Shown here in pieces: positions 1-64,000 of a stretch of 64,000 nt of DNA. Location: assembly GCA_047602405.1 (NCBI GenBank), contig JASGHJ010000002.1, forward strand, positions 3,168,001 to 3,232,000. The letters run 5' to 3'. The position numbers were made by a program, and so were the translations under genes. Numbering within the stretch: position 1 is the stretch's first letter; every line of letters starts with the position of its first letter. The notes beneath the pieces are model-generated. The model searched no databases. It had not been told where the DNA came from and worked only from the letters and a program-made list of their open reading frames with translations. The DNA is from Anaeromyxobacteraceae bacterium. Its GTDB lineage: Bacteria > Myxococcota > Myxococcia > Myxococcales > Anaeromyxobacteraceae.

Positions 1-777
1 CGTGAGCAGCACGATCCGGAGGCCGATCCGCGTCTGCGGCGCCATGCTGCTCTCGTCGAGCGCGCGCCAGAACGCAGGGATCTCCCCGACCGAGAGGAAG
101 CGCTCGGACTCGTTCTCGACCACCCCGAGCGCCTCGGGGTCCAAGGCGTCGGCAGGGTTCGAGGGAACGAGCCCGTGGCCCCGAGCGAAGCGGAAGATGC
201 CCTTCACGTAAGCGAGGGTCCGCCCTGCCTGGGTCCGCGAGCCGCGCGCCGCTACGTGCTTCACGATCGCAGCCACCTCCGGCGGCGTGATCGCCTTCAC
301 CGGGCGCGCGCCGAGCGAAGGGAGCACGTCCCTCGTGACAGCCCTCCTCACTTCGGGCGCCGTCCTCCACCCGAGCGCAGTCGCCACGTGCTCGAAGTAG
401 TCCTTCGCGACGACCTCGAAGGTCGCCTCGCCGGCCAGCGTCGGCTCGGGACGATGGCGCGGACGGTTCGCCCGCAGCTCCGCCTCGACTTCGGTCAGCC
501 GACCTTCCTTGTGGGCAGCCTTGAGCCGTTCCAGCCACCGACGCGCCTCGCCCAACGTCACGAACCCGGGGCGCTCCGCCTTCGTCCACTCGCCGATGGT
601 GATCACCCTCCCCGCACTCGTGCAGTACCACCGGAAGACCTTCGTGCCCGTGGGGAGCACGCGCAGGCGCAGCCCGGCCGCTGCGGGGTCGGCCACCTCG
701 TAGCGCCCGGCCTGCGGGCGCAGCGCCTCGATACGGGGCGGCGTGAGCGGCGGGATCTTCGTGAGCTTCTCGACCAT
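1..777 (-). CDS. Tyrosine recombinase/integrase, P4-like with N-terminal arm-binding domain (3' part outside window)
   Basis: Manual translation from ATG 777 (GGAGG upstream): MVEKLTKIPPLTPPRIEALRPQAGRYEVADPAAAGLRLRVLPTGTKVFRW...TFEVVAKDYF...IFRFARGHGLVPSNPA...ERFLSVGEI. Open to the window edge, so absent from the ORF track; adjacent to a tRNA fragment. Confidence 0.88.
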   Translation of the reverse strand, partial: MVEKLTKIPPLTPPRIEALRPQAGRYEVADPAAAGLRLRVLPTGTKVFRWYCTSAGRVITIGEWTKAERPGFVTLGEARRWLERLKAAHKEGRLTEVEAELRANRPRHRPEPTLAGEATFEVVAKDYFEHVATALGWRTAPEVRRAVTRDVLPSLGARPVKAITPPEVAAIVKHVAARGSRTQAGRTLAYVKGIFRFARGHGLVPSNPADALDPEALGVVENESERFLSVGEIPAFWRALDESSMAPQTRIGLRIVLLT

Positions 778-793
778 GGCGGCCTCCGGAACC

Positions 794-857
794 TGTCACC
801 CCGCGGGCGACGCTTTCGGCCGCCATTCTGTCACCCCGGATCGCGCGCGGGGTGACA
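794..857. repeat. Putative integrase arm-type binding sites
   Basis: TGTCACCCCG at 794-803 and 829-838; inverted copy CGGGGTGACA at 848-857, between the integrase start and the att core. Confidence 0.55.
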
Positions 858-980
858 AATCGACCTCGCCAACGCTGCCGGTTGCAGGTGGTTGCGCGGC
901 AGCTATCTTCGCTGGGCCTCAGCCATTTGGAGGGTCGCGACGCAACTGCCTGCAACCGCCAGAAACGGGGCCGAAATCCC

Positions 981-1025
<45 letters not shown>

Positions 1026-1029
1026 TATA

Positions 1030-1068
1030 AAGGCCCGTAACCTGGGGACTTCCCGAGTTACGGGCCTT
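1030..1068 (+). terminator. Hairpin after tRNA fragment, likely intrinsic terminator
   Basis: AAGGCCCGTAAC (1030-1041) and GTTACGGGCCTT (1057-1068) form a perfect 12-bp inverted repeat. Confidence 0.7.
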
Positions 1069-1341
1069 GTCGCTATCTCGGCCCAGGTGCGCGGCAAGGT
1101 GCGTTCTGGTTTGGTCCGCTCGCCGCGGACAGGTAGGGCGGGCTCGTGCGCCGGGCAAGGGATGGAAAACGCGCATCTCACGAATAGTGCGCGTCACGCC
1201 TTGTCTGAAGAACCACAGGGAGGTATGCACCGATCCCGAAAGGGACTCGGAGCTTGGACTTAGGTCTGTTCCTCGAGCGGGCAGGCAAGCCGCCCGGGCC
1301 TACGCCCGAGCTGGCTCCACTCACGCCCGACGACGTCGTCC

Positions 1342-1917
1342 GTGCCTACTACTTCGAATCCCGCCGCCTTTCCCCGCGGTCCGGTCATCGACAACCAGCA
1401 GACACAGTTTAGATGGGAGCAGTCCACCTCAGGAGTAGCTTGGGAAGTCGAGCTTCGAACAGTTAACGGCGCGCTCGTAAACAGGAGTGTTGCAGGGGAG
1501 ACCTTCGCGATCCGCCGTGAACTGTGGCCTGCGCGCAGGCTCCGCGGGATGCCCGGCAAAGGGCGAGTCGCACACAACGCCTGCTTATGCCTAGCACAGG
1601 GATTCACTAGGTGTGGCGTTGGGCGGGAGATCTACCGGCGAGAAGAGGCGCTGTACCGCGCCTGGGGAGCCAAGGAGATTCACACGGAAGCCGCTTGCGA
1701 TGCCCTGAAGTCCGGCGTTTGGTTCGATTTCGGCTTCAAGGTCGCCCCCGACGAACTGAACTCGTTAGGTGTGATCTGGAGGGAACTGCAGGCGGAGATC
1801 CTGAAGCGAAGCGGGAACCAGTTGCGCCAACTAGGCGAAACTTGGGACACTTGGGAGCCTGAGTTCCGTCGCTTCATCGGCGAGCGCGAATCGGTTCCGA
1901 TGTACCGGGTGCTGTGA
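1342..1917 (+). CDS. Hypothetical protein with GNAT-like motif
   Basis: 191 aa; LAQGFTRCGVGREIYRREEALYRAWGAKEIHTEA...VWFDFGF resembles GNAT motifs A/B; stop overlaps next start. Confidence 0.55.
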   Translation: MPTTSNPAAFPRGPVIDNQQTQFRWEQSTSGVAWEVELRTVNGALVNRSVAGETFAIRRELWPARRLRGMPGKGRVAHNACLCLAQGFTRCGVGREIYRREEALYRAWGAKEIHTEAACDALKSGVWFDFGFKVAPDELNSLGVIWRELQAEILKRSGNQLRQLGETWDTWEPEFRRFIGERESVPMYRVL

Positions 1918-2597
1918 TGGAGTGGCATACACTTTACGTGATGTCGCCAGCAGAGGTTGCCTACGGGCGTGTGATCGCCGTGGTCACTCTGCGCGAGGCC
2001 AAGGTCCACCTGAGCGTGAGCGACCCCGAGTTCGCTCCCCTTTTGCATCGCTTGTTCGAGGAGGACTTCGAGGAAACTGTCGGGTTCCCTGGGCGCTTGA
2101 TTCGCGAGAAGGCGGGGACGCTGAACGCGTTTCGTGCGGCCGCCCGCTACCTGAACTCGGTCTTGGGGCTTGGAGTGGCGGTGCAGCAGGTTGCATCGAC
2201 ACAAGCTGTTTCCTCGGCTCGCCTCTCCTCGGTAGAGGCCGAGCGGATGGCACAAGCTGCCTTGTTCGTGCTCAGTGCCCGCGATCACGAGCGAGTGCTG
2301 CAGGCGATGACCTTGTGGCGTGCGGTGATGAGGTACAAGGCTGAACTCGCTTTGAGATATGGGTGCTTCAAACGGTTAGACCGGGAGCGCAGGGCCGTCG
2401 AGATGCGCAGGTTCCGGCAAGAGACACTGGTAGGGGCTCCCTCGGTGAGCGCGTTCCCGTCCCGGGTTCCCCTCGCGCATGCAGGGCCGGGCGCGGTACG
2501 CCCGACGACTGAAGGCCGGAGTCTCGACGACCTGGTCGCGGGTGCGGTCGTTGCCAAGGACTTCCTTGAGCGCCCACAGGGAAGGGCTCATGCCTAG
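1914..2597 (+). CDS. Hypothetical protein
   Basis: 227 aa ORF overlapping both neighbours; no recognised motif. Confidence 0.55.
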   Translation: MMEWHTLYVMSPAEVAYGRVIAVVTLREAKVHLSVSDPEFAPLLHRLFEEDFEETVGFPGRLIREKAGTLNAFRAAARYLNSVLGLGVAVQQVASTQAVSSARLSSVEAERMAQAALFVLSARDHERVLQAMTLWRAVMRYKAELALRYGCFKRLDRERRAVEMRRFRQETLVGAPSVSAFPSRVPLAHAGPGAVRPTTEGRSLDDLVAGAVVAKDFLERPQGRAHA

Positions 2598-3012
2598 TCC
2601 AACCGAAGGCAAGTCACGGATCGTGTACTTTCTCGCTTGCGATCAAGCGAGAAGCGAAACCACGCGCAAGAACCTGTTCATCGGGGCATACGGTTCAGCG
2701 ATGGTCGTAGAAGGATCGTTCCCGGCCTTCCTTCCGTCACTTTCCTTGATCGCGTGCCTCCGCTTTCTGAAGCGCAAGGAGAATGTCACGGTTCGAGTGA
2801 CGATCCCGGGCGTTCCGGAGATCCAGGAGCACAAGGTGCCCTTTGAGGCGCCGAAGCCCGCGGACGCGATGACGTACATCCTCAACCTTTCACCTTGCGT
2901 CATCCCGCGCCCGGGCACCCTTAGGGTCGACTACGTCTTCGAAGACGGTCACACCGAATCGGGCGAACTAGAAGTGATGGCGGCGCAGGACTACAAAGCC
3001 TCGAAGTGGTGA
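2590..3012 (+). CDS. Hypothetical beta-rich protein (DUF6941-like pattern)
   Basis: ATG 2590 overlaps upstream stop; FLACDQARSETTRKNLFIGAY...FLPSLSL...IPRPGTLRV pattern. Confidence 0.6.
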   Translation: MPSPTEGKSRIVYFLACDQARSETTRKNLFIGAYGSAMVVEGSFPAFLPSLSLIACLRFLKRKENVTVRVTIPGVPEIQEHKVPFEAPKPADAMTYILNLSPCVIPRPGTLRVDYVFEDGHTESGELEVMAAQDYKASKW

Positions 3013-3567
3013 CCGCGAGTCGACCGACCGGACAACGCCAGTTACGGTCTGGAAGAGCTACGCCGAGTTGGGCCAACTCCGCCCCGGGCTTCTTAGCGCC
3101 GTTCATTGCAGACCGGCCGCTCTTCTAGTTTTCTGGCGTCCACGGTGACCGGTAGGCGGAGTGCCCCCCCTGCGCGGCCGACAGGCGGCAGCAGGTTTCC
3201 ACCTACGAACGCCTCTTCGATACGTGGCTTTCGTAACCGCCTGGGGAACCCCGTCTGGCGAGCCTGACTGCAGGCGAATATTCCTCTGGTTTCTTCGAGA
3301 CACTCTCGTGCCCGCCCCCTCGTAAGAGGCATGCGGTGAGTGAACCTGGACAGAGAGTCACGTCCCGGACGAACGGTTTTGCGTTTTCTGCGGCTCTCGA
3401 CTGGCCCCCGCTCAGCCAGAAGATCTCCGCCACGACCTCGACTTCGCGAAGCCCGTCCTCGCCGAGATCCCGCACGGCTTCCCGCTCGAGACACGCCGCC
3501 AGGCGCTTGGCTTCGCCGTCTGGGTGTGGAACGCGCTCGTTATGGTCGCCCGCGGCCGCCCGGCGGG

Positions 3568-3828
3568 ATGAGCGCTGGCAACTGCGTGGTGGGCCACATG
3601 ACCCCGGAAGCGCTCGCAGCCTCGGGCAAGATGGGAGGCCCGATGACCGTGAAGTTCACGGTCGACCCGGACGGGAACGTCGCGGAACTACTCGATGATC
3701 ACGAACGGCGTACCGAAGGGCATCTCGGACGCGATCGAGGCCGCCTTGAAGGCCTGCCCCTGGGAGCCGACGCTCGACCTGAGGGCCGCCCGGTCGCCTC
3801 CGACTTCCTCCTGCCCATGCGGTTCTAG
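3568..3828 (+). pseudogene. TonB C-terminal-like domain fragment with two compensating frameshifts
   Basis: MTVKFTVDPDGNV / SMITNGVPKGISDAIEAALKACPWEPTLD / PEGRPVASDFLLPMRF across two frames (shifts ~3682 and ~3779); start uncertain. Confidence 0.45.
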
Positions 3829-3885
3829 GCACGTCGTCCTGAGCTCCCGCACCACCGAACCACTTCGATCAGAAGGATGCCCGCG

Positions 3886-4659
3886 ATGAGCTCCACGGCC
3901 CGCCACCTGTTCTTCTGCTGGATGGCGCTCGGCCCGGCCGTCGCCTCGGCCCAGCCCGGTCAGACATCGCCCCCCGCCGACTCGAGCCCGCCCCAGTGGC
4001 AGGTCCTGCGCGGGATCCGGGACTTCGGCGGCCTCGGCGAGTACGCCGCGGCGAACGCGAAGCTGCCCCCTGCGCCGCCGAACCGGGTCGTCTTCATCGG
4101 GGACTCCATCACCGAGCGCTGGGGCAAGGAGTCCCCGTTCTTCCCGGGCCAGCCGTTCCTGAACCGCGGGATCCCCGGTCAGACGACGGCGCAGATGCTG
4201 ATCCGGTTCCGCCAGGACGTGATCGACCTGAAGCCCGCCGCCGTGATCATCCAGGGCGGGCTCGCGGACATCGCCGGCTTCACCGGGCCCTCGAGCCTCG
4301 GGGAGATCGAGAGCAACCTGCGCTCGATGGCGGAGCTGGCGAGCTTCCACCACATCAGCCCGATCCTCGTCGGCGCGCCGCCGGCGGCCGACTACCCGGG
4401 CCGCACGGGCCCGGAGCCCGCGAGGCAGATCGTCGCCTTGAACGAGCGGCTGGCGCGCTACTGCGCCTCCGCGAACCTCGTGTTCCTCGACTACCATGCC
4501 GCGCTCGCCGGGCGAGACGGGCAGATGCGAGAGGGCTTCAGCGACGACGGCGTGCACCCGAACGAGAAGGGCTACGCGCTCCTGAAGCCCCTCGCCGAGC
4601 GGGCGATCGCGGACGCCTTGAAGCGGCGGGCCAGCCGGCCGGCCGCGCCGCCACGATAG
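3886..4659 (+). CDS. SGNH/GDSL family hydrolase, secreted
   Basis: VVFIGDSITE, NRGIPGQTT, DGVHPN blocks; signal-peptide-like N-terminus. Confidence 0.9.
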   Translation: MSSTARHLFFCWMALGPAVASAQPGQTSPPADSSPPQWQVLRGIRDFGGLGEYAAANAKLPPAPPNRVVFIGDSITERWGKESPFFPGQPFLNRGIPGQTTAQMLIRFRQDVIDLKPAAVIIQGGLADIAGFTGPSSLGEIESNLRSMAELASFHHISPILVGAPPAADYPGRTGPEPARQIVALNERLARYCASANLVFLDYHAALAGRDGQMREGFSDDGVHPNEKGYALLKPLAERAIADALKRRASRPAAPPR

Positions 4660-4663
4660 GACC

Positions 4664-7600
4664 TCAGGGCACCGGTACGCTTCGCGGCAGGTCCGCCCAG
4701 GCGAGGCCGTCTCCCACGACGCCATCCTGGTAGGAGCCCCAGCACCAGGTCGAGGCGTCGAGCTTCGTCGCGCAGGTGTTCGCGTTGCCCGCCCGGACGG
4801 TCGCCCAGTCGGTCCCGGCGCCGACCTGGGTCGGGACGTCGATGCGGTCGAGGTCGGTCACGTAGCCGAGCTGGCCCTTCCGGTTGTCGCCCCAGCACCA
4901 GAGCGTGCGTGCGCCGGCGGCGCTGCGGATCCCGCAGACGTGGCCGGAGCCGAGCGAGACGTCCACCCAGCCGGTCTCGGCGAAGAGGTTCACGGCGCAC
5001 GGGTCGGCCGTCCCCCAGAACTGGCCGCCCCAGCAGGCGAGCCGGCGCGTGCCGGCCGCGTCCCGGATGCCACAGGAGGCGCTCGTCCCGGCGACGACCT
5101 GGAGCCAGTCGGTGTCGGCCCCGATCGTCTGCGGCGAGGTGACGATGGTTCCTCCGTTCGAGCAGTTCGGCCAGGCGCCCCCGCCTCCTCCCCAGCAGGC
5201 GAGGGCCCCGGTGTCGCGGATGCCGCAGTTGTGCGTGGCGCCCGCGGCGATCGCGCGCCAGGCGCCGGGGACCTGCCGCGGCCACTCGAGGTGGTTCGTG
5301 TTCCCCTGCCCGAGCAGGCCGTAGAACGCGTTCATGCCCCAGCACCAGAGGCTCCCGGGCAGGCTCGCGCCACGGATGCCGCAGGAGTGGCCCTCGCCCG
5401 CGCTCACCGCGAGCCAGTCGCTCGCGTGCGCGAGCGTCGCGTCGAGGGGGATCTCGGCGAACTCGGCGGTGTTGTAGGACGACTCCCCGAGGCCGAGCTG
5501 GCCGGTGCCATTCGAGCCGCCGCAGAAGGCGCGGTGATCGCTCGCGAGCAGGCAGGAGTGGCCCGCGCCCAGGCTGGCGGCGCTCCACGTGTGGCCCGCG
5601 GCCTCGCCGCCCGCCGGTCCCGGGACGGCCAGAATCCGCGGCGGCGCCGTTGAAGAGCAGGTCCCCCGGGCTCGAGCCGTACAGGCTGTCCTCGCCCCAG
5701 CAGGAGAGGCCTCCACCGGCGGTGATCCCGCAGGCGCGGCCCGGCTCCTGGGCGTTGCGCATGAGGTCGAGGCTGGCGAAGACCTCCGCGCCGGAGACCC
5801 GCCGCGGCGCGAACGCCGCGCCCGCGACGAACCCCTGCCCGAGCTGCCCCGCCGTGTCGTCGCCGAAGCAGGCCGCCTCCCCGCCGCTCGACCACGCGCA
5901 GACGTGGCGCCCGGCGGTCACCCCCGCCCAGTCGTGGCGATCGCCGACGACGGCCGGCGCGAGCCTGGCGCTCGAGGCCCCCGTCCCGAGCTGGCCGCGA
6001 TCGTTCGCGCCCCAGCAGAGGAGCGCCCCGGCGTCGTCGACGCCGCAGGTGAGGAGCCACCCGGCGCTCACGGCGCGCCAGCGCCTCGCGGGCAACACCG
6101 CCTCCGGCCCGTGCGTCGCGACGGTCGAGCCCTGCGTCTGCCCCTAGGCGTTGGAGCCCCAGCACCAGAGCGCGCCCGCCGAGGTGAGGCCGCAGGCGTG
6201 GTTGAGCCCGGCGGTGATCCCGTCCAGCCCGGAGGGCCCGGTCTGGCGCACCGGCGCCGTGGCCGACGCGAGCGTGCCCCAGCACCACGCCGTCCGGGCG
6301 CCGCCGTCCTCGCGGACGCCGCAGGCGTGGTTGTTGCTGACCGCGAGGGCCTGCCAGTCGCTCTCCGTGCCGACGCGCACCGGGGCCGGGCGGACCGCCC
6401 CCGCGGGCGCGGCCGCCCCGAGCCCGAGCGCGCCGCTCGTGTTGTGGCCCCAGCAGTGGAGCTCCGCGCCGGCGGGCGAGCCGCGGAGCCCGCAGGTGTG
6501 CTCGAAGCCCGCCGCCACGAGGAGCCAGTCGGTGGCGGTGCCGACCCGTACCGGCGCCTCCTTGAACGCGGTCACCGTCCCGATGCCGAGCTGGCCGAAG
6601 TCGTTGGCGCCCCAGCACCACAGGCTCCCGTCGCGGCCGACGGCGCAGCTGTGCCCCTTCCCGGCGGACACGCTGCGGAAGCGCTCCTGCGCCGACGCGA
6701 CCCGGCCAGGATCGCCCGCCGCGGCGGCCGTGAGGGCGCTGCCCCGCCCGAGCTGCGCGGTCGCGTTGTCGCCCCAGCAGAAGAGCCGGTCGTCGCTGCC
6801 GAGCGCGCAGGTGTGGCGCTGCCCGGCCGAGAACGCGCCCCAGCTGCGCGCAATGGTCCACGCGGCGACCGCGGGCGTGAGGTCGGGGTTGCCCTCCGCG
6901 TCGGCGGCCGCCACCGAGAACGTGTGCGCACCGAGCGACAGATCGGTGAGCGCGAGCGGCGACGCACACGGCGCGGCCGGCGCGCCGTCGAGGCTGCAGG
7001 CGAAGGAGGCCGTCCCCGCGCTGCCCCCGAAGGCGATCGACACGTCGACGTCGTAGCTCGTCTGCGCCGGCGCCGCGGAGATCGTGGTCTCCGGCGCGAC
7101 GACGTCGTACGGCAGCTCGGAGGTGGCCGCGGTGGTCTCGTTGCCCGCGAGGTCCGCGACCGTGAGCTCGACCCGCAACGTCCCCGTGCCCGTGAGCCCC
7201 AGCTCGGCCACCGAGACCGACGCGGAGAGGTCGAGCCAGGCGGGGTCGAGGGTCGGCCGGAGCGTCGCGGCCAACCCGAGGCGCGGCTGCCCGTCGACGA
7301 CGGCGACCGCGCCCACGATCCGGGCCGGCGCGGAGACGCGCGCGGTGACCCGCGGGAGCGAGGTGGTCCCCACGCCGCTCCCGGCGTCGCGCCACGCGAC
7401 GTCCGCGATGGAAGGTCCGTGCACGTCGAGCTGCACGGTCCCCGCGTTCAGGGTGGCGGTGTTGCCCACCGCGTCCACCGCGGCGACCTGGACCAGCCAC
7501 TCGCCCTCGGCCTCCTCGCCGGTGACGGCGTAGCGGAAGACGCCCGCCGCGCCCGCGAACTCGAAGAGCGCCATCGGGAGCCGCACCTCACCCCGCGTGA

Positions 7601-7904
7601 GCCAGGCCGAGGGCGAGACGCCGAGCGCCTCGTTCGTCTGGAAGGTCAGCTCGACGAGGGTCCCCGGCGTGGCCACCGCCGGCACGACCCTGGCCGTGAC
7701 CAGCTCCGCGGGCGTGCCGTCCCCGTTGCCGTCGCGCACGCACCGCTGCAGGGCCGCCTCGCAGTGCGTCTGCGCGGGGCACTCCGCGTCCGTCGAGCAG
7801 GTGACCCGGGCTCCCCCCGGGAGGTCGGTCGAGACCTTGCACCCGGCGAGCGCGGCGAGTCCCAGCAGCATTCCGAACGCGCACTTTCCACCATGCGTGA
7901 GCAT
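4664..7904 (-). CDS. Large RCC1-repeat lipoprotein (in-frame TAG at 6144-6146, frameshift ~5634)
   Basis: LAGC lipobox, Ig-like segment, many HTC...LWCWGxNxxGQLG repeats continuing across ORFs 6144-7904, 4572-6098 (same frame) and 4664-5716. Confidence 0.8.
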
Positions 7905-8007
7905 GGCCGCACGTTAGCACCCGGAGATCGAGGCGACGAGAAGGCGGGTCACGCTGCGTGTGACCAGATGTACGCACCGCCGCGCCCGCTTCACGCGGAC
8001 GGAGCGT

Positions 8008-10020
8008 CTACCCGGCGCCCAGCACCGCCGCGAGCCGCTCCCGCGTGGCCGGCTTCGGGATGTGGTGCTCGAAGCCGGCGTCCCGGGCGCGCCGCACGTC
8101 GTCGGGGAGCGCGTAGCCCGAGAGCGCGACGAGCCGCGCGCCGCGGAGGCTCGCGTCGGCGCGGAAGGCGCGCGCCACGGCGTAGCCGTCCATCACCGGG
8201 AGCCCGATGTCGCACAGGACCACGTCGGGCCGGAGCGCGCGCGCCCGCTCGAGGCCCTGCGGCCCGTCGCCCGCCACCGCGACCTCGTGGCCGTCGAGCT
8301 CGAGCAGCTCCTTCAGGCTCTGGGCGGCGTCGGGGTTGTCCTCGATGAGGAGGACGCGCCGGCGCGCGGCCGGCGCCTCCTGGCGCCGCTCCGGCGCCGC
8401 CTCGAGCACCGCCTGGAGCGGGAGGCGGACCGTGAACGCCGCGCCGCGGCCCTGGCCCTCGCTCCGCGCCTCGATCCGGCCGCCGTGCAGGTCGACGAGC
8501 CCCTTCACGAGCGCGAGGCCGAGGCCGAGGCCCCCCTTGGAGCGGTCGAGCGTCTCGTCCGCCTGCATGAACGGCTCGAACAGCCGCGCGAGCACCTGCG
8601 GCTCGATCCCGACGCCGGTGTCCGCCACCCGCACGACCGCGTGGCCGGCCTCCGCGTCCACCGCCACCGACACGTCCACCTCGCCGCCCGGGGGCGTGAA
8701 CTTCGCGGCGTTCTGGAGGAGGTTCCCCACGATCTGCGCCACCCGCTTGCCGTCCGCGTCGATGTGGATGGGGGCCCCCGGCGCCTCGAACCGCGCCGCG
8801 AGCCCCGCCCCCTCGAGCACGGTCCGGTGATCCTCGAACGTGCGGCGCACGAGCTCGGTCAGCTCGAGGCGCGCCCGCTGCAGCTGGACCTTGCCGCGCG
8901 TGATGCGGGTCACGTCGAGCAGGTCGTCCACGAGGTGCGTGAGCTGGTCGATCTGCCGCCCGATCACCGCCCGCGCGCGCCGGGCCTGGTCGGCGCCCGG
9001 CGGGACGCGATCCAGGATGTAGAGGCTGTTCTTCACGGGGGCGAGCGGGTTCCTGAGCTCGTGCGAGAGCACGGCGAGGAAGTGGTTCTTGCGCCGGTCC
9101 GCCTCCTCGAGCCGCGCCTGCGCGGTCCGGAGCTCGGAGATGTCCTGGATCGCGACCACCGCGCCCGTGATCGCGCCCGCGGCGTCGGTGGTCGGCGCGC
9201 CGCAGAACACGATCGTGCCCTTCGTCCCGTCGAAGCGCTCGATGTCGACGACGACACCCTTCGTCCTGCGGCCGTGGAGCAGCGCCTGAGCCGCGGGCCA
9301 CTCCTCCGGCGCGAGGCGCTGGCCGGTCGAAGGCCAGTAGCCCGCGTACTGGTCGTACCCGGAGATGTCCTCGGTCGGGACCGACCCGGCCCAGATCCGC
9401 TTCGCCTCCACGTTCGTCAGCGTGACCTTGCCGTTCGCCTCGGTGACGAAGAGCCCCACCGGGATGGTGTCCAGGATGGCCTGGACGCGGGCGCGCTCCT
9501 CCTCGAGGAGCGACCTGCTCACCCGCGCCGCGCGCACCGTGCGCGTGATCTCCTCGCACACGTTGAACACCGCGATGATCCGGCCTTCCCCGTCGCGCAG
9601 CGGCGTGAGGGTGTACGTGAAGATGGCCTCCTCCTCGCGCCCGTGCCGGTGGATCCGGTACGGCACCTCCTCGAACCGCTGCGCGGCCCCGTTCTTCATG
9701 ACCTCCCGGAAGGGACCGATGATGCCGTCGAGCACCTCGGGCCAGACCTCGCGGATCGCCCGCCCCATCGCCGCCGGGTGCTTTCCGGGGCCGAGCACGG
9801 GCGCGTAGCCGTCGTTGTAGATGAGGGCGAACTCCGGGCCGGCCCAGATCGCCATCGGCGTCCGGCAGTCGAGGCAGAGCTGGACGGCCGACCGCAGCGC
9901 CGCCGGCCAGTGCTCGACCGCGCCGAGCGGCGTCGTGGCCCACGAGACGCGGCGCGCCGCATCCCGCGCCTCCCCCGGGCCGTCGAACAGCGCCTGCGCC
10001 GGACCCCGCGCCTCGTGCAC
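8008..10020 (-). CDS. PAS-domain hybrid sensor histidine kinase/response regulator
   Basis: LSHELRNPL H-box, NLLQNAAKFT, DTGVGI, GLGLGL, C-terminal REC (LIEDN, CDIGLP). GTG 10020 with GGAGG upstream. Confidence 0.92.
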   Translation of the reverse strand: MHEARGPAQALFDGPGEARDAARRVSWATTPLGAVEHWPAALRSAVQLCLDCRTPMAIWAGPEFALIYNDGYAPVLGPGKHPAAMGRAIREVWPEVLDGIIGPFREVMKNGAAQRFEEVPYRIHRHGREEEAIFTYTLTPLRDGEGRIIAVFNVCEEITRTVRAARVSRSLLEEERARVQAILDTIPVGLFVTEANGKVTLTNVEAKRIWAGSVPTEDISGYDQYAGYWPSTGQRLAPEEWPAAQALLHGRRTKGVVVDIERFDGTKGTIVFCGAPTTDAAGAITGAVVAIQDISELRTAQARLEEADRRKNHFLAVLSHELRNPLAPVKNSLYILDRVPPGADQARRARAVIGRQIDQLTHLVDDLLDVTRITRGKVQLQRARLELTELVRRTFEDHRTVLEGAGLAARFEAPGAPIHIDADGKRVAQIVGNLLQNAAKFTPPGGEVDVSVAVDAEAGHAVVRVADTGVGIEPQVLARLFEPFMQADETLDRSKGGLGLGLALVKGLVDLHGGRIEARSEGQGRGAAFTVRLPLQAVLEAAPERRQEAPAARRRVLLIEDNPDAAQSLKELLELDGHEVAVAGDGPQGLERARALRPDVVLCDIGLPVMDGYAVARAFRADASLRGARLVALSGYALPDDVRRARDAGFEHHIPKPATRERLAAVLGAG

Positions 10021-10154
10021 GCCTGCACCTCCCCTCCCGGCACGATACCCCGGTCCCTCGAGGCGTCGCCGCGCCCCATGAGAGCCGCGACCCTCCGTCG
10101 GTGCCAGCGACGCACGCGGCTGGAGCGGGTGAGTCGGGCAGCGGAGCTCGGCTT

Positions 10155-10631
10155 CTACGGGCTCCGCCCCTGAGCGGCGCGCGGACCGGCCAGCACGCGC
10201 TCGAGGTCGTCGATCCCGCGCTCGATGAGGGCGAGTGCCTCCTCGAACGCGGCGCGCCCGCGGCGGTGGGGATCGGGTACGTCGAACCCGCCCCACCGGC
10301 CGAGCGGGATCACCCGCCCTCGCGCGGGCGGGTGGAAAGCCTCCACGGCGCGCTGGTGGCCGTGCTCCATCACGAGGACGAGGTCCGCGCCTCGCACGAG
10401 CGCGGGGCCGAGCTGGCGCGCCCGGTGCGCCGAGAGGTCGAGGCCCCGCTCGCCCACGAGCTCGAGCGCGAGCGGGGCGGCCGGCTCGCCGACGAGCGCG
10501 GCCAGCCCCGCCGACTCCACCCGCGCCGACGCTCCGCGCTCCCGGAGCCTCGCCTCGAGGAGCACGGCCGCCATGGGGCTGCGGCAGATGTTGCCGACGC
10601 AGACCACCAGCACCCTGTCGAACCCGACCAT
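10155..10631 (-). CDS. wzb: Low-molecular-weight protein tyrosine phosphatase
   Basis: VCVGNICRSPMA and VPDP motifs; adjacent to wzc. Confidence 0.9.
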   Translation of the reverse strand: MVGFDRVLVVCVGNICRSPMAAVLLEARLRERGASARVESAGLAALVGEPAAPLALELVGERGLDLSAHRARQLGPALVRGADLVLVMEHGHQRAVEAFHPPARGRVIPLGRWGGFDVPDPHRRGRAAFEEALALIERGIDDLERVLAGPRAAQGRSP

Positions 10632-10654
10632 GTCCGCCCCTCCGCCTCTCCGGG

Positions 10655-12922
10655 TCAGTCGCTCCGGAGCGACCGGTACTCGTAGGCATAGTGGCCGGCG
10701 TAGCGCGCGGCGAGGCCCGTGGTGGTGACGTCGTTCAGGACCGCGCCGTGGACCCGGATGCGGCTCTGCTCGAGCCGCTTCACGGCGAGCGAGATCTCGC
10801 GGATCGGATGGTGCCCGGCCTTGAGCACGAGGAGGACCACGCCCGCCGCCTGCCCCACGAGCGTGGGGTCCGCGACGGCGAGGATCGGCGGCGTGTCCAC
10901 GAGCACGATGTCGTAGCGGTGCGAGAGCCCGTCGAGGAGGCGCCGGAAGCGCTCGCTCGCGAGCATCTCGGCGGGGTTCGGGGGCAGCCGGCCGGTGGTC
11001 AGGACGTCGAGGCGCGGGTGCCCGGTCTTCTGCACGCCGCCCTCCGGCCCGCTGCCGTCGAGCTGCTCGGAGATCCCGGGCCGCCGGGGGAGCCCGAAGT
11101 ACCGGTGCAGGTGACCGCGCCGCAGGTCGGCGTCCACCACCAGGACGCGCCGGTCGGCCTCGGCGAGCACGAGGGCGAGGTTCACCGTGACGAACGACTT
11201 CCCGAGCCCCGGGCTGGGCCCGCTCACCATCACCACGTTGCTCGACGCCTCGAGGAGGGCGAACTGCAGGCTGGTGCGGAGGCTGCGGAGGTGCTCGATG
11301 GCCACGTCGGACGGGTCGATGGCGGCGAGGACCCCGAGCGGCTTTCGCCGGCGGGTGAACCCCCGCAGGTGCTCCTGCCGCTGGCTGTGCGGGATGGTGG
11401 CGTAGACCGACACGCCGGTGGCGCGCTCGATCTCGTCGGGGTCCACCGTGCGGTCGTCGAGGGCGCGGCGCACGAACGCGAGGCCGGCGCCCAGGCAGAG
11501 CCCGAGCGCGAGCGCGACGAGCAGGGTCGCCGCGGGCCGGGGCGCGACCGGCTCGTCGGGGACGAACGCTTCGTCCACGGTCCGCACGTTCCCGACCGTC
11601 CCCGACTTCACCACCCGGAGCTCCTGGGCCTTGTTGAGGACGAGCATGTACAGCTCGCTCGCCACCTTCACCTCGCGGGCCTGGCGGGCCGACTCGAGCT
11701 CGGTCTCGGGGAGCTGCTTCATGCGGGCGTTCATGGCGGCGCGCTCGCCGCGCAGGCTGCGGAGCTTCTCGTCCACCGCGAGCATCGCCGGGTGCGCCGG
11801 CGTGAAGCGCTGGGAGAGCTCGGCGCGCTGGAGCTCGACGGTCGAGACCTCCTTCTCGAGCTCGACGCTCCGGTCGAGCAGGGCCTGGGTCTCCTTCGAG
11901 AGGTCCACCACCCCCCGCTCGCGCTGCAGCTTCGACGCACCCGCCTCGGCGGACGTGAGCGTCGACTTCAGCTCCGGGAGCTGCGACTCGAGGAACGCGA
12001 GCGTCTTCGCGGCCTCCACCGAGCGGCGCTCCACGTTCAGCCGGACGTAGGCGTTCGCGAGCGCGCGGAGGATGGCCGCGAGCCGCTTCGGATCGGGGCC
12101 CGAGAGCGACACCACCAGGATGCCGGTCTTCCGGCCGCGCTCGCTCACGCCGAGGTTCCAATCGAGCTCCTCGAGCACCTCGTTGTGCCGGCGGCGCACC
12201 ACCCGGAACGCCGTGCCGGGCCGCGCGCGCAGCTCGGCGACGAAGCCCTCCACGCGCTCGCCCCCCTCGCCTCCCGCGAACGCCCGCCCGGGCCGGGCGT
12301 CCTGCACGAGCACCCGGCCGTCCCGCTCCACCCGGAAGCCCGCGCCCTCGGCGACGAGCCGCAGCGGCTTGCCGACGAGCGCCTCTCCCACCTCGAGGCG
12401 GTCCACCACGATCCGCTCGCCGCCCCACGGCCACCCGGCGAGCGCCTCGAGCCCGAGGGGCGGGCCGGAGAGGCCCGGCCCCTCGTACCGCCTCGCCACC
12501 GCGGCCCCGAGGAGCGGGAACCACGCGGGGCGCGCCTCGACGTCGAGCTTCAGCTCGCCCGCGACGGCCTCGAGCACCGTCCTCGAGCGGATGAGCGCCA
12601 TCTCCGTGTCGGAGGGGGGCGGCTCGGCGATGATCGCGGCGACACCCTGGAGCCGCGTCGAGCCGCGGGACGGGTCCTCCACCTGCACCACGGTGTTCGA
12701 CTCGTACACGGGGGTCTTGAGGTACGCGTACGCGGCGCCGAGCGCGACGGCGGCCAGCGTCGCGGCCGCGATGAGCCACCGGCCCTCGACGAGGACGCCC
12801 GCGACCGCCCGCAGGGCCGGGGCGGCCTCCTGGGGCGGCGGCGGCAGGCGCTCGCCGGCCGGACCGGGGGCGTCCGGTCCGCGCCGCCCTCCGACCGGAC
12901 GCAGCGTCTCCTCCGGGGTCAC
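10655..12922 (-). CDS. wzc: Polysaccharide co-polymerase/BY-kinase
   Basis: Two TM segments, Walker A GPSPGLGKS, VDADLRRG, VDTPP, C-terminal Tyr cluster YAGHYAYEY. Confidence 0.9.
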   Translation of the reverse strand: MTPEETLRPVGGRRGPDAPGPAGERLPPPPQEAAPALRAVAGVLVEGRWLIAAATLAAVALGAAYAYLKTPVYESNTVVQVEDPSRGSTRLQGVAAIIAEPPPSDTEMALIRSRTVLEAVAGELKLDVEARPAWFPLLGAAVARRYEGPGLSGPPLGLEALAGWPWGGERIVVDRLEVGEALVGKPLRLVAEGAGFRVERDGRVLVQDARPGRAFAGGEGGERVEGFVAELRARPGTAFRVVRRRHNEVLEELDWNLGVSERGRKTGILVVSLSGPDPKRLAAILRALANAYVRLNVERRSVEAAKTLAFLESQLPELKSTLTSAEAGASKLQRERGVVDLSKETQALLDRSVELEKEVSTVELQRAELSQRFTPAHPAMLAVDEKLRSLRGERAAMNARMKQLPETELESARQAREVKVASELYMLVLNKAQELRVVKSGTVGNVRTVDEAFVPDEPVAPRPAATLLVALALGLCLGAGLAFVRRALDDRTVDPDEIERATGVSVYATIPHSQRQEHLRGFTRRRKPLGVLAAIDPSDVAIEHLRSLRTSLQFALLEASSNVVMVSGPSPGLGKSFVTVNLALVLAEADRRVLVVDADLRRGHLHRYFGLPRRPGISEQLDGSGPEGGVQKTGHPRLDVLTTGRLPPNPAEMLASERFRRLLDGLSHRYDIVLVDTPPILAVADPTLVGQAAGVVLLVLKAGHHPIREISLAVKRLEQSRIRVHGAVLNDVTTTGLAARYAGHYAYEYRSLRSD

Positions 12923-14886
12923 GGGCCGGGCGCCTCCGCGGCGTCGCTGCGCTCGCGCCCGGGGGCCTCGTCCCAGGACGCGATCGCCGCGGGCCTGCGC
13001 GCGTGGCGGCGGAGCTGCGAGCGCTCCGGGGCGCCCCCGAGCCGCGCGCTCGGGACGAGCACCGACATCTCGGCGAGGACCGCGGCGCTGTCGCCGGCGA
13101 GCGCGGCGCTGCGGAGCGCCGCGAGGTGCTCCCGGAAGCGTGGCGGCGCGGGGACCGAGTGGGCCACCCGGATCCCGTCGCGGCAGCGGCCGGTCTCCTC
13201 CTCCTCCTCGCTGAGCAGCTCCTCCCGGATCTTCTCGCCGGGCCTCAGGCCGGTGAAGATGATCGGGATGTCCTCGCCGGGCACGTGGCCCGTCATGGTG
13301 ATGAGGTTGCGGGCGAGGTCGAGGATCCGCATCGGCGAGCCCATCTCCAGGAGGCACAGGTCGCTCTCGCACCGGATCCCGGCGAGCAGCACGAGGCCCA
13401 CGGCCTCGCCGATGGTCATGAAGTAGCGGGTGCAGTCGGGGTGGGTGAGGGTCACCGGCCCGCCGCGCTCGATCTGCCGCTTGAAGATGGGGATGACGCT
13501 CCCCGCCGAGCCGAGCACGTTCCCGAACCGGATCGAGGTCATCCGGGTGGACGTGCGGTGGGCGAGATCGCGGACCACCATCTCCGCGATGCGCTTCGAC
13601 GCGCCCATGACGGAGGTCGGGTTCACCGCCTTGTCGGTCGAGACGAGCACGAAGCGCTGCGCACCGCAGGCGATGGCCATGCGCGCCGCGTTGCGCGTGC
13701 CGATGACGTTGTTCTTCACGGCCTCCTCGGGCGCGTCCTCGAGGAGCGGGACGTGCTTGTGGGCCGCGGCGTGGAACAGGTACTGGGGCCGGTAGCGCTC
13801 CCCGAGCTTGCGGAGGCGCCGGTACTCGCGCACGTCCGCCACCTCGGCGTGGAACGTCACGTGCGGATGCTCCGCAGCCAGCAGCCGGGAGTTCAGGTAG
13901 AGCTCGTTCTCGTTCATGTCCACGAGCACCAGCGTCCCGGCGCCGTGCACCGCGAGCTGGCGCGCGATCTCGCTCCCGATCGAGCCGCCCGCGCCGGTGA
14001 CGAGCACGGTGCGCCCCTCCACCTGGCGGCGGATCTCGCTCGCGTCGAACACCACGCGCTCGCGCGGGAGCAGGTCCTCGGGCGCGAGGTCGTGGAGCTT
14101 CGCCGCCGCGACCTGCGCGTCCATCTCGGTGAACGAGGTGGGGAGGATCTTCACGGTGGTCTGGGTGGAGGCGCAGAGGTCGAGCAGCCGCCGCACGCGG
14201 TCGCGCGCGATCTTGGGCACCGCCACCAGCACCGCGGTGATGTGGTACTCGGCGAGGAGGGCCGGGACGTCCTCCAGGCCACCGAGCACCGGCCGCCCGA
14301 CGAGCTGCGTGCCGACCTTCGCCGCGTCGTCGTCGACGAAGCCGACGAGGAGGTGCCGCGACTCGGGGTTGTGACGGATGTCGCGCGCGAGCAGGTCGCC
14401 GGCCTCCCCGGCCCCGTAGATCAGCGTGCGCGCGAGCTTCCCCGCGCGGAGGCGGGCCCGCTCCCGGCGCCAGCCCAGGAACACGTCGGGCCCGAAGCGG
14501 AAGCCGGCGATGAGCACCGAGGAGACCAGGAACTCGATCGGGAAGATCGAGCGCGGTACGTCCCGCTCGAGGACGAGCACGAGGAGGCAGAACACCCAGC
14601 TCGCGACACCCTGCGCGGCGAGGAGGCGCGCCGCCTCCGGTCGACCGGGCAGCCTGAACGACCAGCGGTGCAGCCCGAAGAGCGTCAGGGTCGCGAGGCG
14701 GAGGCAGATCACCACGGGCACGGTCAGGGCGTGGATCGCCGCGAAGGGCGGCGTCACCCTCCCCTCGAACCGGAGCCACCACGCCGCCTCGATCCCGATG
14801 GCGGTCGCCGCGGCGTCGCAGCAGAGGATGAGCACGGAGCGGACCCCGGCGTAGGCGAACCAGCGTTTCAAGTTGACCGCGAGCAT
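12919..14886 (-). CDS. Membrane-bound NDP-sugar 4,6-dehydratase (CapD/PglF/WbpM type)
   Basis: N-terminal TMs, YGAGEAG, VTGAGGSIG, HAAAHKHVP, STDKAVNPTSVMGASK, RFGNVLGSAGSV. Confidence 0.92.
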   Translation of the reverse strand: MLAVNLKRWFAYAGVRSVLILCCDAAATAIGIEAAWWLRFEGRVTPPFAAIHALTVPVVICLRLATLTLFGLHRWSFRLPGRPEAARLLAAQGVASWVFCLLVLVLERDVPRSIFPIEFLVSSVLIAGFRFGPDVFLGWRRERARLRAGKLARTLIYGAGEAGDLLARDIRHNPESRHLLVGFVDDDAAKVGTQLVGRPVLGGLEDVPALLAEYHITAVLVAVPKIARDRVRRLLDLCASTQTTVKILPTSFTEMDAQVAAAKLHDLAPEDLLPRERVVFDASEIRRQVEGRTVLVTGAGGSIGSEIARQLAVHGAGTLVLVDMNENELYLNSRLLAAEHPHVTFHAEVADVREYRRLRKLGERYRPQYLFHAAAHKHVPLLEDAPEEAVKNNVIGTRNAARMAIACGAQRFVLVSTDKAVNPTSVMGASKRIAEMVVRDLAHRTSTRMTSIRFGNVLGSAGSVIPIFKRQIERGGPVTLTHPDCTRYFMTIGEAVGLVLLAGIRCESDLCLLEMGSPMRILDLARNLITMTGHVPGEDIPIIFTGLRPGEKIREELLSEEEEETGRCRDGIRVAHSVPAPPRFREHLAALRSAALAGDSAAVLAEMSVLVPSARLGGAPERSQLRRHARRPAAIASWDEAPGRERSDAAEAPGP

Positions 14887-14942
14887 TCTCGCTCCAGGCA
14901 GGGGTGGTGTCGGCCGGCGGAGGGCAGCGGCGTCCGCTTCCC

Positions 14943-16268
14943 TCAGGCGCCGGGAGGCTCGCCGGCGCCGGCGATGGGCGCCGGACGGGTGGCGTCGGTC
15001 GGCCAGGGCTCGCGCCGAGAGACCGAGGCCGGGCGGGGAACATCTCCGGCGGCGTGGAGGCGGTGCCGCGCCACGGTGTCGAGGACCGCCGTGACGACCC
15101 GCTCCACCTGCGCGTCGCTCATCGCCGAGTAGATCGGCAGGGAGACCGAGCGGCCGGCGACGTCCCGCGCGACCGGGAGGTCCTCGGGGCGATGGCCGAA
15201 GGCGTCCCGGTACCAGGGGTGCTCGTGCAGCGGGATGAAGTGCACCGAGGCGCCGACGCCGCGCGCCCTGAGCGCGTCCAGGAACCCGTCCCGGTCGACG
15301 TCCAGCGTCCCGGGGGCCAGCTTCACGACGTAGAGGTGGTGCGCGGTCGTGCGGTCCGGGCGGACGTCGAGGAGCTCGAGGGCGTCCTCGTCCACGAAGG
15401 CCTCGTCGTAGCGAGAAGCGATGGCCTGGCGACGGGCCCACATGGCCCGCGCCCGGCGCAGCTGGACGAGCCCGAGCGCCGCGGCGAGGTCGGGGAGGTT
15501 GTACTTGAACCCCGGCGCGAGGATCTCGTACCGCCAGGTCCCCGCCCGCGTGTAGCGCTTCCACGCGTCCCGCGAGATCCCGTGCAGCGACATGATCCGC
15601 ATCCGCTCGGCCCAGTCCTCCCGCGCGGTGACCACCGCCCCGCCCTCCGCCGTGGTGATGGTCTTCGTCGCGTAGAACGAGAAGCACGTGGCGTCGCCCA
15701 GGGTGCCGACGTCGCGGCCGCGGTACCGGGCCGGGAACGCGTGCGCGGCGTCGTCCACCAGTGCGACGCCGTGCCCGCGGGCGATCGCGCCGAGCTCGTC
15801 CATGTCCGCCGGCACGCCCGCGAAGTGGACCGGCACGATGGCGCGGGTGCGACGGGTGATCGCGCGCGCGACCGCGGCGGGGTCCACGTTGTGGTCGGAG
15901 GACCGCACGTCCACGAGCACGGGGATCGCGCCCAGGTGCTGGACGACCTCGGCCGTCGCGGCGAAGGTCAGGGTGGGCACGATGACCTCGTCGCCCGCAC
16001 GGACGCCCGCCGCCTCGAGCGCGAGGTGGAGCGCCGCGGTGCAGGAGTTGACGGCCACGCAGTGGCGCGCGCCGACCGCCTCCGCGAACCGCTCCTCGAG
16101 CTCCTTCGCGCGTGGCCCGGTGGTGATCCAGCCGGAGCGGAGGACCGCGACGACCGCCTCGACCTCGTCGTCGGTCACGTCGGGCAGCGCGAAGGGCAGG
16201 TACTCCGCCTCCGCTCCGGGGCCCTCGAGAGGTGTGCGGTGCTCGCCAGACGGCGCAGGTTCGGCCAT
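14943..16268 (-). CDS. DegT/DnrJ/EryC1/StrS sugar aminotransferase
   Basis: NSCTAALHLAL, DDAAHA, FSFYATKTITTAEGG. Confidence 0.92.
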   Translation of the reverse strand: MAEPAPSGEHRTPLEGPGAEAEYLPFALPDVTDDEVEAVVAVLRSGWITTGPRAKELEERFAEAVGARHCVAVNSCTAALHLALEAAGVRAGDEVIVPTLTFAATAEVVQHLGAIPVLVDVRSSDHNVDPAAVARAITRRTRAIVPVHFAGVPADMDELGAIARGHGVALVDDAAHAFPARYRGRDVGTLGDATCFSFYATKTITTAEGGAVVTAREDWAERMRIMSLHGISRDAWKRYTRAGTWRYEILAPGFKYNLPDLAAALGLVQLRRARAMWARRQAIASRYDEAFVDEDALELLDVRPDRTTAHHLYVVKLAPGTLDVDRDGFLDALRARGVGASVHFIPLHEHPWYRDAFGHRPEDLPVARDVAGRSVSLPIYSAMSDAQVERVVTAVLDTVARHRLHAAGDVPRPASVSRREPWPTDATRPAPIAGAGEPPGA

Positions 16269-16388
16269 GCGTACGCTCCGTGGGTGGGGCGGCACTACCG
16301 TAGACACTCGCCGCTCGCCCGACACGCTGCGTGCGCAAGCCCACCAGCCACGGGACCGGGCGCCATCGCCTCCGGGGGAGGCGCGCGC

Positions 16389-17864
16389 TCACGCCGCGGC
16401 CCGCGCCCTGAGGAGGTACCGCGCCCGTTCGCGCAGCGCGCCGCCCTCGAGGAGGAAGAGCGCACCCGCGTACGCGGCGCAGGTCGCGAGGAGCCCGAGC
16501 GCGAGGGACGCGATCGGCCCCGCCTGCACGACCGCGGCGGCGGTGGCGCCTGCCGCCCCGCCCGCGAGGAGGGCGGCCCCGAGCGGCGCCACGTTCTCCG
16601 CGGGGGGCCGGGTGGCGCGCCGGGCCGCCACGCCGCGCAGCACCGCGAGCCCCGCGAGCGGCGCGAGGCTCGTCGCCCAGGCGGCGCCGACGCCGCCCGC
16701 GAGCGGCGCGAGCACGACGAGCCCGGCGACCAGCGCGACCCCGTGGGCGATCACCGAGCGGCGGAGGGCCGGCCAAGCCTCCGAGGCCACGGCCAGCGAC
16801 CGGTAGCCCTCGAGGATGGGCGCGACGGTCGCGTAGAGCCCGAGCACCCGGAGCGCCGGCGCCGCCGGCAGCCACCGCGGTCCGTAGAGGGTCGCCAGCA
16901 GCGCCTCCGGGAAGAGCGCCACCGCGAGGCCGACGAGCGGGGCGAGCCGCGTGACGAAGTACTGCAGGAGGTCGAACGCGCGCCCGAGCCGAACGGGCTC
17001 GTGCCGCACCTTGCTGAAGGTGGCGATCGCGACCTGCATGGTGGCGGGCGCGACCGCCGCCTGCGGGAGGGCGGCGAGCGTCTTCGCCTGGTGGAAGTAG
17101 CCGAGGGCCGCGAGGCCCAGGGTGTTGCCCAGGATCACGCGGTCGGCGCGGGCCAGGATCTGGTCGAGGGCGCGGAACCAGAACAGGCTGCGCGCGAAGG
17201 ACCACGCCCGGCGCGCGGCCGCGCGGTCGAACCCGCGGCCGGACGGCAGGCGCCACCGGCGCGCCAGGAGCACGTACGTGCCGAGCACGAGCCCCGCGAT
17301 GAGCCCCTCGCGCAGCACGAGGGCCTGCGCCCCGAGGCCGCGCGCGGCGGCGACGACGGAGATCACCGCGGCGCACGCGGAGGCCGCGATGGTGACCGCC
17401 GCGGCGCGGCGGTACTCGAGGTCGCGCTCGATCACGGCGGCCATGGCGCTGCGCAGCCCGTCGAGGAGGTTGACGGCCGAGAGCTCGAGGAGGAGGAGCC
17501 CGACCTCCGCGCCGTTGTGGTGCCCGGCCAGGAACGCCGCCGGGATCGAGAGGACGAGCAGGCCGAGCCGCAGGAGGAGGGTCAGGACGAGCGCGGTGTC
17601 CGCGATCCCGGGCACGCCGGGAGACTGCACGACGGCCTGGCCGAACGGGATGAGCCCCACCGCGGAGATGAGCTGGCTGTAGCCGTACGCGAGCGCGTAG
17701 GTGCCGAACCCCGCGGGCGAGACGAACCGGGCGAGCGCCGCGACCGCGCCGAAGTTGACGACGAACGAGCCGTAGGCGCCGGCCGCCGCCCAGAGGCTGC
17801 CGCGGACGGCGCGCCCCGCGAGCGAGGCGCCGGCGGGCGGGGGCTCCGGCCCGACCGGCCTCAC
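16389..17864 (-). CDS. wzx: Wzx-type flippase
   Basis: Multi-TM protein starting AVRGSLWAA, with ADRVILG...LGYF; GTG overlaps upstream stop. Confidence 0.8.
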   Translation of the reverse strand: MRPVGPEPPPAGASLAGRAVRGSLWAAAGAYGSFVVNFGAVAALARFVSPAGFGTYALAYGYSQLISAVGLIPFGQAVVQSPGVPGIADTALVLTLLLRLGLLVLSIPAAFLAGHHNGAEVGLLLLELSAVNLLDGLRSAMAAVIERDLEYRRAAAVTIAASACAAVISVVAAARGLGAQALVLREGLIAGLVLGTYVLLARRWRLPSGRGFDRAAARRAWSFARSLFWFRALDQILARADRVILGNTLGLAALGYFHQAKTLAALPQAAVAPATMQVAIATFSKVRHEPVRLGRAFDLLQYFVTRLAPLVGLAVALFPEALLATLYGPRWLPAAPALRVLGLYATVAPILEGYRSLAVASEAWPALRRSVIAHGVALVAGLVVLAPLAGGVGAAWATSLAPLAGLAVLRGVAARRATRPPAENVAPLGAALLAGGAAGATAAAVVQAGPIASLALGLLATCAAYAGALFLLEGGALRERARYLLRARAAA

Positions 17865-19013
17865 GTGGCCACGGCCCCCGGGCGCGCCTGGGCCAGGGCC
17901 TCGCGGAGCGCCCCGGCCGCGACGAGGACCTCCTCCCGCGAGAGCCCGCACCCGCTCGGCAGGCAGAGACCCCGCGCCCAGAGGCTCGCGGCGACCGGGC
18001 AGCGCCCCTCGCCCCCGGCGCTCACCCGGCGGAACCCGGCGAGGTGCGGCAGCGCGCTCATCGGCACGAAGAAGGGACGGGTCTCGACCCCCCGCGCCCG
18101 CAGGCGCGCGGCGGCCTCGCCCGGCTCGAGCCACGGCGGCAGGACGGCGCTCGTCATCCAGAAGACGTTCCGCGTCCCGGGCGCCTCGCCGTTGAGCGCG
18201 AGCCCGGGCACGCCCCGGAGGGCCTCCTCGTACCACTGGTGGATGAGCCGCTTCTTCGCCACGAACTCCTCGAGCTGCTCGAGCTGCGCGAGGCCCAGCG
18301 CCGCCTGGAGGTTCGTGAGCCGGTAGTTGAACGCGAGCTCCGTGTGGAAGTACCGGCGCTCCGGGCTCATCCCGTGGTCCTTCAGGAACCGCAGCCTGCC
18401 CGCGAGGTCGTCGTCGTCGGTGGTGAGCATCCCCCCCTCGCCCGTGGTGATGATCTCTGTTGCCGTAGAAGGAGAACGCCCCCACCCGGCCGAGCGCGCC
18501 GACGGCCCGCCCCTCGCGCCGCGCGCCGTGCGCCTCGGCGGCGTCCTCGAGCAGCGCCGCACCTGCGCCCTCCGCGAGGCGCTCGAGCGCGCCGGTGTCG
18601 GCGGGCTGGCCGAAGAGGTGGACCGGCACGATCGCCCGGGTCCGGCGCCCGATGGCCCGCTCGACGGCGGCCGGGTCGAGGCACCAGGAGCCGGGCTCGA
18701 CGTCGGCGAGCACCGGGGTCGCGCCGGTGAGGAGCACCGCGTGCGCGGTGGCCGCGAAGGTGAGGTCCGGGACGATCACCTCGTCGCCCGGTCCCAGCCC
18801 GAGCGCGTGGAGCGCGAGGTGGAGGGCGACCGTCCCGTTCGAGACGGTGATCGCGTGGCGGACGCCCACGCAGGCCGCGAAGGCGGCCTCGAACCGCTCC
18901 ACGTAGGGGCCGCTGCTCGAGACCCAGCCCGACCGCACCGCGTCGGTCACGTAGCGGAGCTCGCGCTCGCCCAGCACCGGTGCCGCCACGGGGATGTGTC
19001 GCTCCGCCTCCAT
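17861..19013 (-). CDS. DegT-family aminotransferase (perosamine synthase-like), frameshift ~18457
   Basis: SNGTVALHLAL, EDAAEAHG, FSFYGN / IITTGEGG. One extra base splits the catalytic Lys codon. Confidence 0.88.
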
Positions 19014-19036
19014 CGCTCCTCCTCCCTGGTGCCGGG

Positions 19037-20258
19037 TCATGAGGCGAACCGGCGCCTGCGCGCGCCCTGCCGCTCGAGCCGCTCGAGGTGCCGGGCCAGC
19101 GTCCGGCGGAACACCGGGTAGTCGTGCCGCTCCCGCACGCGGGCGAGCCCGGCCTCGCCCAGACGAGCGCGGAGCGCGGGGTCCCGCGCGAGCTGGACGA
19201 GGCGGGCGGCGTGGCCGTCGAGGTCGAAGGGGTCGAGGACGTAGCCCGTCTCGCCGTGGTCGGCGGCCTCCCGGGAGCCGTCCTGATCGCCCACCAGCAC
19301 GGGCTTCCCGCACGCGGCGGCCTCGAGCGGCGCGAGGGGCAAGCCCTCGCCGCGCCTCGGGCCCCGGTCGCTCACGAGCGAGAAGACGTCGCAGGCCCGG
19401 TACACCTCCACGAGGTCGTCCTCGCGGATCGGCCCGGTGAACGTCACGCGATCCACGATCCCGAGCGCGCCGGCGCGGGCGCGCAGCGCGGCGCCGAGCG
19501 CGCCGCCCCCCGCGAAGACCAGCCTGAGCTCGGGCATCCGGGGGGCCGCGCGGGCGAAGGCGTCCAGCAGCCGCTCGTACCCCTTGTGCGCGGCGGCGGC
19601 GACGAGCCTCCCCAGGGTGAGGATCACGACGTGGCGGCTCGGGTCCGGCAGGCCCAGCCGCGCGACGACCTCGCCGCGCGGCGGACCGGGCCGGAACCGC
19701 CGGGTGTCGACGCAGTCCGGCAGGACCTCGAGCGCCCGGTCCGGGCGCAGCCGGGCCTCCCGCAGGTAGGCCGCCGTGTGCTGGCAATCCGCGAGCACCA
19801 GAATCCGCCGCCGCGAGCCCCCAGGCCGCGTCGCGCCGGAGCCCGCTCCACACCTCGAGGCCGTAGACGTCGAGCGCCGACCGCGCGCCGACCGCGCGCG
19901 CCACGGCGACCGCCAGGCCCGCGAAGTTCACGTGGGCCGAGAGCACGAGCGCGGGCCGCAGCCGCAGCCCGTCCGCCACCGCCCGGGCCGCGAAGGCGAG
20001 CTTCTGCCGCGCGGTCGCGCCGCGCTCCGGGTCGCGCCCGCCCGCGGTCCACTCCACCCGGAACGGCGCCTCCAGATCGCCGGGCCCCGGCGCGCGCAGC
20101 GAGTGCACCCGGACGCCGTCCTCGCCGAGGAGCTCGCGCAGCGCCGTGATCTGGTAGCGCCCGTAGCGGCTGATCCCGCCCTTGTCGAAGCAGCCCGGCG
20201 TCAGGTACAGGACCAACGCTCCTCCCGTCGAGGGCACGGCCGGCCGGGCGCGCGGCAC
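19037..20258 (-). CDS. GT4 glycosyltransferase, frameshift ~19803
   Basis: DKGGISRY N-terminus; HKGYERLL and EGLPLAPLEAAACGKPV C-terminus in the adjacent frame; start approximate. Confidence 0.82.
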
Positions 20259-20363
20259 GCGCCCCTCCCTCGCTCCCCGCGATGCCCGGGCGTGCGACCC
20301 CGGCCGGCAGTGACAACGTTCACATCGCCGCACGCGCCGTCGACCCTCGCGAGGTTCCGCCCG

Positions 20364-21830
20364 ATGCCGTCCGCCACGACGACGCTGCGAGGAGCGGAGC
20401 CCGCGGTGCTCCTGCTCGCGGCGGTCGGCGTCGTCGCGATCCACGCGCTCGCCGGGTCGCCGGTCGAGCTCCACGTGCGGCTCCTCGCGGCCGCGCTCGG
20501 CGTGCTCGCGTGCCTGCTCTGGTGGCGCTTCCTCGCGACGTCCGCGGCGCCGGACGCGGCGCAGCAGGGCCCGTTCCCGTTCCTCCCCTACGCGCTCACG
20601 CAGCTCTACCTCTACTGGGCGTTCGCCACCGTCACGGTCACCCGCGGGAGCCTGCCGCCGGTGAGCCCGGCCGCGTACGGCGGCGCGGTGCTCGCGGCGC
20701 TCGTGGTCGCGCTCGGCGTCCTCCTCGCGTTCCCCGCCGGACGGGACGTCGGCGCGCGGACGGAGCGCGCGCTCGACCGGTGCCTCCCCGCCCGCGCGCC
20801 CGCGCTGAACGCGTTCGTGCTCGCCCCCTGGCTCGCGGTCTGCGCGGTCGTGCAGGCCGACGTCGTGGCGCAGGCGGTCCCCGGGAGCGCGTACTTCCTC
20901 GTGAAGACGCTCGGCGATCCGGCGCCGCTCCTCGCCGCGATCGCCTGGCGTGACCTCCGGACCGCGAGCCCGAGCCGGACGCTCGCGCTCTCGGCCGGGG
21001 TGCTGTCGGTGGCGGGCCTCCTCAGCGGCATGCTCGAGGCGGCCGTGCAGCCGCTCCTCACGGCCGCGATCCTGCAGCTCGTCTTCCGGCGGCGGCTGCC
21101 CTGGCGGCTCGTGGTCGCGGGCGCCGCGGTCATCCTCGTGGTGAACCCCGCGAAGTACCATTACCGCGAGCTCGCCTGGGAGGAGGTCCAGAGCCGCGAC
21201 GAGCGGGCCGCGAAGGACCCGCTGCTCGCGATCCGCCAGTGGGGCGAGGCGATCCGGATGGCGTGGGCCGAGGGGCCCGCCGAGCGGCAGCGCAACGCGA
21301 GCGGGGTCGCGAGCCGCCTCGACGAGCTCTCGATGAACGCGGTCGTGCTGCAGGCGACGCCCTCCGCCGTCCCGTTCGACGGCGGCGTCACCTGGCCGGA
21401 GGCCCTGCTCTCGGTCGTGCCGCGGTTCCTCCACCCGGGCAAGCCCAGCTACACCGAGCTGTACAACGACCGGTTCAGCGTCACCTTCGGGCTCCAGTCG
21501 CGCGACTCCACCGCCACGTCCACGGGCGCCTTCCCGCTCGTGGCGGACGGCTACTGGAACTTCGGCTGGCCCGGGGTGGTCTTCGTCGGCCTCGCTGCCG
21601 GCTGGATCTTCGGCTTCTTCGCGGGGGCGCTGCGGGCCCGCTCCTGGGCGGCCGCCGCGATCGGCACGTCGATCTTCGTGCAGCTCCACGCCAACAACCC
21701 GCTCGCGCTGCAGGTCATCGGCGTGCTGCAGCGGGTCCTCGGCCTCGCGCTCGTGCTCTGGCTCGTCTCGGCCTCCTCGCGGCTCCTCGAGGACGTCCTC
21801 TCCGCGCTGCGGCGCCCCGTCCGCGGGTGA
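20364..21830 (+). CDS. Polytopic membrane protein, putative Wzy polymerase
   Basis: About 10 hydrophobic segments, large loop, VPRFLHPGKP and DGYWNFGWPG; inside the EPS locus. Confidence 0.65.
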   Translation: MPSATTTLRGAEPAVLLLAAVGVVAIHALAGSPVELHVRLLAAALGVLACLLWWRFLATSAAPDAAQQGPFPFLPYALTQLYLYWAFATVTVTRGSLPPVSPAAYGGAVLAALVVALGVLLAFPAGRDVGARTERALDRCLPARAPALNAFVLAPWLAVCAVVQADVVAQAVPGSAYFLVKTLGDPAPLLAAIAWRDLRTASPSRTLALSAGVLSVAGLLSGMLEAAVQPLLTAAILQLVFRRRLPWRLVVAGAAVILVVNPAKYHYRELAWEEVQSRDERAAKDPLLAIRQWGEAIRMAWAEGPAERQRNASGVASRLDELSMNAVVLQATPSAVPFDGGVTWPEALLSVVPRFLHPGKPSYTELYNDRFSVTFGLQSRDSTATSTGAFPLVADGYWNFGWPGVVFVGLAAGWIFGFFAGALRARSWAAAAIGTSIFVQLHANNPLALQVIGVLQRVLGLALVLWLVSASSRLLEDVLSALRRPVRG

Positions 21831-21835
21831 GGCCG

Positions 21836-23011
21836 ATGCGCGTCGTCCACGTCACCTCGTACTTCCACCCGGCCGTCGAGTGGGGCGGCCCGGTGCGCTC
21901 CGTCGCGATGCTCGCGCAGGCCTGCGCCCGCGCGGGCGCCGACGTCGAGGTCCTCACCACGAACGCGCGCGGCGGGCCCCGGCTCCCCCGGGTCCCCCCC
22001 GGCACGCGCGAGGTCGGGGGTGTCCGCGTCACCTACGTCGAGGCGCGAGGCCCCGCACGCTTCTTCTTCTCCGCGGGCCTGCGGCGGTTGCTCGACCAGC
22101 GGGTGCCGCCGGCCGACGTCGTCCACCTGCACGGGATCTGGACCTACCCGGTGCTGGCCGCGGCCCGCGCCTGCGAGCGGCTCGGCGTGCCGTACGTGCT
22201 CTCCCCGCGGGGCTCGCTCGACCCCTGGGCGCTCGGGCAGAAGCGCTGGAAGAAGCGCGGGTACCTCTGGCTTTTCGAGCGCCGCACGCTCGAGGCCGCC
22301 GCGCTGCTCCACTTCACCTCCGAGGACGAGCGCAGGACCGCGCCGGACCCCTTCCGCTCCCTCCCCGGCATCGTGATCCCGAACTGCCTCGAGGTCGACG
22401 ACCTCCTCGGCCTCGAGCGCGAGGCCCCGGCGCCCGGACCGCCCGAGATCCTGATGCTCGGGCGGATCCACCCGATGAAGGGCTTCGACGTGATGGTCCC
22501 GGCGCTCGCGGCGCTCGCCGCGCGCGGGGTCGACGCCCGGCTCGTCGTGGCGGGCGGCGACGAGGGCGGCCACCGCGCCGAGGTGGAGGACCTCGTCCGG
22601 CGCCACGCGGTCGCGGACCGGGTGCGGTTCCTCGGCTCCGTCGAGGGGGAGGCGCGGCGCGCCGCCTTCCGCCGCGCCGGGGTGCTCGCCGCGCCGTCCC
22701 ACCGCGAGAACTTCGGCAACGCCATCGCGGAGGCGATGGCGGCGGGGCTGCCCGTCGTGGTGAGCCCGCGGGTCGGGATCGCCTCCGACGTCTTCGAGGC
22801 GGGCGCCGGCCTGGTCGTGCCGCGCGAGCCGGCCCCGCTGGCGGAGGCGCTCGCCGGCCTCCTCGCCGACGCCTCCCTCCGCGCCGAGATGGGGCGGCGC
22901 GGGCGGGAGCTCGTGCGCACCCGCTACGCGGCGCCGGCGGTCGCACGGGCCACCCTCGCCGCCTACCGCGAGATCGCGCGGCCCCGCCCGGCCCAGGAGC
23001 ACCCTACGTGA
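21836..23011 (+). CDS. GT4 glycosyltransferase
   Basis: WGGP, GRIHPMKG, ENFGNAIAEAMAAGLPVV. Confidence 0.92.
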   Translation: MRVVHVTSYFHPAVEWGGPVRSVAMLAQACARAGADVEVLTTNARGGPRLPRVPPGTREVGGVRVTYVEARGPARFFFSAGLRRLLDQRVPPADVVHLHGIWTYPVLAAARACERLGVPYVLSPRGSLDPWALGQKRWKKRGYLWLFERRTLEAAALLHFTSEDERRTAPDPFRSLPGIVIPNCLEVDDLLGLEREAPAPGPPEILMLGRIHPMKGFDVMVPALAALAARGVDARLVVAGGDEGGHRAEVEDLVRRHAVADRVRFLGSVEGEARRAAFRRAGVLAAPSHRENFGNAIAEAMAAGLPVVVSPRVGIASDVFEAGAGLVVPREPAPLAEALAGLLADASLRAEMGRRGRELVRTRYAAPAVARATLAAYREIARPRPAQEHPT

Positions 23012-24291
23012 ACGTCCTCCTCACCACCCAGGTCTTCCCTCCGGAGGCGCATCCCTCCGCCGTCATGGTCGACGAGCTCGCCCGCTTCCTCGCCGCACGG
23101 GGCCACGGGGTGACGGTCGCCTGCGGCCACCCCATCCACCCCACCGGGCGCCTCCCCGCCGGCTGGTCCCGCACGCTCCTGCGGCGCGAGCGCCGCGCGG
23201 ACGGCGTGGAGGTGGTGCGCGGGTGGCACCTCGTCACGCCGAGCCGGCGCATCGGCGCCCGGGCCGCGGTGTGGGCGTCGCAGGCGCTCGGGACGTGCGG
23301 CGCGGCGCTCGCGGCGCCGGGGCGGCCCGACGTGGTGGTGAGCTACGGCCCCCCGCTCGTCGGCCCCATCCTCTCGGGAGCCGTCGCGCGGGCGCGGGGC
23401 GCGGCGCTCGTGAGCGTGATCTACGACATCTACCCCGACGTCGCGGTCGAGACCGGGAAGGTCACGAGCCCGGCCGTGATCGGCGCGGCCCGGTGGGCCG
23501 AGCGGCTGCAGTACCGCCTCTCGGACCGCGTGCTCGTGCTGTCGGAGGGCTTCCGCCGGACGCTCTCGGCCCGGGGCGTGCCGGACGCGCGCCTGGCGGT
23601 CGTCCCCGTCTGGCTCCAGGCGGACGAGATCGTGCCGCTCGCGCGGGAGAACGCGTGGCGCGCGAGGGCGGGCATCGATCCCGGGCGCCGGGTGGTGCTC
23701 TACGCCGGGACGGTGGGCTGGGTCTCGGGGGCGCGGGTCGTGCTCGACGCGGCGGAGCGCCTCCGCGCGCGGGAGGACGTGCTGTTCCTCTTCGTCGGCG
23801 AGGGTCAGGTGAAGGACGAGCTCGAGCGGGCGGCCGGGAGGCTCCCCAACGTCCGGTTCATGCCGCTCCAGCCGCGCGCCGAGCTCGCCCAGGTCCAGGC
23901 CACGGCGGACGTCTCGCTCGTCACGCTGGCCCCCGGCCGCGGGCGCACGAGCGTGCCGAGCAAGGTCATCGGCTACCTCGCCGCCGGGCGACCGGTCGTC
24001 GCGAGCGTGGACCTCGACTCCGACACCGCGGAGGAGGTGCGCGGGGCCGGCGCCGGCGTGGTCGTGCCGCCCGGCGACGGCGCCGCCCTGGCGCGGGCGC
24101 TCGAGGGGCTGCTCGACGACGAGGGCGCGCGGGCGATCATGGGCGAGCGGGCCCGCCGGGCCTTCGAGGCGGAGCACGCCGCGGGGAGCGTGCTCGCACG
24201 CTACGCTCGCGTGCTCGAGGAGGCCGTCAGCGCGCGGGGCGAGGCGCGCGCGGCCGGGCGAGCACGCCGAGCGTCCGCGCGAGGAGCCTGG
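23008..24291 (+). CDS. GT4 glycosyltransferase (WbuB/WcaI-like); end inferred, as-read stop 24441
   Basis: TQVFPPE, DIYPD, YAGTVG, VPSKVIGYLAAGRPVV. Confidence 0.85.
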
Positions 24292-24889
24292 AATCCGTGC
24301 CCATCGAGCGCTCGTCGAGGTAGCGCCGGTACAGGGCGAGCTTCGCGGGGAGCACCGCCTCGACGTAGGCGGCCTCCGGGTCCTGCGCGCCGGCGAGCAA
24401 TGCCTCCTCGTCGCGGTACGCGATGGCGGCGTAGTCGGTGAGGCCGGGGCGCACCTCCAGGATGGGCGCGTAGGCCTCCTCGAAGCGGCGCACGAACCTC
24501 GGGAGCTCGGGCCGGGGCCCCACGAGGCTCATGTCGCCCGCGAGCACGTTCCAGAGCTGCGGGAGCTCGTCGAGCTTCGAGCGGCGCAGCCACCGGCCGG
24601 CGCGCGTCACCCTCGCGTCGCCGCCCGCCGTGACCGCCGGCCCGCCCGGCGCCTCGCGCATGGTCCGGAGCTTCAGGATCCGGAAGGGGCGCCCGCCCCG
24701 GCCGACCCGGACCTGGCGGAACAGCACCGGGCCGGGCGACGAGAGCTTCACGGCCACCGCCGCCACCGCGAGCACGGGCGACACGACGAGCAGCCCGACC
24801 ACCGCGGCGACGACGTCCAGCGAGCGCTTCGCGAACCGGTAGCCGGGACGGCCCGCCCGCGATCGCGGCTCGCTCACGTTCCCGGCCAC
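24227..24889 (-). CDS. Priming phosphoglycosyl transferase (Bac_transf)
   Basis: KRSLDV, FRILKLRTM, DELPQLWNVLAGDMSLVGPRPE, RPGLT. Confidence 0.93.
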   Translation of the reverse strand: MAGNVSEPRSRAGRPGYRFAKRSLDVVAAVVGLLVVSPVLAVAAVAVKLSSPGPVLFRQVRVGRGGRPFRILKLRTMREAPGGPAVTAGGDARVTRAGRWLRRSKLDELPQLWNVLAGDMSLVGPRPELPRFVRRFEEAYAPILEVRPGLTDYAAIAYRDEEALLAGAQDPEAAYVEAVLPAKLALYRRYLDERSMGTDSRLLARTLGVLARPRAPRPAR

Positions 24890-24927
24890 GCTGCTTACCG
24901 TAAGGCTCGCGCCCGAGGTGCGCCCGG

Positions 24928-25873
24928 ATGGACGTCGAGACCTTCGCAGAGTGGCTGCGCCGCCAGGGGCACCGGGTCACGCGCTCGGAGAGCGCCTGGT
25001 GGTTCGACCGTGGCCCGCGGGCGCTCCTCGCGTTCCCCTGGCACCGCCCGATCCGGCCGCCCCGGCGAGAGCTGCGCGCGCTCCTGCGCCAGACGCGCGC
25101 GGTCGCGCTCCGGTTCGTGGGACCCGCCGACGGGCCGGGCGGCGCGCCGGGCTACGACATCGTCCTCGACGAGCCGGGCTACGACCTCGGCAACGTCTCC
25201 CGGTCCACCCGGCCGGTCGTCAAGAAGGCGCTCGCACGCTGCGAGAATCGCGCCGATCTCGTTCGAGCGGTACGCGCGGGATGGGTGGGTCCTCGAGCGC
25301 GACACGCGGCTGCGGCAGGGGCGCCCTTCCCGCGAAGGGCAGGCCGCCTGGGAGCGGATGGCGCGGGCCGCCGACGGCCTGCCCGGCTTCGAGGTCTGGG
25401 GCGCCACCGTGGAAGGGCGCCTCGCCTCGACCCTGTTCCTCACGCGCGTGGGCGACTGCGTGACCTACCTCTCCCAGCAGTCGCTCGCGGAGCTCTGGCC
25501 CCTGCACGCGAACCACGCCCTCGCGTACGAGGTCAGCCGCGCCGCCCGGGCGCGACCGGGCGTCACGATGCTGCACTACGGCCTGCAGGGCCTCGACGCG
25601 CCGCCCTCGGTGGACGACTTCAAGTGCCACCTCGGCTTCCGCCGGCGGCCGGTGCGCTACCACGTGGACTTTCACCCCGTCGTGGCACCGTTCGTGACGC
25701 CCGCCACCCACGCGCTCCTCGCCCGCGCCCGGGACCGCTTCCGCGGCAGCGCGGTCCTCGCGAAGGGCGAGGGGCTGGCGCGGATCTACGTCGAGGCGGC
25801 GCGCGTGCCTACGCCCGTCGCAACCGTGGCGCCAGGGCCCGGAGCGCCTGCCGGACCGGATCGAGGCCCCTGA
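24928..25873 (+). CDS. GNAT/FemAB-like protein, frameshift ~25247
   Basis: MDVETFAEWLRRQGH... continues in ORF 25010-25873 as IAPISFERY...NHAL...DDFKCHLGF. Confidence 0.65.
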
Positions 25874-26855
25874 GCACGCGCCGCGCGAGGCGGGCCGCGA
25901 GCCCGCGGGCGGCGCGCACGAGGTCCAGGGGGCGGACCGCTCGCCACGAGCGGAGCACGAGGTAGGCGCCGAGCGTGAAGGGCTGGCCTCCGAGCTGCCG
26001 CTTGTAGGCCGCGTCCCCGAGCAGGAAGCGGCAGACGGTCACGCCGTGCGCCACGAGGTGCCGCGCCCCCGCGATCATGACGAGCTTGCCCGGGCTGCAC
26101 GCGGCGTAGGCGGCGTCGAAGCCGAGCATCCACGCGGTGGCCACCTCCCCGCGGCAGACGTGCACGACGCCCGCGAGGACCCGCCCTCCGGCGCGAAGCA
26201 CGGTCGCGCAGCCATGCCGGGACGCCACCGCGTGGATGCCCTCCTCGTAGAAGGCGTCGATCGCGGACTCCACGCCGCGCGCGGCCAGCCGCGCGCGGTG
26301 GAGCCGGGCGATCTCGGCGACGAGCGCGCGGGAGAGCGCTGGGCCCTCGACGGTCTCCATCGCCCAGCCCGGCGCGAGGCGATCCAGCCGCCGCTCGCAG
26401 GATCGGCACTCCCGGACGAGCTTCTTCCCGAGCACGCGATCGTACGCCTCCACCCGCGCGGGGATGGGCACCCGGAGCTCGCGGTCCTCCCGCAGGACGA
26501 GCCGCGGCCGCGTCCCCGGGCGCCGGCGGCCCGGCGCGTCGATGAGCTCGGTGCGGATCCTCACGACCTCCGGGTGGCGCTCGAAGACCGCCTCGGCGAA
26601 CGCCTCCAGGACCTCGGCCGGCGGATCGGCGTAGCGGTCGAGCAGCGCCGCCGTGCCACGGCCGTCGCGCACGAAGACGAAGGCGGCCAGCGGGGGCCCG
26701 CCCGGCGCGGCCCGGACGAAGGCGAGCTCCGGGCTGGCGGGGTGATCGAAGTGATCGATGAACGCTTTGGTACAGGCGTGGCTCCGGGTGACCGCCTCGT
26801 ACGCGGCCCACGCGTCGGGCGGGATCGGAGGCTCACGGAGCTCGACGTGGAGCAT
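25809..26855 (-). CDS. GNAT acetyltransferase (CelD/BcsL-like)
   Basis: GFDAAYAACSPGKLV...FLLGDAAYKRQLG. Confidence 0.75.
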   Translation of the reverse strand: MLHVELREPPIPPDAWAAYEAVTRSHACTKAFIDHFDHPASPELAFVRAAPGGPPLAAFVFVRDGRGTAALLDRYADPPAEVLEAFAEAVFERHPEVVRIRTELIDAPGRRRPGTRPRLVLREDRELRVPIPARVEAYDRVLGKKLVRECRSCERRLDRLAPGWAMETVEGPALSRALVAEIARLHRARLAARGVESAIDAFYEEGIHAVASRHGCATVLRAGGRVLAGVVHVCRGEVATAWMLGFDAAYAACSPGKLVMIAGARHLVAHGVTVCRFLLGDAAYKRQLGGQPFTLGAYLVLRSWRAVRPLDLVRAARGLAARLARRVLRGLDPVRQALRALAPRLRRA

Positions 26856-26966
26856 CGCGAGCCAGCGTATGCATCGCGGCTCGGCGCCGACCACCCACGG
26901 CCCGGGACGGGGAGACGGCGGCGTCGACCCGGGGACTCCCGCCCCCCGGGTCGACGCCCCGTACGG

Positions 26967-28626
26967 TCACCCGCACGTGTTCGGGGTGGTCACGGTGCTC
27001 GACGGCGCCACCACCGTCGAGGCGAAGAAGTTCGTGCACCCGCCGGCGGCGGTGAGCTGGTTGTTCTGGATGGTGATGCGCGCGAACGTGGGGGTGGCGT
27101 ACTGGGTCGTGAACTGCCGCAGGTTGATCCCGTAGCGCGGCACGTTCTTGATCACGTTGTTCGTGATGACGACGTCGGTCGTCGCGCTGCCGTAGCCGAG
27201 GATCCGGATGCCGTCGGGCATCGAGCCGGAGTGGACGGAGTTGATGGTGTTCCCGTCGATGGTGAGGTGGTCGACCGTGTCGGAGGTGAACTGGCCGTTC
27301 ACGACCAGGGACGTGTCGATGCCGGAGCCCACGTTGGTCATCACGTTGCCCGACACCGTCATGTAGTGGCTGCCGTTCTGCAGGCCGATGCCGGCCCAGG
27401 AGAGGTCGCCGTTCGAGATCCGGTTGTTGGCGATGTTGCCCAGCCGGCAGTTCTCGAGCTTCATCGCGTTGCGCTCGAAGCCGTCCCAGACGTTGTTCTC
27501 GACGTAGAGGTTGCTCGTCTGCTGGAGGACGAGCCCGTTCGCGTTCACCGCGGCGTCGCGCGAGCGGGCGTTCGTCACGGTGTTGCCCACGAACGAGAAG
27601 CCGGCAATGAAGCGCGAGGGATCGCCCGACACGTACGGCGACACCGAGAAGACGGCCTCGAAGTTGTTGTCGCGGAACACGCTGTTCGTCACCCGCACGT
27701 CCGAGACGTTGCGCGGCGCGATCGCGGCGCCGTAGACGTTCCGGAAGGTCGCGCCCTCGACGGTGAGCCCGGCGAGCGCGCCGCCGTCCATCTTCAACCC
27801 GGCGCGGTAGCTGCGCCCGGTGAAGCTGTCGTTGAAGCCGCCGGCGGGCTGGGCCGCCCGGTTGCCGTCCACGACGCAGTTCCTGAGCGTGAACCCGCCG
27901 GCCCTGACGTCGAGCGCGGGCGAGCCGTCGCCCGAGGCGAGCGCCTTGAGCTTGATCGTGGCGGCCGGCGTGCCGGTGCAGACGATGGTGGTGTTCGCGC
28001 GGTTCACCGTCACCGCGCGGACGAGGTAGGTGCCCGAGCCGGGGACGGCGACGGTGCCGTCGGCCGTCTGCGCGATGGCGGCGTTGAAGGCCGCCGTGTC
28101 GTCCACGCCGTTCGGCGCGGGCACGGTCGTGCCGGTCGGCGTGGGCGTCGGCGTCGGCGTCGGCGTCGGGGTGGGGGTCGGGGTCGGGGTCGGGGTCGTC
28201 GGCTGGAGGATGCTGGATCCAGGAGTAGTCCCGCACCCAGGCGCGGCGCTTGCTCACGGCCCACACCTTGTACGCGTTCGCGGTGCCGGGCACCGCGCCC
28301 GCCGGGGCGCGGTACGAGCCCGTCGCGCTGACGTAGCCGTACGCGGCGCTCCCGCCGACCGGGCCTCCCGGCGCGGTCGCGGTCGCGGCGGTCGTGTACC
28401 AGCTGCAGTCCGTCGCGCTGCCTCCCGTGTAGCTGCCGGCAATCTGCACCGTGCCGCCGGGCTCGACGCTCGCCACCCACAACCCGATGCTCGTCACGCC
28501 ACGGAGCGCGTCCTCCTGTGAGACGCCCGTGTCGGGCGCCGCGTCGGGCGCGTCGGCGGAGCCGCAGGCGGTGGTGATCGTGAGGCCAAGCAGGGCGGCG
28601 AGGAGGGGTAGTCGTCGGGTCGTCAT
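26967..28626 (-). CDS. Lipoprotein with (PT)n linker and right-handed parallel beta-helix domain, frameshift ~28216
   Basis: ITTAC lipobox; removing one base joins ...DYSWI to SILQPTTPTPT...VPAPNGVDDTAAFNAAI followed by Asn-rich beta-helix repeats. Confidence 0.78.
28134..28200 (-). repeat. Coding 6-bp tandem repeat (Pro-Thr linker)
   Basis: About 11 units of ACSCCS on the minus strand. Confidence 0.85.
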
Positions 28627-28841
28627 CAATCTCTTCGGTCCGGGGTGAGCGGCAGTTCACGAACCGTGATACGCACCCACCATGCTCCGGTGACGCGCGC
28701 TCACGGTGGGTCCGAAGAGAACCAGAGGAGGATGTGTGCAGGAAAGGCCCGCCGTGCGTGGTGGGGCGAGGCCACGCGGCGTCCGGGTGGCCTCACCACC
28801 CCGGCGGCGGAGGAGGCCGGCCTCGCCTCAGGCGAGGCGGC

Positions 28842-30092
28842 TCACTCGCAGGTGTTGCCGGAGTCCGTGACGTCCGTGGGCTGGACGGCGCTCCCGGTGA
28901 ACCACGCGCCGCACTGGCCCGCGCTCCGCACGCGGTTGTCGCGGATGGTGATGCGCGAGAACGTGGGCGCGGGGGCGTAGTTCACGAACTGTCGCAGGTT
29001 GATCGCGTTGCGGGGTACGCCCTCGATGTCGTTCCCCTCGATCACGAGATCGGTGGCGGCCGGGCCGTACCCGAGGAGCCGGATGCCGTCGGGCAGCCGC
29101 CCGTTCCGTATGGTCCGGATGGTGTTGCCGCGGATGGTGATCCCGCCGAGCCCGTCGGGGCGGTACTGCCCGCCCACCACGAGCGAGCTGTCGATGCCCG
29201 ACCCCGCGTCGGAGATCCGGTTCCCCTCGATCACGAGCGCGTGACCCCCGTTCTGCAGCGTGATCGCGCCGAAGCTCTGGAGGCTTCCGTTCCTGAGCTC
29301 GTTGTTCGCGATCCGGCCCTCGCGGCAGTTCTCGAGCTTCATGCCGGCCCGCTCGTACCCGTCCCAGACGTTGTCCTCGATGCGCAGCCCTCTCATCTGG
29401 TGCACGAGGAGGCCGTTCGCGTTCACGCTGCCGTGGCCCGACCCGGTGCGGGTCACGTGGTTGCCGACGAACGTGAACCCGTCGAGGAAGTGATCGGGAT
29501 CGCCGGACGGGAACGCGTTGTCCGCGAACACGGGCTCGAAGGCGTTGTCGAGGAAGGTGCTCCTCTCGACGCGGAGGTCGCGGACGTTCCGGGTGGCGAT
29601 GGCGGCGCCGTAGAGGTTCCGGAAGGTGGCCCGCTCCACCGCGAGCCCGGAGTAGGCGCCGTCGGCGCGGATCCCCGCCCGGAAGCCGCGCCCGGCGAAG
29701 CTGTCGCTCAGCCCGCCGTCCGGCTGGACGGCCCGGTTCCCATCGAGGAGGCAGCCGCTCAGCGTGAACCGGTCGGCCGCGATCTCGAGGATCGGCGCGC
29801 CGTCACCCCGCGCGAGCGCCGGGAGCTTCAGCGTCGCGGGCGGTGAGCCGGTGCAGGCGAGCGTGACGCCGGGGCGGGTGATCAGGAGCGCCCGCACGTC
29901 GTACGTGCGCGAGTCGGGGAGCACCACGCGGCCGTCCGGCGAGGCCTCGATGGCGCGCTGCAGCGCTCCGGAGTCGGACGGCGGCTCGACACGCACCGCC
30001 TCGAGGCTCGCCGCGCTCCAATCGCAGCTCGGACCGAAGGTCCACGCCGCGAGCGCCACCACGAACACCAGCGAGGCGGCGGCGAGTCGCAT
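28842..30092 (-). CDS. Secreted right-handed beta-helix protein (paralog of 26967-28626)
   Basis: Shares ATFRNxYGAAIA, VNANGL, WDGxERxxMKLENCR, PDGIRxLGYG, PTFxRITI with its neighbour. Confidence 0.8.
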   Translation of the reverse strand: MRLAAASLVFVVALAAWTFGPSCDWSAASLEAVRVEPPSDSGALQRAIEASPDGRVVLPDSRTYDVRALLITRPGVTLACTGSPPATLKLPALARGDGAPILEIAADRFTLSGCLLDGNRAVQPDGGLSDSFAGRGFRAGIRADGAYSGLAVERATFRNLYGAAIATRNVRDLRVERSTFLDNAFEPVFADNAFPSGDPDHFLDGFTFVGNHVTRTGSGHGSVNANGLLVHQMRGLRIEDNVWDGYERAGMKLENCREGRIANNELRNGSLQSFGAITLQNGGHALVIEGNRISDAGSGIDSSLVVGGQYRPDGLGGITIRGNTIRTIRNGRLPDGIRLLGYGPAATDLVIEGNDIEGVPRNAINLRQFVNYAPAPTFSRITIRDNRVRSAGQCGAWFTGSAVQPTDVTDSGNTCE

Positions 30093-30165
30093 GTCGAGAA
30101 CGTACGCGGCGATCTCCCGGACCGGCACGGCCCCGAAGGGCCCGGGATGCCCACCTTGCCCGGTG

Positions 30166-30891
30166 ATGCCCGTGGACGCGCCGCCTCGCCCGCATCCCCT
30201 GCCGCCGCTCGCCGACGCGGCGGCCCGGCGGAGGCCGTCCCGCCGGCCGGACCCACCCACGGTGAGGCTGCGCCGGGGCCGCCTGCTCGTCGCGGCGCTG
30301 CTCGAGCCCGCGGTGCGGCTGGCGGGGCTGCTCGGGCTCCTCGCCGGCCGGGAGCCCGGCCCGGTGGAGGCGCGGGTCCGCGGCGCGCTCGTCGCCGGGC
30401 CCGCCGCGCGCCTCCGCCTCGGCCGCGGGGTGGTCTTCGCCGGGCCGCCGGGGCGCTTCGTGTTCGGGCGCCGCGTCACGCTCCACGGCCGGTGCTACCT
30501 GGACGCGAACGGCCCCGGGGGCGCCGTCTTCATCGGCGAGGGCACGCACGTCGACCAGCACGGCGTGCTCTACGGCCAGGGGGGATTGCGCATCGGCGCC
30601 GACTGCGCCCTCGCGGCCGGCGTGATCGTCTACTCCCAGACCAACCAAGACGCCCTCGAGGATGGGACCCCGGTGGCGCTGCAGCCGACGGCGTACGCGG
30701 CCGTGGCCATGGGTGACGGCTGCTGGCTCGGGGCGGGGGTCCGGGTCCTCCCGGGCGTCCGGCTCGGGGACGGGGTGCACGTCGGCGCGGGTGCGGTCGT
30801 GACGCGCGATCTCGAGTCCTACACCATCGCGGTCGGCGTGCCGGCGCGCACGCTCCGGGCGCGGCCGCGCCGGGGTCGCGGGCCGGCGTGA
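30166..30891 (+). CDS. Left-handed beta-helix O-acyltransferase
   Basis: Hexapeptide repeats; MGDGCWLGAGVRVLPGVRLGDGVHVGAGAVVTRD...VGVPAR; start approximate. Confidence 0.85.
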   Translation: MPVDAPPRPHPLPPLADAAARRRPSRRPDPPTVRLRRGRLLVAALLEPAVRLAGLLGLLAGREPGPVEARVRGALVAGPAARLRLGRGVVFAGPPGRFVFGRRVTLHGRCYLDANGPGGAVFIGEGTHVDQHGVLYGQGGLRIGADCALAAGVIVYSQTNQDALEDGTPVALQPTAYAAVAMGDGCWLGAGVRVLPGVRLGDGVHVGAGAVVTRDLESYTIAVGVPARTLRARPRRGRGPA

Positions 30892-32973
30892 AGGGCGGGC
30901 GGATCACCCCGCGCGCGCTCGCGGTGGCGGGCGCCGCCGCGCTCGCCCTGGCGCTCGCGGGCGGGTACCTCGAGCTCGCCCCGCCCCGGTACACGGCGAG
31001 CGCGGTCATCCAGCTCCAGCGCGGCCCCTCCACCCTGCGCAAGGTGGAGGATTCTGGCCGAGGCGCTCGCGGAGGAGCCCCCCACCGAGCCCGAGATCGA
31101 GCACCTCCGGTCGCGCGCGCTCGCCGCGGAGGTGGTGGAGCGCCTCTCGCTCGACGTGCGCACGGCGCCCCGGACCTTCCCGCTCGTGGGCGGCGCGCTC
31201 GCCCGGCGCCACCGGGGCCCCGGGCTCGCGGCCCCGCCGCCCGGGCTCGCGCGCTTCGCCTGGGGTGGCGAGCGGCTCCGGCTCGATCGCCTCACGGTCT
31301 CGGCCGACCTCGCGGGCAGCGCGCTCCGGGTCGAGGTGCTCCCCGGGGAGCGGCTCTCGGTCGTGGCGCCCGGGGGCCTCGCGGCCGCGGGCCGGATCGG
31401 CGAGACGATCTCCGCGGCGCGGGGCGACTCCGCGTTCGCGCTGCGCGCCGTCGAGGTCGTGGCCCGTCCCGGGACCGCGTTCGACGTCACCCGCCTGAAA
31501 CCCGGCGAGGCCGAGCGCGAGCTCGGCGACCGGCTCGCCGTCACCGAGCGCGCCCGGGGCTCGGGCCTCCTCGCGGTGGGCGTGGAATGGGACGACCCCG
31601 CGCGCGCGGCCGAGATCGCGGGCGAGGTCGCGGCCGTCTACCTCCGGGGGAGCGCCGCGCGGCGCTCCGCCGAGGCGGCCCGCACGCTCGCCCTCCTCGA
31701 GGAGCGGCTGCCGCTGATCCGGGCCGAGCTCTCGGCCGACGAGGCGAGGCTCGTCGGCTACCTCGGCCAGCACCTCGCCGTCGGCCTCCCCGGCGGACTG
31801 CAGGCGGTGATCCGGCGGGGGACGGCCCTGCGCCGGGAGCTCTCCGAGGTGGCGCTCCTGCTCGCCGACGCGCGGCGCCGCTTCGGCGACGAGCACCCCG
31901 CGGTGATCGCGCTCGAGCAGCGGGCCGCGCGCATCCGGGACGGGCTCGCCGGACAGGCCTCGAGCGTGCGCGCCGTCCCCGAGGAGGGGGCGGAGTCGGT
32001 GCGGCTCGCGCGCGACGTGGAGCTGAACCAATCGCTCCTCGTGCTCGTCCTCGCCCGGGTGGAGGAGCTGCGGGTCGTCAAGGCCGGGGCCTCCGGCAAC
32101 GCACGCGTCGTGGACGCCCCCACCGTCCCCCTCGCACCGGCGACGCCCCAGCCGCTGCCGGTGCTGGCGTGCGCGCTCCTGGTCGGCCTCGCGGGCGGCC
32201 GCCTCGCCGCCTCCGCCTGGAGCGATCTCGACGATCGGGATCTCACCCCCGAACGCCTCGAGGCGCGGACCGGGCTGTCGTTCTACGGCCGCGTCCCTCG
32301 CAGCGCCGGGAAGGCGCGGACCGGAGCCCCGGTGCTGGCCCTCTCCCACCCCGGCGATCCGGCCGTGGACGCCCTGCGCGCGGTGGCGTCCGGCGTGCGG
32401 TTCGCGCTCGCGGAGGCGCCCGCGCGCGTGGTGCTCGTCACCGGCCCGCGGCCCGGGCAGGGGAAGTCCTTCGTCGCCGCCAACCTCGCCGCGCTCCTCG
32501 CCGCGCACGGGCAGCGCGTGCTCCTCGTGGACGCGGACCTGAGGCGCGGGGTCCTGCACCGGAGCTTCCGGCTCGACCGGCGGCCGGGGCTCGCCGAGGT
32601 GCTGGCGGGCGAGCTCGCCCTCGCGGACGCCGCGCGACCGGGCGGACGGCCCGGGCTCTCGCTCCTCGCGACCGGGCGGCTCCCCTCGAACCCGGCCGAG
32701 CTGCTCGGGGGCGAGCGGCTCGGCGCCGTGCTCGACGAGGCGGCGGCGGACCACGACGTGATCGTGCTCGACGCGCCGCCGGCGCTCGCGGTGACGGACG
32801 CCGCGCTCGCGGCGCGGCGCGCGGGGGTGGTGCTCCTCGTCGTCCACGAGGGCCGCACCTCGATCCGCGAGGTGGACGCCTCGCTGCGGGTCCTCGCGCG
32901 GGCCGGCGTGCGCGTGAACGGGGCGGTCCTGAACGGCGCCACCGCGCGGGCGGCGGGACGGACCGGAGGGTGA
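30888..32973 (+). CDS. Second Wzc-like co-polymerase lacking the Tyr cluster, frameshift ~31052
   Basis: PRYTASAVIQ, EIEHLRSR, Walker A GPRPGQGKS, VDADLRRG, LDAPP; ends LNGATARAAGRTGG. Confidence 0.82.
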
Positions 32974-32976
32974 GCG

Positions 32977-34071
32977 CTACCGGCGCCGGGCGACGTCGTA
33001 CGTGATGGCCGCCTGGTAGAGCGTCTGCACGGTGGGCAGGAGCAGGTTCAGCACGCGGTTCCAGCGCGCGAGCTCGTACGTCGCCACGAAGACGACGTCC
33101 CGCGGCTCGAGCGGGAACTGGGTGGCGAGCAGGAGCGCGTCGGCGGACCCCGCGTCGAGCCGGAAGATGGAGGGGGCGGCGAAGTCGCCCCGGATGACGT
33201 AGATGCGCGCCACGTTCGCGGTGGAGGGATCGATCCCGTCCGCGTCGCCGATCGCCTCGGCGAGCGTCATCCGGCGCTTCACCATCAGCTTCGCCTGCTG
33301 GCGCCGCACCTCGCCCAGCACGAAGACCCGGTTCGGGTTCCGGTCCGGCACGTGCAGCACGTCGCCGTCGCGGAGCACCCAGTTCTGCGAGAGGTCGCCC
33401 TCCTCGTAGAGCGCCTGCAGGTCGAGGTGGTGCACCCGCCCCGCCCGCGTGAGCGTCACGCCGGACGGGTCCGCCTCGGGGGAGAACCCGTGGGCGGCCG
33501 CGATCGCGTCCTGGACCGTGAGCGGCACGTCGGTGATGGCGACCGGGATGGGCTGGACGACCTCGCCGGCGACCTGCACGCGCTTGCCGCGGAACGCGGC
33601 GACCCTCACGTCGAGCTGCGGGCTCTTGATCACGGACTCGAGCCGGTCCGTGAGCAACCTGCGGATCTCGGCCACCGTCCTCCCGGCGACCGGGAGCACC
33701 CCGACGTGCGGGTAGAACATGGTCCCGTCGGCCAGCACCGGGTTGCCGTTCTCCTCGGGCGAGCGGAACTGCCCGGTCGGGACGGTCAGCTCCGGGTGAT
33801 CCCAGACGGTGACCTGGAGCACGTCGTGGGGCGCCACCGTGTAGGCGCCGCCGGCCGGCTCCGCCGGCGCCCGCTCCCGGGGCCCCGCGGTGCGTTGCCG
33901 GACGAGGCGCGAGACGATCGCGGGGGTGATGGGCTCGACGACCGGCTCGGCCCTGGACGCCGCGCGGCCACGGGCGCTGGCGGCGTCCTCGTCCACGACC
34001 ATGCCGGGCGCGAGGGCGCACCCGGAGGAGACGAGCGCGGTGAGGACCGCGACCCAGGCTCGACGCGTCAC
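32977..34071 (-). CDS. wza: Polysaccharide export outer-membrane lipoprotein
   Basis: SSGC lipobox, DVLQVTVWDHPELTVP, DGTMFYPHVG, ARWNRVLNLLLPT. Confidence 0.92.
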   Translation of the reverse strand: MTRRAWVAVLTALVSSGCALAPGMVVDEDAASARGRAASRAEPVVEPITPAIVSRLVRQRTAGPRERAPAEPAGGAYTVAPHDVLQVTVWDHPELTVPTGQFRSPEENGNPVLADGTMFYPHVGVLPVAGRTVAEIRRLLTDRLESVIKSPQLDVRVAAFRGKRVQVAGEVVQPIPVAITDVPLTVQDAIAAAHGFSPEADPSGVTLTRAGRVHHLDLQALYEEGDLSQNWVLRDGDVLHVPDRNPNRVFVLGEVRRQQAKLMVKRRMTLAEAIGDADGIDPSTANVARIYVIRGDFAAPSIFRLDAGSADALLLATQFPLEPRDVVFVATYELARWNRVLNLLLPTVQTLYQAAITYDVARRR

Positions 34072-34178
34072 GCTCGGTGATGATGCGCACGGCCCCGCCA
34101 CGGGCCAGCGGCCCCGGGGTCGTCCCGTTGGGTGCGCAGGCGGATCCCCCCTCGGCCCCGGGCTAGACTCCTTTTCCC

Positions 34179-34568
34179 ATGGCCATCCACATCGTCCGCC
34201 TCGGCTCACCGCGCGCTCCCGGCGAGGGCCTGCGCATCGGCACCGTGCGCCGGCCCCCCCGCGGCGTCCCGGCGTCCCGCTTCGCGTCCGACGACTGGTA
34301 CGACGTCTGGTACCCGGACCTCTCGCCGGGCGCCGAGACCGTGAAGCTCGCCCGGGGCGCCACGACCGAGAAGGCCTGGGCGGCCTTCGCCCGGCGGTAC
34401 CGCGCGGAGATGGCGAGGCCCGGGCCCTCACGCACGCTCGCCCTCCTCGCCGCGCTCTCGCACACCGCGGACTTCTCGGTGGGCTGCTACTGCGAGGACG
34501 AGGCGCGCTGCCACCGCTCCCTCCTGCGCGGGCTGCTGCTCGAGCGCGCCGCAAGGGTCGCCGGCTGA
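34179..34568 (+). CDS. DUF488/YeaO-like protein
   Basis: VRRPPRGV, WYPDLSP, YCEDEARCHRSLL. Confidence 0.85.
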   Translation: MAIHIVRLGSPRAPGEGLRIGTVRRPPRGVPASRFASDDWYDVWYPDLSPGAETVKLARGATTEKAWAAFARRYRAEMARPGPSRTLALLAALSHTADFSVGCYCEDEARCHRSLLRGLLLERAARVAG

Positions 34569-34720
34569 GCCCGTCCGCGCCTCGCGCGCCTCGCCGCGCG
34601 CCATCCCGCACACTCCCGAAGGGCTGCGTCGGTTCGCCCGATGCGCTGACCTGGCGCTCACCCCCGGTCGCAGCGGGGTGGTACACGGAGTGTACACCGC
34701 GGGTCATTGGAGGGGACCTC

Positions 34721-35173
34721 ATGAGCCGATACACCGAACTCGACACCGCCATCTGCGAGAAGGACCTCGAGCAGGGCGAGGAGACCGACGTGGCGCGGAC
34801 CTTCGCCATGCGCCTCGTCTCGCAGTTCGTGAAGCACCTCGGCGCGCCCGACACCGCGGTGCGCCTCCTGCCCGCGGAGGAGGTCCTGAAGGGCGGCCAC
34901 GCGGCGCACACCATCGGCGAGGCCGTGGAGCGGACGTCCGACGGCTTCACGGTCGGGCTCGAGATCGACCTGCCCCGCTACGTGACCGGCGTGCGCGTGC
35001 GGATGAAGCCGGCGGGCCAGGGCTGGAGGGTGAGCGTGGACGACACGCCGATCCGCGAGCTCCTCCAGCCGAATGGCGAGTGGGACGCCTTCGTCCACGA
35101 GGTGACCGACCACCTGCGCCAGGCGGTGCTCCAGCACGCTCCCCCGGAGCGGGTCGTGTTCCGCTCGAGGTGA
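34721..35173 (+). CDS. Hypothetical protein
   Basis: GGAGG upstream of ATG; high GC3 codon pattern; no motif recognised. Confidence 0.7.
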   Translation: MSRYTELDTAICEKDLEQGEETDVARTFAMRLVSQFVKHLGAPDTAVRLLPAEEVLKGGHAAHTIGEAVERTSDGFTVGLEIDLPRYVTGVRVRMKPAGQGWRVSVDDTPIRELLQPNGEWDAFVHEVTDHLRQAVLQHAPPERVVFRSR

Positions 35174-35236
35174 GCCGTCCGGGTCCCGGACGTGTTCGGC
35201 CCTGACCCCGGGGCCCGCTACCGCTATGCTGTGCCC

Positions 35237-35836
35237 GTGATCGCCTGGGACGAGCGGTTCTCGAAGGACGGATACCTCTACGGCACGCAGCCCAACCGCT
35301 GGCTCGAGGCGCAGGCGGCGCGCCTCGCCCCGGGCGGCCGCGTGCTCTGCCTCGGAGAGGGCGAGGGCCGGAACGCGGTCTACCTCGCGGGCCGGGGACA
35401 CCGGGTCGACGCGGTGGATTCCTCCCCGGTCGGCCTCGCGAAGGCCCGCGCGCTCGCGGAGGATCACCGGGTGACCATCGCGACCACGGTCGCGGACCTC
35501 GCCGTGCACGAGCCGGACGAGCGGGCCTACGACACGGTCGTCCTCGTGTACGTCCACCTCCCGCCCACCCTCCGCCCGGCCGTGCATGCGCGCGCCGCCG
35601 CGGCGCTCAGGAAGGGCGGCCTCCTCGTGCTCGAGGCCTTCACGCCGGCCCAGCTCGCCTTCACGAGCGGCGGCCCGAAGCAGCCGGACTGGCTCTTCAC
35701 GGCCGCCATGCTGCGCGAGGACTTCCCCGGCCTCGCCTGGGATCCGCTCCTCGAGGAGGAGCTCGAGCTCGACGAGGGCCCCGGTCACCGGGGCCGCGCC
35801 GCGATCGTGCGCGGGGTGGGGCGTCGGGTCGCCTGA
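35237..35836 (+). CDS. Class I SAM-dependent methyltransferase
   Basis: WDERF...YLYGTQPN, VLCLGEGEGRNAVYLA, AVDSS. Confidence 0.9.
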   Translation: MIAWDERFSKDGYLYGTQPNRWLEAQAARLAPGGRVLCLGEGEGRNAVYLAGRGHRVDAVDSSPVGLAKARALAEDHRVTIATTVADLAVHEPDERAYDTVVLVYVHLPPTLRPAVHARAAAALRKGGLLVLEAFTPAQLAFTSGGPKQPDWLFTAAMLREDFPGLAWDPLLEEELELDEGPGHRGRAAIVRGVGRRVA

Positions 35837-35837
35837 C

Positions 35838-36533
35838 ATGCGCCCGCTCCGTCCCCCCGCCCCCATCGACGCCGTCCTCTTCGACCTCCACGCCACGCTC
35901 GTGGACCCGGGCGACGCGCGCCGCTGGCTCGAGCTCGGCTGGGCGCGCCTCGGCGGGGCCGGACCCGCGCGCGAGGGGCTCGGCGCGGACCGGTACGCCG
36001 CCCTCGCCGGGTGGCTCGACCGCATCTGGGAGCACGCCACGGTGGTCGACCCGCGCGCCGAGCGCGACCTCTCGCCCGTGCGCCACCGCGAGGTGTACGA
36101 CGCCACCGTCGCGCGGGCCCCCGGGCTCGAGCCCGCGCTCGCCGCCGCGCTCTACGAGACGCTGCTCGAGACCTGGGTGCCCTACGAGGACACCCTCCCC
36201 GTGCTCCGGGCGCTCCGCGCGCGCGGGAAGCGCATCGGCCTCATCTCGAACGTGGGCTGCGACGTGCGCGGCGTGATCGACCGCGGCGGGATGGCGCCGC
36301 TCCTCGACGCGGTGGTGCTCTCGTTCGAGGTCGGGGCGGTGAAGCCCTCGGCGGCGATCTTCGAGCGCGCGCTCGCGCTCCTCGGCACCCCGCCCGAGCG
36401 GACCCTCATGGTCGGCGACAGCGCCCACGACGACGCCGGCGCGGCCCTCCTCGGCGCGCCGACCCTGATCCTCCCGCGCACGTCGGGGCGCGTGCACGGG
36501 CTCGAGGCGGTCCTCCGGCTCGTGGGGCCGTAG
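35838..36533 (+). CDS. HAD-superfamily hydrolase
   Basis: LFDLHATLVD, ISN, KP, MVGDSAHDD. Confidence 0.88.
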   Translation: MRPLRPPAPIDAVLFDLHATLVDPGDARRWLELGWARLGGAGPAREGLGADRYAALAGWLDRIWEHATVVDPRAERDLSPVRHREVYDATVARAPGLEPALAAALYETLLETWVPYEDTLPVLRALRARGKRIGLISNVGCDVRGVIDRGGMAPLLDAVVLSFEVGAVKPSAAIFERALALLGTPPERTLMVGDSAHDDAGAALLGAPTLILPRTSGRVHGLEAVLRLVGP

Positions 36534-36590
36534 GCGAGACGCCCCTCCTCGGCGGCGGCGCGCGGCGCCGGAACGCCCTAGCATCCGCGC

Positions 36591-37502
36591 GTGCGCACCC
36601 TGCTCCCGCTGCTCGCCCTCCTCGCCGCGCTCCCCGCCCGGGCGCAGACCGTGGCGGTCACGTTCGACGACGGCCCGAAGCTCCAGGAGACCGCGCTCCT
36701 CTCGCCCGCGGAGCGCAACCAGCGGCTCCTCGACCAGCTCGCGAAGGCGAAGGTGAAGGCGGCGCTCTTCGTCACGCTGCACAACGGCGCGGACCGGCCG
36801 GACGGGCTCGCGCTCCTGCGCGCCTGGGGCGAGGCCGGCCACGTGGTCGGCAACCACACGGTCACGCACCTCGACCTCGACGCCGAAGGCACGACCCTCG
36901 CCGCCTACGAGGCGGAGATCCTCGCCTGCGACGAGGTCATCAGGAGGGTGCCCGGCTACCGGCCGTGGCACCGCTTCACCTTCCTGCGCGAGGGCAACAC
37001 GCCGGAGAAGCGCGAGGGCATCCGGGCGTTCCTCGCCGGGCACCGCATGCGGAACGCCCGGGTCACGCTCGACACGAGCGACTGGCGGCTCGACCAGAAG
37101 CTCGCCGAGATCCTCGCGAAGGATCCGCGCGCGGACCTCTCCGCGCTGAAGGCCGTCTACCTCGGCCACCTGCGCCAGCGCGCGACGGCCTACCGCGAGC
37201 TCTCCCGGCGCCTGCTCGGGCGCGACGTCGCCCAGGTCCTGCTCCTGCACCACAGCCTGCTGAACGCCCTCTTCCTCTCCGACGTCCTCGCGCAGTTCCG
37301 CGCCGACGGCTGGACGTTCGTCACGCCGGAGGCCGCGTACGCGGATCCGATCTACCGGCTCGAGCCCGACCGGCTGGTCCCCGGCCAGAGCCTCCTCGTC
37401 TCGATCGCCCGCTCGCGCGGGGTGGGCAGGACACCCGAGCTCCTGCGGCTCCTCGACGACGCCGACGCCGAGATCGCCGAGCTCGCGAAGCTGGGCTACT
37501 GA
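36591..37502 (+). CDS. Secreted polysaccharide deacetylase (CE4)
   Basis: Signal peptide, VTFDDGP, GNHTVTH, VLLLH. Confidence 0.9.
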   Translation: MRTLLPLLALLAALPARAQTVAVTFDDGPKLQETALLSPAERNQRLLDQLAKAKVKAALFVTLHNGADRPDGLALLRAWGEAGHVVGNHTVTHLDLDAEGTTLAAYEAEILACDEVIRRVPGYRPWHRFTFLREGNTPEKREGIRAFLAGHRMRNARVTLDTSDWRLDQKLAEILAKDPRADLSALKAVYLGHLRQRATAYRELSRRLLGRDVAQVLLLHHSLLNALFLSDVLAQFRADGWTFVTPEAAYADPIYRLEPDRLVPGQSLLVSIARSRGVGRTPELLRLLDDADAEIAELAKLGY

Positions 37503-37589
37503 CCCGCGCCGTGGGCGCCGCGGTCCCGCCCCCCGGCCGCGCCGGGGTGACGTGCCCAACCTTCTCGTCTCTCTTGACGAGGAGGCGGC

Positions 37590-38795
37590 ATGAAGGCGGT
37601 GGTCTGGAAGGGGCCGGGCAAGGTCTCGGTCGACGACGTGGACGACCCGCGCATCGAGAGCGCGACCGACGTCCTCGTCCGCATCAGCACGGCGGGGATC
37701 TGCGGGAGCGACCTCCACATGTACGAGGGGCGCACCGCGGCGAAGCCCGGCACGGTGATGGGACACGAGAACATGGGCGTCATCGAGGAGGTGGGGCCCG
37801 CGGTGCGCCAGCTCGCGAAGGGCGACCGGGTGGTCCTCCCGTTCAACGTCTCGTGCGGCACCTGCTTCAACTGCTCCCGGGGCTACACGAACGCGTGCCT
37901 GGTCGCGAACGACGAGGCCGCCGGCGCCGCGTACGGCTACGTGGGCATGGGCCCCTACCGCGGCGGGCAGGCCGAGATCCTGCGCGTGCCGTGGGGCGAG
38001 GCGAACTGCATCAAGCTGCCGGGCACCCCGGGCGACGAGCTCGAGGACGACTTCCTGCTCCTCTCCGACATCTTCCCGACCGGCTACCACGCCGCGGTGA
38101 TGGCGAACGTGCAGCCGGGCTCGACCGTCGCGATCTACGGCGCGGGGCCGGTGGGGCTCCTCGCCGCCTACAGCGCCATCCTGCGCGGCGCGGCCGAGGT
38201 CTACGTGGTGGACGCCATCCCCGAGCGGCTCGAGAAGGCGCAGGCGATTGGCGCCATCCCGGTCGACTTCAAGAAGGGGAAGGCCGCTGAGCAGATCCGG
38301 AGCATGCGCCTCAGGAACCCGCTCGTGCGCGGCGCCATGCGCGCCGGCGAGGAGAAGATGGCGGGCGTCATGTGCGGGATCGACGCCGTCGGCTACCAGG
38401 CGAAGGACCCGGAGGATCCGGGCGAGGAGTCGCACACCTCGATCACCGAGGAGCTCGTCGAGCTCGTGAACCCGACGGGCGCCCTGGGCGTCATCGGCGT
38501 CTTCCTGCCCCAGGATCCGGGCGGCAAGGACGCCGCGGCGAAGCGGGGGGCCTACACGCTGCCCTGGGGCATGATCTGGCAGAAGGGGTTGCAGATCGGC
38601 ACCGGCCAGACGCCGGTCCGGCACCACAGCCTCCTGCTCCGCGACCTCATCATCGCCGGGAGGGCGCGCCCGAGCTTCATCGTCTCGCGCCACATCGGCC
38701 TCGCCGACGCGCCCGATGCGTACCGGCGCTTCGACCGGCGGGAGCCCGGCCACACGAAGGTGCTGATCCGGCCGTCCATGCAGGCGGGGGCGTAG
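37590..38795 (+). CDS. Zn-dependent dehydrogenase, glutathione-independent formaldehyde dehydrogenase-like
   Basis: ICGSDLH, GHE, CGTCFNC..C, LSDIFPTG, GAGPVG; strong RBS. Confidence 0.9.
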   Translation: MKAVVWKGPGKVSVDDVDDPRIESATDVLVRISTAGICGSDLHMYEGRTAAKPGTVMGHENMGVIEEVGPAVRQLAKGDRVVLPFNVSCGTCFNCSRGYTNACLVANDEAAGAAYGYVGMGPYRGGQAEILRVPWGEANCIKLPGTPGDELEDDFLLLSDIFPTGYHAAVMANVQPGSTVAIYGAGPVGLLAAYSAILRGAAEVYVVDAIPERLEKAQAIGAIPVDFKKGKAAEQIRSMRLRNPLVRGAMRAGEEKMAGVMCGIDAVGYQAKDPEDPGEESHTSITEELVELVNPTGALGVIGVFLPQDPGGKDAAAKRGAYTLPWGMIWQKGLQIGTGQTPVRHHSLLLRDLIIAGRARPSFIVSRHIGLADAPDAYRRFDRREPGHTKVLIRPSMQAGA

Positions 38796-38849
38796 CCCCT
38801 CGTCTCCGGCGCCGCTGCGCGGCGCCTACGCTGCTTCGAAATGCCGGGG

Positions 38850-40113
38850 TTAGGAGGTGACCGCCTCGGGTGTCTGTGAGGTGACGGTCACGCTATAGCC
38901 GAGGCGCTCAAGGCGGCGAACGAGGTTCTTGGCGACGCGCTTTTCGTCGACCCGGTCGAGGTAGGTGTCCCCGAGGTCCTCGTACGGCACGTGTTTCGTG
39001 AGGATTCTCATAGGCGGCGTTGAGGATCTTGTGGGCGATGGCGAAGGTGGCTCGCTTGTGTCCTCGGCGGGCCTTGAGGCGGAAGTACTTGTCTCGCAGG
39101 TAGGTCTTCTTGGTGCGGATGGCTGCGCCGGCAGCCTCGACCAGGGTCGACCGGAGGTGAACGTTCCCCTTCCGCGAACGCCCGGAGCGCCGCTTCCCGG
39201 CCGATTCGTCGTTCCCGGGGCAGACGCCAGCCCAACTCGCCAGGTGGCGCGGGCCGCCGAAGACGGACATGTCGGGGCCGATCTCAGCGAGAAGTGACGC
39301 GCTGGTCTGGACCTTCACGCCCGGGATCGTCGAAAGCAGCTTGACCTGCTCGCGATAGGGCTCGAGTCGGCGCTCGATCTCCCTCTCTAGCGTGTCGACG
39401 TCGCGGTCAGCAGCGTCGAGCCGGTCGAGCTGTAGCCGCAACATGTACCGGTGGTGGTCGCGGAGCCGGCCGTCGAGGGCGGCCTCGAGCTCGGGGATCT
39501 TCTTACGTAGGAGCCCTTCGGCGAGCTTCGCGAGGTTGCGCGGGTCGGATTCGCCATCGGCCATCGCTCGCAGCATCGCCATGCCAGACTTGCCAGACTT
39601 GCCAAAGACATCCGAGGCAACGCTTGCGAGCTTCACGTTCGCGGTCTCGAGGACCTTCTGTAGTCGATTGCGCTCGGACGTCCGGGCCTGGACGACCGAG
39701 CGTCGGTACCGAACGAGGTCCCGTAGGTCGCGAAGGTAGAGCGGCGGCACGTAGCTCTTGCGGATCAGCCCCATCCTCACGAGTCGGGCGATCCACTCCG
39801 AGTCCTTCACGTCCGTCTTGCGGCCTGGGACGTTCTTCATGTGCTGCGCGTTGCCAACGACGAGCTCGAGCTCGCCCGCCGACTCCAGCACCGCGTAAAC
39901 GGGCTTCCAGTAGACGCCCGTGCTCTCCATGGCCACGTGCGTGACGTGCTCCTCGCGCAGCCACTCCACGAGCGCCAGCAAGTCGCGCGTGAACGTCGAG
40001 AACTCCCTCACGCACTTGCGCAGCCTGGAGCCCTCTCCCAGCAGCACGCAGGCCGTCACTTGCTCCTTGTGAACGTCGAGTCCACAGACCCGATCGACAA
40101 CGATTCCTTCCAT
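38850..40113 (-). CDS. IS110 family transposase (DEDD recombinase), frameshift ~39005
   Basis: CGLDVHK, MESTGVYWKP, KTDVKDSEW, TIPGV, SWAGVCPGNDESAGK; corrected C-terminus YEILTKHVPYEDLG...VRRLERLGY..VTS*. Confidence 0.93.
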
Positions 40114-40119
40114 GACCAC

Positions 40120-40395
40120 CTCCGGGGAAGGAGGCGGTCGCTGCGCCGCGGGGTAGCTTCTAGGACACTGCTTCACGCCCTTCCCAGGCATGCATCTGCC
40201 CAGGTACGGCACACCGTGGTACCCATTCGCAGCGCGGGCCGGTCTCGGGGACGGGGTTCCTGGCAGGACCGCCGAACGTAGCAACGGCCTTCTGAGCGAC
40301 CACCTCCGAGGTCGATCGCTACACCGGGACCGCCCGCGCGCTCAACCAACGGCAGGCATTTCATGCCCCCCGGTGGACGTGTCCGTCCATGAGGT
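40120..40395 (-). ncRNA. Putative IS110 bridge RNA
   Basis: About 280-nt non-coding end with stem/internal-loop structures whose loop strands match the target (CTACG, CCCCGAG) and donor (GAAGCAG) junctions; RNA ends unknown. Confidence 0.6.
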
Positions 40396-41820
40396 CTCGG
40401 GGCGAACGGGCCTCGTCGAACGCCTTCGCGAGCCGCGCGACGCCCTCCGCGATCCGGCCGGCCGGCACGAGCCCGAACCCGAGCGCCAGGCCGGGCGGGC
40501 CGGCGCGCAGCCGGTAGCGGGCGAGCGGCTCCACGCGGACCCCGCGCGCGAGCGCCCGGCGGGCGATCGCGCGGGCGTCGGCGCGCCGGTCGCGCACGAG
40601 CACGCCCACGTGGAGCCCGGCGGCCGAGGGCAGGACCTCGACCCGGTCGCCGAGCTCCCGCGCGAGGGCCTCGAGGAGCCGGGCGCGCCGTGCGGCGTAG
40701 GTGCGGAGCACGCGACGGACGTGGCGCGCGAGGTGCCCGTCGGCGACGAGCTCGGCGAGGGCGCGCTGCACGTCGGTCGGGCCGTGCGCGTCGGCGAGCG
40801 CGCGCGCCGCCCGGAGCGCCGGCTGGAGCGGCGCGGGTGCGACGAGGTACCCGACCCGGAGCGACGGGAGCAGCACCTTCGAGAGCGTGCCCACGTACAG
40901 CACCCGCCCGGCGCGATCGAGCCCTGCAGCGTGTCGAGCGGCCGGCCCTCGAAGCGGAACTCGCTGTCGTAGTCGTCCTCGAGGATCGCCGCGCGCTCGC
41001 GCGCCGCCCAGGCGAGGAGCGCGAGCCGGCGCCCGAGCGACATGGGGACGCCGAGCGGGAACTGGTGCGAGGGGGTGACGTGCACGAGGCGCGCGCCCCG
41101 CGGGAGCGCCTCCACGACGAGCCCCTCCCGGTCGACCTTCACCGGCACCACGCGCGCGCCCATGGCGCGGAAGGCCTCGCGCGCCGGCGGGAAACCCGGC
41201 TCCTCGACCGCGACCACGTCGCCGGGCCGCACGAGCACGCGCCCGGCGAGGTCGAACGCCTGCTGCGCGCCCGCGGTCACGAGCACGTCGTCCGCGCCCG
41301 CCCGCACGCCGCGCGCCCGCCCGAGGTGCGCCGCGAGGGCCTCGCGGAGCGCGGGCTCGCCCTCCGGCGCGGCGTAGCCCCCGCGCGCCCCGCGGCCGCG
41401 GAGCCGCCGCGCGACGAGCCCCCGCCACAGGTCCCAGGGGAAGAGCGCCGGGTCCGGCGAGCCGGTCTGGAAGTCGTAGGGCGCCGCCGCCTCCGGCGGG
41501 CGGAGCACGAGCGCGCGCGCCCAGGGCCCGCGCGGCGCGAGCGGCGACGCCCGCGGCGCCCGGCGCGTCCCCGCCGCCTCGACGCCGGCCGCGACCACCG
41601 TCCCGCCGCCGGCGCGCCCCTCGAGGAAGCCCTCCGCGACGAGCGCCTCGTAGGCGGAGAGGAGCGTGTTGCGGGACACCCCGAGGCGCGCCGCGAGCGC
41701 GCGGGTCGAGGGCAGCCGCTCCCCGGCGCGCAGGCGTCCGTCGAGGATGGCCTCGCGGAGCCCGTCGTAGGCGTCGCGGGCGAGCCGGCCGGGCCCGCGG
41801 AGGGCGAGGTGGAGCTCCAT
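40361..41820 (-). CDS. MocR/GabR family PLP-dependent transcriptional regulator, frameshift ~40920
   Basis: GERLPSTRALA..LGVSRNT wHTH; VTPSHQFPLG, EDDYDSEF, YVGTLSKVL. As read, the stop lies inside the IS end. Confidence 0.9.
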
Positions 41821-41834
41821 GGCCGCGACGGTAA

Positions 41835-41880
41835 TGGATCCATGAGCTTTCTGGAACTTGGACCTGTGAGGGAGCCATCC
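41835..41880. promoter_or_regulatory. Putative MocR operator repeats
   Basis: TGGATC (41835), TGGAAC (41852), TGGACC (41859) in the divergent intergenic region. Confidence 0.45.
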
Positions 41881-41899
41881 GGGATCGTATCCCTGCCGC

Positions 41900-42316
41900 A
41901 TGGACACGACCCCCGACCCCATCCTCCGCGGCACCGCCCACCTCCCCTGGCTCGCGATCGCGCCCGGCTTCTCGCTCAAGGTCCTCCACGGCACGCGCGA
42001 CGAGGACACCCGCGCGCTCCTCCTCCGGCTCGAGCCCGGGACGAAGATCGCCCGGCACCGCCACGAGGGCGAGGTGCACGCCCTCAACCTCGCCGGCACC
42101 CGCCGGCTCGACACGGGCGAGCTCGTCGGCCCGGGCGGCTACGTGCACGAGCCCGCCGGGAACGAGGACAGCTGGGAGGCGGTGGGCGACGAGCCCGTGG
42201 TGGTGTTCGTCACGGTGCGCGGCGCGATGCAGACGCTCGGGCTCCCGCCCGGCGAGGGCCGCACGACGACCGCCTCGCTCGCCGCGGCCTACCGGAAGGC
42301 CCTCGCCGATCCCTGA
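41900..42316 (+). CDS. Cupin protein (ChrR-like / dihydroxyacetophenone dioxygenase-like)
   Basis: LEPGTKIARHRHEGEVH, GYVHEPAG; divergent from the MocR regulator. Confidence 0.8.
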   Translation: MDTTPDPILRGTAHLPWLAIAPGFSLKVLHGTRDEDTRALLLRLEPGTKIARHRHEGEVHALNLAGTRRLDTGELVGPGGYVHEPAGNEDSWEAVGDEPVVVFVTVRGAMQTLGLPPGEGRTTTASLAAAYRKALADP

Positions 42317-42472
42317 CGCCCGGCCGGGACGGGGAGCGTGACGCACTGCGCGCGCACCTCACGGTGCACGCTCAGTGGGGGCACCCCACGGAGGCAGCGC
42401 AGCCGGCCGGCCGCGGACCTAGACGAACCGGGCAGCCCTCTTCCCCTCGCTCCACCGTCTCCGGAGGTGCCC

Positions 42473-43615
42473 ATGGCCCGCTCCCGCCTGACCGCTCTCG
42501 CGCCGCTCGCCGCGGCGCTCACCCTCGCCTGCGCCCGGCCTCCCGACGGCGCCACCGCCTCGAGCGCCGACGGCCTCGGCGGCGGACGCCCGCCCCGCGC
42601 GCCGACCGTCACGGCGCAGGCGAGCGGCACCCCGAACGGCCTCATCGCCGTGAGCGCGGTGAACGACCGGGTCGCGTGGGCGGCCGGGCGGGCCGGCACG
42701 TACGCGGTGACGACCGACGGCGGCGATCACTGGCGCGCGGGGGTCGTCCCGGGCGCGGAGGCGTTGCAGTTCCGCGACGTCGAGGCCGTGAGCGCCCGCA
42801 CCGCGTACCTCCTCTCCATCGGCACCGGCACCGACTCGCGCATCTACAGGACCGAGGACGGCGGCGCGACCTGGGCGATGCAGTTCCAGAACACGAACCC
42901 GGACGCGTTCTACGACTGCTTCGCGTTCTGGGGGCGCGACCGCGGGTTCGCGATGTCCGACTCGGTCGCCGGGGTGTGGCCGTTCGTGCGTACGCTCGAC
43001 GGCACGAGCTGGCAGAGCATCGCCGCGAACATGCCACCCGCGCTGCCGGGCGAGGCGGGCTTTGCGTCGAGCGGCACCTGCGCCGCCACGCAGGGGCGCC
43101 GGAACGGCTGGTTCGTGACCGGCGGCGTGGCGCCGGCCCGGATCATCGCCACCCGCGACGGCGGCGAGAGCTGGACCGCCTACACCTCGCCGATCCCGGG
43201 CTCGCCCTCGGGCGGCAACTTCAGCGTCGCGTTCCGCGACGGCCGCCACGGCGCGGTGGCAGGCGGCGACCTCGACCCCGCCGCGCCTCCGGCGCCCACG
43301 TTCGCGACCAGCGCCGACGGCGGCGCGACCTGGACGGCGCGCACCAACCCGCCGGTCGGCGTCGTCTTCGGCATCGCGTACGTCTCCGGGGACGGCCGCG
43401 GCGACGGCGACGACGAGGACGGCGACGACGATGGCGGCCCCTACCGGCGCGCCGTGGTCGCGACCGGCCCCGGCGGCACCGCGTGGTCCACCGACGAGGG
43501 CGCCACGTGGCAGGCGATCCCGGACGTCACGGGCTGCTGGGCGACGACCTTCTCGAGCCCGCGCGCCGGGTGGCTCGCCTGCACCGGCGGCCGGATCTTC
43601 AAGGTGAGCTTCTAG
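42473..43615 (+). CDS. Ycf48/BNR-repeat beta-propeller lipoprotein
   Basis: TLAC lipobox; repeated TxDGGxxW Asp-boxes; FRDVEA, GEAGFASSGT. Confidence 0.88.
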   Translation: MARSRLTALAPLAAALTLACARPPDGATASSADGLGGGRPPRAPTVTAQASGTPNGLIAVSAVNDRVAWAAGRAGTYAVTTDGGDHWRAGVVPGAEALQFRDVEAVSARTAYLLSIGTGTDSRIYRTEDGGATWAMQFQNTNPDAFYDCFAFWGRDRGFAMSDSVAGVWPFVRTLDGTSWQSIAANMPPALPGEAGFASSGTCAATQGRRNGWFVTGGVAPARIIATRDGGESWTAYTSPIPGSPSGGNFSVAFRDGRHGAVAGGDLDPAAPPAPTFATSADGGATWTARTNPPVGVVFGIAYVSGDGRGDGDDEDGDDDGGPYRRAVVATGPGGTAWSTDEGATWQAIPDVTGCWATTFSSPRAGWLACTGGRIFKVSF

Positions 43616-43989
43616 GCGCTGAAGGCCGAGGCCTGGGACGACGGCGCGCCCTCCTTCGGGTTCGGGCCGTACTCGTTCGTCCCCGGCTTCGAGTCCTGCG
43701 CCATGAAGATGATGAGCACGATGAGCCCGATCACCGGCACGAAGCCGATCAGGATCCACCAGCCGCTGCGGCTGGTGTCGTGCAGGCGGCGCACCGTCAC
43801 GGCGAGGCTGGGGAGGAGCACGCCGAGGCTGTAGAGCGTGCCCAGGAACAGCGTGCCGAGCACCCCGTCGACGAGCATCAACCCGACGCTCACCGCGAGG
43901 TTGATGAGCAGGAACATCCAGTACTCGGTGCGGCGCGCGCGACCGTTGAACTCCACGTACTTCTTGAGCACGCCCAGGTACCAGTCCAT
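43612..43989 (-). CDS. DUF805 membrane protein
   Basis: FNGRARRTEYW, AVTVRRLHDT, NEYGPNP. Confidence 0.93.
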   Translation of the reverse strand: MDWYLGVLKKYVEFNGRARRTEYWMFLLINLAVSVGLMLVDGVLGTLFLGTLYSLGVLLPSLAVTVRRLHDTSRSGWWILIGFVPVIGLIVLIIFMAQDSKPGTNEYGPNPKEGAPSSQASAFSA

Positions 43990-44123
43990 CGAAGTCCCCT
44001 TTCCCTCTCCCAGGGTGGCCCGCCGAGCGCACGCACGGCGCAGGTTCACCGAAGGTGGGCGATGTTAGGGGTCCGGGTTCCGCGCCGGCAAGCGACGAGT
44101 CGGCGGGAACCCGGCAGGGTCGT

Positions 44124-45755
44124 CTACGGCCAGTAGCGGGAGACGGCGAAGTCGTTGTTCGAGCCGTTCGCGCCGCCGGCGAGCAGGATGCGGGTGGTCG
44201 GCACCCGCTCGTCCGGCTGGAGGGCCAGCGCGTGCGCGGCGTCGCTCTTCGCGCCGGCGACCGGGGTCACGGTGCGGCCCGCGGCGCCGAAGCCGGCGTC
44301 GGGCTTCCCGTCCTCGAGGAACCGGAGCACGGCGAAGTCCGCCGACGAGCCCGCCCCCGAGTACACCCAGCCGCCGGCGACGACGCGTCCGTCGGCCTGG
44401 ACCGCGACCGCCGTCGCCTCGTCCCAGTTCGTCGCGCTCACCGGCGCGACGATCTTGCCCGCCGCGCCGAAGCCGGCGTCCGGCGCGCCCGCCCCGTCGA
44501 GGCGGAGGAGCGCGAAGTCGTGCCCGGCGTGGCCCGCCACGACGACCTTGCCGTCGGGCTGCACCGTGAGCGCGTACGCCGAGCCGATGGAGGTGCCGAA
44601 CACGTTCGAGACGAGCCCGTCGCCCGCGAACGAGGCGTCGAGCGCCCCCGCCGCGGTGTACCGGGCCACCACGAAGTCGCCCTCGCCCCCCGCGACGACG
44701 ATGCGGGTCTCGCCGTCCACCGCCGCGAGCGCGACCGCGTAGGCGACGTCGCTGCCGGTGCCGGACTTCACCGGCGTCGTCACGAAGCCCTTCCCGCCCG
44801 CGAAGGCGGCGTCCGGGGCGCCCCCGGCGGTGAGCCGCGCGACCGCGAGGTCCTGGCCGGAGAGGTCCTGGGCGCTGTCGCCGGCGACCACGATCTTGCC
44901 GTCGGGCTGCACCGCGACGGCGCGGGCCTTGTCGACCCCGTTCCCGAGCGCGACGAGCGCGCGGCCCTGCGCGCCGAAGGCCGGGTCGGGCTGGCCGTCG
45001 GAGAGGAGGCGCACGACGAGGAAGTCGGTGCCGCTCCCGCCGCCGTCGGCGTGCCCGGCGAGGACGATCTTGCCGTCGGGCTGCAGCGCGATCGCGAGCG
45101 CCTTCGAGTCGCCGTTCCCGGCCTCGACGACCACCTTGCCCCCCTGGCCGAAGCCCGCGTCGAGCGCGCCGTCGCGGTCGTAGCGCACCACCGCGACGTC
45201 GGTGCCGGACACGCCGGTCGTCGAGCCCGCGACGACGATCTTCCCGTCGGGCTGCACCGCGATCGCCTCGGCGAAGTCCTCGCCGAGGCCGACCGGGGTC
45301 ACGACGGCGCCGCCGCCGAAGCTCGTGTCGAGGCTGCCGGCCGTGCCGAAGACGGTGACGCTCGCGGTGCGCGTGGCGGAGTCCGCGCCGGAGGTGCCCT
45401 TCACGGTGACGGGGGTGGGCAGGGAGTGCGGCGCGCCGGTCGCCGCCACGAAGGCGAGGTCGGCGGAGGTGGCGTTCGCGGCGATCGTCGCGGCCGGCAC
45501 GGTCACGCCGGCGGGGAGGCCGCTCGTCGAGAGCTCGATGGCGCCGGTGAAGCCGGCGGAGCGCACCGCGGTCACCGTGAGCGAGGCGATGGCGCCCTGG
45601 CCGACCGGCACGAGGGTGCGCTCGAGCTCGAGGGTGAACGCGGCGGGCGCGGGGCCCGGCCCGGGGCCGGGCGGGGGGGAGCCGCCGGAGTCCCCGCCGC
45701 CACAGGCGGCGAGGGCGAGCGAGGCGGCGAGGACGGCGTGCTGCAGGGGCTTCAT
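44124..45755 (-). CDS. Delta-60 repeat surface lipoprotein
   Basis: LAAC lipobox; repeated AVQPDGKIVVAG...DFAVxR...G.LD.xFG. Confidence 0.88.
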   Translation of the reverse strand: MKPLQHAVLAASLALAACGGGDSGGSPPPGPGPGPAPAAFTLELERTLVPVGQGAIASLTVTAVRSAGFTGAIELSTSGLPAGVTVPAATIAANATSADLAFVAATGAPHSLPTPVTVKGTSGADSATRTASVTVFGTAGSLDTSFGGGAVVTPVGLGEDFAEAIAVQPDGKIVVAGSTTGVSGTDVAVVRYDRDGALDAGFGQGGKVVVEAGNGDSKALAIALQPDGKIVLAGHADGGGSGTDFLVVRLLSDGQPDPAFGAQGRALVALGNGVDKARAVAVQPDGKIVVAGDSAQDLSGQDLAVARLTAGGAPDAAFAGGKGFVTTPVKSGTGSDVAYAVALAAVDGETRIVVAGGEGDFVVARYTAAGALDASFAGDGLVSNVFGTSIGSAYALTVQPDGKVVVAGHAGHDFALLRLDGAGAPDAGFGAAGKIVAPVSATNWDEATAVAVQADGRVVAGGWVYSGAGSSADFAVLRFLEDGKPDAGFGAAGRTVTPVAGAKSDAAHALALQPDERVPTTRILLAGGANGSNNDFAVSRYWP

Positions 45756-45901
45756 GTTCGGTCTTCCTTCCGAGGGGTCGTTTGAGCGCCCGAGTACGGC
45801 GAGCGCGGGCGTATCTTTCCTGCCCGTGCGGGTGCGCGGATCCTCAGAAGTCCCTCCGTCGATCTTGAGAGTTTCCTAAGCGCCCCCTCGAAGGGGGACC
45901 T

Positions 45902-47071
45902 TCACGTTCCGGCGATCGCGGGCGCCGGGCGCGGCGGCTCGATCCGGGTCCCCCTGCGGACCACGATCCGGTTGCCGCGCCAGGCGACGTCGCGGCGCAG
46001 GAGCCCCCACAGCCACGCGCCGCCGAGCACGAGGTCCTTCGCGGGCGCGAGCGCGAGGTGGCGGAGCCTCAGCCCGTGCCCGCGCAGGCGGGCCGCCATC
46101 GCGCCGTCGAGCACCGCCTTCGCGAGCGCGACCGCCCCCGCGAAGGCGAGCGTCGCGGCGCCCGGCTCGACGACCAGCGCCGCCGCCGCGAGCGCGGTCG
46201 GGTTGAGGAGGAGCTGGCCGACGTACGCGGCCTCGCCCACCGCCTGGCGCTGGAGCACCGCCCACCGCGCGTACCGCGCCGCGAAGCACCGCACCGACCG
46301 CCGGGCGCTCGGGTTCAGGATGGGCGCGTGCGAGACGGCGACGCGCTTCCCGAGCACGCGGCCCACCCGGGCGCCGAGCACCCAGTCCTCGGCGAGCACG
46401 TCCTTCACCGACTCGAACCCGCCGAGCGCCTCGAGGTCCTCCCGGCGGAGCGCCATCGACTTCCCCACCACGAAGTCGTGGCCGGCGAGGCGCTTCGCGG
46501 CCACCACGCCGGCCGCGATGGCCGAGGCGAGGTGGAGGTGGTCCATGGCGGAGCCGGCCCGCTCCTCGTCGACGCCCGCGATCGCGTGGGTGACGAGGCC
46601 CACCTCCGGGTCCTCGAGCAGCGCGGCGATCCCGGCGAGGTAACCCGGCGGGACCCGCACGTTCGAGTCCGAGACGACGAGCACGCCGTGCCGGGCCTCG
46701 CGCGCGAGGGTGACGAGCTGGTTCACCTTCGGGTTCATGCCCGGCTCGCCGCGCTGCACGACGAGGCGGAAGCGCCCCGGCCACCGGCGCAGGGCCTCGC
46801 GCGCGGCCGGCACGGCGTCGTCGTCGAGCGAGCGGACGCCGAGCAGGACCTCGTAGGCCGGGTGCTCCTGGCGCGCGAACGAGGCGAGGTTCTCGAGGAG
46901 CCCCTCGTCGAGGCCGCACAGCGGCTTCAGCACCGAGACCGGCGCGAGCGCACCGCGCGGCGCGGGGTCCCGGCCGCGGAGGTGCAGGCGGAGGAGGAGG
47001 TGCGTGACCGCCACGAGCAGGAGCCCGGTGCAGGCGGCGGCGAGGAGCGCGTTCGACAGGGAGGTGAGCAG
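45902..47071 (-). CDS. GT21 ceramide glucosyltransferase/HpnI-like glycosyltransferase; apparent CTG start
   Basis: VSVLKPLCG, NPKVNQL, SDSNV, LAED, RYARW, WRG; AGGAGG 5 nt before CTG 47071. Confidence 0.85.
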   Translation of the reverse strand: MLTSLSNALLAAACTGLLLVAVTHLLLRLHLRGRDPAPRGALAPVSVLKPLCGLDEGLLENLASFARQEHPAYEVLLGVRSLDDDAVPAAREALRRWPGRFRLVVQRGEPGMNPKVNQLVTLAREARHGVLVVSDSNVRVPPGYLAGIAALLEDPEVGLVTHAIAGVDEERAGSAMDHLHLASAIAAGVVAAKRLAGHDFVVGKSMALRREDLEALGGFESVKDVLAEDWVLGARVGRVLGKRVAVSHAPILNPSARRSVRCFAARYARWAVLQRQAVGEAAYVGQLLLNPTALAAAALVVEPGAATLAFAGAVALAKAVLDGAMAARLRGHGLRLRHLALAPAKDLVLGGAWLWGLLRRDVAWRGNRIVVRRGTRIEPPRPAPAIAGT

Positions 47072-47082
47072 GGAGGCCTCCT

Positions 47083-47841
47083 TCAGGCGGCGACCGGGGC
47101 CGCGATGGAGAGCTCGAGCCAGCGCTCGGAGACGATCCGGCCGCCGGCGTGGCCGACGAGCCGCGCCCGCCCGAGCTCCGGGGTCGAGCCGGCGTTGAGG
47201 ATGCGGAGCGGCCGGCCGGCGAGCGACGGCAGCGTGAAGGAGGCCTCCGCGTGGCGGTGGCCGTGGGCGACGAGATCGCAGCGCCCGCGGAGCGCGGCGG
47301 CGAGCTCGCGCCCGAGCCCGAGCTCGCTCGCGTGCGGCCAGCCGAGCCAGGTCACGAGCCGCTCGCCGAGGTGGTCCGCCGGGAGGCGCACGAGGTGGTG
47401 GTGGAGCGCGAGCGCCACGAGCGCGCCGCGCGGCGCCGCGGCGACCGCGCCCTCCACGGCCTCGATGTCCTCCCAGCCGAGCTGGCCGTGGGCGCTCACG
47501 AGGTCGCGGTTGTGGGGCGCCGTCGAGTCGAGCCGCACGACGTGCAGCCCCGGGCGCGCGACCACGTCCACGCGCGCCCCCCGCATCACGCGCTCGCCGG
47601 CGTCCTCGCCGAGCCGGTCGTGGTTGCCGGGCACGACGATCATGCGGTCGGCCACGGGCTCGAACGCGTCGAGGAAGGCGAGGTACTCCCGGTGTCGTCC
47701 CCGGTGCGTCACGTCCCCGGTCACGAGCACGTCGTCGACGCCCGCTTCGGCGAGCGTACGCCCGAGCGCGCGGGTCCGGGCGTCGGTCTTCTCGTCGCGC
47801 CCGACGTGGAGATCCGAGACGTGTGCGAGGGTCCGTTCCAG
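47083..47841 (-). CDS. Calcineurin-like metallophosphoesterase; apparent CTG start
   Basis: AHVSDLH (upstream of the ORF-track start), TGDVT, PGNHD, LHHH, GHRH; GAGGAGGAG 7 nt before CTG 47841. Confidence 0.88.
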   Translation of the reverse strand: MERTLAHVSDLHVGRDEKTDARTRALGRTLAEAGVDDVLVTGDVTHRGRHREYLAFLDAFEPVADRMIVVPGNHDRLGEDAGERVMRGARVDVVARPGLHVVRLDSTAPHNRDLVSAHGQLGWEDIEAVEGAVAAAPRGALVALALHHHLVRLPADHLGERLVTWLGWPHASELGLGRELAAALRGRCDLVAHGHRHAEASFTLPSLAGRPLRILNAGSTPELGRARLVGHAGGRIVSERWLELSIAAPVAA

Positions 47842-47907
47842 GCGTTCGCTCCTCCTCGCCCGCGGAGTCTGGACGCCCTCCGTGACGGGGAGCGGTCGGC
47901 CGGAGCG

Positions 47908-48019
47908 CGTTCGCGTGAACTCTCCCCGGGAGCGGAGCCCTGTCTCCCGAGTCGGAGACGGCGACCCACCGGTGCACGGAGACCCACTCCGTCGCGCCCC
48001 GCTCGGGGATTCACGAACG
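47908..48019 (-). ncRNA. Candidate structured cis-regulatory leader RNA
   Basis: Long closing stem plus internal hairpins; see findings. Confidence 0.4.
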
Positions 48020-48250
48020 GTCCAGGCAAGTGAAAATTACTGAAGGGACCCGGTAACAAAGCGCAGGGCCTGCGCAGATCGCGACAGGCTGTCTACCCCA
48101 AAAAGACGTTTTGATATCGAGGCCTTGTAGCGCACCCAACATGGATTCCCGTGTCCTTCGGGCATGGTGCAGGGGCAACGTTTGCTTTCGCCGCCTCGTC
48201 CGGGTCGCGCACGGATCCGTCCGGGCGCGCTTCTTGAAGAAGCCACCCCC

Positions 48251-48430
48251 GTGGACGCGATCTTCCAGGTGCTCGCGACGGTGGCGACGGTCCTCGGGAT
48301 CTGGACCGCGGCCTCCGTGGTCGCGACGCCGGTGTTCGTGCTCGCGCTCCGCTCGACCGCGCGGATCAACGCGCGCTTCGACCAGGAGGCCCGCCGCGAC
48401 GCGTGGCTGTCCGCGTCGAACGAGGCGTGA
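48251..48430 (+). CDS. Small single-TM protein
   Basis: 59 aa (M)DAIFQVLATVATVLGIWTAASVVATPVFVLAL...; high GC3. Confidence 0.6.
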   Translation: MDAIFQVLATVATVLGIWTAASVVATPVFVLALRSTARINARFDQEARRDAWLSASNEA

Positions 48431-48438
48431 GCCGCGCC

Positions 48439-50511
48439 TCAGGCCGACGCCGCCGCTCCATCCCCCGCCGGTTGCAGCATCCACCGCGCCGCCGCGACCG
48501 CCTCGCCGCTGCCGGCGAGCGCGAGCACGTCGCCCGCGCGCAGCACCTCGCGCGCGGACGGCACGGTCACCGCGGCGTCGGGCCGCCAGATCGCGAGCAC
48601 GGTCGCGCCGGTGAGGCCGCGCAGGTCGAGCTCCGCGAGGGAGCGCCCGCAGGCCGGGCTCGCGGGCACGATCCGCACGGCGACGGGATCGCCGAGCCCC
48701 GGGAAGAGCGCGCGGACCTGGGCCATGGGATCGCCGGCCCCGTCGGGCCGCGCCTGCCGCGCGAGGGCCTCCACCATGGCCTGCGCGCTCGCCTTCACGT
48801 GCCCCTGCAGGCCGGTGGCGCCGCGCCAGACCGCGACGCCGAGCACGGCGAGGAGGAGCGCCACGAACGCCGCGCCGGGCGCGCCGGGGAGGAACGGCTG
48901 GGTGACCGCGACGACGGGCGCGCTGACGGCGAGCACGGTGGCGAGCTGGATCGTGAGCGCGAGCGTGCGGCGCGGCGCGGCCCCGAGGTCCGCCTTGCCC
49001 ACCTCCGCCCCCGGGAGCGCGCTCGCGGCGAGCGCCTCGCCGAACCTGCGGGCGTTCCGCAGGATGCCCACGAGGAACGGCAGCGCCGCGGCCGCCGCGA
49101 GCACCGCCACGCCCCAGCGCACCACGCGGAGGTCCGCCTCGAGCCGCGCCGCGATCGCCGCCGCGGCGCGGTCGGCCGCGAGCGCGGCGCCGACGACGAG
49201 CGCCGCCACGACCGCCGCGTCGATCGCGAGCACGCGCAGCGCCCGGCGGGTGGCGGCCGCCGCGGTGCCCCCGGCGGGCGCCTGCCGCACGCGCTCGAGC
49301 CAGCTGCCGTAGAGCGAGGCCACCGTCTGGAGCGGGCGGGGCAGCCGCCGGTCGACCCAGGACGCCGCCGGGCCCGACGCGCGGATGAGCCACGGCGTCG
49401 TGAGGGTGGTGATGGCCGACACCGAGACCGCGACCGGGTAGAGGAAGTCGCGCGTCGCGCCGAGCGAGAGCCCGAGGCCGGCGATGATGAAGGAGAACTC
49501 GCCGATCTGCGCGAGGCTCATGGCGGCCTGCACCGAGGTGCGGGTGCCCTGCCCGGTCAGGAACGCGCCCGCCGTGACGCCGACGAGCTTCCCGCCGAGC
49601 ACGATGCCGGTGAAGATCGCGATGGCGCCGGCGTGGCGGGCGAGCAGCCCGAAGTCGAGCATCATCCCGACCGAGACGAAGAACACCGCCGCGAACACGT
49701 CGCGCACGGGCTGCACGAGCTCCTCGATGGCGTGCGCCTCGCCGGACTCGGCGACGAGTGACCCGGCGATGAACGCGCCGAGCGCGACCGAGTAGCCGAC
49801 CTCCTGCGCGAGCAGCGCCACCCCGAAGCAGAGCCCGAGGACCGCCACCAGCGTCGTCTCGGGCCGGCCGATGCGCCGGACCCAGCGCACCGCCCGCGGC
49901 ACGACGAGCATGCCGGCGCCGAGCAGCACCACGAGGAAGCCGACGAGCCGCGCCAGCGTCACGAGGAGCGCGTCCGCGGAGAGCCCGGCGCCCTTCGCGA
50001 GCGTGGTGAGGAGGGCCATGAGGAGGATCGCGACGAGGTCCTCGACCACGAGCACCCCGACCACGAGGTCGCGCAGCCGCCCCTTCACCCCGAGCTCGTC
50101 GAACGCCTTCGCGATGATGGTGGTGGAGGAGATCGCCACCGCCGCCCCGGCGAAGAGGCTCTCGAGCACCGTCCAGCCCAGCAGCCGCCCCGCCACGAAG
50201 CCGAGCCAGAGCACGAGGCTCGACTGCACGATCGCGGTCACCCCCGCGGTCGGCCCGACCTTGACGAGCTTCCCGAGGCTGAACTCGAGGCCGAGCGCGA
50301 ACATCAGCAGGATGACGCCCAGCTCGGAGAGCGTCTGCACGATGGCCGGGTCGGCGACGAGCGGGATCGGGACGTGCGGCCCGACGACGATGCCCGCGAG
50401 GACGTACCCGAGCACCACCGGCTGGCGGAGCTTCTGGAAGAGCACGGTGGTCACCGCGGCCACGCCGAGGACGACGGTGAGGGCGACGAGGAAGTCGTGG
50501 GCGCCGTGCAT
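48439..50511 (-). CDS. CPA2 cation:proton antiporter with TrkA-C domain
   Basis: PVVLGYVLAG, LMFALGLEFS, AISSTTII, LVVEDL, AQIGEFSFII; C-terminal LDLRGLTGATVLAI. Confidence 0.92.
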   Translation of the reverse strand: MHGAHDFLVALTVVLGVAAVTTVLFQKLRQPVVLGYVLAGIVVGPHVPIPLVADPAIVQTLSELGVILLMFALGLEFSLGKLVKVGPTAGVTAIVQSSLVLWLGFVAGRLLGWTVLESLFAGAAVAISSTTIIAKAFDELGVKGRLRDLVVGVLVVEDLVAILLMALLTTLAKGAGLSADALLVTLARLVGFLVVLLGAGMLVVPRAVRWVRRIGRPETTLVAVLGLCFGVALLAQEVGYSVALGAFIAGSLVAESGEAHAIEELVQPVRDVFAAVFFVSVGMMLDFGLLARHAGAIAIFTGIVLGGKLVGVTAGAFLTGQGTRTSVQAAMSLAQIGEFSFIIAGLGLSLGATRDFLYPVAVSVSAITTLTTPWLIRASGPAASWVDRRLPRPLQTVASLYGSWLERVRQAPAGGTAAAATRRALRVLAIDAAVVAALVVGAALAADRAAAAIAARLEADLRVVRWGVAVLAAAAALPFLVGILRNARRFGEALAASALPGAEVGKADLGAAPRRTLALTIQLATVLAVSAPVVAVTQPFLPGAPGAAFVALLLAVLGVAVWRGATGLQGHVKASAQAMVEALARQARPDGAGDPMAQVRALFPGLGDPVAVRIVPASPACGRSLAELDLRGLTGATVLAIWRPDAAVTVPSAREVLRAGDVLALAGSGEAVAAARWMLQPAGDGAAASA

Positions 50512-50596
50512 CGCGGCGCCAGGTGTAACGCATCTGCGCGGCGCACGCCCGCTCGATCGCTGCGCCCCGGCCGGAGGCTTCACAACCTGTCTCTTG

Positions 50597-51634
50597 ATGG
50601 CCGGCGCGCTCGCCCACGTGGTCCGAAGCTTCCTCGGCCCGCGCGGGCGGCGCCGGCCACTCCGCGAGCAGGTCGTGGTCGTGACCGGCGCCTCGTCCGG
50701 CGTGGGCCGCGCGATCGCGCGCGCGTTCGGGGCGAAGGGCGCGCGGGTGGGGCTCGTCGCCCGCAACGCCGGGGCGCTGGAGCGCGCCGCCGAGGAGATC
50801 CGGGCGTCCGGTGGCCGGGCGCTCGCCCTCCCCCTCGACGTCGCCGACGCCGCGGCGGTCGAGGGCGCCGCCGCCGAGGTGGAGCGGCGGCTCGGCCCCA
50901 TCGACACCTGGGTGAACGACGCGATGGTCTCGGTCTTCGCGCCGGCGCTCGAGATCACGCCCGACGAGTTCCGGCGCGTGACCGAGGTGACCTACCTCGG
51001 CTACGTGCACGGCACCCTGGCCGCGCTCCGCCGGATGGTGCCCCGCGACGACGGCCTCGTGATCCAGATCGGCTCCGCCCTCGCCTACCGCTCCATCCCG
51101 CTCCAGAGCGCCTACTGCGCCGCGAAGGCCGCGGTGCGCGGGTTCACCGACTCGGTGCGCTCCGAGCTCATCCACGCGCGGAGCAGGGTCCGCCTCTCGC
51201 ACCTGCACCTCCCGGCCGTGAACACGCCGCAGTTCGACGTGGTCCGCTCGCGCCTGCCGCGCGAGGGGCGCCCGGTGGGCGCGGTCTTCCAGCCGGAGCT
51301 GGTCGCGCGGGCCTGCCTGCGCGTCGCCGAGCGCCCGGTCCGCGAGCTCTGGATCGCGGGCTCGACCGTGAAGGCCATCGCCGGCCAGCGCCTCGCGGCG
51401 CCCTACGCCGACTGGCGCCTCGCCTCGATGGCCTGGGACGGACAGATGACGGACCGGCCGCGCCGGCCGCGGCCGGACAACCTCTTCGAGACGATGCCCG
51501 GCGATCGCGGCGCCCGCGGCCGGTTCGACCGAGAGGCGCGCGGGTTCTCGCTGGAGCTGTTCGCGCGGTTGCACCCGGTGCTCACGGCGGTCGCCCTCGC
51601 CGCGAGCGCCCGGGTCATCGCGAGGGCCGTCTGA
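50597..51634 (+). CDS. Short-chain dehydrogenase/reductase
   Basis: TGASSGVG, YCAAK. Confidence 0.92.
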   Translation: MAGALAHVVRSFLGPRGRRRPLREQVVVVTGASSGVGRAIARAFGAKGARVGLVARNAGALERAAEEIRASGGRALALPLDVADAAAVEGAAAEVERRLGPIDTWVNDAMVSVFAPALEITPDEFRRVTEVTYLGYVHGTLAALRRMVPRDDGLVIQIGSALAYRSIPLQSAYCAAKAAVRGFTDSVRSELIHARSRVRLSHLHLPAVNTPQFDVVRSRLPREGRPVGAVFQPELVARACLRVAERPVRELWIAGSTVKAIAGQRLAAPYADWRLASMAWDGQMTDRPRRPRPDNLFETMPGDRGARGRFDREARGFSLELFARLHPVLTAVALAASARVIARAV

Positions 51635-53806
51635 TCACCAGGGCGTCGCGACCGGCTCCACCCCGAGCTGCCAGAGCAGGAACGCCTGATCGAACGCGAC
51701 CTCGCGGAGGCGATCGTAGCGGCCGCTCTTCCCGCCGTGGCCGGCGGCGTCGAGGTTGATGTTGAAGAGGAGCGGGTTCGCGTCGGTCTTCGTGGCGCGC
51801 AGGCGCGCGACCCACTTCGCGGGCTCCCAGTACATGACCTGCGAGTCGTTGTAGGACGACTTCACGAGCATCGCCGGGTAGGCCTTCGCCGCCACGTTGT
51901 CGTAGGGGCTGTAGCTCCGCATCACCCGGTACTCGGCCTCCTTCTTCGGGTTGCCCCACTCCTCGAACTCGCCGACGGTCAGCGGGAGCGACTCGTCGAG
52001 CATGGTGTTGAGGACGTCGACGAACGGGACCTGCGCGAGCACCGCGCGGAAGAGGTCCGGGCGCAGGTTCACGACCGCGCCCATGAGGAGGCCGCCCGCG
52101 CTGCCGCCCTGCATGGCGAGGCGGTCCTTCGCGACGGCGCCGGTCGCCTGGAGCGCCTCGGCCACGGCGACGAAGTCGGTGAAGGTGTTGCGCTTGTTCG
52201 CCATGCGCCCGGCGTCGTGCCAGGGCTTGCCGAGCTCGCCGCCCCCGCGGATCCAGGCGGTGGCGTAGACGACGCCGCGGTCCACGAGGCTGTACACCGT
52301 CGAGTTGAAGGACGGCGTCATCGAGATGCCGTAGGAGCCGTAGCCGTAGAGGAGCCCGGCGGCCTTCCCGTCGAGGGCCACGTCCTTCCGCCGGAGCGTC
52401 CAGTACGGCACCGCGACGCCGTCCGCGGCCCTCGCCGAGGCGAGCTCGACCACGTAGCGGGACGGGTCGAAGCCCGGCACCTCCACCTGCTTCAGGAGCT
52501 TCCGCGCGCGCGTCGCGACCTCGTAGTCGAAGACCGACTCCGGCGTGATGGGCGACTGGTAGCCGAAGCGGAGCACCTTCGTGTCGAACTCGCGGTTCTC
52601 GCGGAGCGAGATCGCGTGCACGGGCTCGGGCAGCTCGATCCGGTGGCCGCCCGCGAGGCCCGCCTTCCCGAAGGGGACGATCCTCAGCTGCGGCACGCCG
52701 CCCTCGCGCTCGGCGAGCACGTAGAAGTCCCTGAACACCGTCACGTCCGCGAGCATGACGGCCGGGCGGTGCGGGACGAGCTCCTTCCAGTTCTTCCGGG
52801 CGGGGTCCTTCGCCGGCGCGGTCACGAGCCGGAAGTTCCGGCCGCCGGAGTTGGTGCGGACGTAGAAGACGCCGTCCCGGTGGTCGAGGTCGTACTGGTG
52901 ATCCTGCTCGCGGGGCGCGACGACGCGGAGCGCGGCCGCCGGCGTCGCCGTCGAGAGCACGCGGAGCTCGCTCGTCGTGTGGCTGCCGGAGCCGACCACG
53001 AGGTACTTCTTGTCGGTCGTGACGCCCACCCCGAGCTCGAACCGCTCGTCGGGCTCCTCGTACACGAGCGCGTCCTTCGCCTGGCCGAGCACGTGCCGGA
53101 AGAGCTGGTACGAGCGCTTCGTCTGGGGGTGCTCGACGACGTAGAAGAGCGTGCGGGAGTCGGCCGCCCAGGCGACGCTCGTGACGCGCTCGACGGCCTC
53201 CGGGCCGATCTTGCCCGTCGCGAGGTCCTTCACGTGGAGCGTGTACTGGCGGAAGCCGGTCTCGTCGGTGAGGTACGCGAGCTTCGTCGCGTCGGGGCTC
53301 ACCACGCGCCCGCCGACCGAGAGGAACGTCTTCCCCTCCGCGAGGGCGTTCTGGTCGAGCACCACCTCCTCGGGCGCCTCCATCGTGCCGTTGCGGCGGC
53401 AGAAGATCGGGTACTGCTTCCCCGCCTCCGTGCGCCCGTAATAGAGGTACCCGCCCTCCCGGTAGGGCACGCTCGTGTCGGTCTCGCGGATGCGCCCCTT
53501 CAGCTCCGCGTAGAGCCGCTCCTGCAGGGCCACGGTCGGCGCCATGACCGCCTTCGCGTACGCGAGCTCCGCGGTCAGGTACGCCTCGACCTCGGGCGTC
53601 CCCTTCCGGCGCAGCCAGAAGTAGTCGTCGGGGAGCGTCTCGCCGTGGATCGCGACCGGGTGAGCCTCCTTCCGGGCGATCGGCGCGACCGGCGCGGGCG
53701 GCCTCGCGGGGACGGCGGCCGCGGCGGGGGCGGGCTTCGGGGGAGCGACCGGCGCGGCGGCGCAGGCCGCGAGTGCGAAGGCGAGGATCGAGAGGGGTCG
53801 GCGCAT
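51635..53806 (-). CDS. ptrB: Oligopeptidase B (S9A), lipoprotein-like N-terminus
   Basis: DDYFWLR, YGYGSYG, GGSAGGLL, DSQVMYWEPAKW, AGHGG. Confidence 0.92.
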   Translation of the reverse strand: MRRPLSILAFALAACAAAPVAPPKPAPAAAAVPARPPAPVAPIARKEAHPVAIHGETLPDDYFWLRRKGTPEVEAYLTAELAYAKAVMAPTVALQERLYAELKGRIRETDTSVPYREGGYLYYGRTEAGKQYPIFCRRNGTMEAPEEVVLDQNALAEGKTFLSVGGRVVSPDATKLAYLTDETGFRQYTLHVKDLATGKIGPEAVERVTSVAWAADSRTLFYVVEHPQTKRSYQLFRHVLGQAKDALVYEEPDERFELGVGVTTDKKYLVVGSGSHTTSELRVLSTATPAAALRVVAPREQDHQYDLDHRDGVFYVRTNSGGRNFRLVTAPAKDPARKNWKELVPHRPAVMLADVTVFRDFYVLAEREGGVPQLRIVPFGKAGLAGGHRIELPEPVHAISLRENREFDTKVLRFGYQSPITPESVFDYEVATRARKLLKQVEVPGFDPSRYVVELASARAADGVAVPYWTLRRKDVALDGKAAGLLYGYGSYGISMTPSFNSTVYSLVDRGVVYATAWIRGGGELGKPWHDAGRMANKRNTFTDFVAVAEALQATGAVAKDRLAMQGGSAGGLLMGAVVNLRPDLFRAVLAQVPFVDVLNTMLDESLPLTVGEFEEWGNPKKEAEYRVMRSYSPYDNVAAKAYPAMLVKSSYNDSQVMYWEPAKWVARLRATKTDANPLLFNINLDAAGHGGKSGRYDRLREVAFDQAFLLWQLGVEPVATPW

Positions 53807-53875
53807 GGGGCCGGAACGGTAGCAGGCTTGCCACCCCGGTCGCGACCTTGTTACTTGGAAAGAGAGGAGGGTCTC

Positions 53876-54877
53876 GTGACGGAGCCGGGCGTCCAGCTTC
53901 GCTACAAGCCGCCGCCGCCCGGCGACCGCGAGCCGTGCTTCCTCGGGCCCGCGCCGGTGAAGCCCGGCGGGCCCCGCTACCTCTTCCACGACCGGCTCGA
54001 GATCGGCCGCGACGACGGCGCGCGCCCCGAGGAGCCCGGCGTGCTGCTCGTCGCCGACCCGACCGTCTCCCGGGTCCACTGCGTGCTCACCCAGGACCGC
54101 GACGGGCGCTGCTTCGTGCGCGACCTCTCCCGGAACGGCACGCGCCTCGACGGCCGGCGGCTCGTCCCGAACGTCGAGAACCCCATCGAGTTCGGGCAGG
54201 TCCTCCAGGTCGGCTCGGTGAAGCTCGCGCTCCTCGGCGAGGGGGCCGCGATCCGCCGCGCCGCCCCGACCACCGGCAGCACCATCCCCGCGCCGAACCA
54301 CGCGATCGTCACCGTGCTCGTGGGGGACATCCGCGACTACACGCACCTCGTCCGGCTCAGCCTCACGCGCGAGGTGCAGGCCGCGGTGAGCCGCACGTTC
54401 GAGCTCTTGTCCGCGGAGGTGGCGGCCCACGGCGGGACGGTGAAGGAGTACCAGGGCGACGCCCTGCTCGCGTTCTGGGAGGGCGACGCCGCCGGGGCGC
54501 AGGCGCCGCGCGCCTGCGCGGCGGCGCTCGCGCTCGACCGGCTCGCCGGGCGGCTCGGGGCCGATCGCTCCCACTGGCCTCTCGAGGACTTCCCGCTCCG
54601 GATGGACTGGGCGCTCGCGACCGGCTTCGTGCTCATCGACAGCTTCGGCCGCGGCACGCCCACCGGCCTCTCCATGATGGGCGAGCCCATCGTGCGCGCG
54701 TTCCGGATCGAGAAGTTCGCGACCGAGGAGTCCGGCCGCATCCTCGCCTGCGGCGCGACCGAGGAGTTCGCCCGCGCCGCGTTCAGCTTCCGCGACCTCG
54801 GCGAGCGGCTCGCGAAGGGCTTCGACGCGCCGGACCACGTCTTCTCCCTCCTGGGCGCGCGCGGGGGCGCCGCGTGA
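53876..54877 (+). CDS. FHA domain + class III nucleotide cyclase
   Basis: FHA IGR, VSRVH, SRNGT; cyclase VGDIRDYT, EYQGDA, AFRIE. Confidence 0.88.
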   Translation: MTEPGVQLRYKPPPPGDREPCFLGPAPVKPGGPRYLFHDRLEIGRDDGARPEEPGVLLVADPTVSRVHCVLTQDRDGRCFVRDLSRNGTRLDGRRLVPNVENPIEFGQVLQVGSVKLALLGEGAAIRRAAPTTGSTIPAPNHAIVTVLVGDIRDYTHLVRLSLTREVQAAVSRTFELLSAEVAAHGGTVKEYQGDALLAFWEGDAAGAQAPRACAAALALDRLAGRLGADRSHWPLEDFPLRMDWALATGFVLIDSFGRGTPTGLSMMGEPIVRAFRIEKFATEESGRILACGATEEFARAAFSFRDLGERLAKGFDAPDHVFSLLGARGGAA

Positions 54878-55881
54878 GCGGCGAGACCCTCCTCGACTTC
54901 CCGGCGGTCGAGCCGGACGAGCCGTGGCGCGTGCCCCCGCCCGGGCTCGGCCCCGCCGTCGCAGTGGCCGGGGCGCCGCGGGCCGCCCCCGGCGCCGCGC
55001 GCGCGGTCGAGCTCGCGCCGGGCACCCGGCTCGGGGAGCGGTTCCGCATCGTGAAGCGGCTTGGCCGCGGCTCGATGGCGACCGTCTACCTCGCCCTCGA
55101 CCTGCGCGCGCGGCGCGAGGTCGCGCTGAAGCTCGTCGACCCGTACCTCGGCGACGATCCGCGGGTGCTCGCCCGCGCCCAGCGCGAGCTCGAGCTCGCC
55201 CGCGTGGTCGCCCACCCGTGCGTGCGGCGCGTGCACGAGCACGGGGTGGTCGACGGCGTGCGGTTCTTCACGATGCAGCACGTCGAGGGCGAGACGCTCG
55301 CCGACCGGCTCCGCCGCGAGCGGCCGCTCGCCCTGCGCGTGGCGCTCGGGCTCTTCCACCAGGTCGCGAGCGGCATCGCCGCGGTCCACGAGCGCGGCGT
55401 CGTGCACCGCGACGTGAAGCCCCGGAACGTGCTCCTCGACCTCGAGGGCCGCGCCTACGTCACCGACTTCGGCCTCGCGACCTCTCCGCGCGTCCGCTCG
55501 GTCACCCGCGCCGGCGAGATCCTCGGCACGCCCGACTACATGTCGCCCGAGCAGGTCCGCGGCGAGCCCGCCGATCCCCGCTGCGACGTCTTCTCCCTCG
55601 GCGTGGTCCTGTTCGAGCTCGTCTCCGGGACCCTGCCGTACCTCGGCGCCACCACCTTCGAGGCGATGATCCTCCGCACCCGCGCCCCGGCGCGCCCGCT
55701 CCGCGCGCTCGCGCCGCACGTGCCCGGGCCGCTCGACGCGCTCGTCGCCCGGTGCCTCGCGCGCGACGCGAAGGACCGCCCCGCGAACGCGCGGGAGGTC
55801 GTGCTCGAGCTCGCCCGCGCGGCGGCGGCGCACCGGCGCGCCACGCCGCCCCGGCCGGCGGAGGCGGCGGCCACCGCGTGA
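54874..55881 (+). CDS. Cytoplasmic Hanks-type Ser/Thr protein kinase
   Basis: GRGSMATVY, VALK, HRDVKPRN, DFG, GTPDYMSPE; no TM. Confidence 0.93.
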   Translation: MSGETLLDFPAVEPDEPWRVPPPGLGPAVAVAGAPRAAPGAARAVELAPGTRLGERFRIVKRLGRGSMATVYLALDLRARREVALKLVDPYLGDDPRVLARAQRELELARVVAHPCVRRVHEHGVVDGVRFFTMQHVEGETLADRLRRERPLALRVALGLFHQVASGIAAVHERGVVHRDVKPRNVLLDLEGRAYVTDFGLATSPRVRSVTRAGEILGTPDYMSPEQVRGEPADPRCDVFSLGVVLFELVSGTLPYLGATTFEAMILRTRAPARPLRALAPHVPGPLDALVARCLARDAKDRPANAREVVLELARAAAAHRRATPPRPAEAAATA

Positions 55882-56762
55882 TCACCCGACCCCTCGGCAC
55901 CTGTGGCCTCGCCGTGCCGCCGGTCGGCCTCGGCACCGGCCGCATCGGCGGCGACGACGTCTCGGACGCCGAGGCCGAGGCGCTCGTCCGCCGGGCGCTC
56001 GAGCTCGGCGCGGTGCTCGTGGACGCGGCGCGCAGCTACGGGCGGGCCGAGGAGCGGCTCGGGCGCGCGCTCGCGGGCGGCGCGCGCGACCGCGCGGTGG
56101 TCACGACCAAGGTCGGCTACGGCATCCCCGGCCACGCCGACTGGACCGGCGGCTGCGTCGCCGCGGGCGTCGACGCGGCGCTCGCGCGGCTCGGCACCGA
56201 CCGGATCGACGTGGTCTTCCTGCACTCGTGCCCGCTCGAGGTGCTCCGCCGGGACGACGTGCTCGGGGCGCTCGAGGGCGCGGTGCGCGCGGGGAAGGTG
56301 CGCGCCGCGGGCTACTCCGGCGAGGGCGAGGCGCTCGCGTGGGCGGTGGCGTCGGGCCGTTTCCAGGTGATCCAGTGCTCGGTCTCCGCGTGCGACCAGG
56401 CGAGCCTCGACGGCCCCGTCGCGGAGGCCGCGCGCCGGGGGATGGGCGTGCTCGCGAAACGGTCGCTCGCGAACGCGCCGTGGCGGTTCCGTGAGCGCCC
56501 TTCGGGCGACGAGGCCGAGCCGTACTGGGAGCGCCTGCGGGCGATGGCGCTCGACCCGGGGCCCCACGCCTGGGACGCGCTCTTCCTGCGCTTCGCGGCG
56601 TTCGCGCCGGGCGTCTCGGCCGCGCTCGTCGGCACCCGCTCCGCCGCGCACCTCGAGGCCGCCGTCCGCGCGGCGGAGCTCGGCCCGCTGCCCGACGAGG
56701 ACGCGCGGCGGGTGCGCGCCGCGTTCCGCCAAGCCGGGGCCGGCTGGGCCGGGCGGATCTAG
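55878..56762 (+). CDS. Aldo/keto reductase
   Basis: VGLGT, DAARSYG, TKVG, LGTDRIDVVFLH. Confidence 0.9.
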   Translation: MITRPLGTCGLAVPPVGLGTGRIGGDDVSDAEAEALVRRALELGAVLVDAARSYGRAEERLGRALAGGARDRAVVTTKVGYGIPGHADWTGGCVAAGVDAALARLGTDRIDVVFLHSCPLEVLRRDDVLGALEGAVRAGKVRAAGYSGEGEALAWAVASGRFQVIQCSVSACDQASLDGPVAEAARRGMGVLAKRSLANAPWRFRERPSGDEAEPYWERLRAMALDPGPHAWDALFLRFAAFAPGVSAALVGTRSAAHLEAAVRAAELGPLPDEDARRVRAAFRQAGAGWAGRI

Positions 56763-58816
56763 GCTCCCTCCTCCTCCAGGATCCGCACCGGCATGACCAT
56801 CGCGTTCATGCCGGCGAGCTGGAGGCGGCGCTGGAGCTGGAAGGCGGTCTCGTTGTGCAGGAGCCGCTGGAAGAGGCTCTCGCGCTGGAAGACGAGCTTC
56901 CCGGCGAAGAACACGGCCCGGGGAAACTCGGCCGCGACCGCGGCGCAGAGCTTCTCGGCCTCCGCCACGGCCTCGGTGCCGACCTCCATGCGGTGGTCGG
57001 CCGGCAGCCCGAGCCGGTGGGCGAGGTCGACGTAGCGCTCCAGGCTCTCGCGGGTGCGCAGGCGGATCCGGTCGACCTCCTCGATGCCCTTCATGGTGGC
57101 GGAGTCGACGACGCCCACCGAGACGAAGATCAGGTTCTTGAAGAACCCCGGGAACGTCCGCTGGACCGTGAGGACCGCGTGGACCCCCAGGCCGCCGTAG
57201 CCGCCGACGAGGAGCACGGCGGTGGGCTTCGAGGGGTCGAGCACCGGGTGCACCGTGGGCCGTTCCTGCGGGAGTGCCGCGAGGATCGCGTCGAGGCGCT
57301 TCAGGTTCTGCACGACGCCGCGGTAGTGCCGGCGGATGACGAAGCAGAGCGCGACGACGAGGCCCGTCACCACGATGGTGATCCAGCCGCCCTGCTCGCC
57401 CTTCTCGTGTACGGTGCCGACGAGGATCGACGCGCAGAGCGCGAAGGCCACCCCGTGGATTGCGAAGCCCCGCCGGCGCCCCTCGCCGCGATGCTTCCCC
57501 CAGTAGCGGAGCATGGCCGCCTGGGAGAGCGAGAAGGTCACGAAGACGTTGATCGAGTACATCGTGACGAGGTGGAGGATGTCGCCTCCGGTGAAGAGCA
57601 GCGTGGCGAGCGACGCGGCGCCCATGAGGAACACGCCGTTCTGCATGGTGAGCCGGTCGGAGAGCTGGGCGAACCGGTGCGGGAGCCAGGAGTCTGTCGC
57701 CATGTTGGACATGACGCGCGGCCCGTCGATGAAGCCGGCCTGCGCGGCGACGACGAGGAGCGCCGCCTCCGCGACGAGCGTCACGACGACGAAGCCCTGC
57801 CCCACCGGCACGCCACCGAGGTGGAAGCCACCCGCGAACCGCTCGAGCAGCACCGCGTTCATCGTCTTCCCCTCCTCCGGCGAGGCGCCGAAGAGGAGGT
57901 ACGCGACGAGGATGCCGCCGGCGGTGATGGCGAGCGACGAGGCCATGTAGACCATCGTGCGCCGGGCGGTGCGGACCTTCGGCTCCTGCATGATCTGGAT
58001 GCCGTTCGAGACCGCCTCGATGCCCGTGTACGTGCCGGCGCCCATCGAGTAGGCACGCACGAACACCATGAAGAGCCCGGCGAGGCCGAGCTCGGCGACG
58101 CCGGAGCGGAAGCCGTGGGCCACCTCGCCCGCCACGCGCGGCACCTCGAGGATCCGCGAGCCGAGGCCGCCCACGACGAGCACCGCGTGGGTGAGCAGGA
58201 ACAAAAGGAAGATCGGCGCGAGGAAGGCGACCGACTCCTTCACGCCGCGCAGGTTGAGGATCACGAGCGCGAGGATCGCAGCGGCCTCGAACGGCAGCTT
58301 CCAGCCGGCGAGCGAGGGCGGCAGGAAGCTCCAGAGCGCGTCGCCGGAGGACGCGATGGAGACCGAGATGGTGAGGACGTAGTCGACGAGGAGCGCGGCG
58401 CCGGAGACGACGCCGGCCCGCGGCCCGAGGAGCTCGGTCGCGACCACGTACCCGCCGCCGCCGAACGGGAACCGCTTGATGATCTGTCCGTAGGCGACCG
58501 AGATGACGAGCACGGTCCCCGCCGTGGCGAGCGCGAGGGCGACGGCGAGGTAGCCGTGCCGGCCGAGCGCCCGGAACGCCTCGTCCGGGCCGTACGCGGA
58601 GGACGAGAGGCCATCGGCGCCGAGCCCCACCCACGCGAGGAGCGCGATGAGCGCGATGCTGTGGTGCGTGTGCGGATCCTGCACGTCCCGCGGCGCGCCC
58701 AGGACGAGGTGGCGCAGCCGGGTGGTGGTGGACTCGCGGCGAGGAGCCGGCGTGGACGCCTTCGCGGACGACCCGGGCGGGAGGCTGGGCTGCGGGCTGC
58801 TGGGGCCGTCGTTCAT
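56759..58816 (-). CDS. APC family permease (KimA/YdaO-like, probable K+ transporter)
   Basis: ADGLSSSAYGPDE, GGGGY, DYVLT, YTGIEAVSNG; soluble C-terminal domain. Confidence 0.85.
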   Translation of the reverse strand: MNDGPSSPQPSLPPGSSAKASTPAPRRESTTTRLRHLVLGAPRDVQDPHTHHSIALIALLAWVGLGADGLSSSAYGPDEAFRALGRHGYLAVALALATAGTVLVISVAYGQIIKRFPFGGGGYVVATELLGPRAGVVSGAALLVDYVLTISVSIASSGDALWSFLPPSLAGWKLPFEAAAILALVILNLRGVKESVAFLAPIFLLFLLTHAVLVVGGLGSRILEVPRVAGEVAHGFRSGVAELGLAGLFMVFVRAYSMGAGTYTGIEAVSNGIQIMQEPKVRTARRTMVYMASSLAITAGGILVAYLLFGASPEEGKTMNAVLLERFAGGFHLGGVPVGQGFVVVTLVAEAALLVVAAQAGFIDGPRVMSNMATDSWLPHRFAQLSDRLTMQNGVFLMGAASLATLLFTGGDILHLVTMYSINVFVTFSLSQAAMLRYWGKHRGEGRRRGFAIHGVAFALCASILVGTVHEKGEQGGWITIVVTGLVVALCFVIRRHYRGVVQNLKRLDAILAALPQERPTVHPVLDPSKPTAVLLVGGYGGLGVHAVLTVQRTFPGFFKNLIFVSVGVVDSATMKGIEEVDRIRLRTRESLERYVDLAHRLGLPADHRMEVGTEAVAEAEKLCAAVAAEFPRAVFFAGKLVFQRESLFQRLLHNETAFQLQRRLQLAGMNAMVMPVRILEEEGA

Positions 58817-58862
58817 GGCGACCCGAGGATGGCGGGCCCGGCGCGCCAGCGGCATCCGAGCC

Positions 58863-58904
58863 GCATCAAGACCGGGCGCCTCCGTATCAAGACGGCATCA
58901 AGAT
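58863..58904. promoter_or_regulatory. Triple direct repeat GYATCAAGAY, putative KdpE site
   Basis: Copies at 58863, 58884 and 58895 (21- and 11-bp spacing) between the divergent APC and kdp genes. Confidence 0.6.
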
Positions 58905-59011
58905 CCCCGCCAACCGTCCGAAAGATGGCCGGTTCCAGCTTGACGCGCTCCCGACGGCCGCCCGCCGCGCCTTGACCCCACCCTGACGTGCCCGGCGCTA
59001 GCCTTCCCACC

Positions 59012-59293
59012 GTGAACGCGCCCTTCGGCACCTCGCACCTGCGCCTCGTCCCGTCCCCGCACCGCCAAGGTGTTCCGGCCTCCGTGGACCGGACCCGCGG
59101 CGGCGACGACGACGCGCGTGGTGACCTCGTGCTCTTGGGCGCCCTCCTCGCGGTGGGGGCCTTCCCGCTCGTGGGCGAGGCGTTCGGCCTCGGCTTCGGG
59201 CAGGGGACCCTGGGCGCTTCCGCCGCGCTCTCGCTCCTCTCGGGGCGAGAGCTTCTGTCACAGACCCGCGAGCTCCTCCGCGCCCGACCCTAG
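59012..59293 (+). CDS. Small hydrophobic protein upstream of kdpF
   Basis: DLVLLGALLAVGAFPLVG...LGASAALSLL segments; stop 8 bp before kdpF; start uncertain. Confidence 0.5.
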   Translation: MNAPFGTSHLRLVPSPHRQGVPASVDRTRGGDDDARGDLVLLGALLAVGAFPLVGEAFGLGFGQGTLGASAALSLLSGRELLSQTRELLRARP

Positions 59294-59300
59294 GTGAACC

Positions 59301-59393
59301 ATGACCGCACTCACCGCGGCGGCCGGCGTCCTCGCCGCAGGCCTCCTCGTCTACCTCCTCTTCGCGCTGCTCTTCCCGGAGAAGCTCCAGTGA
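59301..59393 (+). CDS. kdpF: K+-transporting ATPase subunit F
   Basis: [30 protein letters not shown]; stop overlaps kdpA GTG. Confidence 0.92.
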
Positions 59394-61130
59394 CCACCAC
59401 CGCGCTCGTGAGCGTCGCTCTCTACCTTGGCGTCCTCACCGCGCTCGCGCTGCCGCTCGGCGCCTACGTCGCGCGGGTCCACGAGGGGAGGTCCCGCCGG
59501 GCCGACCGGATCTTCGGTCCGGTCGAGCGGCTCCTCTACCGCCTCGCGGGCGTCGACCGGAAGGAGGAGATGAGCTGGAGGCGCTACCTCGCCGCGCTGA
59601 TGGTCTTCAACGTCGCCGGGATCCTCGTCGTGTACGGGATCCAGCGGCTGCAGGACCGCCTCCCGCTCGACCCCGCCGGCCTCCCGGCCGTCGACCCGTG
59701 GATCGCGTTCAACACGGCGGTCAGCTTCGCCACGAACACGAACTGGCAGGCCTACGGCGGCGAGGCGACGATGAGCCACCTGACCCAGCTGCTCGCGCTG
59801 ACGACGCAGAACTTCGTCTCGGCCGCGACGGGGGTGGCGGTGCTGTTCGCCCTCGTCCGCGGGTTCACCCGGCGCTCCGCGCAGACGCTCGGCTCGTTCT
59901 GGGTGGACCTCACCCGCGCGACCCTGCACGTCTTCCTGCCGCTCTCCGTCGTGCTGGCGGTCGTCCTCGTCTCCCAGGGCGTCGTGCAGACGTACCGGGC
60001 GGAGGCCCACCACGCCCTGCTCGACCCGGGTGTCGACGGCCAGGGCGCCCCCGTCACGCAGCAGGTGGTCGCGATCGGCCCCGTCGCGTCGCAGGTCGCC
60101 ATCAAGCAGCTCGGGACGAACGGCGGGGGCTACTACAACGTCAACTCCGCCCACCCCTTCGAGAACCCGACGCCGCTCTCGAACTTCCTCGAGGTGCTCG
60201 CGATCCTGCTCGTCCCGGCGGCGCTCTGCTTCACGTTCGGCCGCCTCGTCGGCGACCGGCGCCAGGGCGTCACGCTCTTCGTGGCGATGCTCGTGATCCT
60301 CGCCCCGCTCATGCTCCACAGCGTCGCGGTCGAGCAGGCCGGCAACCCGGCCCTCGCGGCGCTCGGCGTGGACCAGGCGCCCGGCCCGCTTCAGGCGGGC
60401 GGGAACATGGAGGGGAAGGAGGCGCGCCTCGGCCCGGTCGACTCGGCGATCTGGGCGGTCGCCACCACCGCCGCCTCGAACGGCTCGGTGAACGCGATGC
60501 ACGACAGCTTCATGCCGCTCGCAGGCCTGTGGCCGATGTTCCTCATCCAGCTCGGCGAGGTCGTCTTCGGCGGGGTCGGCTCGGGCCTGTACGGCATGCT
60601 CGCTCTTCGCCCTCGTGGCGGTGTTCATCGCGGGTCTCATGGTGGGCCGCACCCCCGAGTACCTCGGCAAGAAGATCGAGGCCCACGAGATCAAGCTGGC
60701 GAGCCTCGGGATCCTGGTGCCTTGCGTCGCGGTGAAGCTCGGCACCGCGCTCGCGACGGCGACCCCCGAGGCGCGCGCGACCGTCGGCAACCCGGGCCCG
60801 CACGCCTTCAGCGAGCTCCTGTACGCCTTCTCGTCGATGGCGAACAACAACGGGTCGGCGTTCGCCGGCCTCACCGCCTCGAACCCGTGGTGGACCGTGG
60901 CGGGCGCGATCGCGATGTTCGTGGGCCGCTACGGGGTCATCGTCGCCGTGCTCGCGCTCGCCGGCGCGCTCGCCGCGAAGAAGCACGTCCCGGAGTCCGC
61001 CGGGACGCTCCCCACCACCGGGCCGCTGTTCACGACCTTCCTCGTGGGGACCGTGCTCCTCGTGGGCGCGCTGACCTTCCTCCCGTCCCTCGCGCTCGGC
61101 CCCGGGGTCGAGCACCTCCTGCTCCCGTAG
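59390..61130 (+). CDS. kdpA: K+-transporting ATPase subunit A, frameshift ~60601
   Basis: [34 protein letters not shown] / [24 protein letters not shown]. Confidence 0.93.
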
Positions 61131-61139
61131 GTGACCGCC

Positions 61140-63233
61140 ATGGACGCCCCTGCCCTGCCCGTCAGCTCCGCCCCCGCCCGGCCGCGCTCGTCGCTCGCCG
61201 GCCCCATCTTCTGGACCGCGGTCCGGGATGCGTTCGCGAAGCTCGACCCGCGCCACCTGCTCCGCAACCCGGTCATGTTCACGGTCGAGCTCGGGAGCGC
61301 CTTCACGACCGTGCTCTGGGTGCACGCGGTGACGACCGGCGCGGGCGACGCCCCGAGCGGCTTCATCCTCGCGGTGTCCCTCTGGCTCTGGTTCACGGTC
61401 CTCTTCGCCAACTTCGCGGAGGCGATCGCCGAAGGGCGCGGCAAGGCCCAGGCCGAGGCGCTGCGCCGGGCGCGCCGCGACGTCACGGCGCTGCGCCTCG
61501 CGTCGGCGGATCGCGGGTCCCCCCGCGAGGAGGTGGTCGCGGCCCTGCTGCGCGCCGGCGACCACGTGTGGGTCGAGCAGGGCATGACGATCCCCGGCGA
61601 CGGCGAGGTCGTGGAGGGCATCGCGTCGGTGGACGAGAGCGCCATCACCGGCGAGTCGGCGCCGGTCATCCGCGAGAGCGGCGGCGACCGGAGCGCGGTC
61701 ACCGGGGGGACCCGCGTGCTCTCCGACGGGATCGTCGTGCGGATCACCGCCGAGCCGGGCGCCTCGTTCCTCGACCGGATGATCGCCCTCGTCGAGGGCG
61801 CGAAGCGCAGGAAGACCCCGAACGAGATCGCGCTCGACATCCTGCTCGCCGGGATGACCGTGATCTTCCTGCTCGCCACCGCGACGTTGCTCCCGTTCTC
61901 GTACTTCGCCGTCCAGACCTCGGGGCAGGGTGCGCCGGTGCCGCTCACCGTGCTCGTGGCGCTCCTCGTCTGCCTCATCCCCACCACGATCGGCGGGCTC
62001 CTCTCCGCGATCGGCATCGCCGGCATGGACCGGATGATCCAGGCGAACGTCATCGCCACCTCGGGCCGGGCGGTCGAGGCCGCGGGCGACGTCGATCTCC
62101 TGCTCCTCGACAAGACGGGGACGATCACCCTCGGCAACCGCCGCGCCACCGCCTTCCTGCCCGTCTCGGGCGTGGACGACCGCACGCTCGCCGACGCGGC
62201 CCAGCTCGCCTCCCTCGCGGACGAGACGCCCGAGGGGCGCAGCATCGTCGTCCTCGCGAAGGAGCGCCACGGCCTGCGCGGCCGCGAGCTCGAGGGCGGC
62301 ACCCCGGTGCCCTTCAGCGCGCAGACCCGCATGAGCGGCGTCGACCTCTCGAGCCGCAGGCTGCGCAAGGGTGCCGCGGACGCGGTCGCGAAGTTCGTGA
62401 CCGGCGAGGCCGGCACCTTCCCGGACGAGGCCCGGCGCATCGCCGAGGACGTGGCCCGCCGCGGCGCCACGCCGCTCGTCGTCTGCGACGGCGCGCGGGT
62501 GCTCGGCGTCGTCGAGCTGAAGGACGTCGTGAAGGGAGGCATCCGGGAGAAGTTCGCCGAGCTCCGCCGGATGGGCATCCGGACCGTGATGATCACCGGC
62601 GACAACCCGCTCACCGCGGCGTCGATCGCCGCCGAGGCCGGGGTCGACGACTTCCTCGCCGAGGCCACCCCGGAGCTGAAGCTCGCCCACATCCGCCAGT
62701 GGCAGGCGAAGGGCCACCTCGTCGCCATGACCGGCGATGGGACGAACGACGCCCCCGCGCTCGCGCAGGCGGACGTCGCGGTCGCCATGAACACCGGGAC
62801 CCAGGCCGCGAAGGAGGCCGGGAACATGGTCGACCTCGACTCGAACCCGACGAAGCTCATCCAGATCGTCGAGATCGGGAAGCAGCTGCTCATGACCCGC
62901 GGCGCGCTCACCACGTTCAGCATCGCGAACGACGTCGCGAAGTACTTCGCCATCATCCCCGCCGCGTTCGCCGTCACCTACCCGGTGCTGCGCCGGCTCG
63001 ACGTCATGCACCTCAGCTCGCCGTGGAGCGCCATCCTCTCCGCGGTGATCTTCAACGCGCTCGTCATCGTCTTCCTCATCCCGCTCGCCCTGCGCGGCGT
63101 GCGCTACCGCCCGGCGCCGGCGAAGGCGATCCTCGCCCGGCATGCGCTGATCTACGGCCTGGGCGGCGTGATCGTCCCGTTCGCCGGCATCAAGGCCATC
63201 GACGTCCTCCTGGGCGTCCTCCACCTCGCGTGA
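61140..63233 (+). CDS. kdpB: K+-transporting ATPase subunit B
   Basis: [27 protein letters not shown]. Confidence 0.97.
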
Positions 63234-63244
63234 GGAGCACCGCC

Positions 63245-63811
63245 ATGATCCGCCCCGCCCTCGTCCTCCTCGCCTCGTTCTCGGTGCTGTGCGGCCTCGC
63301 CTATCCGGCGCTCGTCACCGGGATCGCCCAGGTGGCGTTCCCGTCCCGGGCGAACGGCAGCCCGGTCACCGCCGGCGGCCGGGTGGTCGGCTCGTCGCGC
63401 CTCGGCCAGGCGTGGGACGAGCCGCGGTACCTCTGGGGCCGGCCCTCGGCCCTCGCGCCCGTGCCGTACGACGGCCGGAGCTCCGCCGGGTCGAACCTCG
63501 GCCCGCTCAACCCCGCGCTGCTCGACGCGGTCAGGGCCAGGGTCGCGGCGCTGCGCGCGGCCGACCCGGGCAACGTCGCCCCGGTCCCGGTGGACCTCGT
63601 CACCGCCTCAGGGAGCGGCCTCGACCCCGACGTCTCCCCCGCGGCCGCGCTCTACCAGGTGCCCCGGATCGCGCGCGCGCGCGGGTTGCCCGAGGCGCGG
63701 GTGCGCGCGCTCGTCCAGGCCCACGTGGAGCCCGCCTTGCTCGGCCTCGTCGGCGCCCCGCGCGTGAACGTCCTCGCCGTCAACCTCGCCCTCGACGGGC
63801 TCGCGCCGTAG
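63245..63811 (+). CDS. kdpC: K+-transporting ATPase subunit C
   Basis: [37 protein letters not shown]. Confidence 0.95.
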
Positions 63812-63820
63812 ACTCCCACG

Positions 63821-64000
63821 GTGCACCCCGACGAGCGCCACCCGCCCGAGCGGCCGGATCCCGACGCGCTCCTCGCGCGGGTGAACGCGGCGGACGGCCG
63901 CGGCGGGCGCGCGCGCTTCAAGATCTTCTTCGGCTTCGCGCCCGGCGTCGGGAAGACCTACCGGATGCTGCAGGTGGCGCGGGACCTCGTGGCGGAGGGC
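63821..64000 (+). CDS. kdpD: Sensor kinase KdpD, 5' part
   Basis: RPDPDALL...FKIFFGFAPGVGKTYRML. Confidence 0.9.
   Translation, partial: MHPDERHPPERPDPDALLARVNAADGRGGRARFKIFFGFAPGVGKTYRMLQVARDLVAEG

Follow-up and report, generated by a model that had tools for sequence, protein, structure and literature searches.

Evidence from homologs for a proposed donor end folded back on itself and read by the left donor guide in a clade of IS110 elements

Among the closest systems described for comparison with the element reported here are IS621 and ISCro4 (IS622), which, in the text of PMC11208160 and PMC11208158 and in PDB entries 8wt6 and 9t56, combine DEDD RuvC-like and Tnp domains with a catalytic serine, carry in their long upstream end an RNA that has one internal loop for the target and one for the donor, and use a CT core, handshake dinucleotides, short subterminal repeats and a REP target. 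The present element shares these, its RNA being predicted and its handshake dinucleotides putative. In the accessible text of the sources, a model of two-strand exchange (PMC11208160; PMC13626964), single-stranded excision of IS621 (10.64898/2026.08.31.748434), and copy-out and integration of the top strand of CazIS110-1 (10.1101/2025.10.25.684509) are described. Opinion in the field is divided on the strandedness of IS110 donors, single or double, and on the exchange of one strand or both (10.1101/2025.10.25.684509; 10.64898/2026.08.31.748434; PMC13626964). The donor guides of ISPpu10 were described in the main text as pairing with opposite strands (10.64898/2026.03.19.712850).

The element was located in the window, the whole stretch of 64,000 nucleotides analysed from an Anaeromyxobacteraceae bacterium (GenBank assembly GCA_047602405.1, contig JASGHJ010000002.1, positions 3,168,001 to 3,232,000), and all coordinates below are window positions. 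It extends from 38833 to 40397, contains the region treated in a preliminary description of this DNA, and is a member of the IS110 family: a 2-nt core, insertion in a specific target and the lack of long terminal repeats were found in all four copies in the genome (6.16 Mb, 74% GC), together with a transposase having PF01548 and PF02371 domains, DEDD motifs and a catalytic serine. The copies differ from one another by 2-5 substitutions, and a 9-nt duplication (39584-39603) is confined to the window copy. Sequence common to the three further copies stops at the same cores, which fixes the ends independently at the CT of the left junction (38831-38832, plus strand; AG on the transposase strand) and the CT of the right junction (40396-40397, plus strand), the limit of the sequence shared by the copies. 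The empty target GCCTACG-CT-CGGGGCG and the circle junction TGAGGT-CT-GCTTCG reconstructed in the preliminary description were confirmed, and every string quoted in it was recovered where it had been placed. No circle junction (right end, core, left end) was present in this genome assembly; the contig of one homolog (L101) closes with a right end joined through the core to a left end, as either a circle or a tandem copy would give.

The transposase ORF (38908-40113, minus strand) encodes 401 aa and matched PF01548, PF02371 and NF033542, with an ESAG serine beside the DEDD motifs; the D, E, D, D and S residues were nearly invariant in 37 homologs. The best structural match of a model of a full-length homolog was IS621/ISCro4 (PDB 8wt6, 9t56; TM 0.78 by target length, 21% identity). 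A clade-conserved C-terminal tail of about 50 aa (38850-39005, minus strand) is open but out of frame in 4/4 copies, having been lost through a +1 frameshift at about 39002-39009. The tail was kept in 37 of 39 full-length ORFs among the homologs listed, was a confident helix (pLDDT >90) in the homolog structure model, and matched no family in Pfam; this clade-specific helix may act as a clamp on the proposed folded donor. The protein cluster of the transposase consisted of the four products of this genome alone. At the frameshift site one copy differs in a base, though the copies differ at only 2-5 places, and this divergent base together with a frameshifted MocR-like neighbour hints at an assembly error. 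A general base-calling error at GATC was not supported as the cause, since the motif is not depleted and its local context recurs intact at other places in the genome. The frameshift near the transposase 3' end in all four copies puts the activity of this copy in question. The neighbouring MocR-like regulator gene (40361-41821, minus strand) is frameshifted near 40930-40945 and had its original stop inside the REP; the insertion lengthens it by about 10 codons into the element's left end, and the predicted bridge RNA could thereby be reached by transcription from the host gene.

The insertion lies in a REP-like repeat, the left half of which (38796-38830, plus strand) contains a CCCCTCG signature, a variable GC hairpin and the left target CTACG, and the right half of which (40398-40409, plus strand) reads CGGGGCGAACGG. 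The resemblance among insertion sites on which the preliminary description had staked its reading was found, all four copies being inserted at the same base of this repeat, one of them differing from the right target by a single base. Genome-wide, 62 occurrences of the empty 12-nt target were counted against 2.4 expected, 58 of them in the REP-like repeat; this repeat numbers about 228 copies, its ends being fixed and its hairpin variable in sequence. Because 182 of the 225 sites that differ from the 12-nt target at one position at most already lie in REPs, the four insertions are uninformative on gating by the REP hairpin; RNA-guided REP targeting as such is already known. A zinc alcohol/formaldehyde dehydrogenase-like gene (37590-38795, plus strand) stops directly before the REP.

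Homologous loci were taken from genomes (80 of 92 found), metagenomes (80 of 190), the phylum (12) and plasmids (8 of 405 records); their identity was 36-66%. A close transposase was found in none of 60 related genomes and in 7 of 400 genomes of the phylum, so that the covariation described below rests on these 36-66% identical homologs. The 170 loci with a gene start yielded 125 that were fully parsed, representing 76 distinct elements, in 65 of which the target guide sufficed to place the core. Of the 53 loci in a second set, 27 could be parsed, some of them wrongly, and 18 distinct guides were obtained; this set was not blind, since 45 of the 53 had failed the first parsing and had been inspected beforehand. 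The protein tree held 54 of 56 rows, with nine truncated or misparsed rows left out; related homologs are not independent, and two sister pairs may stem from one event. Members of the clade were seen in Actinomycetota, Bacillota, Pseudomonadota and the phylum of this genome. TTT(C/T) stood at the position of the right-end repeat in 10 of 61 homolog left flanks (L032, L036, L041, L058, L061, L115, L118, L127, L147 and L161), against a background of about 0.2% per position; these targets resemble donor ends, and L058 and L061 are apparently tandem elements. One Solirubrobacterales genome held at least 19 near-identical copies (L007-L025), many inside the apparent end of another mobile element and several as inverted pairs.

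The non-coding ends of the element comprise 282 nt upstream of the transposase and about 17 nt on the other side, and an RNA with two internal loops, as in IS621-type elements, was predicted in the long end, extending from about 40307 to 40130. The RNAalifold consensus of 14 close relatives has two internal loops with strands of about 10 nt (10x10-nt); 9 of its 21 pairs showed changes on both sides, a count reached by 0 of 500 shuffles, a figure which relatedness inflates. The fold of the single sequence was unremarkable, with z = -1.98 over the full end and z = +0.49 when the target loop was folded by itself. A search of Rfam returned no match, and a scan of 40050-40500 for sigma-70 promoters and terminators found none. 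The target-binding loop (40237-40289, minus strand) contains a left target guide at 40275-40284, a right target guide at 40244-40250 and a putative handshake AC at 40242-40243; the CTACG and CCCCGAG first reported in this loop are present in it, and the internal loop recurs in the 14-relative consensus. The donor-binding internal loop (40163-40224, minus strand, consensus fold) contains the right donor guide GAAGCAG (40168-40174) with a putative handshake UG at 40166-40167 (together 40166-40175, minus strand) and, on its other strand, the left donor guide strand TACCACGGTG (40212-40221, minus strand). GAAGCAG had been placed on a terminal stem-loop as the reverse complement of core and donor end; its position and that match were retained, and the terminal stem-loop, which appears only in the single-sequence MFE, was rejected, because the consensus of 14 RNAs puts GAAGCAG on the 3' strand of the second internal loop. 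An anti-SD stretch at 40130-40139, the 3' strand of the basal stem, lies next to the ribosome-binding site at 40114-40123 (40114-40139, minus strand, in all) and can pair either with that site or with its 5' partner at 40298-40307, a possible translation switch; a strict script recorded this alternative in 7 of the 14 close elements and in 2 of the 42 distant ones.

Chance agreement of the guides was estimated with 10,000 dinucleotide shuffles of the end, the first 40 nt excluded. CTACG was obtained in 16% of shuffles, CCCCGAG in 11%, GAAGCAG in 1.5% and all three in 0.03%, and CCCCGAG with the next two donor bases in 0.5%. Singly the guide matches are weak, unlike the joint match and the evidence from homologs. 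After the right target guide comes AC, the two bases that open the left end (0.5% of shuffles), as in the handshake pattern described in the text for IS621 (PMC11208158), and the right donor guide runs on into UG, which fits the target with one pair and one wobble. In multi-copy homolog sets the target-loop handshake equals the first 2 nt of the left end; its permutation test was circular, the same bases having helped to place the core. The donor-loop handshake is weak, with p=0.01 overall and no significance within the close clade. Covariation, which the preliminary description had put forward as a check, was obtained for the right donor guide against the right end (4.52 cognate versus 2.32 non-cognate of 5; n=22, p=5e-5; rows were dropped where the first TTTC had no core after it) and, within the close clade, for the left target guide against the flanking sequence (n=5, p=0.009); in the larger sub-clade the left target guide gave no significant result (n=38, p=0.14). 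Right target guides track the flanks in the multi-copy sets, and target guides on both target strands, as in IS621, were found in this element and its close clade. The elements of the multi-copy sets are bounded by AG as read on the transposase strand; the left flank, AG and the first two element bases are copied in the 3' strand of loop 1, and the right end and AG in that of loop 2, which places the CT core on the strand opposite the transposase. Two homologs (L108, L115) have AA in place of AG as core, with the matching change in both guides. A bridge-type RNA with three conventional guides is predicted with high confidence. The readable target and donor guides of the preliminary description are upheld by the four sites, the two-loop consensus and the covariation; its IS621-like reading has to be amended, since the guide order is reversed and the fourth guide follows an internal arm.

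For that fourth guide the canonical site, which takes in the core and the adjoining bottom strand, was rejected, the lack of a significant match to it being clade-wide. In the window copy the RNA matches only the last 2 nt, the handshake, of the 7-nt left donor adjoining the core (40389-40395, plus strand), whereas the 5-nt right donor (38833-38837, plus strand) would be read by the right donor guide. The preliminary statement that the other donor arm had no good match is thus correct for the canonical site (best 6/9 anywhere in the end, inside a stem) and incomplete as to the RNA, because the guide given by loop position, 40212-40221, tracks a different stretch. This stretch is the fold-back arm CACCGGGGGG (40366-40375, minus strand), of the same sense as the guide and separated from the terminus by a DNA hairpin with a 6-bp stem and a 4-nt loop (40374-40389). 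Beyond it lies the subterminal inverted repeat of the long end, GAAATGCC (40355-40362, minus strand), 33 nt from the core; its partner at the short end, GGCATTTC on the transposase strand (38838-38845, minus strand), is 5 nt from the core.

The same layout recurs in the clade, where the left end starts with the core and continues with 6-8 nt, a Watson-Crick hairpin whose sequence varies, another 11-14 nt and GAAA, and the right end consists of TTTC, 5 nt and the core. In 52 of the 65 distinct elements the spacing between GAAA and the 3' side of the hairpin exceeds that between the core and its 5' side by 4-7 nt, compared with 6.3% of shuffles. The distance from core to GAAA ranges from about 32 to 98 nt, and both spacings are maintained in correctly parsed rows; one homolog (L126) has a 50-nt branched insertion in the hairpin loop with both spacings intact. 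The bases that flank TTTC covary with those beside GAAA in the manner of an inverted repeat (n=20, p=5e-5). The left donor guide and the arm beyond the hairpin have the same sense, and over 29 distinct guides the score against the own arm was 6.34 versus 5.25 against other arms (p=5e-5), with significance in each clade (close, n=10, p=0.0002; other, n=19, p=0.001). Among 20 sister pairs on the protein tree, 11 were better, 2 worse and 7 tied (p=0.011; ungapped 10:3, p=0.046), while the canonical-site control gave 7 better, 4 worse and 5 ties. The second set gave 6.03 versus 5.41 for the arm (n=18 distinct guides, p=0.0008) and 4.64 versus 4.85 for the canonical left donor site (p=0.88; range p=0.80-0.88).

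An offset scan of the guide against the DNA peaked 3-4 nt before GAAA in the same sense, and in 48 of 52 cases guide position 10 stands opposite positions -3 to -1 (core = -2,-1). Guide positions 2-8 match the arm in 21-29 of 32 guides, and position 9, which in IS621 pairs with the core, does so in 5 of 32. The match is weak in this copy (6.5/10), and 7 of 29 guides score 5 or less. Transitions between guide and arm were wobble-compatible rather than incompatible at 21:11, 13 of the 21 falling at one position, and wobble in the inner stem (2 G-T versus 1 A-C) is uninformative, the stems having been chosen as Watson-Crick. The folded antisense junction of this element has the proposed shape (MFE -13.7 kcal/mol), a shape found by antisense MFE in only some of 7 examples. 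Pairing of the left donor guide with the internal arm, whatever its form, is considered likely.

The reading preferred here, to which a probability of about 0.55 was assigned from sequence comparison, is that the donor is a hairpin-folded single strand and that one strand is transferred. The strand opposite the transposase (window plus strand) would be copied out as a single-stranded circle. At its junction the inverted repeats would form an outer stem, followed by a bubble of 7 nt of left donor, CT and 5 nt of right donor and by the inner hairpin. The predicted two-loop bridge RNA would read the target on both strands and its own donor on one folded strand: the right donor guide would pair with CT and the right donor, and the left donor guide with the returning arm, a stand-in for the missing bottom strand that would occupy, opposite the core, the place which the bottom strand has in IS621. 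Both donor guides would thus pair with the same strand, the window plus strand. The top strand alone would be cut and swapped into the target with the help of the handshake pairs, and host replication would complete the inserted copy. Exchange of the bottom strand seems excluded, because position 9 rarely matches the arm (5/32) and insertions keep the whole hairpin; it would cut the hairpin off, and the arm has no core to exchange. This proposal agrees with the top-strand copy-out reported for CazIS110-1 and the single-stranded excision reported for IS621 (10.64898/2026.08.31.748434) and departs from the two-strand model, and the roughly 20-fold preference of CazIS110-1 for double-stranded donors at one junction, given in the accessible text, counts against it (10.1101/2025.10.25.684509).

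Folded single strands serve as recombination sites in integron attC sites and in the ends of IS200/IS605 elements. These are recognised by tyrosine recombinases or HUH transposases and involve no guide RNA. More tentatively, and at somewhat less than even odds, a large IS110 clade may have turned bridge recombination into an obligate single-strand process, with an attC-like self-folded donor whose arm is read by a programmable guide.

The same pairing of guide and arm could also occur on a double-stranded circle from which both strands extrude hairpins as a cruciform, the displaced sense strand holding the bubble open. The transposase-sense strand is more stably folded than the antisense strand in 38 of 51 junctions, pairs between left donor and arm on the sense strand were G-T rather than A-C at 102:18, a target stem-loop is described as aiding ISPpu10 integration (10.64898/2026.03.19.712850), and the preference of CazIS110-1 just cited points the same way. 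The G-T excess may merely reflect T-rich donors opposite G-rich arms, about 55 bp of GC-rich duplex would have to open, and covarying inverted repeats are explained more simply as the closing stem of one folded strand; a cruciform is considered unlikely.

Also improbable is a donor recognised by half, in which the right donor guide and handshake suffice, the left guide is vestigial, the hairpin and repeats are bound by protein, for example by the C-terminal tail, and the likeness of guide and arm is the relic of an old duplication. The loose guide/arm match in several elements, this copy included, would suit such a relic, as would the left target guide, which likewise lacks covariation in the larger sub-clade, the conservation of the tail in nearly all full-length ORFs listed, and half-match recombination as described in the text for IS621 (10.64898/2026.08.31.748434). 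A relic would be expected to decay, whereas the register opposite the core is kept and guide and arm change together between sisters (11:2) and in distant phyla.

A role of hairpin and arm as 5' leader, insulator or promoter spacing, unrelated to donor recognition, would agree with the better fold of the sense strand, with TGAAA, which may resemble a -10 element, and with the upstream host gene reading into the element end on the sense strand. It leaves unexplained the fixed core spacing, the GAAA/TTTC pairing with the far end and the covariation with a same-sense unpaired loop strand, and is regarded as quite improbable. Least probable of all is an ordinary IS621-type system with four guides and two duplexes whose left donor guide has drifted in this copy, which would account for the same domains, catalytic residues, two-loop RNA and handshake logic and for the slight excess seen at the canonical site when all elements are taken together (p=0.053 gapped, 0.012 ungapped), but the lack of the canonical match is clade-wide, cognate pairs scoring no better than non-cognate ones inside each of the two clades (p=0.13-0.40) and among the loci of the second set (p=0.80-0.88).

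A clade whose guide reads a fold-back arm would make the question of donor strandedness testable by a few compensatory mutations, and arm reading could explain why some IS110 elements seem to be without a donor guide. A recent survey, according to its text, used donor windows of 25 nt per side, which would mostly miss the arm (10.64898/2026.10.21.760802). If the folded single-strand donor is correct, it would provide design rules for bridge editors accepting single-stranded donors and an RNA-programmable inserter of single-stranded cargo, and reprogramming of the donor would likely need the hairpin end rather than a 14-bp site. A hairpin-folded donor was not found in the open-access text of the IS110 and bridge-RNA literature searched (including 10.64898/2026.03.19.712850, 10.64898/2026.10.21.760802, 10.1101/2025.05.14.653916, 10.64898/2026.08.14.744561, PMC13604230 and PMC12045711); the clade might be recorded in Fig. 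S12 of 10.64898/2026.10.21.760802 or in the supplementary tables of PMC11208160.

Compared with the IS1111 seekRNA elements as described in the text of PMC11187229, the element has the same order of target matches, with the top-strand complement 5' of the bottom-strand match. The IS1111 RNAs lie mostly downstream of the gene, with repeats of 11-13 bp placed 7 and 3 bp from the ends (PMC11187229), whereas here the RNA is upstream and an 8-bp repeat lies at 5 and 33 nt, a very asymmetric layout unlike that of IS1111 ends. CazIS110-1 would share the copy-out and integration of the top strand proposed here, and differs in that its accessible text makes no mention of a hairpin or stem (10.1101/2025.10.25.684509). 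ISPpu10 is likewise inserted in a REP beside a stem-loop on the left-target side and has a U-G wobble in its left target guide; there, according to the text, the hairpin lies in the target as an efficiency gate, whereas here a hairpin is present in the donor end too (10.64898/2026.03.19.712850). The protein exceeds those of IS621 and ISCro4 by about 80 aa and, in the homolog model, has additional helices around residues 159-207 as well as one at the C terminus; the inverted repeats lie 5 and about 33 nt from the core. The core is on the strand opposite the transposase, whose own strand reads AG there, so that the guides come in the reverse of the IS621 order. By its sequence the element is thus an IS110 member that resembles a bridge recombinase and departs from IS621-type systems in one defining feature, its left donor guide tracking an internal arm of the same strand behind a hairpin.
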